Below, one piece after another: positions 1 to 64,000 of a stretch of 64,000 bases of DNA (its first letter is position 1; each line of letters opens with the position of its first letter). The stretch is from Salpingoeca rosetta (Eukaryota > Protista > Choanoflagellata): contig JAWQFM010000022.1 in assembly GCA_033442325.1 (NCBI GenBank), positions 124,001 through 188,000 on the forward strand, given 5' to 3'. Made by a program: the position numbers and the translations under genes. The notes under the pieces are model-generated. The model did not search any database. It was not told where the DNA came from and saw nothing but the letters and a program-made list of their open reading frames with translations.

Positions 1-44
1 TCAAATTGTTCGCGGCATTTGTTGTAGACTGATTTCAGTCGCGT

Positions 45-355
45 ATGACGACAGCGGAGATGGGGGACCAAGCAGAACAACAGCAGCAGCGCGTGCAGCA
101 GGTGTGTGTGTGGAGTGCGAAGAGTGGATGGAGGACTCGATGACTTGACTTGCTCCACTTGCTTCCTGGGAAGGAGGACGACTGAAGGACTGGGTTGCAC
201 ATTGGTGGAGTGCTGTTGTCGTGTTTTACAGTGGGTTTCAAGAAGCCACTTCGTCGTCGGGGTCTTGATAGCAGTCACACATGACCAAAAGCTCACATGC
301 ACATTTTATACACACACACACACACACACACGCACATACACACACACACACACAA

Positions 356-443
<88 letters not shown>

Positions 444-641
444 ACATTCGTTTCATTGACCATGCCACTCTTGCGGTGCCTCCGACAGCGTGGGAGGAAG
501 CGCACACTCCCAAAGCCAAGCCAAAGCACATCGTCATCGGCCTTGTTGCAGTCAGACGCGCAGTGAGTGCCCTGCCTCACACGTTTATATGCAGTGATCA
601 TGCATCCAGCACAGGACTCATATGCGACCATTTCTTCCCAT

Positions 642-710
<69 letters not shown>

Positions 711-3098
711 CACACACACACACACACACACACAAGGCGGCTTGTCACACTGAAAGCCATTCTCGCCTTTGAAGACGAGCACCGGCGGCTGCTGAGACAA
801 CTCATCACGGTACGTTGCCAGCGCGATGACGGGCGATGGTGAGGATGGTGATGCCTGATATGTCGCCTTCATCCTTATGCCCACATCCCCGCTGTCCTGC
901 TCACTCCAATCACCACGACTGCTTTGCCACTGAATCACAATTTGCAGGATTTCCGCGATGCGATAGCCAGCGATCAGGTGCTGTGGCCGCTGATGCATCG
1001 AGCCTTTGTTGTCGTGAGCGCGAATAATGCGTGGGCGTTCACCTTGGACTGTATTATACGGTCCAAGCTAGTTCCAACTACACTGACCTTGTCACTTTCA
1101 TCGCCTTCTTGTCGACGTTCGCATGGTGCAGGAACTGGCTGTGGACCAGGCACAGCTGGATCTGCTGTTCCCGCCAATCTTGCAGTACATGCACGACCAA
1201 TCAAAAACCACAGTGAAGGTGTGCTCTTCCGCCTTTCCACCTCATGCAACTGCACAATCACACTCTATTGTGTGTGTATGTGTGTGTGTGTGTTTGCAGA
1301 CTTTCACCATCTCTCATACGTGCGCCACAACGTCAAACGCACCCGAACATGAACACGCACCACGTGCCACAGTTGCTGTCAGCGCGGGTGCGCACTGCAC
1401 AGGGCCGGGCCGTTGTTGGCGATGTCTATCATCGCCTCTTTGACCGCGTATCAAACGTCAACCAGGTGTGCGTGTGTGTATGCAAATGTGAAAAGGTTTA
1501 TGCACGCGCACATGTAAAAGCCTTTGTACGCGCGCATTTGTGTGAGGCTTTGGGTGCACGTATGTTGCCGCTTGCCCTTCTCTGCGCCTTTCATACCCCA
1601 TTACACGTTCTCATTGTCTCACACCTCCGCATCGATCCCAGGGCATGTCGCGAGTGGAGTCTGCCTACTTTGAGTTTGCATTCACACACGTGTCGCGGAA
1701 ACGGCTGTTGGAGGAGATCCTGTAAGCGATCGCTGCATGCTCGTTGCCACATGCGCAATACAGCATAGTTGTCATCACGGTCGCTGTTGCATGGTCATAT
1801 GTACAGACACCACACAAATGTACGCATGCTCATACTGTATGTCACGCCCCCCCTCACCATCGTATCTGTGTGCTGGGCGGATGACAGGACGACCAACAGC
1901 CACCCGCTGTACTCCATTCTTCGCGTGACAAGCAGCCGTGTCTTTGATGAAGGCAACACACTCACACACGCAATCGACGCGCCCTTTCTTCACTTGCGAG
2001 CGTACGCGCGAGCGTGTGTGTGCGTGTGTGTGTGTGTGTGTGCGTGTGTGCGTTATGCGCGTGTGTGCGTTATGCATGTGAAGTTGTCTTTCCGCAGGTG
2101 CACGCGCACCTCCCTCTGTGTTTTCGAGCGCGCTTGGTCCACCCGCCTCTGCATTTGTTCTCACCACCACCACCATCACCATCACCATCACCACCATGTT
2201 GCATGCACGTCCTCCCTTCCTCAGGTGGTCACGAAAGTTGCGCGCGCTCATCAAAGCGACGCCGACAGACCATCCTGATGCAGTGTTTCTCAGGGAAACG
2301 GCAGAATTCTTTCGTGTACGTGTGCCTGCAGGCAACGCTGCAGTCTGCTTATTCATGCATGCGTGTGTATGGTCGTTGTGTCGATTAGTGCTTGCATGTG
2401 CGCATGCATGTGTCGATGCATGCACATCCACACTTTGTTGCTTCCCCTTCCCTTCTTCCCTTCTTCCCTTCTTCCCTTCTTCCCTCCTCTTCTCTGCTTC
2501 GTATTGTCTGTCTCAACTCACTCCAGCGGTCGTTTGATTTTGTATCCAATGCAAACAGGCCCTCTCAAAGGAACTTGCATCCGCCCTTCAGGTGTGCACA
2601 CATGTTCATGTGCTTGTGTATGTCCATTTGTGACGCGCTGGTTCCACCAAAACTGCATCCCCGCAATCGCCCGTCTGCACTCACCATTCCACGGCTACAC
2701 TTCTTGCCGACACATCCGCCTTTCACCGCGTCCCCCATCCCACCCCATGCCCACAACACATGTGTGCACGAATGAACAGAGCGCTTCCAGCACAAGCCGG
2801 CCAATCTCGTTTGCTGCGAGCGACTCAAGCCCAACAAAGGACGGGGCTGTTGCTACAGCTGCTGCTAACGGCAACACAAGCTATGACAGCGTGAACAGCA
2901 GCAACACAAAGGCATACAGGGGGAGTGCGCGGCTTCTCGAGCTCCCAAAGCACAAGGTGGAGCACAATGTGACAAAACATGGATCCTGGGCATGACGTGT
3001 GCAAGCTTACACCGACCTTCACACACAGACACACACAGACACACACAAACACACACAGACACACACACCCACACACACCCACACACACCCACACACAC

Positions 3099-3187
<89 letters not shown>

Positions 3188-5846
3188 CACAGAGCCTAAC
3201 CCACTCCCGCTCTGACCCACGCATGCGTGCCCCACCTCACCAGACAAGCGACGACGAAACATCTGCCGAGACCAAGGCACGAGCAGGTAGTGGCCGGCAC
3301 AGCACAAAGAAGGGCAACAACGATGACAATGTCGACGCCAACACCAACGCCAACACAGACGAGGACAACACGCGCACCGCCAACGGGCGGCTGTCTGTGA
3401 TTTCGCGGCCAGAATCGTTTACGCACGTGGTGCACATGGGCCCTGACGCGGTGTTGTTTGGCGGCCTCTCTGCTGCCGCCAAGCAGGAACTCAAGAATGC
3501 AACGCCAGGACGTGAGTGGAATGGAGTGTTAATGGAGACGGGATGAGACAGGCGGTGGGATGATTGGTTTGGGCGGCGGAGGTTTTGGTTTCAATGCGTT
3601 GGTGCATCGGTGGCGCAGCGGCGTGTCGGTCTGGTCACATCAGGCTTTGTTTTGCCTTTTCTCTCACCCACATACACACACAACTCACCCCCCCCCCCTC
3701 CACACATACACATACACACACGCGTGTAGGGCGGGCTGCGCTTGTTCGCCAGGGCGCGAGGGAAGGCAGCACCAGCACGGCGGGCCATAACGTGAGCAGC
3801 AGCAGTCTGCTGTCTCCAACATCACCATCTTCCTCCTTCATCGGGTCCTTTCGTGGGTTTTCTCTCCGCCGCCGCCAAGCAGCAACAGCGAATGGTGACG
3901 GCAGCGACCAACTTCAGCGCTCGCGTTCGCTGCACTCCTCTCGTCCAAGCAGCAGAGACTCGGCCACGCTCTCCCCGACACACACGCGCACGCGTGCATC
4001 TTCCACACGCGCAGCGAGACACCGCACCAGCAACGGAGGTGGTGGCGATGGTAGTGGTGACGAGGACGTGGTGCCAGCATCAGCGTCGTCACCTTCGCTG
4101 TTTCGTCGCGGTCTGCGATTGTTCTCACGGCGATCACGGCGCCGCTCACAGCGCACAGGCACCACGCACGGCAGCAGCGACGGTGCTGTTCACGTCGATG
4201 GTGACGGTGGTGCTGGTGGTGCTGATGACAGTCGGGGTGGGTCACGCGGTGCGCCAGGCAGTGTGGTGTCCACCGCGAAAGACAGCACGATGGACACGAA
4301 GGTGAAGAGCAGCAACGGTGCCGGCCTATCACCACTGGCGGCATCACATCGCCAGCGCGTGCGAGGTGACGGTTCGAGTCAGGTGAGCAGCACCAGCAGC
4401 GGACCGAGCACACCGTCCCGCAGCCCGCTCATGCGCGCCCGGCAGCTGCTACAGGGCGGGCGCCGCAAGGCAAAGCGTGGTGGTGACGGTCACCGGCGAC
4501 GCGGACGGAAGGTGGCACCGAGCATAGCGGCATCAGCGTCGAACGCGACAGGCGGTCGTGACGGCAGTGGTGCTGGTGGCCGCATGCACGTGCAGTCGGC
4601 GTCGCTGGAGGGATTGGACGACGTGTTTGATGACTCGTCAGCAGGGAGCACGCCTGTGCTTGACCGCTCGCTGGCGTTTCGCACTGCACTCGCAGCAGAG
4701 GCAGCAGAACACGCCCTCACGTCGTCCCCAGCACGTACCGGCCATCGTGGTGGCGGTGGTGGTGTGCAGGGGAAGGGAAGCAGAGGTGGTGGAAACACGG
4801 ACAGACGAGGAGAGAAGCGGCAGACACGAACAGCAACAACAGCAACATCATCAGCAACAACACCAGCAACAGCAAGAACATCAGCGGTAGCATCGGTGGG
4901 TGCGGCCAAACAAGTGCAAAAGCAGCACGACGGTGGCGGCAACAGCAAGAGCGCGAGTAGCAGTCGCGGTGTTGTTGACTTTACGCGGGCTGCGAGTGTG
5001 TCGACAACAGCGCGTGTGCTCTCGTGGGGTGCGGGCGTTGCAGAGGCGACAACACGAAGCGACGAGGAGGAAGACAAGGTTGGACGACAGGCTGCTTCTG
5101 CTGAAGTGGTGGCGGGGCAGCAGCAGGAGGAGAACAAAGAGGGAAGTGAGACCGGGGAGACGGTGGAGGAGAAGGGGGAGGTGTTGACACGGAGAAAGGC
5201 GAGAAGAGGTAATTCGGGTGTCGTTGATGGTAAAGGGAACGCCAGTCCCGCGCACCGTCAGCGCGCGCCAACGATTGTGGTGGACGGAGACATTGTAGGT
5301 AATGATGATGGTGTAGGTGATGATGATGTTGGTGGCGATGGTGGCGATGGTGGCGATGGTGGAGGACAACATACGTTGCACAGCAGCCGCACCCACCAGA
5401 TAGCAGCGGCCGCTGGTGATGACCACGATAGCGGCGATGATGAGGAGGATCCGATGAACACGACACTGCAGTCGTCGTCGTCGTCCATCGGGCGGCTGGA
5501 GGTGCTGCGGCAAGTGAGCACGGTATCGCTCCCCTCAACAACAATGGAGATTGATGACGAGGACAGCCTTGACTTTGAGCACAGCGATCGTGACGACGAC
5601 CATGACGACCATGATGATGGTGATGGTGATGGTGATGGTGGGGACGATGATGACAATTACGATGGTGAGCAGAGAGGACGCAGCAAGGTGGCGTGGGCGG
5701 TTGGTCGCGACGGGCGTGCACATGCCCGAGACGAGTCGAGTGCAATGCAGCTACCGGGCAATGATGGCAGTGACGGCAGTCGTGTGGACGGCGGTGATAG
5801 GGTTGACATGAGCTCGGATGGGTCCAGTGACATTATTGAGTGCTGA
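45..5846 (+). CDS. Multi-exon protein with a divergent RhoGEF(DH)-like N-terminal region, a CRIB motif and a long low-complexity S/G/D-rich tail
   Basis: Short GT-AG exons lie between CA/GT repeats, including [25 protein letters not shown] and [14 protein letters not shown] (2238-2279, resembling the DH C-terminal LLKxTPxDHPD). A CRIB consensus [14 protein letters not shown] is at 3400-3441. The large terminal exon (~3730-5846) ends in TGA. Internal exon boundaries are approximate. Confidence 0.55.
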
Positions 5847-6194
5847 TTGTCTGCCGTTGTTGAGAGTGCGCGCGCGCGTGTGCGTACGTGTGTGTGTGTG
5901 TGTGTGTGCGTGTATGTGTCTGTGAGAGAGAGAGAGTGTGTGTGTGTGCATGTGTGTGTCTGTGTGTGTGTGAGAGAGAGAGAGTGTGTGTGTGTGCGAA
6001 CACACGTGTGTGAGTATGTTGTTTCCTGTTTTGTGTGCGATTGTGTAACCAATTCTGTGTGATGAGGTTGTGTATGGTTATTGATAAACACAACTCATAT
6101 TTCTCCCCTTCCATCGTATTTCAAGCTGGCGTCGCAGTGGTGTATGCGTGTCTTGTTTTGTTGTTTCGTCTATACAACCGTCTTCCAAGCGAAT

Positions 6195-6261
<67 letters not shown>

Positions 6262-6586
6262 CACACACACACACACGCTCACACGAACGACATAAGAGCG
6301 AGGCAGGGCGAAAGCAAGCAGAGCACGGCTTTGGTAGAGGGGAAACAAAGCAAAGAGGTGCAGACAAGAGAGCCAGAGCAAACAGACACTGAGCATCTCC
6401 GTGACAGCAAAGAGACGGGCAGAGAGGGAGGGAGAGGGAGAGGGGGGATGCATGAATGTAGGAGGACAAGCAAGCAAGCAAGGCAACAGAAATGTATACA
6501 CGTGGACACAGACACACACACACACACATACACTGTTGTATGCGAGGGTGGCAATCGACAGACAGACAACTAGGCGGCGACGACAG

Positions 6587-7150
6587 CTACAAGTCTCGAT
6601 CGCGAATGAAGCGGTTGCCTTCAGAATGGCGCCCATAATACACATAGCGACACTTGCTGATGCTCCCTAGTGTGTTGCACAGCATGCGTGTCGGGTGTAC
6701 ATGTGTGGTGTGTGCATGCACAATTCATGCGTGTGTGGTGTTAGCCATGGGCACACGATCGAACACTCAAGGAAAACAAAAATACATTAAGGTTTCACGT
6801 CGTACAGTCACGACATACACAGACAGCCAGCCAGGATGACAGACACGCAGAGACACAGAGACACAGAGACACATACATAGACACACACACACACACACAG
6901 ACAGACAGACACAGACACAGACACACACACACAGGTGCAAGCACAGCACCTTTGTGGTCTTCGGCTGTGCGCTCCTTGTGTGGCAACGGAGAGAAAGTTG
7001 GGTCGTGTTCAGAGAGGGACGCCTGGTGTTGACGCTCCAGCTGAAGGCAAGGCGGAGGAGGGGTGGGATGGACGTGAGGGGGAGGGGAGGAAGAATACGG
7101 AAGCGCATGCAGAGTGGGGAGAGGAGCATGGTGGGCTTAATCTTGACTGA

Positions 7151-7234
<84 letters not shown>

Positions 7235-7344
7235 TGTGTGTGTGTGTGTGTGTGTTGGGGGGGGGAGGAGAAGTAGCAAATGCAAAGAAAACAGGCAATG
7301 TCGACGCTCAGAGAAGCAGATTGTCAGATAGACAAACGCATGAG

Positions 7345-7377
<33 letters not shown>

Positions 7378-7812
7378 ACACAGACACGCAGACACACACA
7401 AAGACACACAGGCAGACACACACAGACACACATACAAACGCACCTCGTCTTCATCCAGTCGCAGAGCAAAGTCGCCGGCTTGTTTCGCCGCCTGCACCTC
7501 CTGTGCACACACAAGGCAGTGTAGAGGTATGAGATTGATTGAGTTCATGCACGCGGGCGTAAGTGTATGTGCGTGTGTTCATGTGTTTATGTGTGTGTGT
7601 GTGTGCGTGTGTCGGCGAACCTTCTCTGTGACGGGACTCGAGTCGAGGAACTTGAGGTTGGGCAGCTGATACAGGACTTGCAGCCTGAACCATCGGACAC
7701 ACGCGCAGAATTGTCTGTGTGAGCAGGTAGGCTTTGAACACAGACGTGCAAAGCAGCCTGGTAGATGCACGCGCACAATCTCTTACACACAGACACAGAC
7801 ACACAGACACAG

Positions 7813-7854
<42 letters not shown>

Positions 7855-8887
7855 GCTTCCCCCCCAACGCACCTGTACTGTCTGTAGTCCTCCTCCTCCT
7901 TCTGCATGAGCTCGTTCGGGCAGGCAATGTTCCAGAGCAAGCTCAGGAACTTGAGGTTTGGCGTCTTCGCCTTGATCTGCGCCAGAAGCGGCGACACATC
8001 TGTCAGCTTGTTCTTGTTCAGGCTCAGTGTCTCCAAGGACGGCAGCAACGGCAGCTCAAACCCGTCTTGAAGGTCGTTGCCGTCCAAGATGAGCTCCTTC
8101 AGCGACGTGAACAGCTCCAGGTTGTCCAGCGACGATAAGTCGTTGCCAGTCAGGTCCAGTCGCGTTGTTGCCGCACCATATCGTTCTGGAACGCACACGT
8201 GTTCGCGCGTGCATGGGCGGGCAAGAGTGTCGTTGTTGGGTCGTTGAGATGAGCAGGTGGAGGGTGGTTGGAAGGGAGTGAGTTTGGGAAAGAGTAAAGA
8301 GGTGCGTTGAGCGGAAGGAGCTTGCATTGACACCATCACTGCTCTTCTCTTGCTTCTGCCCTGAACCGAAGTACAGTCCATACGAGAAAAGAAGCCAGCA
8401 GCGGGTGCGGAAAGCACATGCTCACCTCCAAGGACACGCGGGAACTCCTCCATGTCTGCATATGCGCATGACAACTGCAAAACACAGACGTGAAACATCA
8501 TCAGTGAGAGCGAGCACATACACGCATACATACACGCACATGTACAAACACACAGACACACACACACACACACAGACACAGACACAGACACACACACGCA
8601 GACAGACAGACAGACAGACAGACAGACACACACACACACACACACAGACAGACACACGTGTCCAGTCTACTTACCGTGCCATCTTTGACTTCAAACTGCT
8701 GCCACTGCTGTTCCTCCTGCTCCTGCTCCTGTTGTTGTTGTTGTTGCTGCGGCTGCTGTGCTTGGTCTTCAACCTTGTCTTGTTGCAATTGCTGGTGCTG
8801 CTGTTCCTGTTGTGACAGCTGCTGATCATCTGTGGGCCGTGGTTGCTCCGCCTCCTCCATATCGCTGTTGTTGTTGTTGCTGTGCAT
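6587..8887 (-). CDS. LRMDA: Leucine-rich melanocyte differentiation-associated protein (LRMDA/C10orf11) homolog, multi-exon
   Basis: The LRR exon [31 protein letters not shown]...[25 protein letters not shown] is followed by [13 protein letters not shown]. The last exon [22 protein letters not shown] (TAG 6587-6589) matches the characteristic LRMDA C-terminus. Confidence 0.85.
7160..7232. repeat. (GA)n microsatellite in an LRMDA intron; representative of the window-wide (CA)n/(GT)n/(GA)n tracts
   Basis: Directly visible. Dozens of similar dinucleotide tracts occur, e.g. 310-440, 13555-13657, 16125-16228 and 26760-26823. Confidence 0.95.
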
Positions 8888-9268
8888 GTGGTGTTACTGC
8901 TGTTGTCAACGCTTCCTGATGTGCTGTTGTTCGCGTTCCACGGGCAGAGCAACAAGAGCAGTGATGACAAAGAGACAAAGCCCTCCACTTCCTCCTCGCT
9001 CACAAGCGTGCGCGCGCGCGTGTGTGTGTGAGTGTGTGTTGAGTACGTGTATGAGCGTGCGTGCGGGTGTGTGGTCGCTGTGTAAATCCAATCAATGCCC
9101 TTCTTCTCGTCGTCTCTTCTATTGCTGCTTGAAATTGGGCGGAGATGAGCGACGATGATGATGCATTCTCGTTGTTGTTGTTGCTGCTTGGAGGGACTTG
9201 GCTGTGGTCAACAGCACCACTTTAGCTCTTTGTCACTTGGAGGAACACGACGTAGTTGGCTTGGCGCT

Positions 9269-9342
<74 letters not shown>

Positions 9343-9453
9343 CGACGACGTACATATCGGAGACTCATGTAGGGACTATGTGAAACGACTCGGGATTAGT
9401 ACCAGAGCAACGCGGTAGGGAGCGTTATTCCAGCCGGTCGGTCGTCGGTCGAC

Positions 9454-9524
<71 letters not shown>

Positions 9525-9665
9525 GGCAGAACAGGGTTGCTTAGGCTAAGAGCATTGGAGTATAGCCATTGTGAGGCGAAAGGAGTAGCAACGACAGCAA
9601 CAAGCAGAGGAAGATACACATACGGCAGCACTCACATATCCAGCAGCACCAGCACACATCGGCAG

Positions 9666-11003
9666 ATGGGCGCTTGTGTTTGGTGGTCGTGGTGGGATGC
9701 AGTGGCACCGTTCAGGAACAACAGCAGCAGTGGCAGCAGCACGTGGCAGTGGTGGCTGTGGTGTGCGGCTGCAGCCATGGTGGTGACCAAGCTGCTGCGC
9801 CGGCCCCTGTTGGAGATCCGCACTCGCGTAAGAGCACAGCAGACCATCCCTTCGGCCACAACCCCTCCGGTATCCTCCGCGACAGCCCCACCGTCTTCGT
9901 CCGACCCTGCTCATCCTGGCAGTGCTCCTGACGTGGAGCGCCTCCTCGCCAAGTGCCCCTCCCTGCGGCAGTACCGGGCGCCTCTGTGGTACCTCTTCGA
10001 CATTGCTGGAACGCTTGCAACGACCATCCCGCACGCCATTCGTGGGGCGGCCACGCGGCGCCGCTGGCATCCGCTCACGCGCGACCTGCTCCGCCTCCAG
10101 GACGGCGGTGTCATCGCCATTGACTGGGCCAAGCCCTTGCCCGCGGCCAACGCCCATATTAGCACGGATGGCGATGCTGGTGTCGCCAGTGCTGATGGGG
10201 ATGAGCGCGGGGCACCGGTTATCGTGGTGATGCATGGGCTGTGCGGTAGCAGCGAGTCGTCGTATGTGCGCGTGCTGTTGGAGGAGGCGACACGGCAAGG
10301 GTTCGAGGTCGCCGTCATGAATGCGCGCGGGTGCGGGCGTGTGCCGCTCGTGAACCATGTCGGCATGCACGCGGCGCGGATCAGCGACTTCCGCCACGCC
10401 CTGCTGCACGTGCGCAACTGCCGCCCCACCAGCCCCGTCTTCGCGGTTGGCTTCTCCCTGGGCGCAGGCGTCCTCGCCAAGTACCTGGGCACATATGGAA
10501 GCGACGCTAGGCTGGACGGCGCAGCCGTGCTCTCGCCATCATGGAACTTCCACCGCAAGCACTGGGCATTTGACCTGTGGTCCCGCTTCGTGCTGATGCG
10601 CTCCCTGCGCGAGTACGCGCGCGACAACCACCGCGTCCTGCGGGAGATGGGCGTGTACGAGCGGGCCATGGCTGCGAAGTGTGTGCGTGAGTTTGATCAC
10701 GTAGCAGTGGTTGGCCCACACAACTTTGCTGATGTCGACGACTACTACACCCAGTCCAGCAGCATCCACACATCGCACAACATCACCGTGCCCACGCTTG
10801 CCATATCCGCCGCAGACGACCCCGTGTGCTGCGTTGACGGCGCACCAAGCACGCCGGACGAGCTTGGCCCGGGCCTGGCAGTCGTCATCACGCGTACGGG
10901 CGGACACCTTGGCTTCTCGCAGGGGGTGCTGGGTTGGAATCACGTGAGCTGGATGGAACAAGCAACACTTGACTGGTTCAAGGCGTGCCTCACATCTGCG
11001 TGA
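9666..11003 (+). CDS. Alpha/beta hydrolase of the ABHD1/ABHD3/YheT family, intronless
   Basis: Motifs DGGVIAIDW, VMHGLCGSSESSYVR, nucleophile elbow GFSLG, acid D in SAADDPV and His in TGGHLGF. ATG at 9666 is in frame with ORF 9537..11003. Confidence 0.88.
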   Translation: MGACVWWSWWDAVAPFRNNSSSGSSTWQWWLWCAAAAMVVTKLLRRPLLEIRTRVRAQQTIPSATTPPVSSATAPPSSSDPAHPGSAPDVERLLAKCPSLRQYRAPLWYLFDIAGTLATTIPHAIRGAATRRRWHPLTRDLLRLQDGGVIAIDWAKPLPAANAHISTDGDAGVASADGDERGAPVIVVMHGLCGSSESSYVRVLLEEATRQGFEVAVMNARGCGRVPLVNHVGMHAARISDFRHALLHVRNCRPTSPVFAVGFSLGAGVLAKYLGTYGSDARLDGAAVLSPSWNFHRKHWAFDLWSRFVLMRSLREYARDNHRVLREMGVYERAMAAKCVREFDHVAVVGPHNFADVDDYYTQSSSIHTSHNITVPTLAISAADDPVCCVDGAPSTPDELGPGLAVVITRTGGHLGFSQGVLGWNHVSWMEQATLDWFKACLTSA

Positions 11004-11088
11004 CAAAAAAAAGAGGGGGGGGGGGGGGTGGTGTGGTGATGTTGTGGTGTGATGCGTGTGTGTGTGATGTGTGTGTGTGCGCGCGCGC

Positions 11089-11141
<53 letters not shown>

Positions 11142-11457
11142 ATGCGTGATCATGGGTGCCCTTTTTGCATTGCTTTGCATTGTTTTGGATTGAGTGGCTT
11201 TGCCTCTACGACTGCTCGACTACTGGTGCTTGTTTACTCCTAGTGTGGCCAAAGGGGAAGGGGCATGGGTGGTGGTGGTGGTGGTGATGGCAAGACGGTC
11301 TGGGTTGGTAACAGCAGCAGCAGCAGCAGCTACACCTCCAGCTCAGTGTCACATGTAAATCAACTCAAGCATCAATATACGGATAAGCCAGCTCGCATGT
11401 GAACCAACACGTGTGCACAGTTGTACTTGCAAGCAAGCAAAAGGGATGGACATGTCA

Positions 11458-14622
<3,165 letters not shown>

Positions 14623-14952
14623 CGTCTCGTCCCCTTCAGCAACCTGCCGTTACCGCGGGGGTTCCAAGGGGTGCTGGTGGCAGTGGTGGTGCTGGAGCTG
14701 ACGGTGTTGGGAGCGGTGCAGTACGCTTTGCACTCGCAGACCTTAGCACTGTTCTACTTTTGGGTGGGTGGTCGTTGCATAAACGTTGGTTGCAAGCTCG
14801 TTGTGATTGCTGGTTGTTTTGTTTGTTTGGATTGGAGCCCAAGACCAACCACAGCCAGCAGGAGGAGCAGGGGGCAAACAACACGCACGCAGACACACGT
14901 ACGCACGCACGCAGACGCAGACGCAGACGCAAACACTGGAAAGAGAGGAAGG

Positions 14953-15744
14953 ATGCCGGGGAGCAAAAGCAGTGGCGCCGCCGTGCATGTGCGGTGCCTT
15001 GACTGTGTTGGCATTGGAACAGCCAACCTCTCTGCAACGATTGCCTTCTTGGAGCAAGTGCTTGGCATGGAACACAAGTTCAAGGACTCGCTACACTTTG
15101 GCAGAGGTATGCGCTATGTGCGAGCACGCATGTGTGTGTGTGTGCTTGTGCTTGTGTGTGTGCTTGTGCTTGTGTGTGTATTTATGAGTGAGCGTGTGCT
15201 TGTATGCGTGCGTGTGCTTGTATGCGTGCGTGTGCTTGTATGCGTGCGTGCGTGTGTGTGTATGAGTGTGCGGGTTGTGCGCAATAACCTATCCTTGTGT
15301 CTCACCCATCCTTCTCACACTCTCACGTGTGCTACACGTGTAACCGCTTTCGTCGATGCACTTTGTAGATCCGGCGTATGTGGTCGCGCCAGGCAACAAC
15401 AGCGCCGTTGCATTGTGCCCCTCGTCCAGCAGAGACCTCAAGTTCATCGCGTTTCGCGTCTCAGAGCAAGGCTTTGAGCGTGCAAGGTGACATTTGAACT
15501 GTTATGTCGACCTGCGTCACGCTGTGTGCTTTGGGGGAGGGGCAAGGGGGGGGGGTCTGCAGACCCCTGGGCCGTCCTCTCCATCCCTTGCTCACTGTGA
15601 AACAACTGTGTTTTGGGCCGTGGCATACACACATGCACACACAGGAACGTACTGAGGCAGAAGCAGATTGAGTTCCGGGTGAAGGACATTGGCCTTCGAC
15701 GTGCTCTCTATTTCCGCGACCCCATCAACGGATACGACATGATG
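14953..15744 (+). CDS. Glyoxalase/bleomycin-resistance (VOC) fold protein; 3' end unresolved (near an assembly gap)
   Basis: Spliced exons read RCLDCVGIGTANLSATIAFLEQVLGM / FIAFRVSEQGFERAR / LRQKQIEF...RALYFRDPINGY, following the VOC pattern. Confidence 0.65.
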
Positions 15745-15751
15745 GTGTGTG

Positions 15752-15807
<56 letters not shown>

Positions 15808-16123
15808 ATCTGTCGCGCTTAACCAGAATCTGCTGTTGTCTGCTGTTGTGTTTCTCTTTGATTGCTCACACCATCCACTCGCCCATTCATGCCACCCTCC
15901 CGCTCTCTTCTTGATCTCCGATGGTAGCTGACGTGTTGGCCTGTCGCCGCTTCCTCACACGCCACGAAACAAGTGAGCCAGTCACCAGCGCCAGCTTTTC
16001 TTTGTCTTGTTTGCATGTTTCTCTCGTCGGTGTTGCCAGTGGGGACAGACACACAGACACACAGACACAGACACACAGACACAGACACACAGACACAGAC
16101 ACAGACACACAGACACACACACA

Positions 16124-16231
<108 letters not shown>

Positions 16232-16289
16232 TCCTGCCCGGACTGACAGTCCTTCCTCAACTTTCTTCCATTACTCCCCCCCCCCTCCC

Positions 16290-16794
16290 NNNNNNNNNNN
16301 NNNNNNNNNNNNNNNNNNNNNNNNNNNNNNNNNNNNNNNNNNNNNNNNNNNNNNNNNNNNNNNNNNNNNNNNNNNNNNNNNNNNNNNNNNNNNNNNNNNN
16401 NNNNNNNNNNNNNNNNNNNNNNNNNNNNNNNNNNNNNNNNNNNNNNNNNNNNNNNNNNNNNNNNNNNNNNNNNNNNNNNNNNNNNNNNNNNNNNNNNNNN
16501 NNNNNNNNNNNNNNNNNNNNNNNNNNNNNNNNNNNNNNNNNNNNNNNNNNNNNNNNNNNNNNNNNNNNNNNNNNNNNNNNNNNNNNNNNNNNNNNNNNNN
16601 NNNNNNNNNNNNNNNNNNNNNNNNNNNNNNNNNNNNNNNNNNNNNNNNNNNNNNNNNNNNNNNNNNNNNNNNNNNNNNNNNNNNNNNNNNNNNNNNNNNN
16701 NNNNNNNNNNNNNNNNNNNNNNNNNNNNNNNNNNNNNNNNNNNNNNNNNNNNNNNNNNNNNNNNNNNNNNNNNNNNNNNNNNNNNNNNNNNNNN
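16290..16794. other. Assembly gap (N run)
   Basis: Run of N flanked by a C-tract and (CA)n. Confidence 1.
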
Positions 16795-16877
<83 letters not shown>

Positions 16878-17173
16878 TCTCTGGCTGACACAGGTATGCA
16901 CATGCACACGGTGACCGTTATTTACTCTGAGGATGCATATGTACAGGTTTGACGGGTCGACATGAACGTAGCAGTGTGTTGTCAGATGACGACAAGCAGA
17001 CATGGAATATTGATGAAGGAAATTGGGAGGGGGAGCAAGGCAGGGCTGGTAACACATGTTGCCTCTACCAAGTCATCCCTCTTTCTGTTACAACGACGAT
17101 GATCAACAAACACAGTGGCGGATACACGCAACCCCCCCCCCACACACAGACAAACAGACACACGGACACACAA

Positions 17174-17208
<35 letters not shown>

Positions 17209-17217
17209 TTGCAAGCG

Positions 17218-17244
17218 CTATGAGTTTGTCGACACCGACTGTTG

Positions 17245-17276
<32 letters not shown>

Positions 17277-17906
17277 TCTGGCCGATACCTGGGAGGACGG
17301 GGTGCTGGTTCCCTTCAAAGGGGGTGGCGGGCTGGACGTGGCGCCGCAATCGCGCACGCGACGACACCCGGCCGCCGCCAGCAGCAACAGGCGGCGGCGG
17401 CTTGGGCACCGCGCGCCCCTGCACAGCCAACGAGCGAGCGATGGTGGTGGTGGTGGTGGTGGTGGTGGTGGTGGTGGGGAGGAAAGGTGAGGGGTGCCGC
17501 CTGGTTTTGGCACACGACACCAACACGGATAGGCAGACGCAGCCACACCAACACACAAACGGCCAGAACCACAGATACACAGAGGCACAGACACGGACAC
17601 AGACACAGTGACAGGCACAGACAAGCACGCACGCACACGCACGCACACATGCATTAACTCACTGCTTCTGTGGTCCCTGCCGTTGTGTCTGGCCTGTTGT
17701 GTTCGTGCGGTGTGGGCAGCGGTGCTGGTCGCGGTGGCGCGGATACAGCTGCCCGCGCTCGTCGCGAGCTGTCCACATCGCCACCACCAGCTGCCCTGGA
17801 TCGCCCAGACTTTGGACGTTGCCGCCGCTCGCCACCACCACCATCACCACCATCACCACGCCCGTGCTGCTGCTGTTGCTGTTGCTGTTGCTCCGCTTCC
17901 TCCTCC

Positions 17907-17982
<76 letters not shown>

Positions 17983-18372
17983 GCGCCTTGCGTGCTGCTG
18001 CACGTGCGTGTGCGTCGCGTGCGCGGGCGACGACATCAGCGCTCGCAAGCCCCCCGGATACACCCGTCATCCCGCTACTGGCGCTGGTCCTCGATCGACG
18101 GCTGCGTGTGCGACCGCCACCGCCGCCGCCGCCGCGCTTGGGCGACGTCGCAGGCGACGCGGCAAGTGACCCGGGCAGCGGTGATATCGCACCGCGCTCG
18201 CCGGCCTCCGACGGGGCGTAGTTTGCATCGGCAATGGGCGTGGCAAGTGCGGAGCGAGCCACTTCCTCCATGGGCACCTGCACCACAGGCACTGACCCGG
18301 GTGCCCACGTATCAATCGGGATTGTGCTCGGCTCTGCATGCATGTGTGTGATGGCGTGTGTGAGTGTGTGGT

Positions 18373-18409
<37 letters not shown>

Positions 18410-18820
18410 TGTGTGCATGTGTGTGTGTGTGTNNNNNNNNNNNNNNNNNNNNNNNNNNNNNNNNNNNNNNNNNNNNNNNNNNNNNNNNNNNNNNNNNNNN
18501 NNNNNNNNNNNNNNNNNNNNNNNNNNNNNNNNNNNNNNNNNNNNNNNNNNNNCACACCCACACACACACAGAGTGCTCAAACAACACGATGGCTATAGAA
18601 TGAAGAGGCAACACACCTGTATCGGGCTCCCATGTGTCATGTGCTTCAGGCGGCTCGCCATCGTCTCGTCTCAGATATGACAGCTGTCAGATGCAGCACA
18701 GACCAGAGCCGCGATGAGCGCTGCCATGGCATTCCCTTTCACACCATCACAAACTTCCCACCTTGATCTTCATATGCGACAAGGACAACGCTCGTGGCTC
18801 GCGCCCTTCACAACACTCTG

Positions 18821-18875
<55 letters not shown>

Positions 18876-19261
18876 GACATAGACACAGACACAGACGCAC
18901 ACAGACACAAACACACACCTCGACGAGGGCGTGTGCGCAGTCAAGTGCTTCTTTGATGACGTGTGCTTTGTGTCGTCTTCGGATCTCGATGGCCTGAATG
19001 GCCTCCATGACGTTCTTCATCATCTCAGATGTCTTCTCCTGAATCGCCTCCGTGATGGCATCTTGCTCCTGTTTCTTCATCCTGTGCGCACACGCATGCC
19101 GTGGTTGGTTGTTGTTGGAAGGTGAGGCACAAGCGGTGCTGGAGGAAGAGGAGGCGAAGCATCGCACACAGCCATACGAGGCAGGCAAGCGCACAGAGAC
19201 AGAGACACAGCTGCAGAGGGAGGGGGAGAGGTAGAGAGAGACAAAGACAAAGACACACATG

Positions 19262-19298
<37 letters not shown>

Positions 19299-19545
19299 AG
19301 ACACACAGACACAGACACAGACACAGACACACAGACACACACACACAGACACACACATGCGCACACAGACACACAGGCACACACACACAGACAGACACAC
19401 AGAGGCACACACACTCACACACAGAGACACACACAGACACACAAAAGCCCTACCACTCTTCGAGGGTGTAGCCTGGAGGGACATTTTGCTTGACAGCCTC
19501 CGCCAGCTTCTGGCGTGAGGACGTTGGGCGCCGTCGCCTCGTCAT
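17218..19545 (-). CDS. C2orf81/DUF4639-family homolog with poly-Q tracts, multi-exon
   Basis: Spliced model [31 protein letters not shown]|MKKQEQ...ALVE|[22 protein letters not shown]|[17 protein letters not shown] resembles the C2orf81 motif RDEGE...W..DEEP...DSWAQGSVPV as recalled. A (CAA)n poly-Q lies at ~17907-17982. The last exon ends at 17218. Confidence 0.6.
18433..18552. other. Assembly gap (N run) within an intronic microsatellite
   Basis: Run of N. Confidence 1.
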
Positions 19546-19879
19546 CGTTCTGCCTCAAGTCCGTCTCCGTCTCCGTCTCCGTCTCCACAGCACTGCCTGT
19601 GTCTCTGGGTGTGTTTGCTTGATGGTTGGCAAGCGCGGCGAGCGAAAATCTACGATTCGCACACAATTCAGCGTGCTATCCACCGCCACTCTTGTTTGTG
19701 TGTGTGCGTGGATATGAAGCCCTGCAAAGACTGCACTCTTCTGCGTTTGCTTTGTGTGAAGTCCGTCCCTCTTCCCTCTCCCACTTCTCCCACTTCTCCC
19801 ACTTCTCTCTCTCTCACTTCTCTCTGCATACGTTCGTGGGGTTCACACGCTGTTCGCTGCTCTTGTTGGTGGTGGTGCC

Positions 19880-20266
19880 ATGGAACGGGGTGAGCGTGGA
19901 AGCGAGGCAGTGGCAGTGCAGGAAGTGCAGGTCGTGGAGCCGTGGTTTTCGTTCATTGCCCAAGGGAAGAAGACGGTGGAAGGGCGACTTGCATCCGACA
20001 AGTACACGGGTTTGGGCGTTGGGTGCACCATTGCCTTTCGGTGCGAACCCACGCCGGATTTGCCGCCAGTCCACGTGACTGTCACACGCGTGGTGCGCTA
20101 CCCAAGCATCGCCCTCTATTTGGAAGCCGAGGGGCTGTCCCGCTGCCTGCCTGGCATCGAAACCCTCGCTGAGGGCGTGCAGGTGTATCGACAGTTCTAC
20201 ACTGAGGAGGACGAGCAACGCCTTGGCGTTCTCGCTATCCACATCCAGCGCGCCACCGACCAATAG
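19880..20266 (+). CDS. ASCH (PUA-like) domain protein, intronless, 128 aa
   Basis: EPWFSFIAQGKKTVEGRL carries the ASCH GxKxxExR motif. The C-terminus YRQFYTEEDEQRLGVLAIHI is typical of the PF0470-like ASCH subfamily. Confidence 0.85.
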   Translation: MERGERGSEAVAVQEVQVVEPWFSFIAQGKKTVEGRLASDKYTGLGVGCTIAFRCEPTPDLPPVHVTVTRVVRYPSIALYLEAEGLSRCLPGIETLAEGVQVYRQFYTEEDEQRLGVLAIHIQRATDQ

Positions 20267-20716
20267 AGCTCACTCACGCACACCCACTTTGCTTCCCCAT
20301 CACTCATCCGGCCAAGCACATCACGCGACAAGCAGACACAAACGAACCGCGCAAAACAGCGAACATTTACGGTCTTTCTTCTTCTTGCTGTGTTGGAACG
20401 CAACATCGCCAACACCACCACCACCACCATTATCATCATCACCATCATTATCACCATCACCATCATCATCATTATCAGCACCATCATCATCATCAGCACC
20501 ACCATCATCATCAGCAGCAGCAGCACAGCCAAGCAGTAACAAGACAATCGCCATCAAGCACGTCACACCCATCAGCGACTGAGATCGGTCAGTAACCAGC
20601 AAGGGCAGCAGGGAGCAGCAAACAGCAGCAGAGAGGTTGCAAGTGGCGCCTGCTACGTCCCCGCCTCTCTCCAACAGCGACACAAGCGACACAAGCGACA
20701 CAAGCGCACCGCTGCC

Positions 20717-21845
20717 ATGCCGTTGCGTTCATCGCTGGGCAAGGTGATGCTTGTGGCATCTGGCACTGCATTGGCGACCTTGTTTGGGGTTGGTCCCTTG
20801 ATGAACAGCCTCGCAGACTCTTCGCTGAGCTTACCTGCACACGCATGGACAGACATTGAACGCAAACGCAACCAGCGCGAAGCGCAGCCGTTCCGCGACG
20901 AGGTGTGTTTGTGTGGTTGTGTGTGTGTGCATGGTGCAGTGTGTGTGTGTGTGTATTGTATGCATGGGTGTGTGTGCATGCACGCCCTTGCGCCGCTTGC
21001 GCCGCTTGTGTGCAAGCACGCCCTGTCGTGACAAGACAATCACATTCTTACATAGCCCCGTTCACACACACATGCACACACACACATACACACACATGCA
21101 CACACACATACACACATGCACTCACACACACCTCATCCCCCCCCCCCGTTTTCTGCTCATTTCAACCACATTGCAGTTGCTGATTGAGTTGGCGAGCCTC
21201 TTTGCTGTGTTTGAGGTCGACCCGCAACGCATGAAGGTGTCGTTCATCGCCGGTGGCGACGATTCCCAGGCAGCGTCTGCAGGAACACAGCGGCTTCCCT
21301 TTGGCCAAGCATACCTGCTGCTCTCGGAAGGCATTGGCCTCAACTATGCGCTGAGCCGCGTGACTGCTGCAGACGCGTGCGACATCCGGCCCCGCGTACA
21401 CCCGAACGAGGCCTCCACGATTCTCACACCGGAGCAGCGGTATGCGCTGGCGCACGAGCTGGCGCACATCACGTGCGAGCACCACACCAAGCGCGTGACG
21501 GCGACGGCTGCTGCGCTCACGGCGGCGTTTGCTGTTGGCCCTGCCCTGCGGCGGTGGGCGCGTGCTTCCCGGCCCGTAGCGGCGACGGCCACGCTGCTGT
21601 CCATTGCCCCTGCGGGGGCTGCGCTGCGCTGGCTGTATCGGCGCCAGGAGTGGGAGGCGGACGCCGTTGCTGCGCACAAGGGGTATGCGTGTGGCGGGGA
21701 GGCCTTCTGGAGCAGGCAGGCTGCCATGCGTGTGCCCAACCCGGGCGTTCCATATTGGTTCCGCACACACCCGTATCCACACGAGCGCCTGGCCTTTTTC
21801 ACCAGCCGCTGCAATCCAGATGGCAACAACGGAGACACTGGCTGA
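20717..21845 (+). CDS. Peptidase M48-like zinc metalloprotease (exons 20717-20902, 21177-21845)
   Basis: Motifs YALAHELAH (HExxH), two hydrophobic segments, RRQEWEADAVA and THPYPHERL. Phase-0 GT-AG intron. Confidence 0.8.
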
Positions 21846-22198
21846 TGCGTGTGCATGTGTGTGTATATATATATGTGTGTGTATGTATATATGTGTGTGT
21901 GTGTGTTTGCAGTGTGTGTCTGTGTGCAGTGTGTGCAGTGTGTGCAGTGTGTGCAGTGTGTGCAGTGTGTGCAGTGTGTGCGGTGTGTGCGGTGTGTGCG
22001 GTGTGTGCAGTGTGATGGGTTGCATACGTGTTTGTGTGTGGGTACGCAAGTGCGCACACCGTCTCCCCATCTGAACGTTTTTGTGTGTCGCTGTCGCCAT
22101 TCGCTGCCTTGCTTTTCCCACACAACTTCCCCTCCAAAAGCAAAACACGCCCAAGAAGCCACTTTCCCTCCTCCTTGCGATCGTAAATACGAGTGACG

Positions 22199-22575
22199 AT
22201 GACGAGGCGTCTTTGCGCGAGTCTGTCGTCGTGCGCCTTCGTAGCGCTGGCGCTGACGCTGGCAGTGGGTGCGACACGCGCGCCCGCACGTGATGTTGGA
22301 GCAGGAGAAGCGACAGGTGTAAGTGATGATGCTCTGTGCCCAGCAGCTCAGACACAGGCCGACATCTTTGGCATTCGCGACACGTATACAACAGGGTTGC
22401 TGAAACACCACCTTTGCTCTACTGACAGCCGTTGGCTGCTGGCTGATGATGACAGCATCACCACGTACGTGAGCATGCCCCTTGTTGCTGGTGGTCTGGT
22501 GGTCTGGTGGTTGTGCTTGGCTTTGACTCAGTGTTTGAGGGTTTGCACTCGCTTACACAAGACAACACACACAAC

Positions 22576-22656
<81 letters not shown>

Positions 22657-25600
22657 CTCCCCCCAACACACACATTACAACAGGTCTGGACGAAGCCGCC
22701 GCGCAAGAGATGATCCGCCGGCCGATCGCCGTGGTGGCAACGAGCCCGGGCAGCCGGAGTACCGCTCATTCGCAGCCACATGCACGGTGGAGAACAACCT
22801 CATCTCCTTCTGCTCAGCGGACCTGCCAACCGTTGACCTGACCTTGCAGTTTGTCAACGACACGGGCCTGATTCCGTTTGTGGCGGGCCTCATCCCCCAG
22901 GCCCCTACCAAGCTCAGCATCGTCGGCGCCCCAGACGCCGGCTTTATTCAGCGGTTCCTCACGCACTGGCACTGGCCGCTGCTGGAGACGCTCATCTTCA
23001 GGCTGGACGCCGGTGCGCAGCCGCTGTCACCCACCTTCTTCGACAGGGCCGGCCGCGTCGGGCTCACCACCCTGGCGGTGCACGGCGCCTCCATATCCGG
23101 TGTCAACCTGACCAGCAGAAACGACATTGAGTCCCTTGACCTGTCGGACACGGCCGTGACCGACGCCACCTTTGTCGCCCCGATGTCGTCCTCCAAGCTG
23201 CGCACCCTCAACCTGCGCAACACGGCGTTCGGGGCCCTCAACTTTGCCCACTTGCCCACCTCCCTCGTCAGCGTGAGCGTGGGCGGCTCGCCTGTCGGCT
23301 CCATCTCCATCGCCTCCACCCGCAGCGCGCTCACCCACCTCTACCTGGACGGCACGAACCTCGGCGGCGATGCCATTGAGGGCCTCACCTTCCTGCGCAA
23401 CCTGCCCAACCTGGTGCACCTGGACCTCTCCTCCACCAGCATCCAGACCCTGCGCTACACGCCGCCCGTGGACAGTGTTGGCAACATCATCCCCGGCCCG
23501 CGGCTGGAGAAACTGCTTGCTGCACACAACAACATCGCCAGCGTGGGCCTGGCCCAGCTGGACGTGCTCCAAGTGGACCTGAGCAACAACCGCGTCACCA
23601 TGCTGGCAGGCCTCCCCTCCGCCATGCGCATGCTGCAGCTGCAGCACAACGCCATGGAGACGCTCACCATCGGCACCGCCAACAACCTCACCATGCTGGA
23701 CGCATCGTTCAACCGCCTAACCCAGCTCGGCAACGTCGTCGCACCAAGCCTGGTCAGCCTCAACCTGGAGAACAACCGCTTCAGCACGCAGCCATCCGCC
23801 CTCAGCACCCTCTTCCCGAAGCTGACCTCACTCAACATGGGCAACAACACGCTCGCAACCTTCGCCGTCAGCCTGTCCCAACTCACCTCGCTTGTCCTCA
23901 AGTCCAACCAGCTCACCAGCGTCACCAGCATCACTGCACCGCTACTGCAGAGCCTCGACCTCTCCTTCAACAGGCTCTCCATGCTGGACCTGGACACGCC
24001 CCTCTCCCAGCTCACCAGCCTCAACCTCACCCACAACCGCCTGACCACCTTCAACCTGCGTGCGGCCATTGAGGCCAGCGCATCCACCCTCACCTCCCTC
24101 GACGTCAGCGCCAACGCCCTTACCGAGATCATCTTCACCACACCAGCTGCGTCAGCGGACCTCGCTGCGCTGCAGGACCTGCGCATTGACCGCAACCGCC
24201 TCACCGCGCTGCCGGCGCTCCCATCGCCCATGTCAGCGCTCGTCACGCTCATTGCGTCGTCCAACAGCATCTCCAGCCTGCTGCCCACAGACGCGCCGCT
24301 GCAGCTGCTCACCTCCCTCACCTGGCTGGACGTCTCCAACAACAACATCACCGCCCTGCCCGTGGACGCGCTGGCCGCCAACTCTCAACTGGAGCGGCTC
24401 TGGCTCGGGTTCAACCAGCTGCACACCCTCGACGAGACGGTGTTTGATGCCGTGCCACGCCTCACGGAGCTCCTGCTGCAGAGCAACCAGTTGTCCGACC
24501 TTCCCCAGCGGCTGCTGGCGCCACTCACCTCCCTCGGCAACCTGGACCTTTCGTCCAACGACCTGACACGCCTCCCGCACCGCCTCTTCAACAGCACGCA
24601 GGCGCTAACCGTGCTTGTGCTGGACCACAACCGCATCACCGCGCTCCCGCCAGACACGGGCATCACAGACCTGACCAACCTCACCGTCCTCTCCTGCGCA
24701 GACAACGCCCTGCTGCAGCTGCCTGACTTCTCGCAGCTGGTGAACCTGGAGCACGTCAACTTCCGCAACCACTTTGTGCCGGCCATCTCCCTTGACGCCT
24801 TTATGTACATGCCGCGGCTCGAGAACCTGTGGATCAGCCGCGCCGAGGGCGGCGGGCACGCCACCATCTCCCGCTTCGACCTCGATCGTGCTGCTGCCAT
24901 CCGCGGAGAGACTGGTACTGGCACTGGTGGTGGTGGCGATGATGGCAGTGGTGGTGTTCCCGATCAGTTTACGAACGGCACGGATCCCGCCAGCAACGCC
25001 ACGAGCCCGCGCCTGAAGCCGTTCGCCAGTCTGCGCACCCTGGAGGCACTTCACCTGGAACTGCCCACAACACCGCTTTTCCTTGGCGGCGGCGAGCCCT
25101 ACCTGCGCGACCTCACCGGCCTGTTTATCGGGTGGCACACGCTGGACGAGGCCACGCTCTCCGTGCGGGCCATTGCTGCCGTGCTGGGCGACAACGTGCA
25201 GCAGTTTGGCGTGGAGCACACCGCCTACACCACGTTTGACCTGACAGATGTCAAGGCGGATCTCAACGCCGTGTACCTGAGCTACAACCCCATGCTCACC
25301 ACCATCGTGCTGCCGCAGAGCGTGTTTATCCTCGGCGCGCAGGAAAACCCAAGCCTGACCAACCTCACCCTGCTTGCCGCTGACATTCTCGAGGTGAGCC
25401 GCTCACGTGTGCCGTACAACCCCACCATGTGCGACACGTGGGGCCAGGTCACGCTGGGCGCACGCGCGATGCTGGACGACGCGTCCTATCGCGCAAACGA
25501 GCGCGACTTTTTGGCGCGCTGCCTTGCGCAGGGCACGGTGGTGGACATTTCTGAGAACACGTGGCTCAACACGTTCACGGCCGTGCGGGCGCTGGAGAAG

Positions 25601-26753
25601 CAGTTCCTGATTGGGTCCCGCGAGTTTCGTAACCGCGTGAACCAGGTTGTGTCCACCCGCGCCACACCGATTGTGCTGCTGCTTCGTGGGGCCCCCATTG
25701 CGTGCTCGCTTCGCCTCGACACCTTGCACGTGTACGACCCGGAGATGAAGGAGTGGACATACCGTGTTGGGTACTCGTTTGACTGCGCCTGCAGCAGCAG
25801 CCACCGCCAGCGCGGCGAGCTGTGCGTGCCAAAGGCGCGTGGCTTGGGCAGCCGTGCCGTTGCTGGCGTTGCCGTGGCCTCTGTGTTGATTGGCGCAGCG
25901 CTGGGCCCGCTCGTGCTCATGTACCGCAAGCGAATTCTTGCCAAGCGTGAATACAGGCGGCAGCTGGAGACGGAGAATGAGCTACAGAAGCGGTTGATTG
26001 AGGAGAAGGACGAGGAGGTGATGGCGCTGAAGAAGGCGTGGGAGATTGACTTTGACGAGCTTGACCTGCGAGCACGCATCGACCGTGACTCGACTGGTGC
26101 CTTTGGAGCGGTGTGGCGCGCCAAGTGGGACACGGTGACCGTGGCGGTGAAGGTGCTGCGAAAGGAGATGGTCATCTACGATGCACACACCACGGCAGAG
26201 TTTGAGAAGGAGGTTGAGTTCCTGCGCACGTGTCGGCACCCGAATGTCGTCCGCTTCTTCGGCGCCGGGTGCAGTGCTGACGGCTCGCCCTTCCTCGTGC
26301 TTGAGCTCATTGCGCTCGGCTCGCTCCAGTCGCTGCTCACCCGCGACCTTGACCAAGTCATCGTCGACGTGCAGGCGCGGCTCCGGTCCTCCACCGTCTC
26401 CGCCCACACCCTCACTGGTGGCCTTGCTGGTAGCGGCCGGGCCAACCTCACCACGGGGCCGTCGCTGGCAGCAGTACGAACAACGGGCTCTGAGGGCAAC
26501 AGCGTTGATGATGATGCCATGTTTGGTGCTGCGAGCGCGTATGTGGGTGGTGACGGCAGTGTGAACGGCACTGCCAACAACAACGGCAGCAGCAGCGATG
26601 GTGCTTCTGGCGGCCAGGGTGCGGGCGGGCGTGTTCGTGTTCCTGTTGATGGGGAGGTGACATGTGCGCTTGATCTCAAACTGCGCATGGCACGAGACGT
26701 TGCCAGCGGTATGGCCTACATCCACTCCCTCGGACATATCCACAGGTGCGCTG

Positions 26754-26825
<72 letters not shown>

Positions 26826-27778
26826 TGGGGAAGTGTGTTGAGTACATTTGAGTGGTGTGTTTTTGATTTGTGTATTGTGCTCAGTACTCGCCTGCGCGTG
26901 TGTGTTGTGTGCACACGAGCGTTTAAAACACGTCACTATGCAACCCGCAGCAGTTTCTCACCACCACCACCCACCTACCTACCTACCTACCCACACATCC
27001 ATCCATCTGCTATCTTTCTTTCTCCTCCCCCCCCCCCAACTTCCATCTCCACCAGGGATCTGAAGACAGCCAACATCCTCGTCTCGGCGACGCTCCGCGC
27101 AAAGATTTCCGACTTTGGGTCCATTCGCGCGTGCTTGCGACGTGCACCGCAGCAGCATGCCTCGGCCTTCACATCATCCTTCCCAACGTCATCATCGCCA
27201 TCATCGTCGTCGTTTGACGGCTCTGAGATGCAGTACTCGCGCGCTACGGCCATGCAGACGGTGAATCTGCACATGACGGCTGCTGTCGGCACGCCGCTGT
27301 ATATGGCGCCAGAGGCGTTCCTCGGCACGTCGTACGGGCTCAAGGCAGACGTGTTCAGCTACGGTGTTGTGCTGTGGGAGCTGGCGACGCAGGGGGACCC
27401 TGATCTCATCAAGCAGGAACTTGGCGATTTCACTGGCCCTCTCCTCGTCACAATGACAAATCTCTTGCAAGACGGGAAGCGCCTCGCCCTGCCGGAAGGT
27501 GTGTACGTGTTGTGTGTTGTGTTGTGTGTTGTGTTGTGTGTGCGTGTTTGCTGCGAAACAAGCCGCCGTGTGTGGTGTGAACCATTCCTGACTCTCATCC
27601 ACACTGCAACGACGCCCACTCATCAACTCCCCCTCCTGTCTCCGCATTTTTTGTATGTGCAGACGCAACAGTGCCGGCGTGGTACAGGTCGCTGCTGGAC
27701 AAGTGCTTTGAGTTTGAGCCCGAGGACCGCCCGTCGTTCCCAGCCATCATCACCGCAATGGACCAGCATGAGTGCTGA
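22199..27778 (+). CDS. Leucine-rich-repeat receptor kinase: signal peptide, large LRR ectodomain, TM helix, TKL-type kinase
   Basis: Exons ~22199-22464, 22684-26745, 27056-27498 and 27663-27778. More than 20 LxxLxLxxN repeats; TM AVAGVAVASVLIGAALGPLVLMY. Kinase motifs GAFGAVW, VAVK, HR|DLKTAN, DFG, GTPLYMAPE, DVFSYG and CFEFEPEDRPSF. Confidence 0.9.
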
Positions 27779-28425
27779 GTGGTCGCGTGTGTGTTTGTGT
27801 GTGTTTGTTGTGTGTGTGTGTGTTTGTGTGTGTGTATGTGTGTGTGTGTGGTGTGTTTGTGTGTTTGATTGGGGGTTGGCATGATATACACATTGCCGTT
27901 TGTGGTGTTAGATTTGGAGTGAGGGGACTGGGTTATACGACGCTTACTCTTTCCCCTCCCCATTCCGCTCCCCCCACCTTCTTGTCGATTTTCATTCGTG
28001 GTTACATTCCTTCCTCTTGTTGGGTTTGCTTGCTGTTTGTTAACTATGAATAACAATGAATAACAATGATTGACGTGCCACAAACGGGGGGATCGGGGTC
28101 GGGGAGTGGCTACGATTCAGGGTGTAACGTGCAAATGCAGTTGTGGTGGCGATGGTGTTGAACGCATTAGCACAAACGGTTCGACATGTGTGCACGCACA
28201 AGCACACACGGTTCGACATGTGTGCACGCAGATTTCACTTCGCGAGCCGGCCGGCAGGGGCTTGATAAAAACGACACGCAGACACACAGGGAAACAAGGG
28301 AGGGAGACAGAGAGTAGGGCGACAAGGACACGCAGACGGGAGGCACACAGACACAGACAGATGGACAAACTTAACATACATACTGACTTAACATGCATAC
28401 ACGCACACACATAACACGCAGTTCC

Positions 28426-28713
28426 TCATGTGTGTGCTTCTGCGCTAGACGTGCTGCTGGTTGCGGTGCCTCTGCTGGAGATGAGCTCGTTCACGCGCGG
28501 TCTGAGGTCGTCGACGTCAACAGACTCAACATCGCCAATGAGACGGGTGGCCACGCGAAGGCAGTGGCCCTGGCGCACGCGCAGGTTCGTGTGCGAAACG
28601 CTCAGCGATTGCGTTTCCGACGTCACCGCACGCAGCTTGTCAAACACCTGTTTGTGAGGGGTGTAGTGGCATGGCATGAGTTGCATGCAGGGTGGATGTG
28701 GTACGTGTATGCT

Positions 28714-28747
<34 letters not shown>

Positions 28748-29319
28748 TGTGTGTGTCTGTGCGTGTTTGTGTGTGTGTGTGTGTGTATTTGTGTTTGTGT
28801 GTGTGTGTGTTTGTGTGTGTCTGTGCGTGTTTGTGTGTGTGTGTATGTGTACGGCGCACCTCTGCCTTTGGTTCCTGTCCGCCTGCACGCAAAGCCTGGT
28901 GTGATGGAAATGTGGAATCGATGTTGGGTAAAGTCGTCGCATGACTACAACGCACATGAGCAACCCGAACCAGTCCCCACAATTGCAGACACACAAACAC
29001 ACAGACACACAGACACACAGACACACAGACAACACAGACACACATACAGACACACACACATACAGAGACACACACCTTGGTGTTTGCGAGGCCCTTGATG
29101 GCGTGCATGATGGTGTAGTCGCGGTGCGATCCAAGCGCTGCCAACGACTGGGTAAGCTCAACTGCCATGTCCAACTCTCGCATAATCTGTGTCCGTGCGG
29201 GCTGGTGCACGTGTTGCAGTGCCAACGGTGGACGGCGTTCATGAGGACGAGGGAGATGCAGGCACATGTGCGACTGCAGGGACAAAATCCCATGATTGCT
29301 TTGCACAGGCACGGTGCCG

Positions 29320-29378
<59 letters not shown>

Positions 29379-30274
29379 GCAGTGCAGTGCAGTGCATACC
29401 TGATTGCGCTCAATCTTGGTTTGACGGCTTCGCACTGTTGATAACAGGCCTGCACATGTCGCTTTGTCGTTGTCTGAAAGGTCTGACAGGCAGAAGCACA
29501 AATGGCAGTGCAGTCACGACAGCAGAGATCAGTGTCGGTAGCAGTAGCATCAACACAGCAGACGGGTTGTGCGAGTGGGGTGCATGCGTTGATATTTGCA
29601 TAGTTACACCTGATGGTACCTGCTTGTGCTTTGAATGCAGACAAGTCCTTCTCCATTTGATCGAGCGTGGCCTTGCTGCTGTCATACTGCTCAAAGATCT
29701 GTCACGAAGGAAACAGTGTCACAGTCAAGCACACAGTTGTCAGGTCACCGTTGCAAGGTACAAGGTTGGGGTGAACCTCGGGGACGACACACACACACAC
29801 ACACAGGTAGGCATACATGCATATTCACACACACACACACAGGTAGGCATACATGCATATTCACACACACACACACGCGCGCGCATGCACATACACACAC
29901 ACGCAAACAGCAGATACAGACACACACACACACACACCTGCTGTGTTCGAGAGCGCAGCTCCTGAAGCCGTTGCATTTGATCCTGGTCACTGTGCAGTTC
30001 TTGCAATACCTGGGAAACGCAACCGTGTTGGCACAGTAGACAAAGGACAGCAACAGCAGTGCCAGCCAGGCGAATCATGTGAGGCACGACATGACCAAAC
30101 AAACAAGCAAATCACAACAACCCACAAAAACCACAGCAAACACCAACCAACAGCAGCCAGCAACACTTCTTTCCATGGACCATCAGCGACACGCACCGCT
30201 TCTTCCTCTGATCGAATCAAAGACTCAATAGCTTGCAGCTCATCGTGGAGCGACTCTCGTCGGGGTGCCGTCAT
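28426..30274 (-). CDS. Hypothetical helical/coiled-coil protein, multi-exon
   Basis: A chain of short GT-AG exons with amphipathic content runs from MTAPRRESLHDELQAIESLIR... to ...VDDLRPRVNELISSRG...AEAHT*. Family not recognised. Confidence 0.55.
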
Positions 30275-30303
30275 GGCGCGTGGGTAGATGTAGATTGGTG
30301 TCG

Positions 30304-30336
<33 letters not shown>

Positions 30337-30471
30337 TGTGTGTCGGTGCAGGCAGGCAGGAGGTGTTCGTGTTTGTGTTGTTCGCTCAGCGATTTCACTC
30401 TGCAGGGTCAGTCATCCATGCGAAACATAGGAATGATACATGACACTTTTCTACAACCGCTGCCGTGGTGA

Positions 30472-32587
30472 ATGACCGCAACAACAACCGCGATGAGGTG
30501 GCTGTTGGCGAAGGTGGCTGCACCTTTCCAGCTTGACCAGCGTGCGGTGGTGTTGTGCCGGGTGATACTCGGAACCTACGCCTTGGTGGACCTGTTTCTT
30601 CGCCTGTGCATGAGCGGCGGCATTCACTGGTGCGTGTGTAACCCGTGGCGGCTCTGCCATCCGGCCACGTTCTTGTGTGTTGTGAAATGACATGACAGCT
30701 TGAAGCCCAGTGGGTCATAACGCAACAGTGATGCAATGTGTGGTGTAAAACAACCCATTCTTCAACGCACACCCTGCGTTGTGCGTTCACGCCAGTGTGT
30801 AAGCTCACTTGTTGACGTGCACACACACACACGTGCAAAACACCAATCGATGCAGGTACACGGGCTCGGATGTGGACCCTGCGGCAGCTGTTGCTGTTGA
30901 GGACACCCCGCATGGCGCGTGGATCCACAAGGTGCTGTTCTACCGCGGATCGGTGGAATTTCAGACAGCCGTGTTTACTGTGCACATCGCCATAGCTGCT
31001 TTGTTCACACTGGGTTGGCGCCCGCGAGTTACCAGCCTTTTGCTGTGGCTGGCGACAGTGTGCATGCACGGGCGCCAGGAGTGCTTTCACGACGGCAGCG
31101 ACAAGTACTTTCGAAACCTGCTTCTGTGGTGCTGCTTCATGGACCTACGCCCGCCGTCTCGGCCCATGTCCCAGCATGGCTCATCAGCGCCGCCTGCACC
31201 CGTGATGCGGACGCAGCTATCGGTGGGAACAGTGGGCTACGTCCTGCAGATGTGTCTCATGTACGCTGGGGTGATTGTGCTTCGGTGCCAGGACGGACAC
31301 ACGTGGTTTGACGGCACAGCTGTTGGCTATGCGCTGGGCGCGTCGTTTGCAACCCGCCCTCCAGCCAACGAGCTCGTTGCCTTTCCCGACGCGTGCAAGC
31401 TTCTGTCGTATGCGGGCATGGTTGGCGAGGCCATCATCCCCGTCATGATCCTGCTGACCACACGCCGCAGCACGCGCATGCGCCTGGCCACCATCGCCAA
31501 CACCGCCGCCGTGCATGCAGGCATCTTCGTCATGTTCTATCTCCCGCAGTGGTCTGCCTTTGCCACACTCGCCACGCTCATCCTGCTGCCGTCGGTGGCG
31601 CTGGACTGGATGGAGGTGCATCTTCCGCTCGTTGCACGCATCTGGGCAACGGCACGGCGTCCATCAGCACAGGACAAGCAAGAGCAGCAGACAGGAGACA
31701 AAGCAGCAGACCGGGGCGGAGATGACCAGAGCGTGTCTGCCAACTCGGCACCACCAACTTCATCGCCACCAACTTCATCGTCGTGGGGCGGGCGTGCATG
31801 GAGGGTGATTGGATGTGTGCTGATGGTGTACATGGTGCACGAGTGGCTGGCAACAGATGCGCGCGTGATCACGAGCTTCGATGACGGCGACATTGGACAG
31901 GCGCTACGCTTCTACCAGGGCTGGGTCATGTTCAGCAACCCGAGCGGGTACAGCAAGTGGTACACGGTCCACGCCACCGTCCCCGCTCGCTTCATCGCGC
32001 AGCAGCAGCAGGAGGAGGAGGAGCAGTTGTATTCGTATGGGATGCTGGAGGTAGATGTGCTGGCGTCGCTGAGGCAAGGGCGTGTTGTGGTGACGACGCG
32101 TGACGAGATGGAGCGGCAGCGCACCACCATCCCCACCTGCACGTCGTGCCTGTATGCGTCATGGCGGTACGAGCGTTTCTTGCACAAGGTTCAGGAACGG
32201 TCACACGAGCACCTCCGGCGCCGCGCAATCTGGCCGCTCTCCCGCCACTGGTGCCACGTGTTGAGTGGCATGGGGCAACGGGACACGGCTGCCGGTGCGC
32301 TCACGTTACAGAACGGCACGCACGTGGACCACGTGTATTGGGGCGACATGGGCCTGCGAACCAGCGTGAACCTCTACCGGGTGCAGCCACCGACGCCCAC
32401 GCAGAACGCGTTTACACGCCGCAGGACCCGGACTGACGTGGACGTCACCATCAAATGTTTCACCTGGCCAGAGTTCAACGATGCTCCAGGCGAAGAACGT
32501 GGTGGTGGTGGTGGTGGCGCGAGAGGTACGAGGGGCAGCAGCGCGGAAGCACGAAAGCAGACGCAGCAACGGACACAGGAGTTGTAA
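30472..32587 (+). CDS. HTTM (horizontally transferred transmembrane) domain protein (exons 30472-30629, 30856-32587)
   Basis: LDQRAVVLCRVILGTYALVDLFLR, W|YTGSD, LGWRPRVTSLLLWL, DGSDKYFRNLLLW, WFDGTAVGYAL and QGWVMFS follow the bacterial-type HTTM pattern. Confidence 0.75.
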
Positions 32588-32607
32588 CAGCTCACATGTT
32601 CATGTGC

Positions 32608-32670
<63 letters not shown>

Positions 32671-32890
32671 GTCTCCAAAGTACACCTCAGCTCCATTCGC
32701 GCTTCAATCATGTTTGCGATGGACACGCATGTCGTGCTCGGATGTACTGACCGGGTGGTGACGTGCAAGTAACACGTGGGAGAGGGGGTGGAGCAAAGGG
32801 ACCATGCATGAGCGCACATCCGCGCTGTACATATGTGTGTGGCTGTGTTTGTGTGCGTGCGTGCGTGCGCGCGCGCGTGTGTGTGTGTGT

Positions 32891-34457
32891 TTATTTGGCC
32901 TTTGTTTGGTTCTTGACGGCCTCAATCTTCTTCTTGAGCTCGTCCGGGTTGAGGAGGTAGCTGCGACGGAGACAAAGAGGGGAAGGGCAGAAGGGATTGT
33001 TGTGTGAGGTTGGGGGGAGGGAGCCGTTGATGGCGCGGGTGACGGGATGCAATTTGGGGTTGGTGGTGGCCGACGGGGGGGGGGAGGAGTCAACACAGAC
33101 TGCGAGAGAAGCAAGGAAGACACACACACACACACACACACGCACACACACACACACACACACACAATAGCAAATACCAGCACAACAAGAACAAGAACAA
33201 GAAAAGCAACGACGCACGACGCACGACGACGATGACGCACCTGCCGGAGAGGTGCTCGGCTGCGTTCTCGCGCTTGATGGGCTTCATGTCCTCATCAAAC
33301 TCGTACACGAGCGGCACGCCCGTGGGTACGTCAATCTTGGTGATGACGTCCTCGGGGATGTTGTCGAGATGCTTGATGATGGCGCGGATGCTGTTGCCGT
33401 GGGCCGCGATGAGCACGCGCTTGCCGCTCTTCACCATCGGCACAATCGTCTCGTTCCAGTACGGCAGAACACGCTCAAGCGTCAGCTTCAGGCTCTGTGG
33501 CGCAGAGAACGAGGACGAGGAGGAGTGTGTGGATGAGGGAAGAGGGAGAGTGAGTGTGTGTGTGTGTGTATGTGTGTACTTGTGCGTGTGTACTTGTGTG
33601 TGTGTGTGTACATTTGTGTGTGTACATTTGTGTGTTGTGTGCGTGCGTGCGTTGATGTACAACATTGTGTGATGGCCCTGCATGCTTGTTGTGCGCTGCT
33701 CCCACACCCTGCTACTTCGCGCGCGCATGGTTGCATGGATGCATGGATGCGTGCCCGCACCTCCGTGAGCGGGAGCTTGTCCTTGGGGATGTCCTTGGCC
33801 CAGGGGAAGTTGCCCGGATAGTACTCGTGGTCCTCCGTGGCCGGGGGTGGAGGCACATCGTACGAGCGGCGCCAGATCATCACCTGTTGTTTGTTTGGTG
33901 TGTGTGTATGGGGGGGGGGGCAGACCAATATGTTGGTTGTTCGGGTGAGGCAGATTGAGGGTGCGATGGTGTTCATCCTTTCACAAGTGCACACGCAAAT
34001 GAATAAACAAACAAACCAACACAAACACACACACACACACAAGCAAACAAACCAACACACACACACACACACACACACCACACACACACCACACACACAC
34101 ACACACACACGCACGCAGCTGCACCTGGTCGATGCCGTGCTTGTCGACGGTCTCCTGCTTGTTGAGGCCGGCGAGGGCGCCGTACATGCGCTCGTTGAGG
34201 CGGTAGTCCTTCTCCACGGGGATGTAGAGCTGGTCAAGCTCCTCCAGGACAATGTTGCATGTCTGGATGGCGCGCTTGAGCACAGAGGTGTAGGCAATGT
34301 CAAACTCGTACTTGTGCTCCTTGAGCATCTTGCCTGCCTCCTGGGCCTCCGACACGCCCTGCTCCGAGAGCGGCACGTCGACCCAGCCCGTGAACTTGTT
34401 CTCCAAGTTCCACACGGACTGCCCGTGCCTCACAAACACAACAGTGTACTTGGACAT
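32891..34457 (-). CDS. PGAM: 2,3-bisphosphoglycerate-dependent phosphoglycerate mutase, 4 exons
   Basis: Motifs [48 protein letters not shown] and [10 protein letters not shown]...[12 protein letters not shown]. The last exon is [22 protein letters not shown]. An upstream in-frame ATG at 34553 is possible. Confidence 0.95.
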
Positions 34458-34925
34458 TCTCCTTGCTGCCTGCGTCGCCACGGTTGCTGCTGGTGGGTCC
34501 TTGGCTCTGATGCTCGTGCTCTTCTCGCTGCTGCAACAGCTGCTGCTGAACATATGAAGAGGTGTTGGGAATGGGTGCAGTCGGTGGCAAGAAGTAGATC
34601 AGTGTGTGCGTTGGTCGGTTGCTGAGATTGCTGCTGCAGCAGAAAGTGTGGCGTTGGGTGAATGCATTTTGTGGTGTCGCATAGCACATATAGCGCCGGG
34701 CGGCGTCCGCTGAGTCATCATTCCTCTCTTTCTTCCTCCACGTCACAGCACATCGAGAGAGTGTGCTGTGCTCCTCACATTCACTTGCTTGTTGTGTCGA
34801 CATTCATTTCCTTCCCCCTTCATCTCCGCTCTCATCAGTCTTGATCTCTTTGTAACATCTGGTGAGAGAAAGCAGAGCAAGGCAAGGCAAAGGCAAAGCA
34901 AGGCCAAGGCGACCCTCCTGTCGTC

Positions 34926-35490
34926 ATGTTCCAGGCGTTGTTTGGATCGTCTGGCGGCAGCGGCGATGGGCGAGCTGTCCTGGTGAACGGGGACTGCCTC
35001 ACCCTCCGCGCGGGCACGCGCAGGTTCACGCCGCGCATCAAGAACACGTCGGCACAGCCGTGGAGTGGCACCATCCGCCTCGTCTCCGTCAATGGGTTCC
35101 CCGTCAGGGGTGAGGACGACGGCGGCAAGAAAAACACGTGGCAGATCCCCGTCACCATGCCTGGCGAAACAAGCACCATCGAGATCCTCGTAAGTGAGTG
35201 TGTGTGTGTGTGCGTGTGTGCGTGTGTGCGTGTGTGTGCGTGTGCGACTGTGTGTGAGTATGTGAGTGTGTGAGTATGTGTGTGAGTATGTGAGTGTGCG
35301 AGATGGAGTGCCACCATGAAAGCAAGTCAAAGGAAGCGAGTGGCGTGCGAATGGGCAAGTCGCGCTGTGTTGTGCTGATGCAAAGCACACTGCAAGATCA
35401 GTGTCGATGTGCCTGTTTTTTTTTTTTTTTGTTTTTTTTTTTTTGACATTTTGCTCACCGTGCTTTGCCTGCCGCCGGTTGTGCTTCCAC

Positions 35491-35540
<50 letters not shown>

Positions 35541-35810
35541 CGTACGCACGCATGGTCGCTGTGGTTTCAGTTGGATCCCATGTTCGGCACTGTGAAGCTG
35601 CAGTTTGAAGTCGAGGACGCAGATGGCCAGCCACTCGGCAACTTCCAGGGAACACCAGGTGCCACGCAACTGCCACTTGCTTTGAGCGTGCACGTCATTC
35701 AATCATGTTTTAGGGTTTCAACATGTGCGCATTGTAACGTTACACGCACACAGACACAGACACAGACACACAGACACAGACACAGACACACACACACACA
35801 CACTCACACA

Positions 35811-35847
<37 letters not shown>

Positions 35848-37075
35848 ACACACGACTCTGGCCTTGTTTTTGTTTTCACCTCTGATCTACATTCCAGGGC
35901 AAATGATGGTTCGCATGGAAGGGCACAAGATGAGAGCAATGGTAAGTGAATGCGTGAGCTCTTTCTGTCTTTGGTCGTGCGGGTGACGAAACACCATCCC
36001 TTTCACGTACGCTTTGCTCATCCAAGACATCATAACACACACACACACACACACCCGCATATGCAGGCCCTCATGTTGCACAAGATCAATGGGCGTGACG
36101 TGTTCGACACCAACCAGCCATCGCCTGACCTCAAGGAACAGCTCCAAGCCACAGGTGTGCATATGTTTATGTGTGTGCGCTTGCACTTGCGCTGTGTGTC
36201 GAGAGTAGTCTGCGCAGCTTATTTCTGCTACCCTCACAACACACTCTCACAACAACACATTTCCAACAACACCCCCACGGGCAGAGACCAAGGTGCGGGT
36301 AACCCCGGCGCTGGTGCGGGCGATGCTACAGCGCGAGAGCGAGCTGCGCAAGACAGATGCCGTGCAGCGCGAGTACACGGTCGACGGTGTCATCCCCGTC
36401 ACGCAGCGGCTGCAGCGGCGCGTTGCGGAGGAGTTTGGGTTCAGCGACCCCGCGGTCGGGGTTGAGCTGATGCAGGCGGCAGAGGCCCTGTATCCGGACG
36501 AGGACATGAGGAGCGCGTCGCACTGGCGCAAGTACAACCGCGCGTCACGTGGCGTTGTGTCACCTGGCGATGACGTCACTGCCACGCCCCTTTTGACAAT
36601 GGACGGGGCATCCACCACGCTCGGCGATGCTGTGCACGATGACAGCAAACCGTGCGTTGTGATGTGCGGGTCGTATTCGTGACCGCCGTTCCGCCTGCTG
36701 GTGGAGGACCTTCTTCAGATGACGGAGGACTTTGCCGGCAAGGCGGAATTCATGTCCGTTTACCTGTGCGAAGCGCACGCGCAGGACGAGTGGCCTGTGG
36801 GGGACAGGTTCATCAACGTTCCCGTGTTTGACCAGCACAAGACGGTGGAGGAGCGCGCCACCGCCGCTGGAAAGTTTGTGCACGACTACGGCTGGCACAT
36901 CCCGATGTACCTGGACACGCTGGACAACGCGGTGGTGACGGCGTTTGGTGCGTGGCCTCTTCGCTTCTTCATTGTGCAGGGCGGCAAGCTTGTGCACAAG
37001 GCGGAACCCACGCACGAGTACACGTACAGCGTGCAGGATCTCAGGGATGCGCTCACCTCCCTACTCTCACCATAA
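34926..37075 (+). CDS. Iodothyronine deiodinase-like selenoprotein (424 aa, in-frame TGA read as Sec at 36680-36682) with an uncharacterised N-terminal region
   Basis: Exons 34926-35189, 35571-35658, 35898-35941, 36067-36154 and 36285-37075 are GT-AG and phase-compatible (1275 nt). ORFs 36293..36682 and 36701..37075 share one frame: CVVMCGSYS-TGA-PPFRLL, followed by VYLCEAHAQDEW and YLDTLDN...FGAWPLRFFIV, which are deiodinase motifs. Confidence 0.85.
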
Positions 37076-37430
37076 CCACCCATGCTGCTGTTGTGTGTGT
37101 GTGGGTGTGCTGGGTGTGTTTGTTTGTTTGGTGTGTTTGTTTGTGTGTGTGCGTTCAGTGTGCGTGTGTGTGGGTGTGCTGGGTGTGTGTTCAGTGTGTG
37201 TGTGTGTGTGTTTGCTGCGTGCACATGTGTGTTTGGTGTGCTGCAACGCGTGTTCTGCATTCTGTGTCCCATCATCTTTGTGGTCTATCCCGCGACTCCC
37301 CTCACCATTATCCCTTTGAGCTCTGTTGTCCCGCGTTACCTACTGCATGTCGCTGCGCGCGCGTGTGCTTTGTTCTTGTTGGTTGTTTGTGATGGGCGCC
37401 TGGTCATCCTCTCTTGTTGAGGCCCAGGAA

Positions 37431-37557
37431 GGTGGAACACACGTGTGTGTGATGCATGTGTGATGTGTGGTGCATGTGTGTGATGGTGGTTCAACAAGAC
37501 CACCACCACCACCGCCAACATCAACATCAATGATCATGTCACGACGTGTGTTCCACC
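37431..37557 (+). promoter_or_regulatory. Long 3'-UTR hairpin downstream of the selenoprotein gene (candidate SECIS region, non-canonical)
   Basis: A perfect 14-bp inverted repeat ggtggaacacacgt (37431-37444) / acgtgtgttccacc (37544-37557) encloses an inner stem-loop ggtggtt-caacaa-gaccacc. A canonical SECIS core could not be confirmed by eye. Confidence 0.3.
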
Positions 37558-37751
37558 ACTGCCCTGATGTGTGGTTCTCCCTGCTGCTGCTTCAACCCCC
37601 CCCCCCAATGTGAAGCACAGCTGTGGTGGCCACACCATACCGTCCAAGTCCACAGCCGCCACGCTCAGGAGTAAAAAGAAACACCACGCATTTCATATTG
37701 TTCCTTCCTCCTGCCATATATTATTGCGTCATGTCATCCCAAAGCAACAAC

Positions 37752-37943
37752 ATGAAAGCGTTGTTGGTGTTGGCGTTAGTGGTGTTGGTGTTGGCAGGGA
37801 TGGTGGTGAACGGGGTGAGCGCAGGTCGTGGTGGTGGGTTCGATGCAGTGTTGCAGCAGCTGACGGGAGGCATTCAAGGCAACGGCAAGGAAGCAAGAAG
37901 CAGTGATGATCGTGAGCTCACCATCGCATCCACCATTGAGGTT

Positions 37944-38023
<80 letters not shown>

Positions 38024-38609
38024 GTGTGTGTGTGTGTGTTGAGTAGCGGGAGGCAACTGCACTGTGTCTCGCTGCGCGAGAGGCAACTGCACTGCATGAG
38101 AAGCAACTGCATTGTGTGTCGCTGCGCGAGAGGCAACTGCACTGTGTCTTGTTGCATGAAAAGCAACTGCATTGTGATGTGTGTTGCTGCTAGCCAAGTC
38201 ACAACATGTCTTGTGAATTGCGTTGTGACAGGAGCTGCGCCAGTTAATGGCCTCAACGACAGGGGACGATGCGTTGCAGCGAGCCGTGCAGCGGCACGTG
38301 CATGCCTTTGACGCATACGTGAACGGAAGGGACCCTCCTCGCACCGCGGAAGACTTTTCAAGCTCGCTCCACTTCCAACATGTGCCGCACATGGATGAAC
38401 TCGCCACTCAAGCGCGGCTGCGGTGGGCTGTTGCGGCGGAAGAAACACCCAGGACACATGACATTCACGGCGTCCCCCTGCTCGTGGACCAACCTCGTCT
38501 GCTTCAAGGCGCCATCACACCCACCAGCCATCACTTTTGGGTGAGCGGCTTGTTGTTGTGTGGGAGCCATCAGGGTCACACACACACACACACACACAGT
38601 CACACACAG

Positions 38610-38698
<89 letters not shown>

Positions 38699-39819
38699 CT
38701 CACTCACACACACACTCACACACACACACACAGAGTCACTCTGTCACTCTCTCTCACACAGTCACTCGCACAGTCACTCACACACACTCACACACACACA
38801 GTCACTCACTCACTCACTCACTCACAAGCACACGCCCTTCCTCCCCTGCAGCACGCTGTTCGTGCATTGGAAGAAGGAGACTTTTCTCAGAACACACTGA
38901 ACAGCGTGAGAAGTGACCTTGGCTTGCTTGCAAAGGCTGCTGTTGCCGCTGCGACACCCCGTCTCAACCTCCATCTGCTCAGTGCGCAGGTCTGTGTTCG
39001 CAACGGGTCGCGCTTTGTGTCACCCTTTCAGACGGCCGCAAGCATTGGGCTCGACTGCACCGACATCCACAGCGCTCCAGCACTGTCAGCGCCGCTTGAT
39101 GCGGCATGTGATGCGAACGAACCCAGCTGTGTCCAGCATTCGTCCCAACAGCCCATCGCTGATGACACAGAGGGGCGGTTGGAGGTGTGGCTGCCCTTGG
39201 CGGCTTCGCGACTGGACATCACCAGCAACATCATTCATCTTCGGGACCCGCGACCAGCGAGCGGCCTTGCGTTTCCACCATCGTTCCAGCTCGGCAACAC
39301 GCGTGCGCTGGAGATGCAGCCTGGCACCGTGCACATCGTGCCCAGCAGCCTCGCTGGCTACATGCTTCACAAACACGGCCCTGTTAGTGGTGATGGTGGT
39401 GGTGGTGGAAGTGACGGTGACTTTGGTGGGAGCCAAGATGACAGCGGTGGTGATGATGATGGAGATCCACCCAACATCATTCTTGTGGCCCATGCCGTCA
39501 AAGGTGGCTGTGCTGGGGGCTGTGCTGAAGCGGGTGATTTGAGTACTTGCGGCGACGGGTGTGGTGGCGGTGGCAACGACGACACGCTGACGGTCGAACT
39601 GCACTCTGCGTGGGCCGGTGTGAATGGTCGCGGCCACTTCAATGCGCCGCACAACCACCCGGACGCCACGCTCTCCGGCGTCGTCTACTTGCGGTGGGAG
39701 CCAATAGCTATGATGGTGCTTGGTGATTGGTGACAAGTGATTCGTAGTGTTCATTCATCATCGCAATGCGCCATTCAGTACCGTGCACATCGGTGTTTGT
39801 TTGGTTGAAGCAACAAACA

Positions 39820-39859
<40 letters not shown>

Positions 39860-40657
39860 CACGCGGCCTCTCACGTCTCCCCTTGCAATGTTGGTCCCCA
39901 AACAGAACGGGTCATGCTTCGCCAGCGGCCACAACGCGCATCACGTTCATCAAACCGAACTGTCACTCCAGCAACAGCTCTCGGTCCGTGTTAATGTTCG
40001 CTTGCAGTCATCGCGACACTTTCACATTTCAATGCTTGTTGTGCTCCGCACTCGCACTCGCACTCGCACTCGCACTCGCACTCGCACTCGCACTCGCACG
40101 TACCCTCCAAATGCCCTGACACACATACGACGACATGGTTGATTACGTTTCCGCATCAGGTGTCACGTGAGCGCTGACGTTGAAGCGGGGGATGTGCTCG
40201 TGTTTCCATCGTGGCTGGATCATTTTGTTCCCCCACACACGGTGAGAGCGCTTGGCATGCGTGGTGTGCTCTGCGTATTGGGGGGGGGGGGAGGGGAGCG
40301 ATTGCACTGCGAAACCACACACTCACTCACTCACACACGCTCACACACACGCTCACACACACACACTCACTCACTCACACACACGCGCGCTCACTCACTC
40401 ACTCACTCACTCACTCACTCACTCACTCACTCACTCACTCACTCACTCACTCACTCACTCACTCACTCACTCACACACACTCACTCACTCACACTCACTC
40501 ACTCACACATTGACAGGGCGCGGAGCCACGCATGATGGTTGCCTTCAACGCTCGCGTGCGATACACATATGCGAATGGCGGAGAAGGTGCAGCCATGGCA
40601 GGAAACAGAGATGCAAGCGTGCACCTCCCACGTCGACACATGCACGCACACAACTGA
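37752..40657 (+). CDS. Secreted 2OG-Fe(II) oxygenase-like protein (TIGR02466/2OG-FeII_Oxy_5 type), multi-exon
   Basis: Signal peptide MKALLVLALVVLVLAG. Motifs SAWAGVNGRGHFNAPHNHPDATLSGVVYL, EAGDVLVFPSWLDHFVPPH and EPRMMVAFN. Stop TGA at 40655-40657. Confidence 0.75.
38050..38175. repeat. Degenerate intronic minisatellite built on gcaactgca (5 copies)
   Basis: Units such as gaggcaactgcactg... and aagcaactgcattg... repeat inside intron 1 of the 2OG oxygenase gene. Confidence 0.75.
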
Positions 40658-40911
40658 TGCTTTCGTGCAACGTCGCTCGTCTCATAGCTCGCATGTGTGC
40701 GTGTGCGTGTGCGTGTGCATGTGTGTTGAATTATATTGGCGCATGACACACTTATGGGCATATGTTTATTGCTTTTGAGACACGGTGAAAAAGATGTGTA
40801 ACAGAGAGATAAACCACTGCAAGCTATAGACAACAATGACATCCGTGATCACGTAACGCGGGGTGCATGTGCAGTGGATGCACTCTTGTGTGCGCTTGTG
40901 TACTCCTGCCA

Positions 40912-42007
40912 TCACGCGCTGGCTTGTTGTTGTTGGCCATCTGTTGCTGCCGGCGTGACGCGCAATGCACGATCTTGTTCCTGCTGCCCCTCGTCAATGG
41001 CTTCCGTCCCTGTTTCGCGCTCGTCGTTGTGATCGCCCGTCAGCGCAGGTCTGTCATCCCCCTCCTCGCTGACACCACCATGATCACCATCACCAACTGT
41101 TGCGCCCATCCCCTCTTCTTCGCCAACAGCTGCTGGTGTGTCGAGAGGTGATCCATGACCGCCGCTGTCACCGTCACCTTCATCTACAGGTTCCTTCTGC
41201 ACCCCATCGCTTTGGCTGTTGTGTTTTTCGCTCTCACGCTCCAACGCTGCCGCCGTCGCTGCTGCAAACGCGTTTCATGAGACGGTGGGGGTGGGGGAGG
41301 GTCAAGGCAGGGCAAGTGTTAGACAAAACAAGAGCACGAACTGTGGTCATGCAGGGTGTGGGGGGGGCAAGAGCCCATGTGTCCTGAGGAACAACAAAGC
41401 AGGAGCAAGTTGGCATTAATGCTCACCTTCCCAAGCATCGGGCTCAGTCTCCCGCAAGTGTCTCTGCAACGATCTACCAGCAGGAGAAGAGAAAGAAGGG
41501 TGTAAGTGGCGCAAGCACAGGACCAGCCACAGAACCAGCAGTAAAAGATCTGCAGTAAAGGACCAGCAGTAAAAGATCTGCAGTAAAGGACCAGCAGCAA
41601 CAAAGGACCAGCCACAGGACAAGCTGCAGTGGCAGCTGTGGGCGCAAGCGAACACACCAAGCACCAGCCGGTGTCACCACCCATCGTCCATGTTCTAAGA
41701 ACAAGACCAAGACCGAGAAAACAAAGGGGGGATAGTGAAAGCGCACCTTAGGGTACGGAAGATGATCATGAGGTCGTCCTTGGCTGCGCTGATGAGATGT
41801 GCGTAGCGAGCATACTGGTGTTGGACAGCGATGTGCTTGCGGTCTGCCTCCTGTGTTTGTGCCACCAATGTCTGTGTCGTCTGCTGCAGTCTCGCCAATC
41901 TACGCAGCCAAACATGTACATGAGTGTGCATAAGGAGGAGTGAGGGTGTGGGTGTGTCAGAGAGAGAGAGAAAGGGGGAAGTGCAGGTTGAGCTCGCAGA
42001 CGAGTGT

Positions 42008-42077
<70 letters not shown>

Positions 42078-42298
42078 TGCAAACGAGGCACGCACGTTTC
42101 CTGCTGCTTTGGGAGCACATGTTGTTGCAACTGCTCGTTATCCACCATGCCGTGCAAGGCATCTATCAGCGTTGTGCGATTGTCACCATCATCATCATCA
42201 TCAACACCGCCAGTGGCAGCCTGAGCACTGCGACTGCTGCTGCTTGTCGGCCTGTCGTCCGCCATCGTCGTCGTTGTTGTGTGTGCTTGACCTTCCAT
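40912..42298 (-). CDS. KXD1: KxDL-domain protein (BORC/BLOC-1-associated KXD1 homolog), multi-exon
   Basis: LIDALHGMVD...KQQET|LARLQQTTQTL...HLISAAKDDLMIIFRTLR|SLQRHLRETEPDAW matches the KXD1 KxDLxxIFxxLR pattern. Acidic tail. Confidence 0.72.
41534..41589. repeat. 28-bp tandem duplication in a KXD1 intron
   Basis: accagcagtaaaagatctgcagtaaagg occurs twice in tandem. Confidence 0.85.
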
Positions 42299-42643
42299 CG
42301 AAAATTATGCCAAGTTGTCCACAAATCGCCAACAACCACAGCTCTGTGGAACCCTTCCACCCACCTCCATCGCGCGTGCTGTTGTGCTGCCACGAAAGCA
42401 ATCCAAGCGTTTACTTCTGAGTTGATGGTTGCATTGGCACCACCACCCAGAGACTGCCACATACAGACCATGCCCATCACCACCACCACCACCACCACCA
42501 CCATCGTAGCATAATCATGCACGTCATCATCATCAAATCGCACCACACTGCGGTGACACCACCGCGACATGCAAGCACAACCGCAGCTATGGACCTTGAT
42601 ATCTTCAACTCAACTCAAAACAACACAACAAGCCGGTAGCCAT

Positions 42644-42706
<63 letters not shown>

Positions 42707-42957
42707 CTCAGCCAGTCGGCCATCCATTCCCATTTCTCTCCCCATCACGCTCACACTCACACTGTTGCACTCACTCACGCTCACGCACACACACACACAC
42801 TCCCTGACTCACATTCCCACCCTCACTTGCGCCACGCGCTACCTTGCTTCGGGCTGATACATACACACCGCAACAAGAAACGACTGCACGACACCAAACC
42901 TATGCACAAAACGACCACAGCCCATCAACCACATGTCCACATGAACCACAGCACATG

Positions 42958-44133
42958 TCACTTCTTGCGGGTTGGCTGGATGGCAAGGGACCGGAGCATA
43001 TCCGTGGTTGATGGGCGTTTCGACCGGCGTGGATCCGTTGGCGGCCGCTGCGGTGGCATGCGCTCGTTCTGCGCATCAGCCTGCTTTGCATCGTCAAACC
43101 CTTGGATCGCTGCACATGCATGAAGCGTGGCAACAAGTGTACACGCGTGTGCAATTTGTGAGCGATCAAGATCGGTCCGCTAGTCACACGATGTGGCATA
43201 TAGTGTGGCACACGTTGTCCATGCAGCCCTTCTCTTGCACGCCTTGCAGGGTAGCAACAGCAGCAGCAGCTACAGGAACGGCGGCAGCAACAACAGCCGC
43301 AACAACAGCAGCATTACCTTGTTCGACGCCGAGCGGGCCGGCAGAGAGGACGCCCTTGGGCAGGCTGCCGCTTGGGCTCATGCCGCGAAGAATGTCCACG
43401 CTCTCAGACGCTTGCCTGCAAGACACAACGGGGTAACACATGACGCGTGAGTCGTGGCGGTGGGCGTAGTGGTGTGAGGTAAACCGCAACCAGGCGATAC
43501 ACACATGGTGGGGGGGGGCGCGGGAGGCGAATGGAGGCAATGACGAACGAGCGACAACAGACGAACAACACACACACACACATAACCACGCACACACACG
43601 TGCCAATTGCCTCCCTCCCAGTCATCGCGGTTGAGCAAGCAATGGACCTCGATTGAGAAGTAACCGCGGTGGTGGAAAACATGCGGGAGACCTTCCCGAC
43701 GGCCCTGATCTTGTTGCGGATCTTCTCTCGTCGCTTCTCAACATCGTCCTTGTCGCCCATCCCCACACACTGCACACAACACAACACAGCCACACATGAG
43801 CGCGGGCATCACAGCAAGAGACGAGGAAGGAGCAGGGCGTGGACACACACATGAATGCATGTTCACACATACACACACACAACACCAAAACACGGCACGA
43901 CACACACACACACACACACACCCACACTACACACACACACTACACACACACACACACAATGCACACAGACACACAGACACACACAAACACACACATTCGG
44001 CACACCTGTGACGGGGGCCGGGACCTCGAGCAACGTCGGCTCCTCCTTCAAGACTTTTCCCGCCGTAATCAGGATCTGAATGGCGGCCTCCTCCGTCACC
44101 ACACCTGCCCCCAACAGTAGCACCCATCAACGT

Positions 44134-44205
<72 letters not shown>

Positions 44206-44828
44206 CAAGGGAGGAAGGCACACACGAGAAAGCGTAGGGCACGGCGTTGCCCATTAACACGGCAGGTGGGGCCAACTTGTGCCAGTAAATGCATGTGAGG
44301 GCATTCCAACGCAATACACGCGCGCAAGACGCCTCGAAGGGTGCTTTGCGGGGACAAATCACCTTCTTTCCGGAAGTGTTCCCTGAGGACGTCGATGCGT
44401 GGCTTGCCCTTGGCGTCCAGGATCGCATCCACACCAAGCACCTCTGCTGCTGGCGGCTCAACTCCTGTGGATACGAGACAGAGAGTACATCGTGTGAGAA
44501 CAAGATTCTGCCGCGCGCACATGTTGTCCAATGCCCGTGCAAGCTTCAACACATGTACACATATGCAAACGCGTGTCCGTGCACACAAGCACACACATAG
44601 ACACATAACGACACATGACACACACACACACAAACCCACACACACACAAACCCACACACACACACACACACACACACATCACGACACACACACACACATC
44701 ACGACACACACACACACACACACACATACACACACACACACATCACGACACATACCTGCTGGACGGCGGTGCCGCTTTGGCTTGGCAACGGTCGATGACC
44801 TCTTCTTTGTCGATGCGGTGCTGCTCAT
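42958..44828 (-). pseudogene. Calcineurin A (PPP3C)-like gene lacking the phosphatase core (internal deletion with frameshift, or mis-assembly)
   Basis: Exons 44828-44756, 44464-44363 and 44104-44006 splice to KPRIDVLREHFRKEG...EEPTLLEVPAPVT|VCGD (ends 43759). Immediately after, in another frame, comes RREKIRNKIRAVGKVSRMFS, then QASESVDILRGMSPSGSLPKGVLSAG and AIQGFDDAKQADAQNERMPP. GDIHG, GDYVDRG and GNHE are not present. Confidence 0.7.
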
Positions 44829-45948
44829 GGTGTGTGATCTGTGTTGCGTTGGGGCGCGGGTGGGTGGCACGTCGTCGAGGACGAAGCACGGAGTGGAGGT
44901 GCTTCAAGTCGCAAACTCTTCGCTGCCACAGTATCTGGCCGCTGGTGGGCAGTTTCCTCCTGTGGCACGTTCTGTCGCAAACGCACGCGTGCGCCAGGGA
45001 AACAAGGAAGCACGACGGCGCAAACAGGGCAGGAGGCGAGGGTGGAGGTGAAAATGAGCTCAAGCATGAACGAAAAGACGAGGCAGAAAGGGAAGAACGG
45101 GAAGAAAGGAAGAGCACCCACTCCACATGCGCGCGCGCGTGTGCGTAATCGATGGGAGTGTGTGCGCGGGTGTGTTGTGGAATGATGCTGGTGCTGATGG
45201 TGGTCGTCTCCTTGCGTACGCGACTCTCGCTTGCTGGCTCACGGCACGCGTACCTCATCATTCCTCTCTCCACAACCACACCCACATAGGCACGTCTCTC
45301 CTCCGTTCCAGTTCTGCTGTTCTTCCTCACTCGACCGCTCGCTCGCTCGCTCGCTCGCCTGCTGGTCGGTCGCCCTCGCAACCAACCAGGTGAAGATCGA
45401 TCTTTCAAGAAGGGACTGACAACCCCTTTGCTTGTTGCTGCTGCGACGAAATAAACACACACGCACACGCGCACAAGCACGCACAACACCCGTCAACGCA
45501 AGCAAACGCAACAGACAACACGTCAGGCCAGACCGAACCAAATGCCCCCCAACTCCGCCTTCGCTTCTTCCCCTGAACGCGTGAATGCGATTGGGTGCTG
45601 TGCGCGTGGTGGTCAGGTTGTGTGTGCTTGTCTCGTCTGTCTATCTCCTCGCTATCACAACCCATCGCACAACCCTCAACCGTCCATCACCAACCCACCA
45701 AAAACCCACCTTCGCTTCGTTCGCTTTCCGCCTTTGTTGCCTTCGCTGCTGCCTGACGGGAAATATAGTGTGGAAATCTGCCCGAATTTTATGCGGATGA
45801 CGTGACCGATGACAACAGCAGCGATGAGCGTGATGAAGATGGATTGCGTTTGGCGTGTTTCGTGCCGGCTCGTGTTGGCCTGTGCCCCTCTTTGTTGCTT
45901 GTTGCTTGTGTCTTGGCTTGGCTTGGCTGCTTGGTTAGTTTGGCTGCT

Positions 45949-46116
45949 TCACTGCCGCGCTGGTGGTGGTGCAAGGCAGTGCCGGAGGCGGCAGCATAGT
46001 TTGTCCTTGTTTTTCTGATGATCGCGTGGTGTGTGCATGCGTGAGTGTGTTAGTATGTGAGTATGTGTGTGTGAGTGTGTGTGCGTGTGTGAGTATGTGT
46101 GTGTGTGTGTGAGTTT

Positions 46117-46147
<31 letters not shown>

Positions 46148-46647
46148 GGTGGAGATGGATGGTTCTGTGGCAAAGACCCCCAACACATGCAAGGCAGCCC
46201 CACCGCACCTGAAAGAAAGTGAGCATCTGGCGCAAGGAGCCAAACACTCGGCCGTGTTCGTTCACGAAGGCCAAGTCCTTGTTGAGGGAAAACTGGTTTG
46301 GAACAAGCACCACGCGAGGAAAGTGAGTATACAGCTGGTGAGGAAGGGCAATAATGTAGTGACACAGAAAGAGAAACAATGCAACCAACCAAACTTCAAC
46401 CACACACACACACACACACACACACATCCACACACACACACAACCACGCACGCACACACACACACACATCGGAGCCAAACACATGCACACACCTCGTAGT
46501 GGCGCGTTGAGCCCTGGTAGAGGACAGATACAACAATGGTGTACCGCTTCTTCAGGCTGCTCCGCAACAAATATGTTCCTGTAAGGACAGCGTATTCGCA
46601 TGCGAACGAAGCGTACGTGTATGTGTGTGTGTGTGTGTGAGATGTGT

Positions 46648-46698
<51 letters not shown>

Positions 46699-47028
46699 AG
46701 TGTGTGTGCGAGTTGTGTGCTTGTTCCCACCTTTTACACACGTGTTACACACACACACACACACACGCACACGCACACACATGTTTTCGCTGACTCTGCC
46801 ACGCACCGTCGGTGTCTAGCGAAGCGTTGTGTTGGTGAAAGTATCCTTTGAGAAGGGCAGAGGCCATGCGGCGGGTCGTGCAGTGGTGCACGAAACGAGC
46901 AAACGACGCATCGCTCACGTGCAACACAAGTGGACCTGGCACACGCGCACACATGTTGCGTGCTGTGTGAGCATGATCGAGAAGACCAAACCACCAAGCG
47001 ACAGACCAAAGGCACAGCCCACCGAGCT

Positions 47029-47062
<34 letters not shown>

Positions 47063-48759
47063 AAACAGACACAGGCACACACGCAGACACACAGAGACAA
47101 ACACACACAGAGACACAGGCACAGACACACACGGACACAGGCACAAACACAGACACAACACACACACACACACAGACGCATGCACACACCACAGGTAACT
47201 GCGCCACGCTTGAGCCATGCGTCCTCCTCCGCGGCCGTGAGGGGCCCGCGGGTGTCCCTCTTCGACACGCCAGAGGGTCCATATGCAGGCGGTTGTAACA
47301 CCGCTGCCGACGACGATGCAGACAACGGCGATGATGGCGGAGACGCAACGGCCACGCTGGCAAAGGGCGTGGTTGGAACAACAGGCAGCGGCCGCAGCCC
47401 AGCAGCCTCGCGCTGGGGAAGGTCGGGGTGCACAAGGCGATCGAGGTGTGCTGGCTGCCCGTGATTGGGATGGCTGGCATGTGGCGTGGGAGATGAGGGC
47501 AGGTGGCGAGGCTGTGATGACAGCGACGAGGATGATGCGGAGGAGGGGAGCGGCATGGGCTCGCGCGGTTTCCGCTGGTGCGGGTGTGTTGATGACGGAG
47601 AGGGGTTCACAGCGTTCGGTGGATCAACAACACCAGCAGGTGGCGGTTGTGTGCTCACTGGTTCGGCTGCGTCGCGGGGTGGCAGCGCTGGTACACCTGG
47701 TGTTGTGACATCCGTGACAGCTGTGACAGCGGCTTGGCTGCCTGTGTGGTCGGCCGCAGGCTTGCCTTGAGCAGCAGGCGACGGCGATGGCACCGGTGGC
47801 CGTGGTGGCGCGTCTTCGTGCTTCTTCGGTGGCAGTGGAGGGCACGTGATTGTCCAGTCACATCGGGTTGCCGCTGCACGTGATGGCACGGCTGGCTTTG
47901 GCGCAGCAGTTCGTCTTGCGTTGCTGTTGCTGCTACTGGCGTGGCTGTTGTTGGCCTTGTTGATGCCGTTGTTATTGATGATGCTCACGCTGCCGATGCT
48001 GTGGCTGGACACCTGCTGTTCGTTGATGGCGGCATAGAGATGCTGGCTGCCGTCATCGGCGGTCGCGTCGGTGGTCGTGCCAGGCGCTGGTTTCTGCTCA
48101 TGCACGGCATAGTACAGGTGCTGTTCGCTGTTCTCGGATGCCATGCGGTCGAGGCTGGTGTCTGCTGTGGGCGACCAGTTCATGGAGGCCGGTGGGGTCG
48201 CAGCCACGTTGGTGGTGGACCCCGCCGGCTTCGTCAGGGCCGCGTGTGCGGTTGCGGGCGTGGGTGGGTGTTCAGGGACTGCTTCATCCAGCCGATCGTA
48301 GTTGTGTGTGGGTTCGTCACGCACGTGGTGTGGTGGCAAGTGATCGTAGCCGGACGTGGACCTCCTCTGCACTGCTTTCCCCTGGTGTGGTTTCTGTTGT
48401 GGTTGCTGCTGTTCTTGTTGTTGGTGTGGTTGTTGGTGTGATTGTTGTTGTTGTGGGTGTCGTTGCTGCTGTTGTTGGGCTGCCTGTCTTTGATTGTATT
48501 CGCGCGTGAGATCCTCGATGGTCAGGGTGCTCATGTGAGACAGGACAGCCTTGACCGCTTGTGCATCCTCGTACTTCTTCTCAAGCTTTTCATAGTCCTC
48601 GGGCGTCAGCCATGCGTCATAGATATGGTCCGAAAAGTCATCACGCACCTGCACCACCGGAGGCGGAGAAGCGCTCCTTGGCTGGCCCTGCTCGTTTGAC
48701 TCTCCATTCAACAACGCCATGCTTTTCCCTCCCCTCTCACGGCTCAACACATCACTCAT
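45949..48759 (-). CDS. Tyrosine-motif/proline-rich adaptor with a C-terminal SH2 domain, multi-exon
   Basis: The large first exon has Tyr motifs (IYDAW, DYEKL, GYDHL, NYDRL, LYYAV, LYAAI) and PxxP motifs (PPLPPKK, PPRPPVP, PALPPR). SH2 elements: AWLKRGAVT, ASALLKG, GTYLLRSS...VVSVLYQGSTRHYE and FGSLRQMLTFFQ|KNKDKLCCRLRHC. Confidence 0.75.
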
Positions 48760-48947
48760 GATCAACAGGATCAACGGGTGTTGTGTGTGTTTGGCGTGAG
48801 TTGTTGTGTGCGTGTGTGCTGATGTGTTGTTGTGCCCCTCGCTCGCCCGCCCGCAAAATCGTCATCCAAAAACATTGAAGCGACACCAAAAACAGTAGTA
48901 GCACACATCAAAACGAAAGCGGAACGGCGGCCAGCAGCCAACCACCA

Positions 48948-50336
48948 ATGCCACCCATCCGACGACAACCGTGAGTGCTGCCTGCTGTTGACACTGCCTG
49001 CTGTTGATGCTGCCTGCGTGCAATGCCATGCATGATCCCCCACCTAATCTTGATTCCACACCTCATCGTTGCCTGCTAGGTATGAGGTCCTCTTGGATGG
49101 TGAGGTAGAGGAGACCGCAAAGGCTGCAAAAGCATGCTCCGGTGCGTTCATGTGTGTGTGAATGTGTGTGAATGTGTGTGTGTGTGTGTTTGTATGTGTG
49201 TGTGAGCACCAGTGTCCATCTCTCTCTCTCTCACTTGCTGTGTCACACACACACACACACACTCACACACGCACACATACGCACTCGCACTCACTCACAC
49301 ACACGCACACTCACATACACACTCTCTCCCTCCTTCCATCCGCTACCCCCCTCATGCCTCTCTCATGTCTTTCTGTTCATCGCCAACCACCACCAATGAC
49401 AGCGGATCGGTTGCTGAGCAACAATGGCGTGCTGAAGGTGACGACGCGGTGGCTGCGGTTCTTTGCCACCGTGTTTACGTGGCCCAGCACGTCGCAGGAC
49501 TGCCGTCCCGATACACAAGAAGAGGTGGCAGTGCATCCGCTCTACCGGCGGGAGCTCTCAGCCGTGTATGAGCTGTGCCACCTCGTGCCCGTGGTCCACA
49601 TTGACGGCAAGGGCGACGAAGACGAGCCGCCCACCACCATGGACATCTCCCTCTTTCAGTCCGTAAGGGTGCTTCGCCTGTGCCACGTTGAGCTGCGGCT
49701 CGTGCACGGTCTCCACGCTGTCAAAGACCAGCTGCAGCAGCTCGTGCTGTATCGGTGCGTGGACCCCATCGACGCCGTGCTCGTCTCCTTTGGCGCAGAC
49801 CGCCTGCCCTTTGCCACCGTCACCCCGGCCAGCGTGCTTGCAACGCCAGCCAAGCAAGCCGGCACCGCCGATGCTGCAGGCGCCGAGACACCAAACACGG
49901 CGCTTCGTGACAGCTCGGCAGTACAAGGCAGCGTGGCGCGCAGTCGCGATACGGCCATTACCCCTCCCGATGGCCTGGCTGATGGCGGTGATGGTGGCGG
50001 GTTTGGCGCAGACGAGGTGTGGCCGGCGCTGCACATCTTGGACGCGGCCTGCAACGAGCTGCACGAGATCTCGCGGTCCATTGCGCGCGCGCCCAACGTG
50101 CACACGCTTGTGCTCAGCAGCAACAAGATTGCTGCGCTGGCCATTGAGCTGGCGCGGCTGCAGAGTCTGCACACCCTCTCCCTCGGGTACAACCACATCA
50201 CCTCCGTTGCTGTCGTCCGTGACATTGCGGCACAACACGGTATGCAAGCAGCACTGTTTGTATGTGAACTTGGCGTGATCAGCACGCATGCTGGGGTGCT
50301 CCTTTTGATGCATGTTTGTGGTGTGTGCGTGTGTGT

Positions 50337-50387
<51 letters not shown>

Positions 50388-53300
50388 CGTGTGTGCCATG
50401 GCATGCACTCTCTCCGTGTTCACATAACGCAACTTCTTCCTCCATGGTTTTATCAGGGCTGCAGAAGCTGACCCACCTCACCCTCTGCTTCAACCAGATC
50501 AAGTCCTTGGACGGCCTTCAGTTCCTCTCGTACGCGTGTTTGTATACTTGTATGCTTGTGGGTGTCTGTTGATGTGTGTGCTTGTGTGCTAGTGTGCTTG
50601 TGTGTATGCACTTGCGCCGGTGTACACGCGTGTGTATGCGTCAGCGTGTGTACGCAGCACCATGTCTCTGCCCGACCTGTTCTCACGCGCGTCGTCGCTC
50701 TCTGCAAACGCACACGCTGCCAGTAACTTGACCGTGCTGAATGTTGCCCACAACCGCATTTCGGATCTTCGCGAGATTGACGCGTTCCTGGTGCCCCTGC
50801 CCTTCCTCCGCGAATTGGACCTTCGGGGAAACACCGTCGTGATGCAATCCGATGTGCACCCGCTCATCTTCGCTCTCTTTGGCCGCGACAGATGGCGCTC
50901 CTTTGTTCTCAACGACATCACCGCCAGGGTGCGACTGATGCTTGTGTGTGTGTGTGTGAGTGTTTTGTGTGTGTGTGTGTGTGTGTTGTATGTACACTTG
51001 TTTAAACAGTGTTCAAACACCGTTGCTTTGTGTGCCACTCCTGACCGTTGACTGATGCCCTCAACCCCCCCCCCCCATCCCCCAATTGCACCGCACGCAC
51101 AGGACCTGACGAATGTGCAACTTGTGCACTACTTCCTGAAGGAATTCGAAAATCCGCACGGTGAGTGCTGGCATCGTCCATGCGTGCTTGACCGTCTACG
51201 TGCGTGTGCGTACATGTCCTTCAAGCTGCCAACTGTGTCACTAACCCACCCACCCACTGACACTATCATACACACACACATACACACAGTGCGTGCGTCT
51301 GTGTTGGCTCCTCGGCACGGCGCGCTTGATACGGGCGCAAAGAACACGGCGGCACACCTGCAGGCACTTGACCCGACACGCGTGCAGGACGTGGATGTGC
51401 TGCGCGTGGCGCAATCAGAACGCACACCGGTGCAGGAGGACCTTCAAGGCGTAGAGGGACAGGCGTCGCCGCACACCGCAAAGCTCAAGGCGAAGAAGAC
51501 CAAAACCAAGTCGAAGAAGAAGAAAAAGAAGAAAAAGAAGAAGGCAGCTGCAGCAACAGCTGTCGTGGTCGGCGATGAGGCAGTCGAAGCCAACAACAAC
51601 AACGACGCCAACATCATTGGTGGTGGTGGTGGTGATGTTGACGGTAGAGAGAGGGAGCGAGCTGGGCAATCACAGCCTGGCAATGGCAATAATCAGCGGT
51701 AAGAGGACGTTGCGCTTGATGGGCACACATGTGCGCATACATCAATGTTGTGTCGTCAGTACTTGCGCCTGCTTCGCCGCTGCCGTTATGCCTCATGTCA
51801 CCCTCACAACTGCGTGTGCATGTGTATGTGTGTACATATATACGTGTATGTGTGTACATGTGTGTGTGTGTGTGTGTGTGTGTCCGTCAGTGGCGATGCG
51901 ACGGCGTTCTACGCGAATCTGCAGGAGATGGAGGACGCGCCGCTGGTGCTGCGGATGAAGAGCGAGGAGGCTGCCAACGAAACGCAACCACAGCACGTGC
52001 ATGATGGTGATGGTGGTGGTGGTGATGGACAACAACAACAACAACAACAACAACAACACGAGCGCCCTGGACGTCAATCAGAGGCGTCTCTGCCACATGA
52101 ATTTCCACCACATCTGCAGCATGAACAGCAGGATGCAGCAAGCCCCCGACTTGCTCGAATGTCGGCTGTACGTGCAAGCATGGACGACGACAACAGCGCA
52201 CACACTCGACAGGATGGCTTCTCATCCCCTGCAACGGCCACTACGCATGCTGCTCACCACTCCCCCACCGCCATCACCACCACCGCCGCCACCGCTTTGC
52301 CTGCACACGACCTGCACGGTCGCTCCACTGTACTGCTGTCACCTCCAAAGGCGAGACATCAAAGTCATGACGAAGGCGCAGCTGTGCCTGCACCAGCAGT
52401 GCATTCGAGAGCCCATGAACTCACGCACAGCGAGCAACAACCACAGCAACACCAGCAACACCAACAACACGTGTATCATCATCAGCCACAACAGCACCGC
52501 AGTGATGGTGGTGATGGCGATCAAGACATTCCACGCGCTCGTGGGGCGCGTGTGAAGAAGAAACTGTTTGCGACGATGGACAGTGGTGATGGCAGTCACG
52601 CTGATCTTGGCATCAGGCGGGTTGCTGATGCTGGTGTTGACGTTGATGGCGACGTTGGTGGTGGTGGTGGTGCCGATGCTGACATTAATGATGGTGATGG
52701 TGGTGGTGGTGGTGGGTTTGGAGATGAGCGCGATGACGACTTTGTGTTCCCTGGGCAGACATTGCTCTTCAGCCCAGGCCGCAGGCAGCAGCAGCAGCAG
52801 CACACTTCATCACGCGGTCCAAGCCCAGGGAAGCGACCATCAGCTGTGGCAACAGCAGCAACAACAACAGCAGCAGCAACGGAAACATCCACAGCAGCAT
52901 CCACAGCGGCATCAACAGCAGCGAGTGCAGTAGAAAGCCCCAACAAGAACCCCAAGTCGCCGCAGCGCGGTGACTCAAGCGCCAGTGATACTCACGTGCC
53001 CACCACAGCTGCTGTTGATGACAGCGATGTGATTGACAGCAACGCGACAGACCTGCTTGACCTCGTTGAACAGAATGCGCAGTTGTTCTCGGTACCCGGC
53101 CACCACCACAGCTTCACTCGGCGGTGCGTGCACAACACATGTCCGACCGGTGATGGCGATGGCGATGATGATGACCACGATGTGCTGGGTGGGTTTTATC
53201 TCGTCAATCTTATTCTCACCTCTGGACGACGTGAGCCCGTTGATGTGGAGGTGAGAACATGCGTGCTCTCCCTGCTCACGCTGGTGATGGCGTGTCGCCA

Positions 53301-54059
53301 GCGGAAGTGCTGCGTTGTGCGCTGTGCATTGCCCTGTTGCGCTGCTGATTCTCGCACGTGCACCCTGTGCGCATCTGCACCCTTCTGAATGGCTGCCCGT
53401 CTCTATCTGGCTGTCTGGCCTTCTGTTCGTGTCCCTCATTCACCCAACACATTCCACGCGCGTGTATTGTCTTTGGTTTGTCATCGCACATCACGCAACT
53501 ACCCAACCTCTGGACTGCATCACAGGTGACACGGGAGCATCTTGTGAGCCGACGTGAGAACGGCAGCACGCACACGCTTTCCCTTCTCGATCTCACTGCT
53601 GTTGATCGGCAGGAAGACGATGAGGTGGGCATGCAACACTTGCACTTGCGCTGCTTCTGGTGCTTGTGTTGCTCGTTGATGGCGTGAGACAGGCAGTGTG
53701 CGATGTGTCACGACAATGAGTGCAGGGCTTGTGCGGGCGTGTCCCAGCCCCCCTTCTCCCTTCATCATCGACCCACTGGTTCAACCTCATGATTGGCATC
53801 ATCATCATCACCATCATCGTCATCAGGCGGATGAGCTGCAGATTGTGCTGCGTTTCGTTCTTGCAGACGGACAGCCGCGGGTGCTCAAGTTTGGTGTTGA
53901 CCGTACAAGTGATGACGACGTCGACATGTTCGAACAGCTCTTCACATCGTGAGTCGGGCGTGCGCCTGTGTGTGCATGTGTGCGTCTGTGTATGTGTGCG
54001 TCTGTGTGCATGTGTGTGCGCGCGTGAGCGTTCGTCTCTCTCTGTCTCTCTCTCGGTGC

Positions 54060-54131
<72 letters not shown>

Positions 54132-54753
54132 ACGAAGTGAGCCATTTGTGTTCACTCACGTTTCATCCCACGTGACTGTCCCTGTCACTCCCTCCTTCCT
54201 TCTCCCTCAGCCTCAATCGTGTCGCAATACGAAACGCGGACAATCGCGGAAAACCCCCAGCACCATCCACGCCGATGAAGTGCGTTAAGGCCAAATGCTC
54301 ATATGCATATGTACGCACGCATGCACGCATACACGCATACGCGCACACAAATGCGCGCGCAAACACACACACACACACACATGCACACACGTGCACATCC
54401 CCCGCTTCACACAACCGCTCACGCCCTGCCCCTCATTGCATGCCGCAGGTCGTCGCAGTCGCCAAGCAAAGACGGACGCACATCAGCACGAACACTAGCG
54501 GCAGCAACAGGGGTCGCGTCTGGTGTTGATGACACGCACACGTCCGAGGGGGCGTTGTCCGGTGGGATTGATGCAAGCAAAACGCACTTGAGTGTCAATG
54601 AGTATGAACGGCACGTGCGAACCATTGGGGAGGACACCGTCTCACCGATGGTCGTATCAGAGACAGAGGTCAGCTCATGGCGCATACATGCGGCTATTGG
54701 AGGGGGAGGGGTGGCATGTGTGTATGTGTGTGTGCGTGTGTGTGTGTGCGTGC

Positions 54754-54784
<31 letters not shown>

Positions 54785-54939
54785 ACACGTGTGACCATGT
54801 TGGTGTGATGTCGTGTGCACAGGCGCTGCTGTCTGCCACGTATTACGAAGAAGAGAACCAGCGGACACGGTTCATCGTCCCCTGTCGCTTCATCGCGCGA
54901 GCAGGTGAAAACACGGTGCTCGTGCTTGTGTATATACAA

Positions 54940-55015
<76 letters not shown>

Positions 55016-55037
55016 ATGTGTGTGTGCGTGCGTGTGT

Positions 55038-55072
<35 letters not shown>

Positions 55073-55077
55073 CGTAC

Positions 55078-55148
<71 letters not shown>

Positions 55149-56153
55149 CGTACTTGTGTCTCAGCACGTGCTTGAGTGCATGTGTTACATTCGCATCACA
55201 TCTGCCCCAATACGATGTTCCACTCGAACCGCAGTTGACATTGTGTCCGTTGTGTTTGGTCCTCTGCAGCATCGGGCCGTGAGGTGGACACGGAGGCAAG
55301 CGACCCGCATGTCACAGACAGGGTGTTGCCTGGCGTGTTCATCCTCACCCAGGGGCACGTTTCTGTTGTTGAGACGCGTGATGCTGATGTTCGCACATCA
55401 CCGGTCGATGACAGAACGGATGAGCCACCCCCTCTCTTTGTTGCCGCACACAGCTACTCACACATCCGGTACGAGGAGGCAACGTGTGTGCGTGTGCGTG
55501 TGTATGCGTGCGTACGTGCGTGCGTGTGTATGCGTACGCGCGTGTGCGTGTGATTGTACCATGCCCTCATACTCTTGCGATCTTCCACCTCTGCCGTTAC
55601 GCGTGTGCCCACACGCTCGTTGGCTGCAGGCGCGTGAGTCTTGGCTACCTGCACCAGACCATGTCCTTCACCACCACCGACCAGCACCACCTCCACGTCA
55701 TGTTCCACTCCGCTGATACGGCGCGCCGCGCGCTCCGGTGCGCTTTGCTTCCGTTTGCTTGTTTGTTTGTTTGCTTGCTTCTATGTGGCAACTGCCTGTG
55801 CTGTCGTCTGACGTGACTGTTTTCCTCTCTGCCACTTGATCCCCTTGACCACCGCTCACATCTTATCTCACGTTCGCGTGTGTGATTGCTCCTGCATCAG
55901 CGTGGTCGTCAACACGCGTCGCACACAGTCCATCTCCGCCGAGGTGCCGTCCTCTATATTTTCGTTGCCTCTGTTGTTGTTGTTTAAGTTGTTGTTGTTG
56001 TTGTTTAAGTTTTTGTTGTTGTTGTTGTTGTTGTTGTTGTTTCAGTTGTTGTTGTTGTTGTTGTTGTTGTTTAAGTTGTTGTTTAAGTTGTTGTTGTTGT
56101 TGTTTAAGTTGTTGTTGTTGTTGTTGTTTAAGTTGTTGTTGTTGTTGTTTAAG

Positions 56154-56193
<40 letters not shown>

Positions 56194-56436
56194 AGTTGTT
56201 GTTATTGTTGTTGGCTGCTGCTCGCTCCATGCTGCTTGCTTGGTGTTGTGTCTGAGTCTATTCATTCGCCATGATGGTCAACATCTCACCACATAAGTTC
56301 GAAAACCGCTCGCGTTGAGTACAGGTGCTCCATCCTGATCTTGTCGATCCCATCGCTGCAAAACTCAACATCGACACGCGGGCGCTGGCCGGCATGGTCA
56401 CGCGCGTCCCGCACCTGCAGCAGCTCATCGAGGTAC

Positions 56437-56498
<62 letters not shown>

Positions 56499-57487
56499 TT
56501 GATGTTGATGATGATGATGATGATGATGATGAGGAGGAGGAGGAGGAGGAGGAGGAGGAGGAGGAGGAGGAGGAGGACTTATCGCTGAGTGGTGATTTGT
56601 TGCATTGTGTTGGTGATCGTGATTGTGCGTTCTTTGCTGATTGCACCTCGTTCTTCTGGAAAGTGGGTCAATAGTGTTGTGTCTCACGCACCACCACGAT
56701 TCAAATTACACCACACCGCGATGGTTTCCAGAATGAGCCGTCACTGCCGTGGCGGATGTATGTGCTGAAATCGCTCGGAAAAGGCAACGACATGCGGGAT
56801 GTAAGGCGGCAGGTCCTCCTCGCCGTCATCCACACTGCACATGATGAAACAAAGATCGACTTCTTGCGTCAGATCGCCGCAGACACAACGCGGGTACGAA
56901 TGTTTGTTTGTTTGTTTGTTTGTTTGTTTGTTTGTGGTTTGTGTGTGCGTGTGTGTGCGTACGTGCTTGTTCACATTTCATTGGGGTGGAGTTTTGTCGC
57001 TTGAATAGCCCTTATGAACAACGCCACTCACGCAAGACGACTCTCGCGTACAGGTGGATGTGCTACATCCCTTGGATTTGGAGATAACGCAAGTGTCTGT
57101 GGACAGAACATCCATGCTTCGGTTCACGCTCATCCAGCAAGACGAAGACGACGAAACAAAGAGTATGTCCTTGGGTTGCTCTTGTCTCAATGTCACACAC
57201 ACGCACGCACAACATAACACACACACACACACAACACGAACGAACGCACGCACGCACACATACACGATTCCTCACAAACACACGTTCGGAAGCACCTCGC
57301 TCACCTTGTCCCTCCCCTCCCCCAAATCACCACGTCCTTCTCCACCACCGCCTTGCGCGTGTCAGAGCGCGAGACAGTCACGTGCGAGTTCTTCTCGTCC
57401 TCGGACGCGATTGATTTCAGCCGCCGCCTCAACGCCGCCCACCGCACCCTCTTTGATGTCGACATTCAACTCAACCTCACGCCTTAG
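48948..57487 (+). CDS. STK11IP: STK11/LKB1-interacting protein (STK11IP)/nischarin-like LRR protein, multi-exon
   Basis: [15 protein letters not shown]...[38 protein letters not shown]...FGAD...[14 protein letters not shown] follows the STK11IP N-terminal and LRR layout. A Lys-rich stretch, a low-complexity middle and many short C-terminal exons follow, ending QLNLTP* at 57487. Exon details are approximate. Confidence 0.65.
54943..55145. repeat. Compound (TA)n/(GT)n intronic microsatellite
   Basis: Directly visible. Confidence 0.9.
55972..56577. repeat. Intronic trinucleotide repeats: interrupted (GTT)n ~55972-56212 and (GAT)n(GAG)n ~56437-56577
   Basis: Directly visible; they flank a short STK11IP-like exon. 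Confidence 0.9.
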
Positions 57488-57630
57488 CTCTGTGTGTGTG
57501 TGTGTGTTCTCCTCCTTTTTCCTCCCCTTGCCTCTCTAAATCTCTAAACAACCCCACGTCAGTAAAGGACTTTCATCATTGCAGCAGAGACAGCGGTCCG
57601 AACGTGTTTGGCGTTCCTCTCCACCACAAG

Positions 57631-57783
57631 TGCATGCACGTGCACAACCCCGAATGTATTCATGTACCGTCACAAAGGAATTAGTGTTGTCTGACTTTTA
57701 TCTTTCACGTCATCGTCAAGACAAGAAGACAAAGAGTCTTGCTCGTGATGTGCTGCATGCACGTGCACAACCCCGAATGTATT
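57631..57783 (+). repeat. Perfect 30-bp direct repeat (57631-57660, 57754-57783) upstream of the pore-forming lectin
   Basis: tgcatgcacgtgcacaaccccgaatgtatt occurs twice and contains the palindrome tgcacgtgca. Confidence 0.9.
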
Positions 57784-58026
57784 GACCGTCAGATTTAAAG
57801 GGGGCGTTCCTAGTCCTCTCCACCTGTCGCCATGGGAGCAAGAAGTGAAGCAAACACAAGCTGTGACGATGATGAGGTGTGACATTTTGAGCTGAGCACA
57901 GCAGCTGCAGTGCTCAGCTCACCACAACTGTCACCATTTTCTCCAAGCCACAAACCGACACCGTCTCACCTTCAAGTCTTCTACAACCCCAATCCAACCC
58001 CAGCCCCATATTTTCAGCCGAGCAAC

Positions 58027-59016
58027 ATGAGCAGCACGTTTGAGCCAGCAACTGATTCACCACTTCCCGTGCCCGGGGTGCAGTACTTTCTCCAGCATGT
58101 CCAATCGGGCAAGTATGTCCACCCGCATGGTGGGTCTGATATGCCGGGAAATGACACCGCCCTGGTCTTGCATCATGGCTTCGACGAGAAGCGGGACGCT
58201 CTGCGCTGGGTCTTCGTCAACGATGCCGAGAACAAGCATCAGCTCAAACACTACTCGAGTGGCAAGTTCGTCCATCCAAAGGGCGGAAAAGTCGGCAAGG
58301 AAGCAACATTGGTTGTGCACAGCAGCCCGGGCCGTCCCGAAACCATGATTGAGATGGTGCAGGAAGACGGCCGCACTTATCTGCGTCATACCGACTCGGA
58401 CTACTACGTCCACCCCCACGGCGGAAGCCCCAACCCAGGCGACAACACGAGACTGGTGTACTACAGTGGATACCGACCCAGTTTGGCTTTCCTCGCCATT
58501 CCCGCTGAAACGCTGTTTGTGGACAGGATTGAAATTCACCAAGCACAGGCGCTCGAGTCTATCAATACGATCACAAGCCTTTCCGACGAGCATAGGAACG
58601 ACACCGACCAGCCCGTGCAGACGTCCATTTCCGTGGCCCTCGAGGAAAGCCTGCAAGATTCCGCCCAGCTCTCCTTTGAAAGATGTTTCGGACTCAAGGT
58701 TGGCAGCGAGTTCGAAGTTGGACTTCCCCTGGTGGGCAAGACCAAGGTCAGCGTCCAATTCTCTGGCAGCTGGAAGAGCAGCACCATCAAGGGCGAAGTG
58801 CGCACCAGCGCGGTCAAGGTGCAAATCAACGAGCATGTCACAATACCGCCCGGGAAGTGCGTGCAGATCCGGATCGACACAAGGCGCTGCACGAAGACGG
58901 CTCCAGCCACGATGTATCTGAGGACTGCTTCAGGCATTGAGGTTCAACGAGAGACGACCGTCACGAGCACCTATCACTACGACCAAGAGGTTCATGTTGT
59001 ACCAGTCACCAACTGA
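58027..59016 (+). CDS. SaroL-1: Beta-trefoil (MytiLec-type) galactose-binding lectin fused to an aerolysin/ETX-MTX2-like pore-forming domain, 329 aa, intronless; matches SaroL-1 as recalled
   Basis: Three repeats carry HPHGG/HPKGG/HPHGG. The Ser/Thr-rich beta C-terminal domain has an amphipathic hairpin FGLKVGSEFEVGLPLVGKTKVSVQFSG. No signal peptide. ATG 58027 to TGA 59016. Confidence 0.88.
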   Translation: MSSTFEPATDSPLPVPGVQYFLQHVQSGKYVHPHGGSDMPGNDTALVLHHGFDEKRDALRWVFVNDAENKHQLKHYSSGKFVHPKGGKVGKEATLVVHSSPGRPETMIEMVQEDGRTYLRHTDSDYYVHPHGGSPNPGDNTRLVYYSGYRPSLAFLAIPAETLFVDRIEIHQAQALESINTITSLSDEHRNDTDQPVQTSISVALEESLQDSAQLSFERCFGLKVGSEFEVGLPLVGKTKVSVQFSGSWKSSTIKGEVRTSAVKVQINEHVTIPPGKCVQIRIDTRRCTKTAPATMYLRTASGIEVQRETTVTSTYHYDQEVHVVPVTN

Positions 59017-59670
59017 TGCAAAGAACATGGCTGACACATGTTGTACCTTCTTGCTGCTTTGTGGGCGGACATCTTTTCCTCTTGTATTGTTCTCTTCGCT
59101 CGTTGGGTTGCGTTTCAACTGCTTTCTTTTTCATGTGTTTTGCCTGGTGTTCTCCGTCATGTCATGTCAATTGCCCCTGCATGTAGTACCCCTGTACTGC
59201 TACAGTCTTCAATCAATGGCTCGATTATTTTTCCTGGTGACGTTCCACGCCTGGTGACGTGAAAAGCGCTTGCCTCGAATGTATGTTTGCACGATACATC
59301 GATGTGACCATCAGCCCCTTCTCTCTTTTGTTTTCTCGATTTCACTCTGAACAGTCCCCACACAATTGTAAAGGGATCAACACGTCTAATGTAACGACAA
59401 AGAAGAACATGTACACGTTGTGAACAAACGCACACACACACACACACACAAGCAGAAGCACACTGTGTACAGCAAACAGTGTAACACATTCGTCGAAAAA
59501 TGATGATGCATGTGGGCTCAAAACACAGCAATGACACAAGCAGTAAGCAAGCAGAGTGCAACATGGCAAAACAAAGCAGAAGATAAACACCTCCGTCTCT
59601 CTATCTCTCTGTCTCATGTGCGTGTAAGAGCTTGACCTCGACCACACCACAGTCATGCACAGTCATGACA

Positions 59671-60936
59671 CTACACCGTGGTGGTTGCGGCGGACGCATG
59701 GTCCGGTGGTCCGCCACTGCCGTGGCTTGCAGCGTTGCCGTTGGTGCTGTTGTTGTTGCTGTTGGCAGCATTACTGCTCACACCGTTGTTGTGACTGCTG
59801 GCGTTGCCACTGCTGTGCCCGTTGCCGTTGCTGCCACTGCCCACCGCCATCGCCGCTGTTGTTGTTGCTGCTGCTGTCGTTGCGGGTGCAGGTGAGGTTG
59901 AGGTTGTCGTCGTCGTCGCTGCTGCCTCCCTCTGCCTGCGGTGCCCGAGACGCGGCAACTTGTCGTGCCGCTCATATGCACGCAGCTGCCACACCATCAG
60001 CTGAAGACGGTTATCGTGTAGCATGTGCGAGTGTGTGTGTGTGTGAGAGAGAGAGAGAGTGTGTGTGCGTGTGTGTGTGAGAGTGTGTGTGAGTGTGCGT
60101 GCGCGCGCGCGTGTGTGTGTGTGTGTGTGAGTGTGAGTGAGTGTGAGTGTGTGTGCGAGTGAGTGTGAGTGTGTGTGTGTGTGGTGTGTGTGTGTGTGTG
60201 CGAGTGAGTGTGCGTGTGTGTGCGTGGAGTGCTTCCTCTGTTCCCTCATCACCACCAGCACCACCTCCATCACACGTCAAGACACTCAAACAGTGACGAC
60301 CAACACTCAATGGCTGCTAGCTCTCGCCACGACCACAACAGTTGTCCTGACCGTGTGGTCGAAGCTGGCGGAGATGAGGCGGTCATCGGAGAGCCACGAG
60401 ACGCAGCACGCAGCGCGGCGGTGGCCCTGGACCAGCGAATGAATGGACCAGTCGTTGATGATTTGTCAGCAAGGGGATGGTGCGACACGTGGCAAAGCAG
60501 CAAACAAGCATACAAGCATACAAGCATACAAGCATACAAGCATACATGGATGTGTGTGTGTGTGTGCGTGTGTCAGAGATGGATACGCTCAGACACGTAG
60601 GCATACACAGACATGCATGTGTACAAGCACACCACCACCAGCAGCACCATCAGCACCATCAGCACCATCAGCAGCCCACCCCAGTGCGGCGTTTTGGCAT
60701 GCGGCCGACGCGAGCGCCCGTGTTGACGTCATAGAGCTTGACGGACCCGCCGTCCGTGGGCACCGCAAGGTGGTGCTTCGTTGGCGATACAGCCATCCTG
60801 ACAGCAGCAGCCGTGGCGGTGGTGGTGGCGGCGGTGGCGGTGGCCGTAGTGAGATGATGTTTGTAGTCTTCTTTTGGTGCAGTCCGAAAGGGCAGAGTGC
60901 ATGCCAACCAGGAGCACACGCATTATGACCACAAAA

Positions 60937-60978
<42 letters not shown>

Positions 60979-61017
60979 CACACACGCACACACACACACG
61001 CACGCACATGCACACGC

Positions 61018-61072
<55 letters not shown>

Positions 61073-62728
61073 TGCATGCACACTTGTTTGCTGGGGAATT
61101 GAGGCGAATAACGCGAAGAGGGGAGCGCATCTTGCGCAAATCCCACATCTGCATTGTATGCACACACGAGGCGTCGCAGCAATCAAGGTGAGAGAACCAA
61201 ACCGAGCCAGCGCACATCCCGTACCGCACCACCACCATCCGCCGCCATCACCACCCTGCGGCTAACCTTGAGTGTGCTGTCTTCGCTGGTCGATGCGACA
61301 ATGTGATCGCTGACGATGGCGGTGGAGTTGACTGCATCGGCGTGCCCCTGGCACACGCTCACCTCCCGAATCGACGACTGATGTGCACAGAGAGGGGCAA
61401 GGGATTGCAACGTGTCGGTGACGGGTGGCAGGTGCGATTGGCGTGGATGTTGTGAGGGGAAGCGTCAACACCGTGGCAGGAAGTGAAATGAATATGAATT
61501 TGGGGCAAGGGAAAACAGGGGCGTTGTGCAAACGATGAAGCAGTGGGCATTAGCGGAATGCAATACGCCAGCATCAGCAGTCACACGTCACATGCACGTC
61601 TCGACACGTGTGTACGCACCTGTCGAAAGTCCCACATGCGGAATGTGGCGTCGCGGGAGCTGGTGATGGCGAACTTGCGGTGCGGATGGCAGCACACGTC
61701 TTGTGTGGAGAAGATGTCATCATTGCACATGTGAGCACGCACCACGCGGACACGCTATAAGAGGGAGGGTTGTCGGGGAGGAACCCAAGCAAGTGGAGCC
61801 GGTCATGACACAAGCAAGCATGCACCTCCACCAAACACACACACTCACACATACAATCACGCACATACATACACACACACAATCACGCACATACGTACAT
61901 ACGCACACACACACAGTTACACACACAATAACGTACATACGCACATACGTACATACGTACACACACACACGCGCGAGCGCACCTGTGAGTTCCTGCTCGT
62001 GTCCGGGCAGTTTGAGGATGGACACGCCGCGGGGAATGTCCCACAGGCGGCCCGTTGCATCATGCGATGCCGTCACGCACTGACGCAAGCAGCGCAAGCG
62101 AGGGTATGGGTGTTCGGGTGAGGGCGAGGCGTGGAGGAGGAGATGGTTGAGGTGGTACATGAGGATTACGTAAGCTGCGACGTGCACACACATACACTCA
62201 CTCACACTCACACACATGCACACACACACGCACACCTGGTTGTCCTGGCAGAGTGCGAGGGAGGAGATGGGCGCTGTGTGACCGACGAATGTGCTGTCGG
62301 GCTGCTTCAACACCACGCCTGCAAGGAAAACAAAAGCCCAAACGAGGAGGAAAGAAGGCAAAGCCGACGCCAGCACATGGGGACGATATCAGCGAGCAAA
62401 GTTGCAAACGCAGCTGACATTCATACAAACCGACACGCGTGTGTGCACGTAGCACTGCTGTGTTGCATGCACCGCACCTTGGCTTGTGTCCTGTCCATCG
62501 CCAACCCCAACGGTCATTCCAATCGAACGCGGGCTGTGGCAATTGTCATTCGTGTGTGTGCGTGTGATGTGATGTGATGCGATGTGTGTGTGTGATGTCA
62601 TGTGTGTGTGATGTCATGTGTGTTGTTGTGGGAATGGCGGTGGTGAGCAGCGAGAAGCGACCGGGGTGGCGCTGACAGAGCACTGGCACAGCAAACACAC
62701 AATGATACAGCAACCATCACGAATAACG

Positions 62729-62766
<38 letters not shown>

Positions 62767-63093
62767 CCACCACCACCATCACTGTCCCACTTTGCCAATT
62801 CCCGGTCGACGAGCCAGCGGTGCACGGCGCCATCGCCGCCGCCGGAGAGGCCAACAAAGTGTGCGGCCTGTGCACCAGGGTCAAGCAGCGTCGCCGTGTT
62901 GGCTGAGGAGCGGTGGCCGCTGTACTGCACAACACACGCCCCACTGTTGACCAGCCACACCCGGCACGTGCGGTCAGCAGACGCACTCACAGCCTGGTGA
63001 GAGCGGAGGAGATGGGAGGTGGGAGAGTATGTACACGTGTGAGTTGGTGTTGAGCGCAGTGTATGAGGACACATGGGCGTGTGTGTGTGTCTC

Positions 63094-63150
<57 letters not shown>

Positions 63151-64000
63151 GTCTCTGTCTCTCTCTGTCTCTCTCTCTGTCTCTGTCTGTGTGTCTCTCT
63201 CTCTTCCTTTCTCTCTCTCTCTGTCTGTCTCTGGGAGCGCACCATGTCGAGGCCGTCAATGACGCTGCTGCAGACGGACCACACGCCATCGGAGTGGCCG
63301 TGCAGCGTGCTCGTGCACGTCCCTGGTTTTGACACAGATGAAATGAAGCAAGTGGTTGTGAGAGACTGCGCAGACGGAAAACGGGTACAACACAACAACA
63401 AACGCACACACCGATGTGTGTGGCGAAGCCTTTGTGCACACACACACAGCAGCAGCAGCAGCATGTGTACAGTATGAACAAAGGACCTTCGATGACAAGC
63501 GGATCGTGACGTGCGAATGTGGAGACGATGCGGTTGGTGGAGGCCTGGTATGCCTTCTGAAGCTTCTTCGACACCTTGCGCCCGCCCTTCTGCTGCAATG
63601 GACCACGCAGAGATGTCGACGGCGGCGTTGTGAGCAGTGTGCGGGCTCGATTTGGTGCAGGTGCTTGACCAACAACTTGCACACCTCACCCACAACCGAC
63701 CACAAGCACATACACATCCAACCACAAGCAACAACAATCAACTACATACATACACATTCACCCACAATCAAACACACTTCAACAAGCACAGCATGCATAT
63801 GCACTTTCTGAAACCCTTTGGCCTGAGGCCGCTCGCAGTACCTTGTCGTCCAAGCGCGCTTCCGTCGCGCTGCCGGCCCGTGGGCGCGGCTGGGTCTGGG
63901 GATGATCAGAGCCCACATCCGGCGAGTCGGGGTACATGGGGATGTACCGCAGGGCAAGGTCCAGCCTGACACCATTGGTGTTGGTGGTGGTAATGGTGGT
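59671..64000 (-). CDS. WDR37: WD40-repeat protein WDR37 homolog, 5' end beyond the window
   Basis: Motifs [62 protein letters not shown] and GHRRAACC. The last exon ends at 59671. Confidence 0.85.

Follow-up and report, generated by a model that had tools for sequence, protein, structure and literature searches.

The window, a 64-kb stretch of DNA, carries on its plus strand a five-exon gene whose reading frame crosses a single in-frame TGA. The original prediction had joined two ORFs, 36293..36682 and 36701..37075, by reading through the TGA at 36680-36682, and had spliced four upstream exons onto them. Both parts of this reading were confirmed. The two ORFs lie in one frame on either side of the TGA (TGC GGG TCG TAT TCG TGA CCG CCG TTC CGC CTG CTG), every intron has GT..AG borders, and the 293 codons before the TGA, the TGA itself, and the 130 codons after it, which end at a TAA stop, make up 424 codons in one frame. 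The motifs quoted for the protein, CGSYS-stop-PPFRLL, VYLCEAHAQDEW, LDTLDN, and AWPLRFFIV, are all found. The features of the gene are as follows.

34926..35189, plus strand: exon 1 (aa 1-88), with the start codon and most of an orphan β-rich domain; an ATG-initiated ORF with a GTAAGT donor
35571..35658, plus strand: exon 2, 88 nt, AG/GT borders, frame kept
35898..35941, plus strand: exon 3, 44 nt, AG/GT borders, frame kept
36067..36154, plus strand: exon 4, 88 nt, AG/GT borders, also backed by k-mer shares and by tblastn homology over the exon 4/5 junction
36285..37075, plus strand: exon 5, with the helical module, a β-hairpin, the selenocysteine (Sec) codon, the rest of the deiodinase fold, and the TAA
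36305..36490, plus strand: conserved helical module (aa 169-230), modeled with AF2 and conserved in the relatives L012, L013, L014, and L016
36524..37054, plus strand: match to T4_deiodinase (PF00837), profile positions 62-233, 76.2 bits, with one TGA inside
36680..36682, plus strand: TGA, predicted Sec294 in G-S-Y-S-U-P-P-F from its profile position, the Dio alignment, and the TGA in relatives
37076..37700, plus strand: 3′ UTR, end approximate, from the word shares of sequencing runs X13 and X14; the next ATG is at about 37732

The upstream neighbor, at 33981-34553 on the minus strand, is a divergent ORF that resembles phosphoglycerate mutase (RHGQS...WN motif), and the gap of about 370 nt between it and the selenoprotein ATG is probably a shared promoter region. 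Downstream, a plus-strand gene at 37732-38550 has a signal-peptide-like start and a long (GT)n intron. No more than about 30-100 nt separate the 5′ end of this gene from the place where the selenoprotein mRNA is presumed to end.

Transcription, N-terminal domains, and the gene model

Transcription was gauged indirectly, from the k-mer shares of sequencing runs, with 31-mers sampled across the TGA. For 36285-37700, runs X13 and X14 contain word shares of 0.99 and 0.91, against only 0.09 for 35942-36284, a stretch made up of intron 3, exon 4, and intron 4 in which about 9% would be expected if exon 4 alone were present. Because the words of introns 3 and 4 are nearly absent and those of exon 5 are present, these two runs behave as spliced RNA. 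Runs X2-X4 contain 1.00 of the words of both stretches. The runs of study P5 gave a like pattern, the two stretches there coming from different runs (X16 and X38, from one sample). Polyadenylation between the two ORFs had been named as a refuting condition, and the RNA-like runs contain the whole stretch through to about 37700. The mRNA appears to lack introns 3 and 4 but to retain the TGA together with a long 3′ UTR. An unedited UGA had been set as a check, and all sampled 31-mers across it were found in 20 runs from 6 studies, the RNA-like runs included. The codon there is TGA rather than TGC, TGT, or TGG, and no intron spans it.

The sequence ahead of the catalytic fold had been described as β-rich and then helical, which AF2 models of both parts bear out. 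The exon-1 domain is predicted to be all β (pLDDT 72). It has no match in Pfam, and its best feature score in the ESM Atlas is 0.80; against the PDB, Foldseek returned generic Ig-like sandwiches only, at E >= 0.1 and none of them significant. An exhaustive search recovered only two true relatives of exon 1, both N-terminal fragments (P0010 at 42% identity and P0012 at 33%), and these orthologs begin at the same Met. Its other matches, one to a repeat in a polycystin-like protein and a weak one to the PPC domain, are regarded as spurious.

The helical module contains five helices (residues 7-21, 24-33, 35-49, 55-63, and 65-68 of the modeled piece, the last of only four residues), with pLDDT values of about 85-95 from a 5-sequence alignment. 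A β-hairpin follows in the model and leads into the deiodinase fold. Conservation in L012, L013, L014, and L016 extends over residues 163-293. A structure search of the PDB gave no match to the module, and the nearest clusters in the ESM Atlas, at a TM of 0.52, are eukaryotic proteins labeled as fragments. These clusters of the long form come from rotifers and other eukaryotes, and they may be other members truncated at the UGA. L014, a distant relative from a marine metatranscriptome (3-731), has an N-terminal SAM domain (PF07647, 36.8 bits), and from the sequences at hand this is a selenoprotein family that swaps its N-terminal domains. The protein had further been proposed to be soluble, with no N-terminal transmembrane anchor. 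Consistent with this, the best 19-residue Kyte-Doolittle mean is 1.23 and lies within the catalytic domain, and the N-terminus of the predicted protein is rich in Gly and Ser.

The exon 4/5 junction is crossed by a tblastn alignment to L013, and the predicted placement of exons 1-3 rests on splice signals, frame, and the exon-1 orthologs. A gene model that is partly wrong, with the selenoprotein starting in exon 4 or 5 and exons 1-3 belonging to another transcript or being non-coding, is unlikely. Such a model would draw on the basis of exons 1-3 in GT-AG signals and frame, on the short contigs of the exon-1 relatives (L020 and L021), which end before any deiodinase part, and on the different N-termini of distant relatives, for example the SAM domain of L014. 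However, one stop-free frame runs through four consecutive introns, exon 1 has conserved orthologs with a shared starting Met, the upstream neighbor is on the opposite strand and leaves a normal promoter gap, and exons 4-5 offer no alternative in-frame start that is backed by homology.

The deiodinase-like domain and its TGA-bearing relatives

The piece that follows the TGA aligns to the Pfam T4_deiodinase profile in its own right, with 63.4 bits over positions 115-233 (the PF00837 cut-off is 27), so the joining of the two ORFs exceeds chance. With the TGA read through, the score climbs from 63 to 76 bits. When all six frames of the assembly (55.4 Mb, 68 contigs) were searched, exactly one PF00837 locus emerged, this one, and it is read through one TGA. 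In the relative L013, the pre-TGA piece ends at PF00837 position 113; since the post-TGA match starts at 115, the TGA corresponds to position 114 of the profile. The first residue after the TGA, that of PPF, was aligned by phmmer to residue 62 in Dio2 (9h48_A) and to residue 58 in Dio3 (4tr3_A); the solved structures are 9H48 for Dio2 and 4TR3/4TR4 for Dio3. In both proteins, the residues aligned with PPF come directly after the catalytic Sec. The proposal that the UGA is read as Sec within a deiodinase-family thioredoxin fold is thus supported by the profile position and the Dio alignment, and also by the TGA-bearing relatives described below.

In Dio2, the proton relay and the edges of loop D comprise Ser127, Thr129, Tyr157, Glu160, His162, Trp167, and His182 (PMC11592359). 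The phmmer alignment gives as their counterparts here Ser291, Ser293 (Thr to Ser), Tyr321, Glu324, His326, Trp331, and His346. Across an alignment of six relatives, E-A-H, W, and P are invariant. The residues of the thyronine site appear to be absent: in a single pairwise alignment (numbered as chain index + 113), Dio3 Phe258 and Arg275, the substrate-cleft and carboxylate-clamp positions, lie opposite Pro386 and Pro403. Because these two positions align to prolines, thyronine binding is doubtful, and nothing in the aligned residues points to thyronine as the substrate.

A word-index search for relatives returned short proteins only, of 75-143 aa. In their contigs, another ORF comes to an end just a few codons upstream of the called start, and the intervening stop is always TGA; the relatives are thus listed as short proteins because their ORFs are split at the TGA. 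The original prediction had raised the question of whether homologs would have Sec or Cys at this position. The same column is TGA in five independent relatives (L012, L013, L014/L015, L016, and L018/L019), which come from transcript and metagenome contigs. Their motif around the TGA is G/S-S-x-[S/T]-TGA-P-P, and their true stops are TAA or TAG. The nearest relative, L012, is about 60% identical upstream of the TGA and 63% identical downstream. The 3′ UTRs of L013, L014, and L016 contain a canonical type II SECIS, and a genomic contig from a close relative (L017), which does not reach the TGA, has a canonical SECIS 35 nt past the stop. Since the TGA is conserved and SECIS elements are present in the 3′ UTRs, these long-form relatives constitute a selenoprotein family, and the predicted Sec column of the window gene is the one shared by this family. 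All of the relatives recovered are split by gene callers into two ORFs at the TGA. The subfamily is under-counted because of these cuts, and the window gene is likely mis-annotated.

Sec machinery of the genome and the 3′ UTR

The presence of Sec machinery in the genome had been left to be confirmed, and a tRNA-Sec was found (67.1 bits, cut-off 47), with the anticodon UCA in a CUUCAAA loop. It was confirmed by Infernal and missed by ARAGORN. A selD/SPS locus of four exons was matched exon by exon at G000:C8:994425-996420, and about 1.3 kb downstream of SPS there is a clean canonical GUGA-type type II SECIS (L023 1452-1499, about C8:997751). In this genome, SPS is probably a selenoprotein too. 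An exon-by-exon search of the genome did not detect SepSecS, a result we treat as uninformative. A Sec-MsrA gene has an in-frame TGA and a GUGA-type SECIS. Two SECIS_1 matches of equal score lie 7.5 kb apart (G000:C1:2354181-2354240 and C1:2346662-2346721, minus strand), one of them downstream of the Sec-MsrA gene, and the pair suggests a tandem duplicate of that gene. There is also a GPx gene with an in-frame TGA, at G000:C17:394367-394829. Its 3′ UTR (L022, about 916-1106) has an AUGA and, after it, an 8-bp helix enclosing a multibranch region of about 150 nt. This region is reminiscent of the candidate SECIS of the window gene.

Canonical eukaryotic SECIS elements are kink-turn stem-loops of the form AUGA/GUGA ... 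AA ... GA, with 11-13 nt between the core and the unpaired AA. Rfam detected no canonical SECIS in 37076-39500 (E <= 10), nor in 34000-39500 or in the UTR alone. Rfam is insensitive here, because the two MsrA copies were all that a genome-wide SECIS_1 search recovered, and at 25 bits they scored under the cut-off. A purpose-written SECIS scanner recovered six controls (MsrA, SPS, and four elements from homologs) and found nothing canonical on the plus strand from 37050 to 52000. The missing canonical SECIS is nonetheless weak evidence, because the SECIS of GPx in the same genome was not resolved either. Folding of the UTR gave the following candidate.

37386..37571, plus strand: candidate non-canonical SECIS, from UTR folding, with flanks like those of the MsrA SECIS
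37432..37556, plus strand: 125-nt hairpin inside the candidate, -65.5 kcal/mol, z = -5.1, with 0 of 200 shuffles as stable

In the core of the candidate, GUGAU (37389-93) faces UGAU (37565-68), both unpaired in the folded UTR. The 5-bp closing helix, GGGCG/UGCCC (37394-98 / 37560-64), has a pair probability of 0.94 in the full UTR; when two shorter contexts were folded, the values were 0.97 and 0.27. The genome's own MsrA SECIS has exactly the same flanks, UUUGUGAUG and CUGAUGUG, and as a pair they are unique within the window, which was scanned with positions 35246-35302 of intron 1 masked. In a UTR of this size, some 0.1-0.2 cores with a 5-bp helix would be expected by chance. Between the core halves lies a three-way insert of 172 nt, consisting of a small hairpin, an unpaired AA, and the 125-nt hairpin. 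With these 172 nt in place the canonical core-to-AA spacing is unmet, and no unpaired AA lies 12-13 nt from the core. Taking these features together, we lean toward 37386-37571 as the SECIS of this gene.

The 125-nt hairpin is near-perfect, with TG-rich and CA/ACC-rich arms and an apical loop of CAACAA, and it gives weak matches to several miRNA-precursor models. It may have arisen as an inverted microsatellite or as a small inverted-repeat insertion. Other placements of a SECIS core were tried and rejected. The GUGA at 37480 is correctly spaced from an AA but lacks a 3′ GA, the pairing of GUGA at 37449/37460 with UGAU at 37531 is an ordinary Watson-Crick duplex within the long hairpin, and the UUGA at 37417 was also discarded.

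The lack of a canonical SECIS in this 3′ UTR, against clear ones in the relatives and in two genes of the same genome, is what would be expected of a decaying or truncated gene that has lost its functional SECIS, in which the TGA terminates translation at residue 293 and the following 130 codons are an intact relic. The interruption of the candidate by a large microsatellite-like hairpin would fit as well. Such decay seems quite improbable, however. The 130 codons are open, the residues of the catalytic network are all intact, and identity to the nearest relative stands at 63%. The locus is also the sole DI-like one of the genome and is apparently transcribed, and the candidate preserves a K-turn-like core, flanks identical to those of MsrA, and a closing helix that is predicted to be stable. 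That the TGA is instead bypassed without Sec, through an unrecognized intron, editing, a sequencing error, or near-cognate read-through as Cys or Trp, could appeal to the atypical SECIS and to a Sec insertion deduced from sequence, but it is extremely improbable given the TGA-spanning 31-mers of the 20 runs and 6 studies, intron-lacking RNA-like runs among them, and the intron-less homolog transcripts that bear the same TGA.

Proposed function and comparison with known systems

We consider the gene very likely to be a genuine DI-like one that encodes Sec, its product being a soluble protein of 424 residues. We infer its Sec insertion, SECIS, chemistry, and substrate along the following lines. 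The single expressed five-exon gene would give a soluble PF00837 "DI-like" selenoprotein in which the UGA at 36680-36682 is decoded as Sec294, with insertion most likely directed by the atypical GUGA-type 3′ UTR element at 37386-37571. In front of the catalytic fold would come the conserved helical module and also, for this lineage, the orphan β-rich domain. By analogy with Dio2 and Dio3, the selenolate would attack an electrophilic substrate atom, either a halogen or a peroxide oxygen, and the proton would be supplied by a network of Ser291, Ser293, Tyr321, Glu324, His326, and His346. The oxidized selenium would then be re-reduced by thiols.

A bolder reading, which we put forward tentatively and regard as somewhat doubtful, is that the element at 37386-37571 functions as a SECIS whose architecture is new (a kink-turn core of GUGA/UGAU, a 5-bp helix II, and a three-way junction with the 125-nt hairpin) and that the protein represents a "long-form" subfamily of soluble deiodinases, which share a conserved helical module of unsolved structure and which annotations routinely cut short at the UGA. 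If the new architecture is real, the 11-13-nt spacing between core and AA would not be obligatory in this lineage. If the atypical element works, it would give tools for SECIS prediction a useful test case as well.

The predicted protein resembles Dio1-3 in its thioredoxin/peroxiredoxin-like fold, with Sec in G-S-x-[T/S]-U-P-P-F, in its Y-x-x-E-A-H-x-x-D-x-W segment, and in a second His that follows a loop as long as the Dio insertion. Unlike Dio1-3, it does not have an N-terminal membrane anchor, and it carries about 290 residues before the Sec, comprising the β-rich domain and the helical module. It also has Ser rather than Thr at position -1 of the Sec, and identity is only about 30%.

The long-form relatives (L012, L013, L014, L016, and L018) share the Sec column, the C-terminal motifs, including AWPLRF, and the pre-Sec module (consensus RE-x-ELR ... 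EFGF-x-D ... YP ... KYNR), although the contig of L018 starts too late to include this module. They differ from the window protein in their N-termini, with a SAM domain in L014 and none in L013, and in having a canonical type II SECIS where the UTR is long enough.

To our knowledge, deiodinase-family selenoproteins are known outside vertebrates but their substrates are not. DI-like selenoproteins occur in protists, early-branching fungi, invertebrates, and bacteria. Those described in the excerpted accounts for Dictyostelium (PMC2375036) and for early-branching fungi (bioRxiv 10.1101/314781) are likewise non-vertebrate homologs with an active-site Sec, in hosts with no thyroid hormone known from those accounts. 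As far as the same descriptions go, the window protein is set apart from them by its long N-terminal extension and helical module. The SECIS of the Dictyostelium DI-like gene is unusual too, having in the excerpted account an "extremely long mini-stem" (PMC2375036), whereas the window candidate has a three-way junction. Our literature search found no report of a DI-like selenoprotein in choanoflagellates. If the host is a close unicellular relative of animals, an experimentally tractable soluble member of the family could help to show the role that the family had before thyroid-hormone signaling. The predicted protein and its gene are distinctive in solubility, in the N-terminal modules, and in the atypical element of the 3′ UTR.
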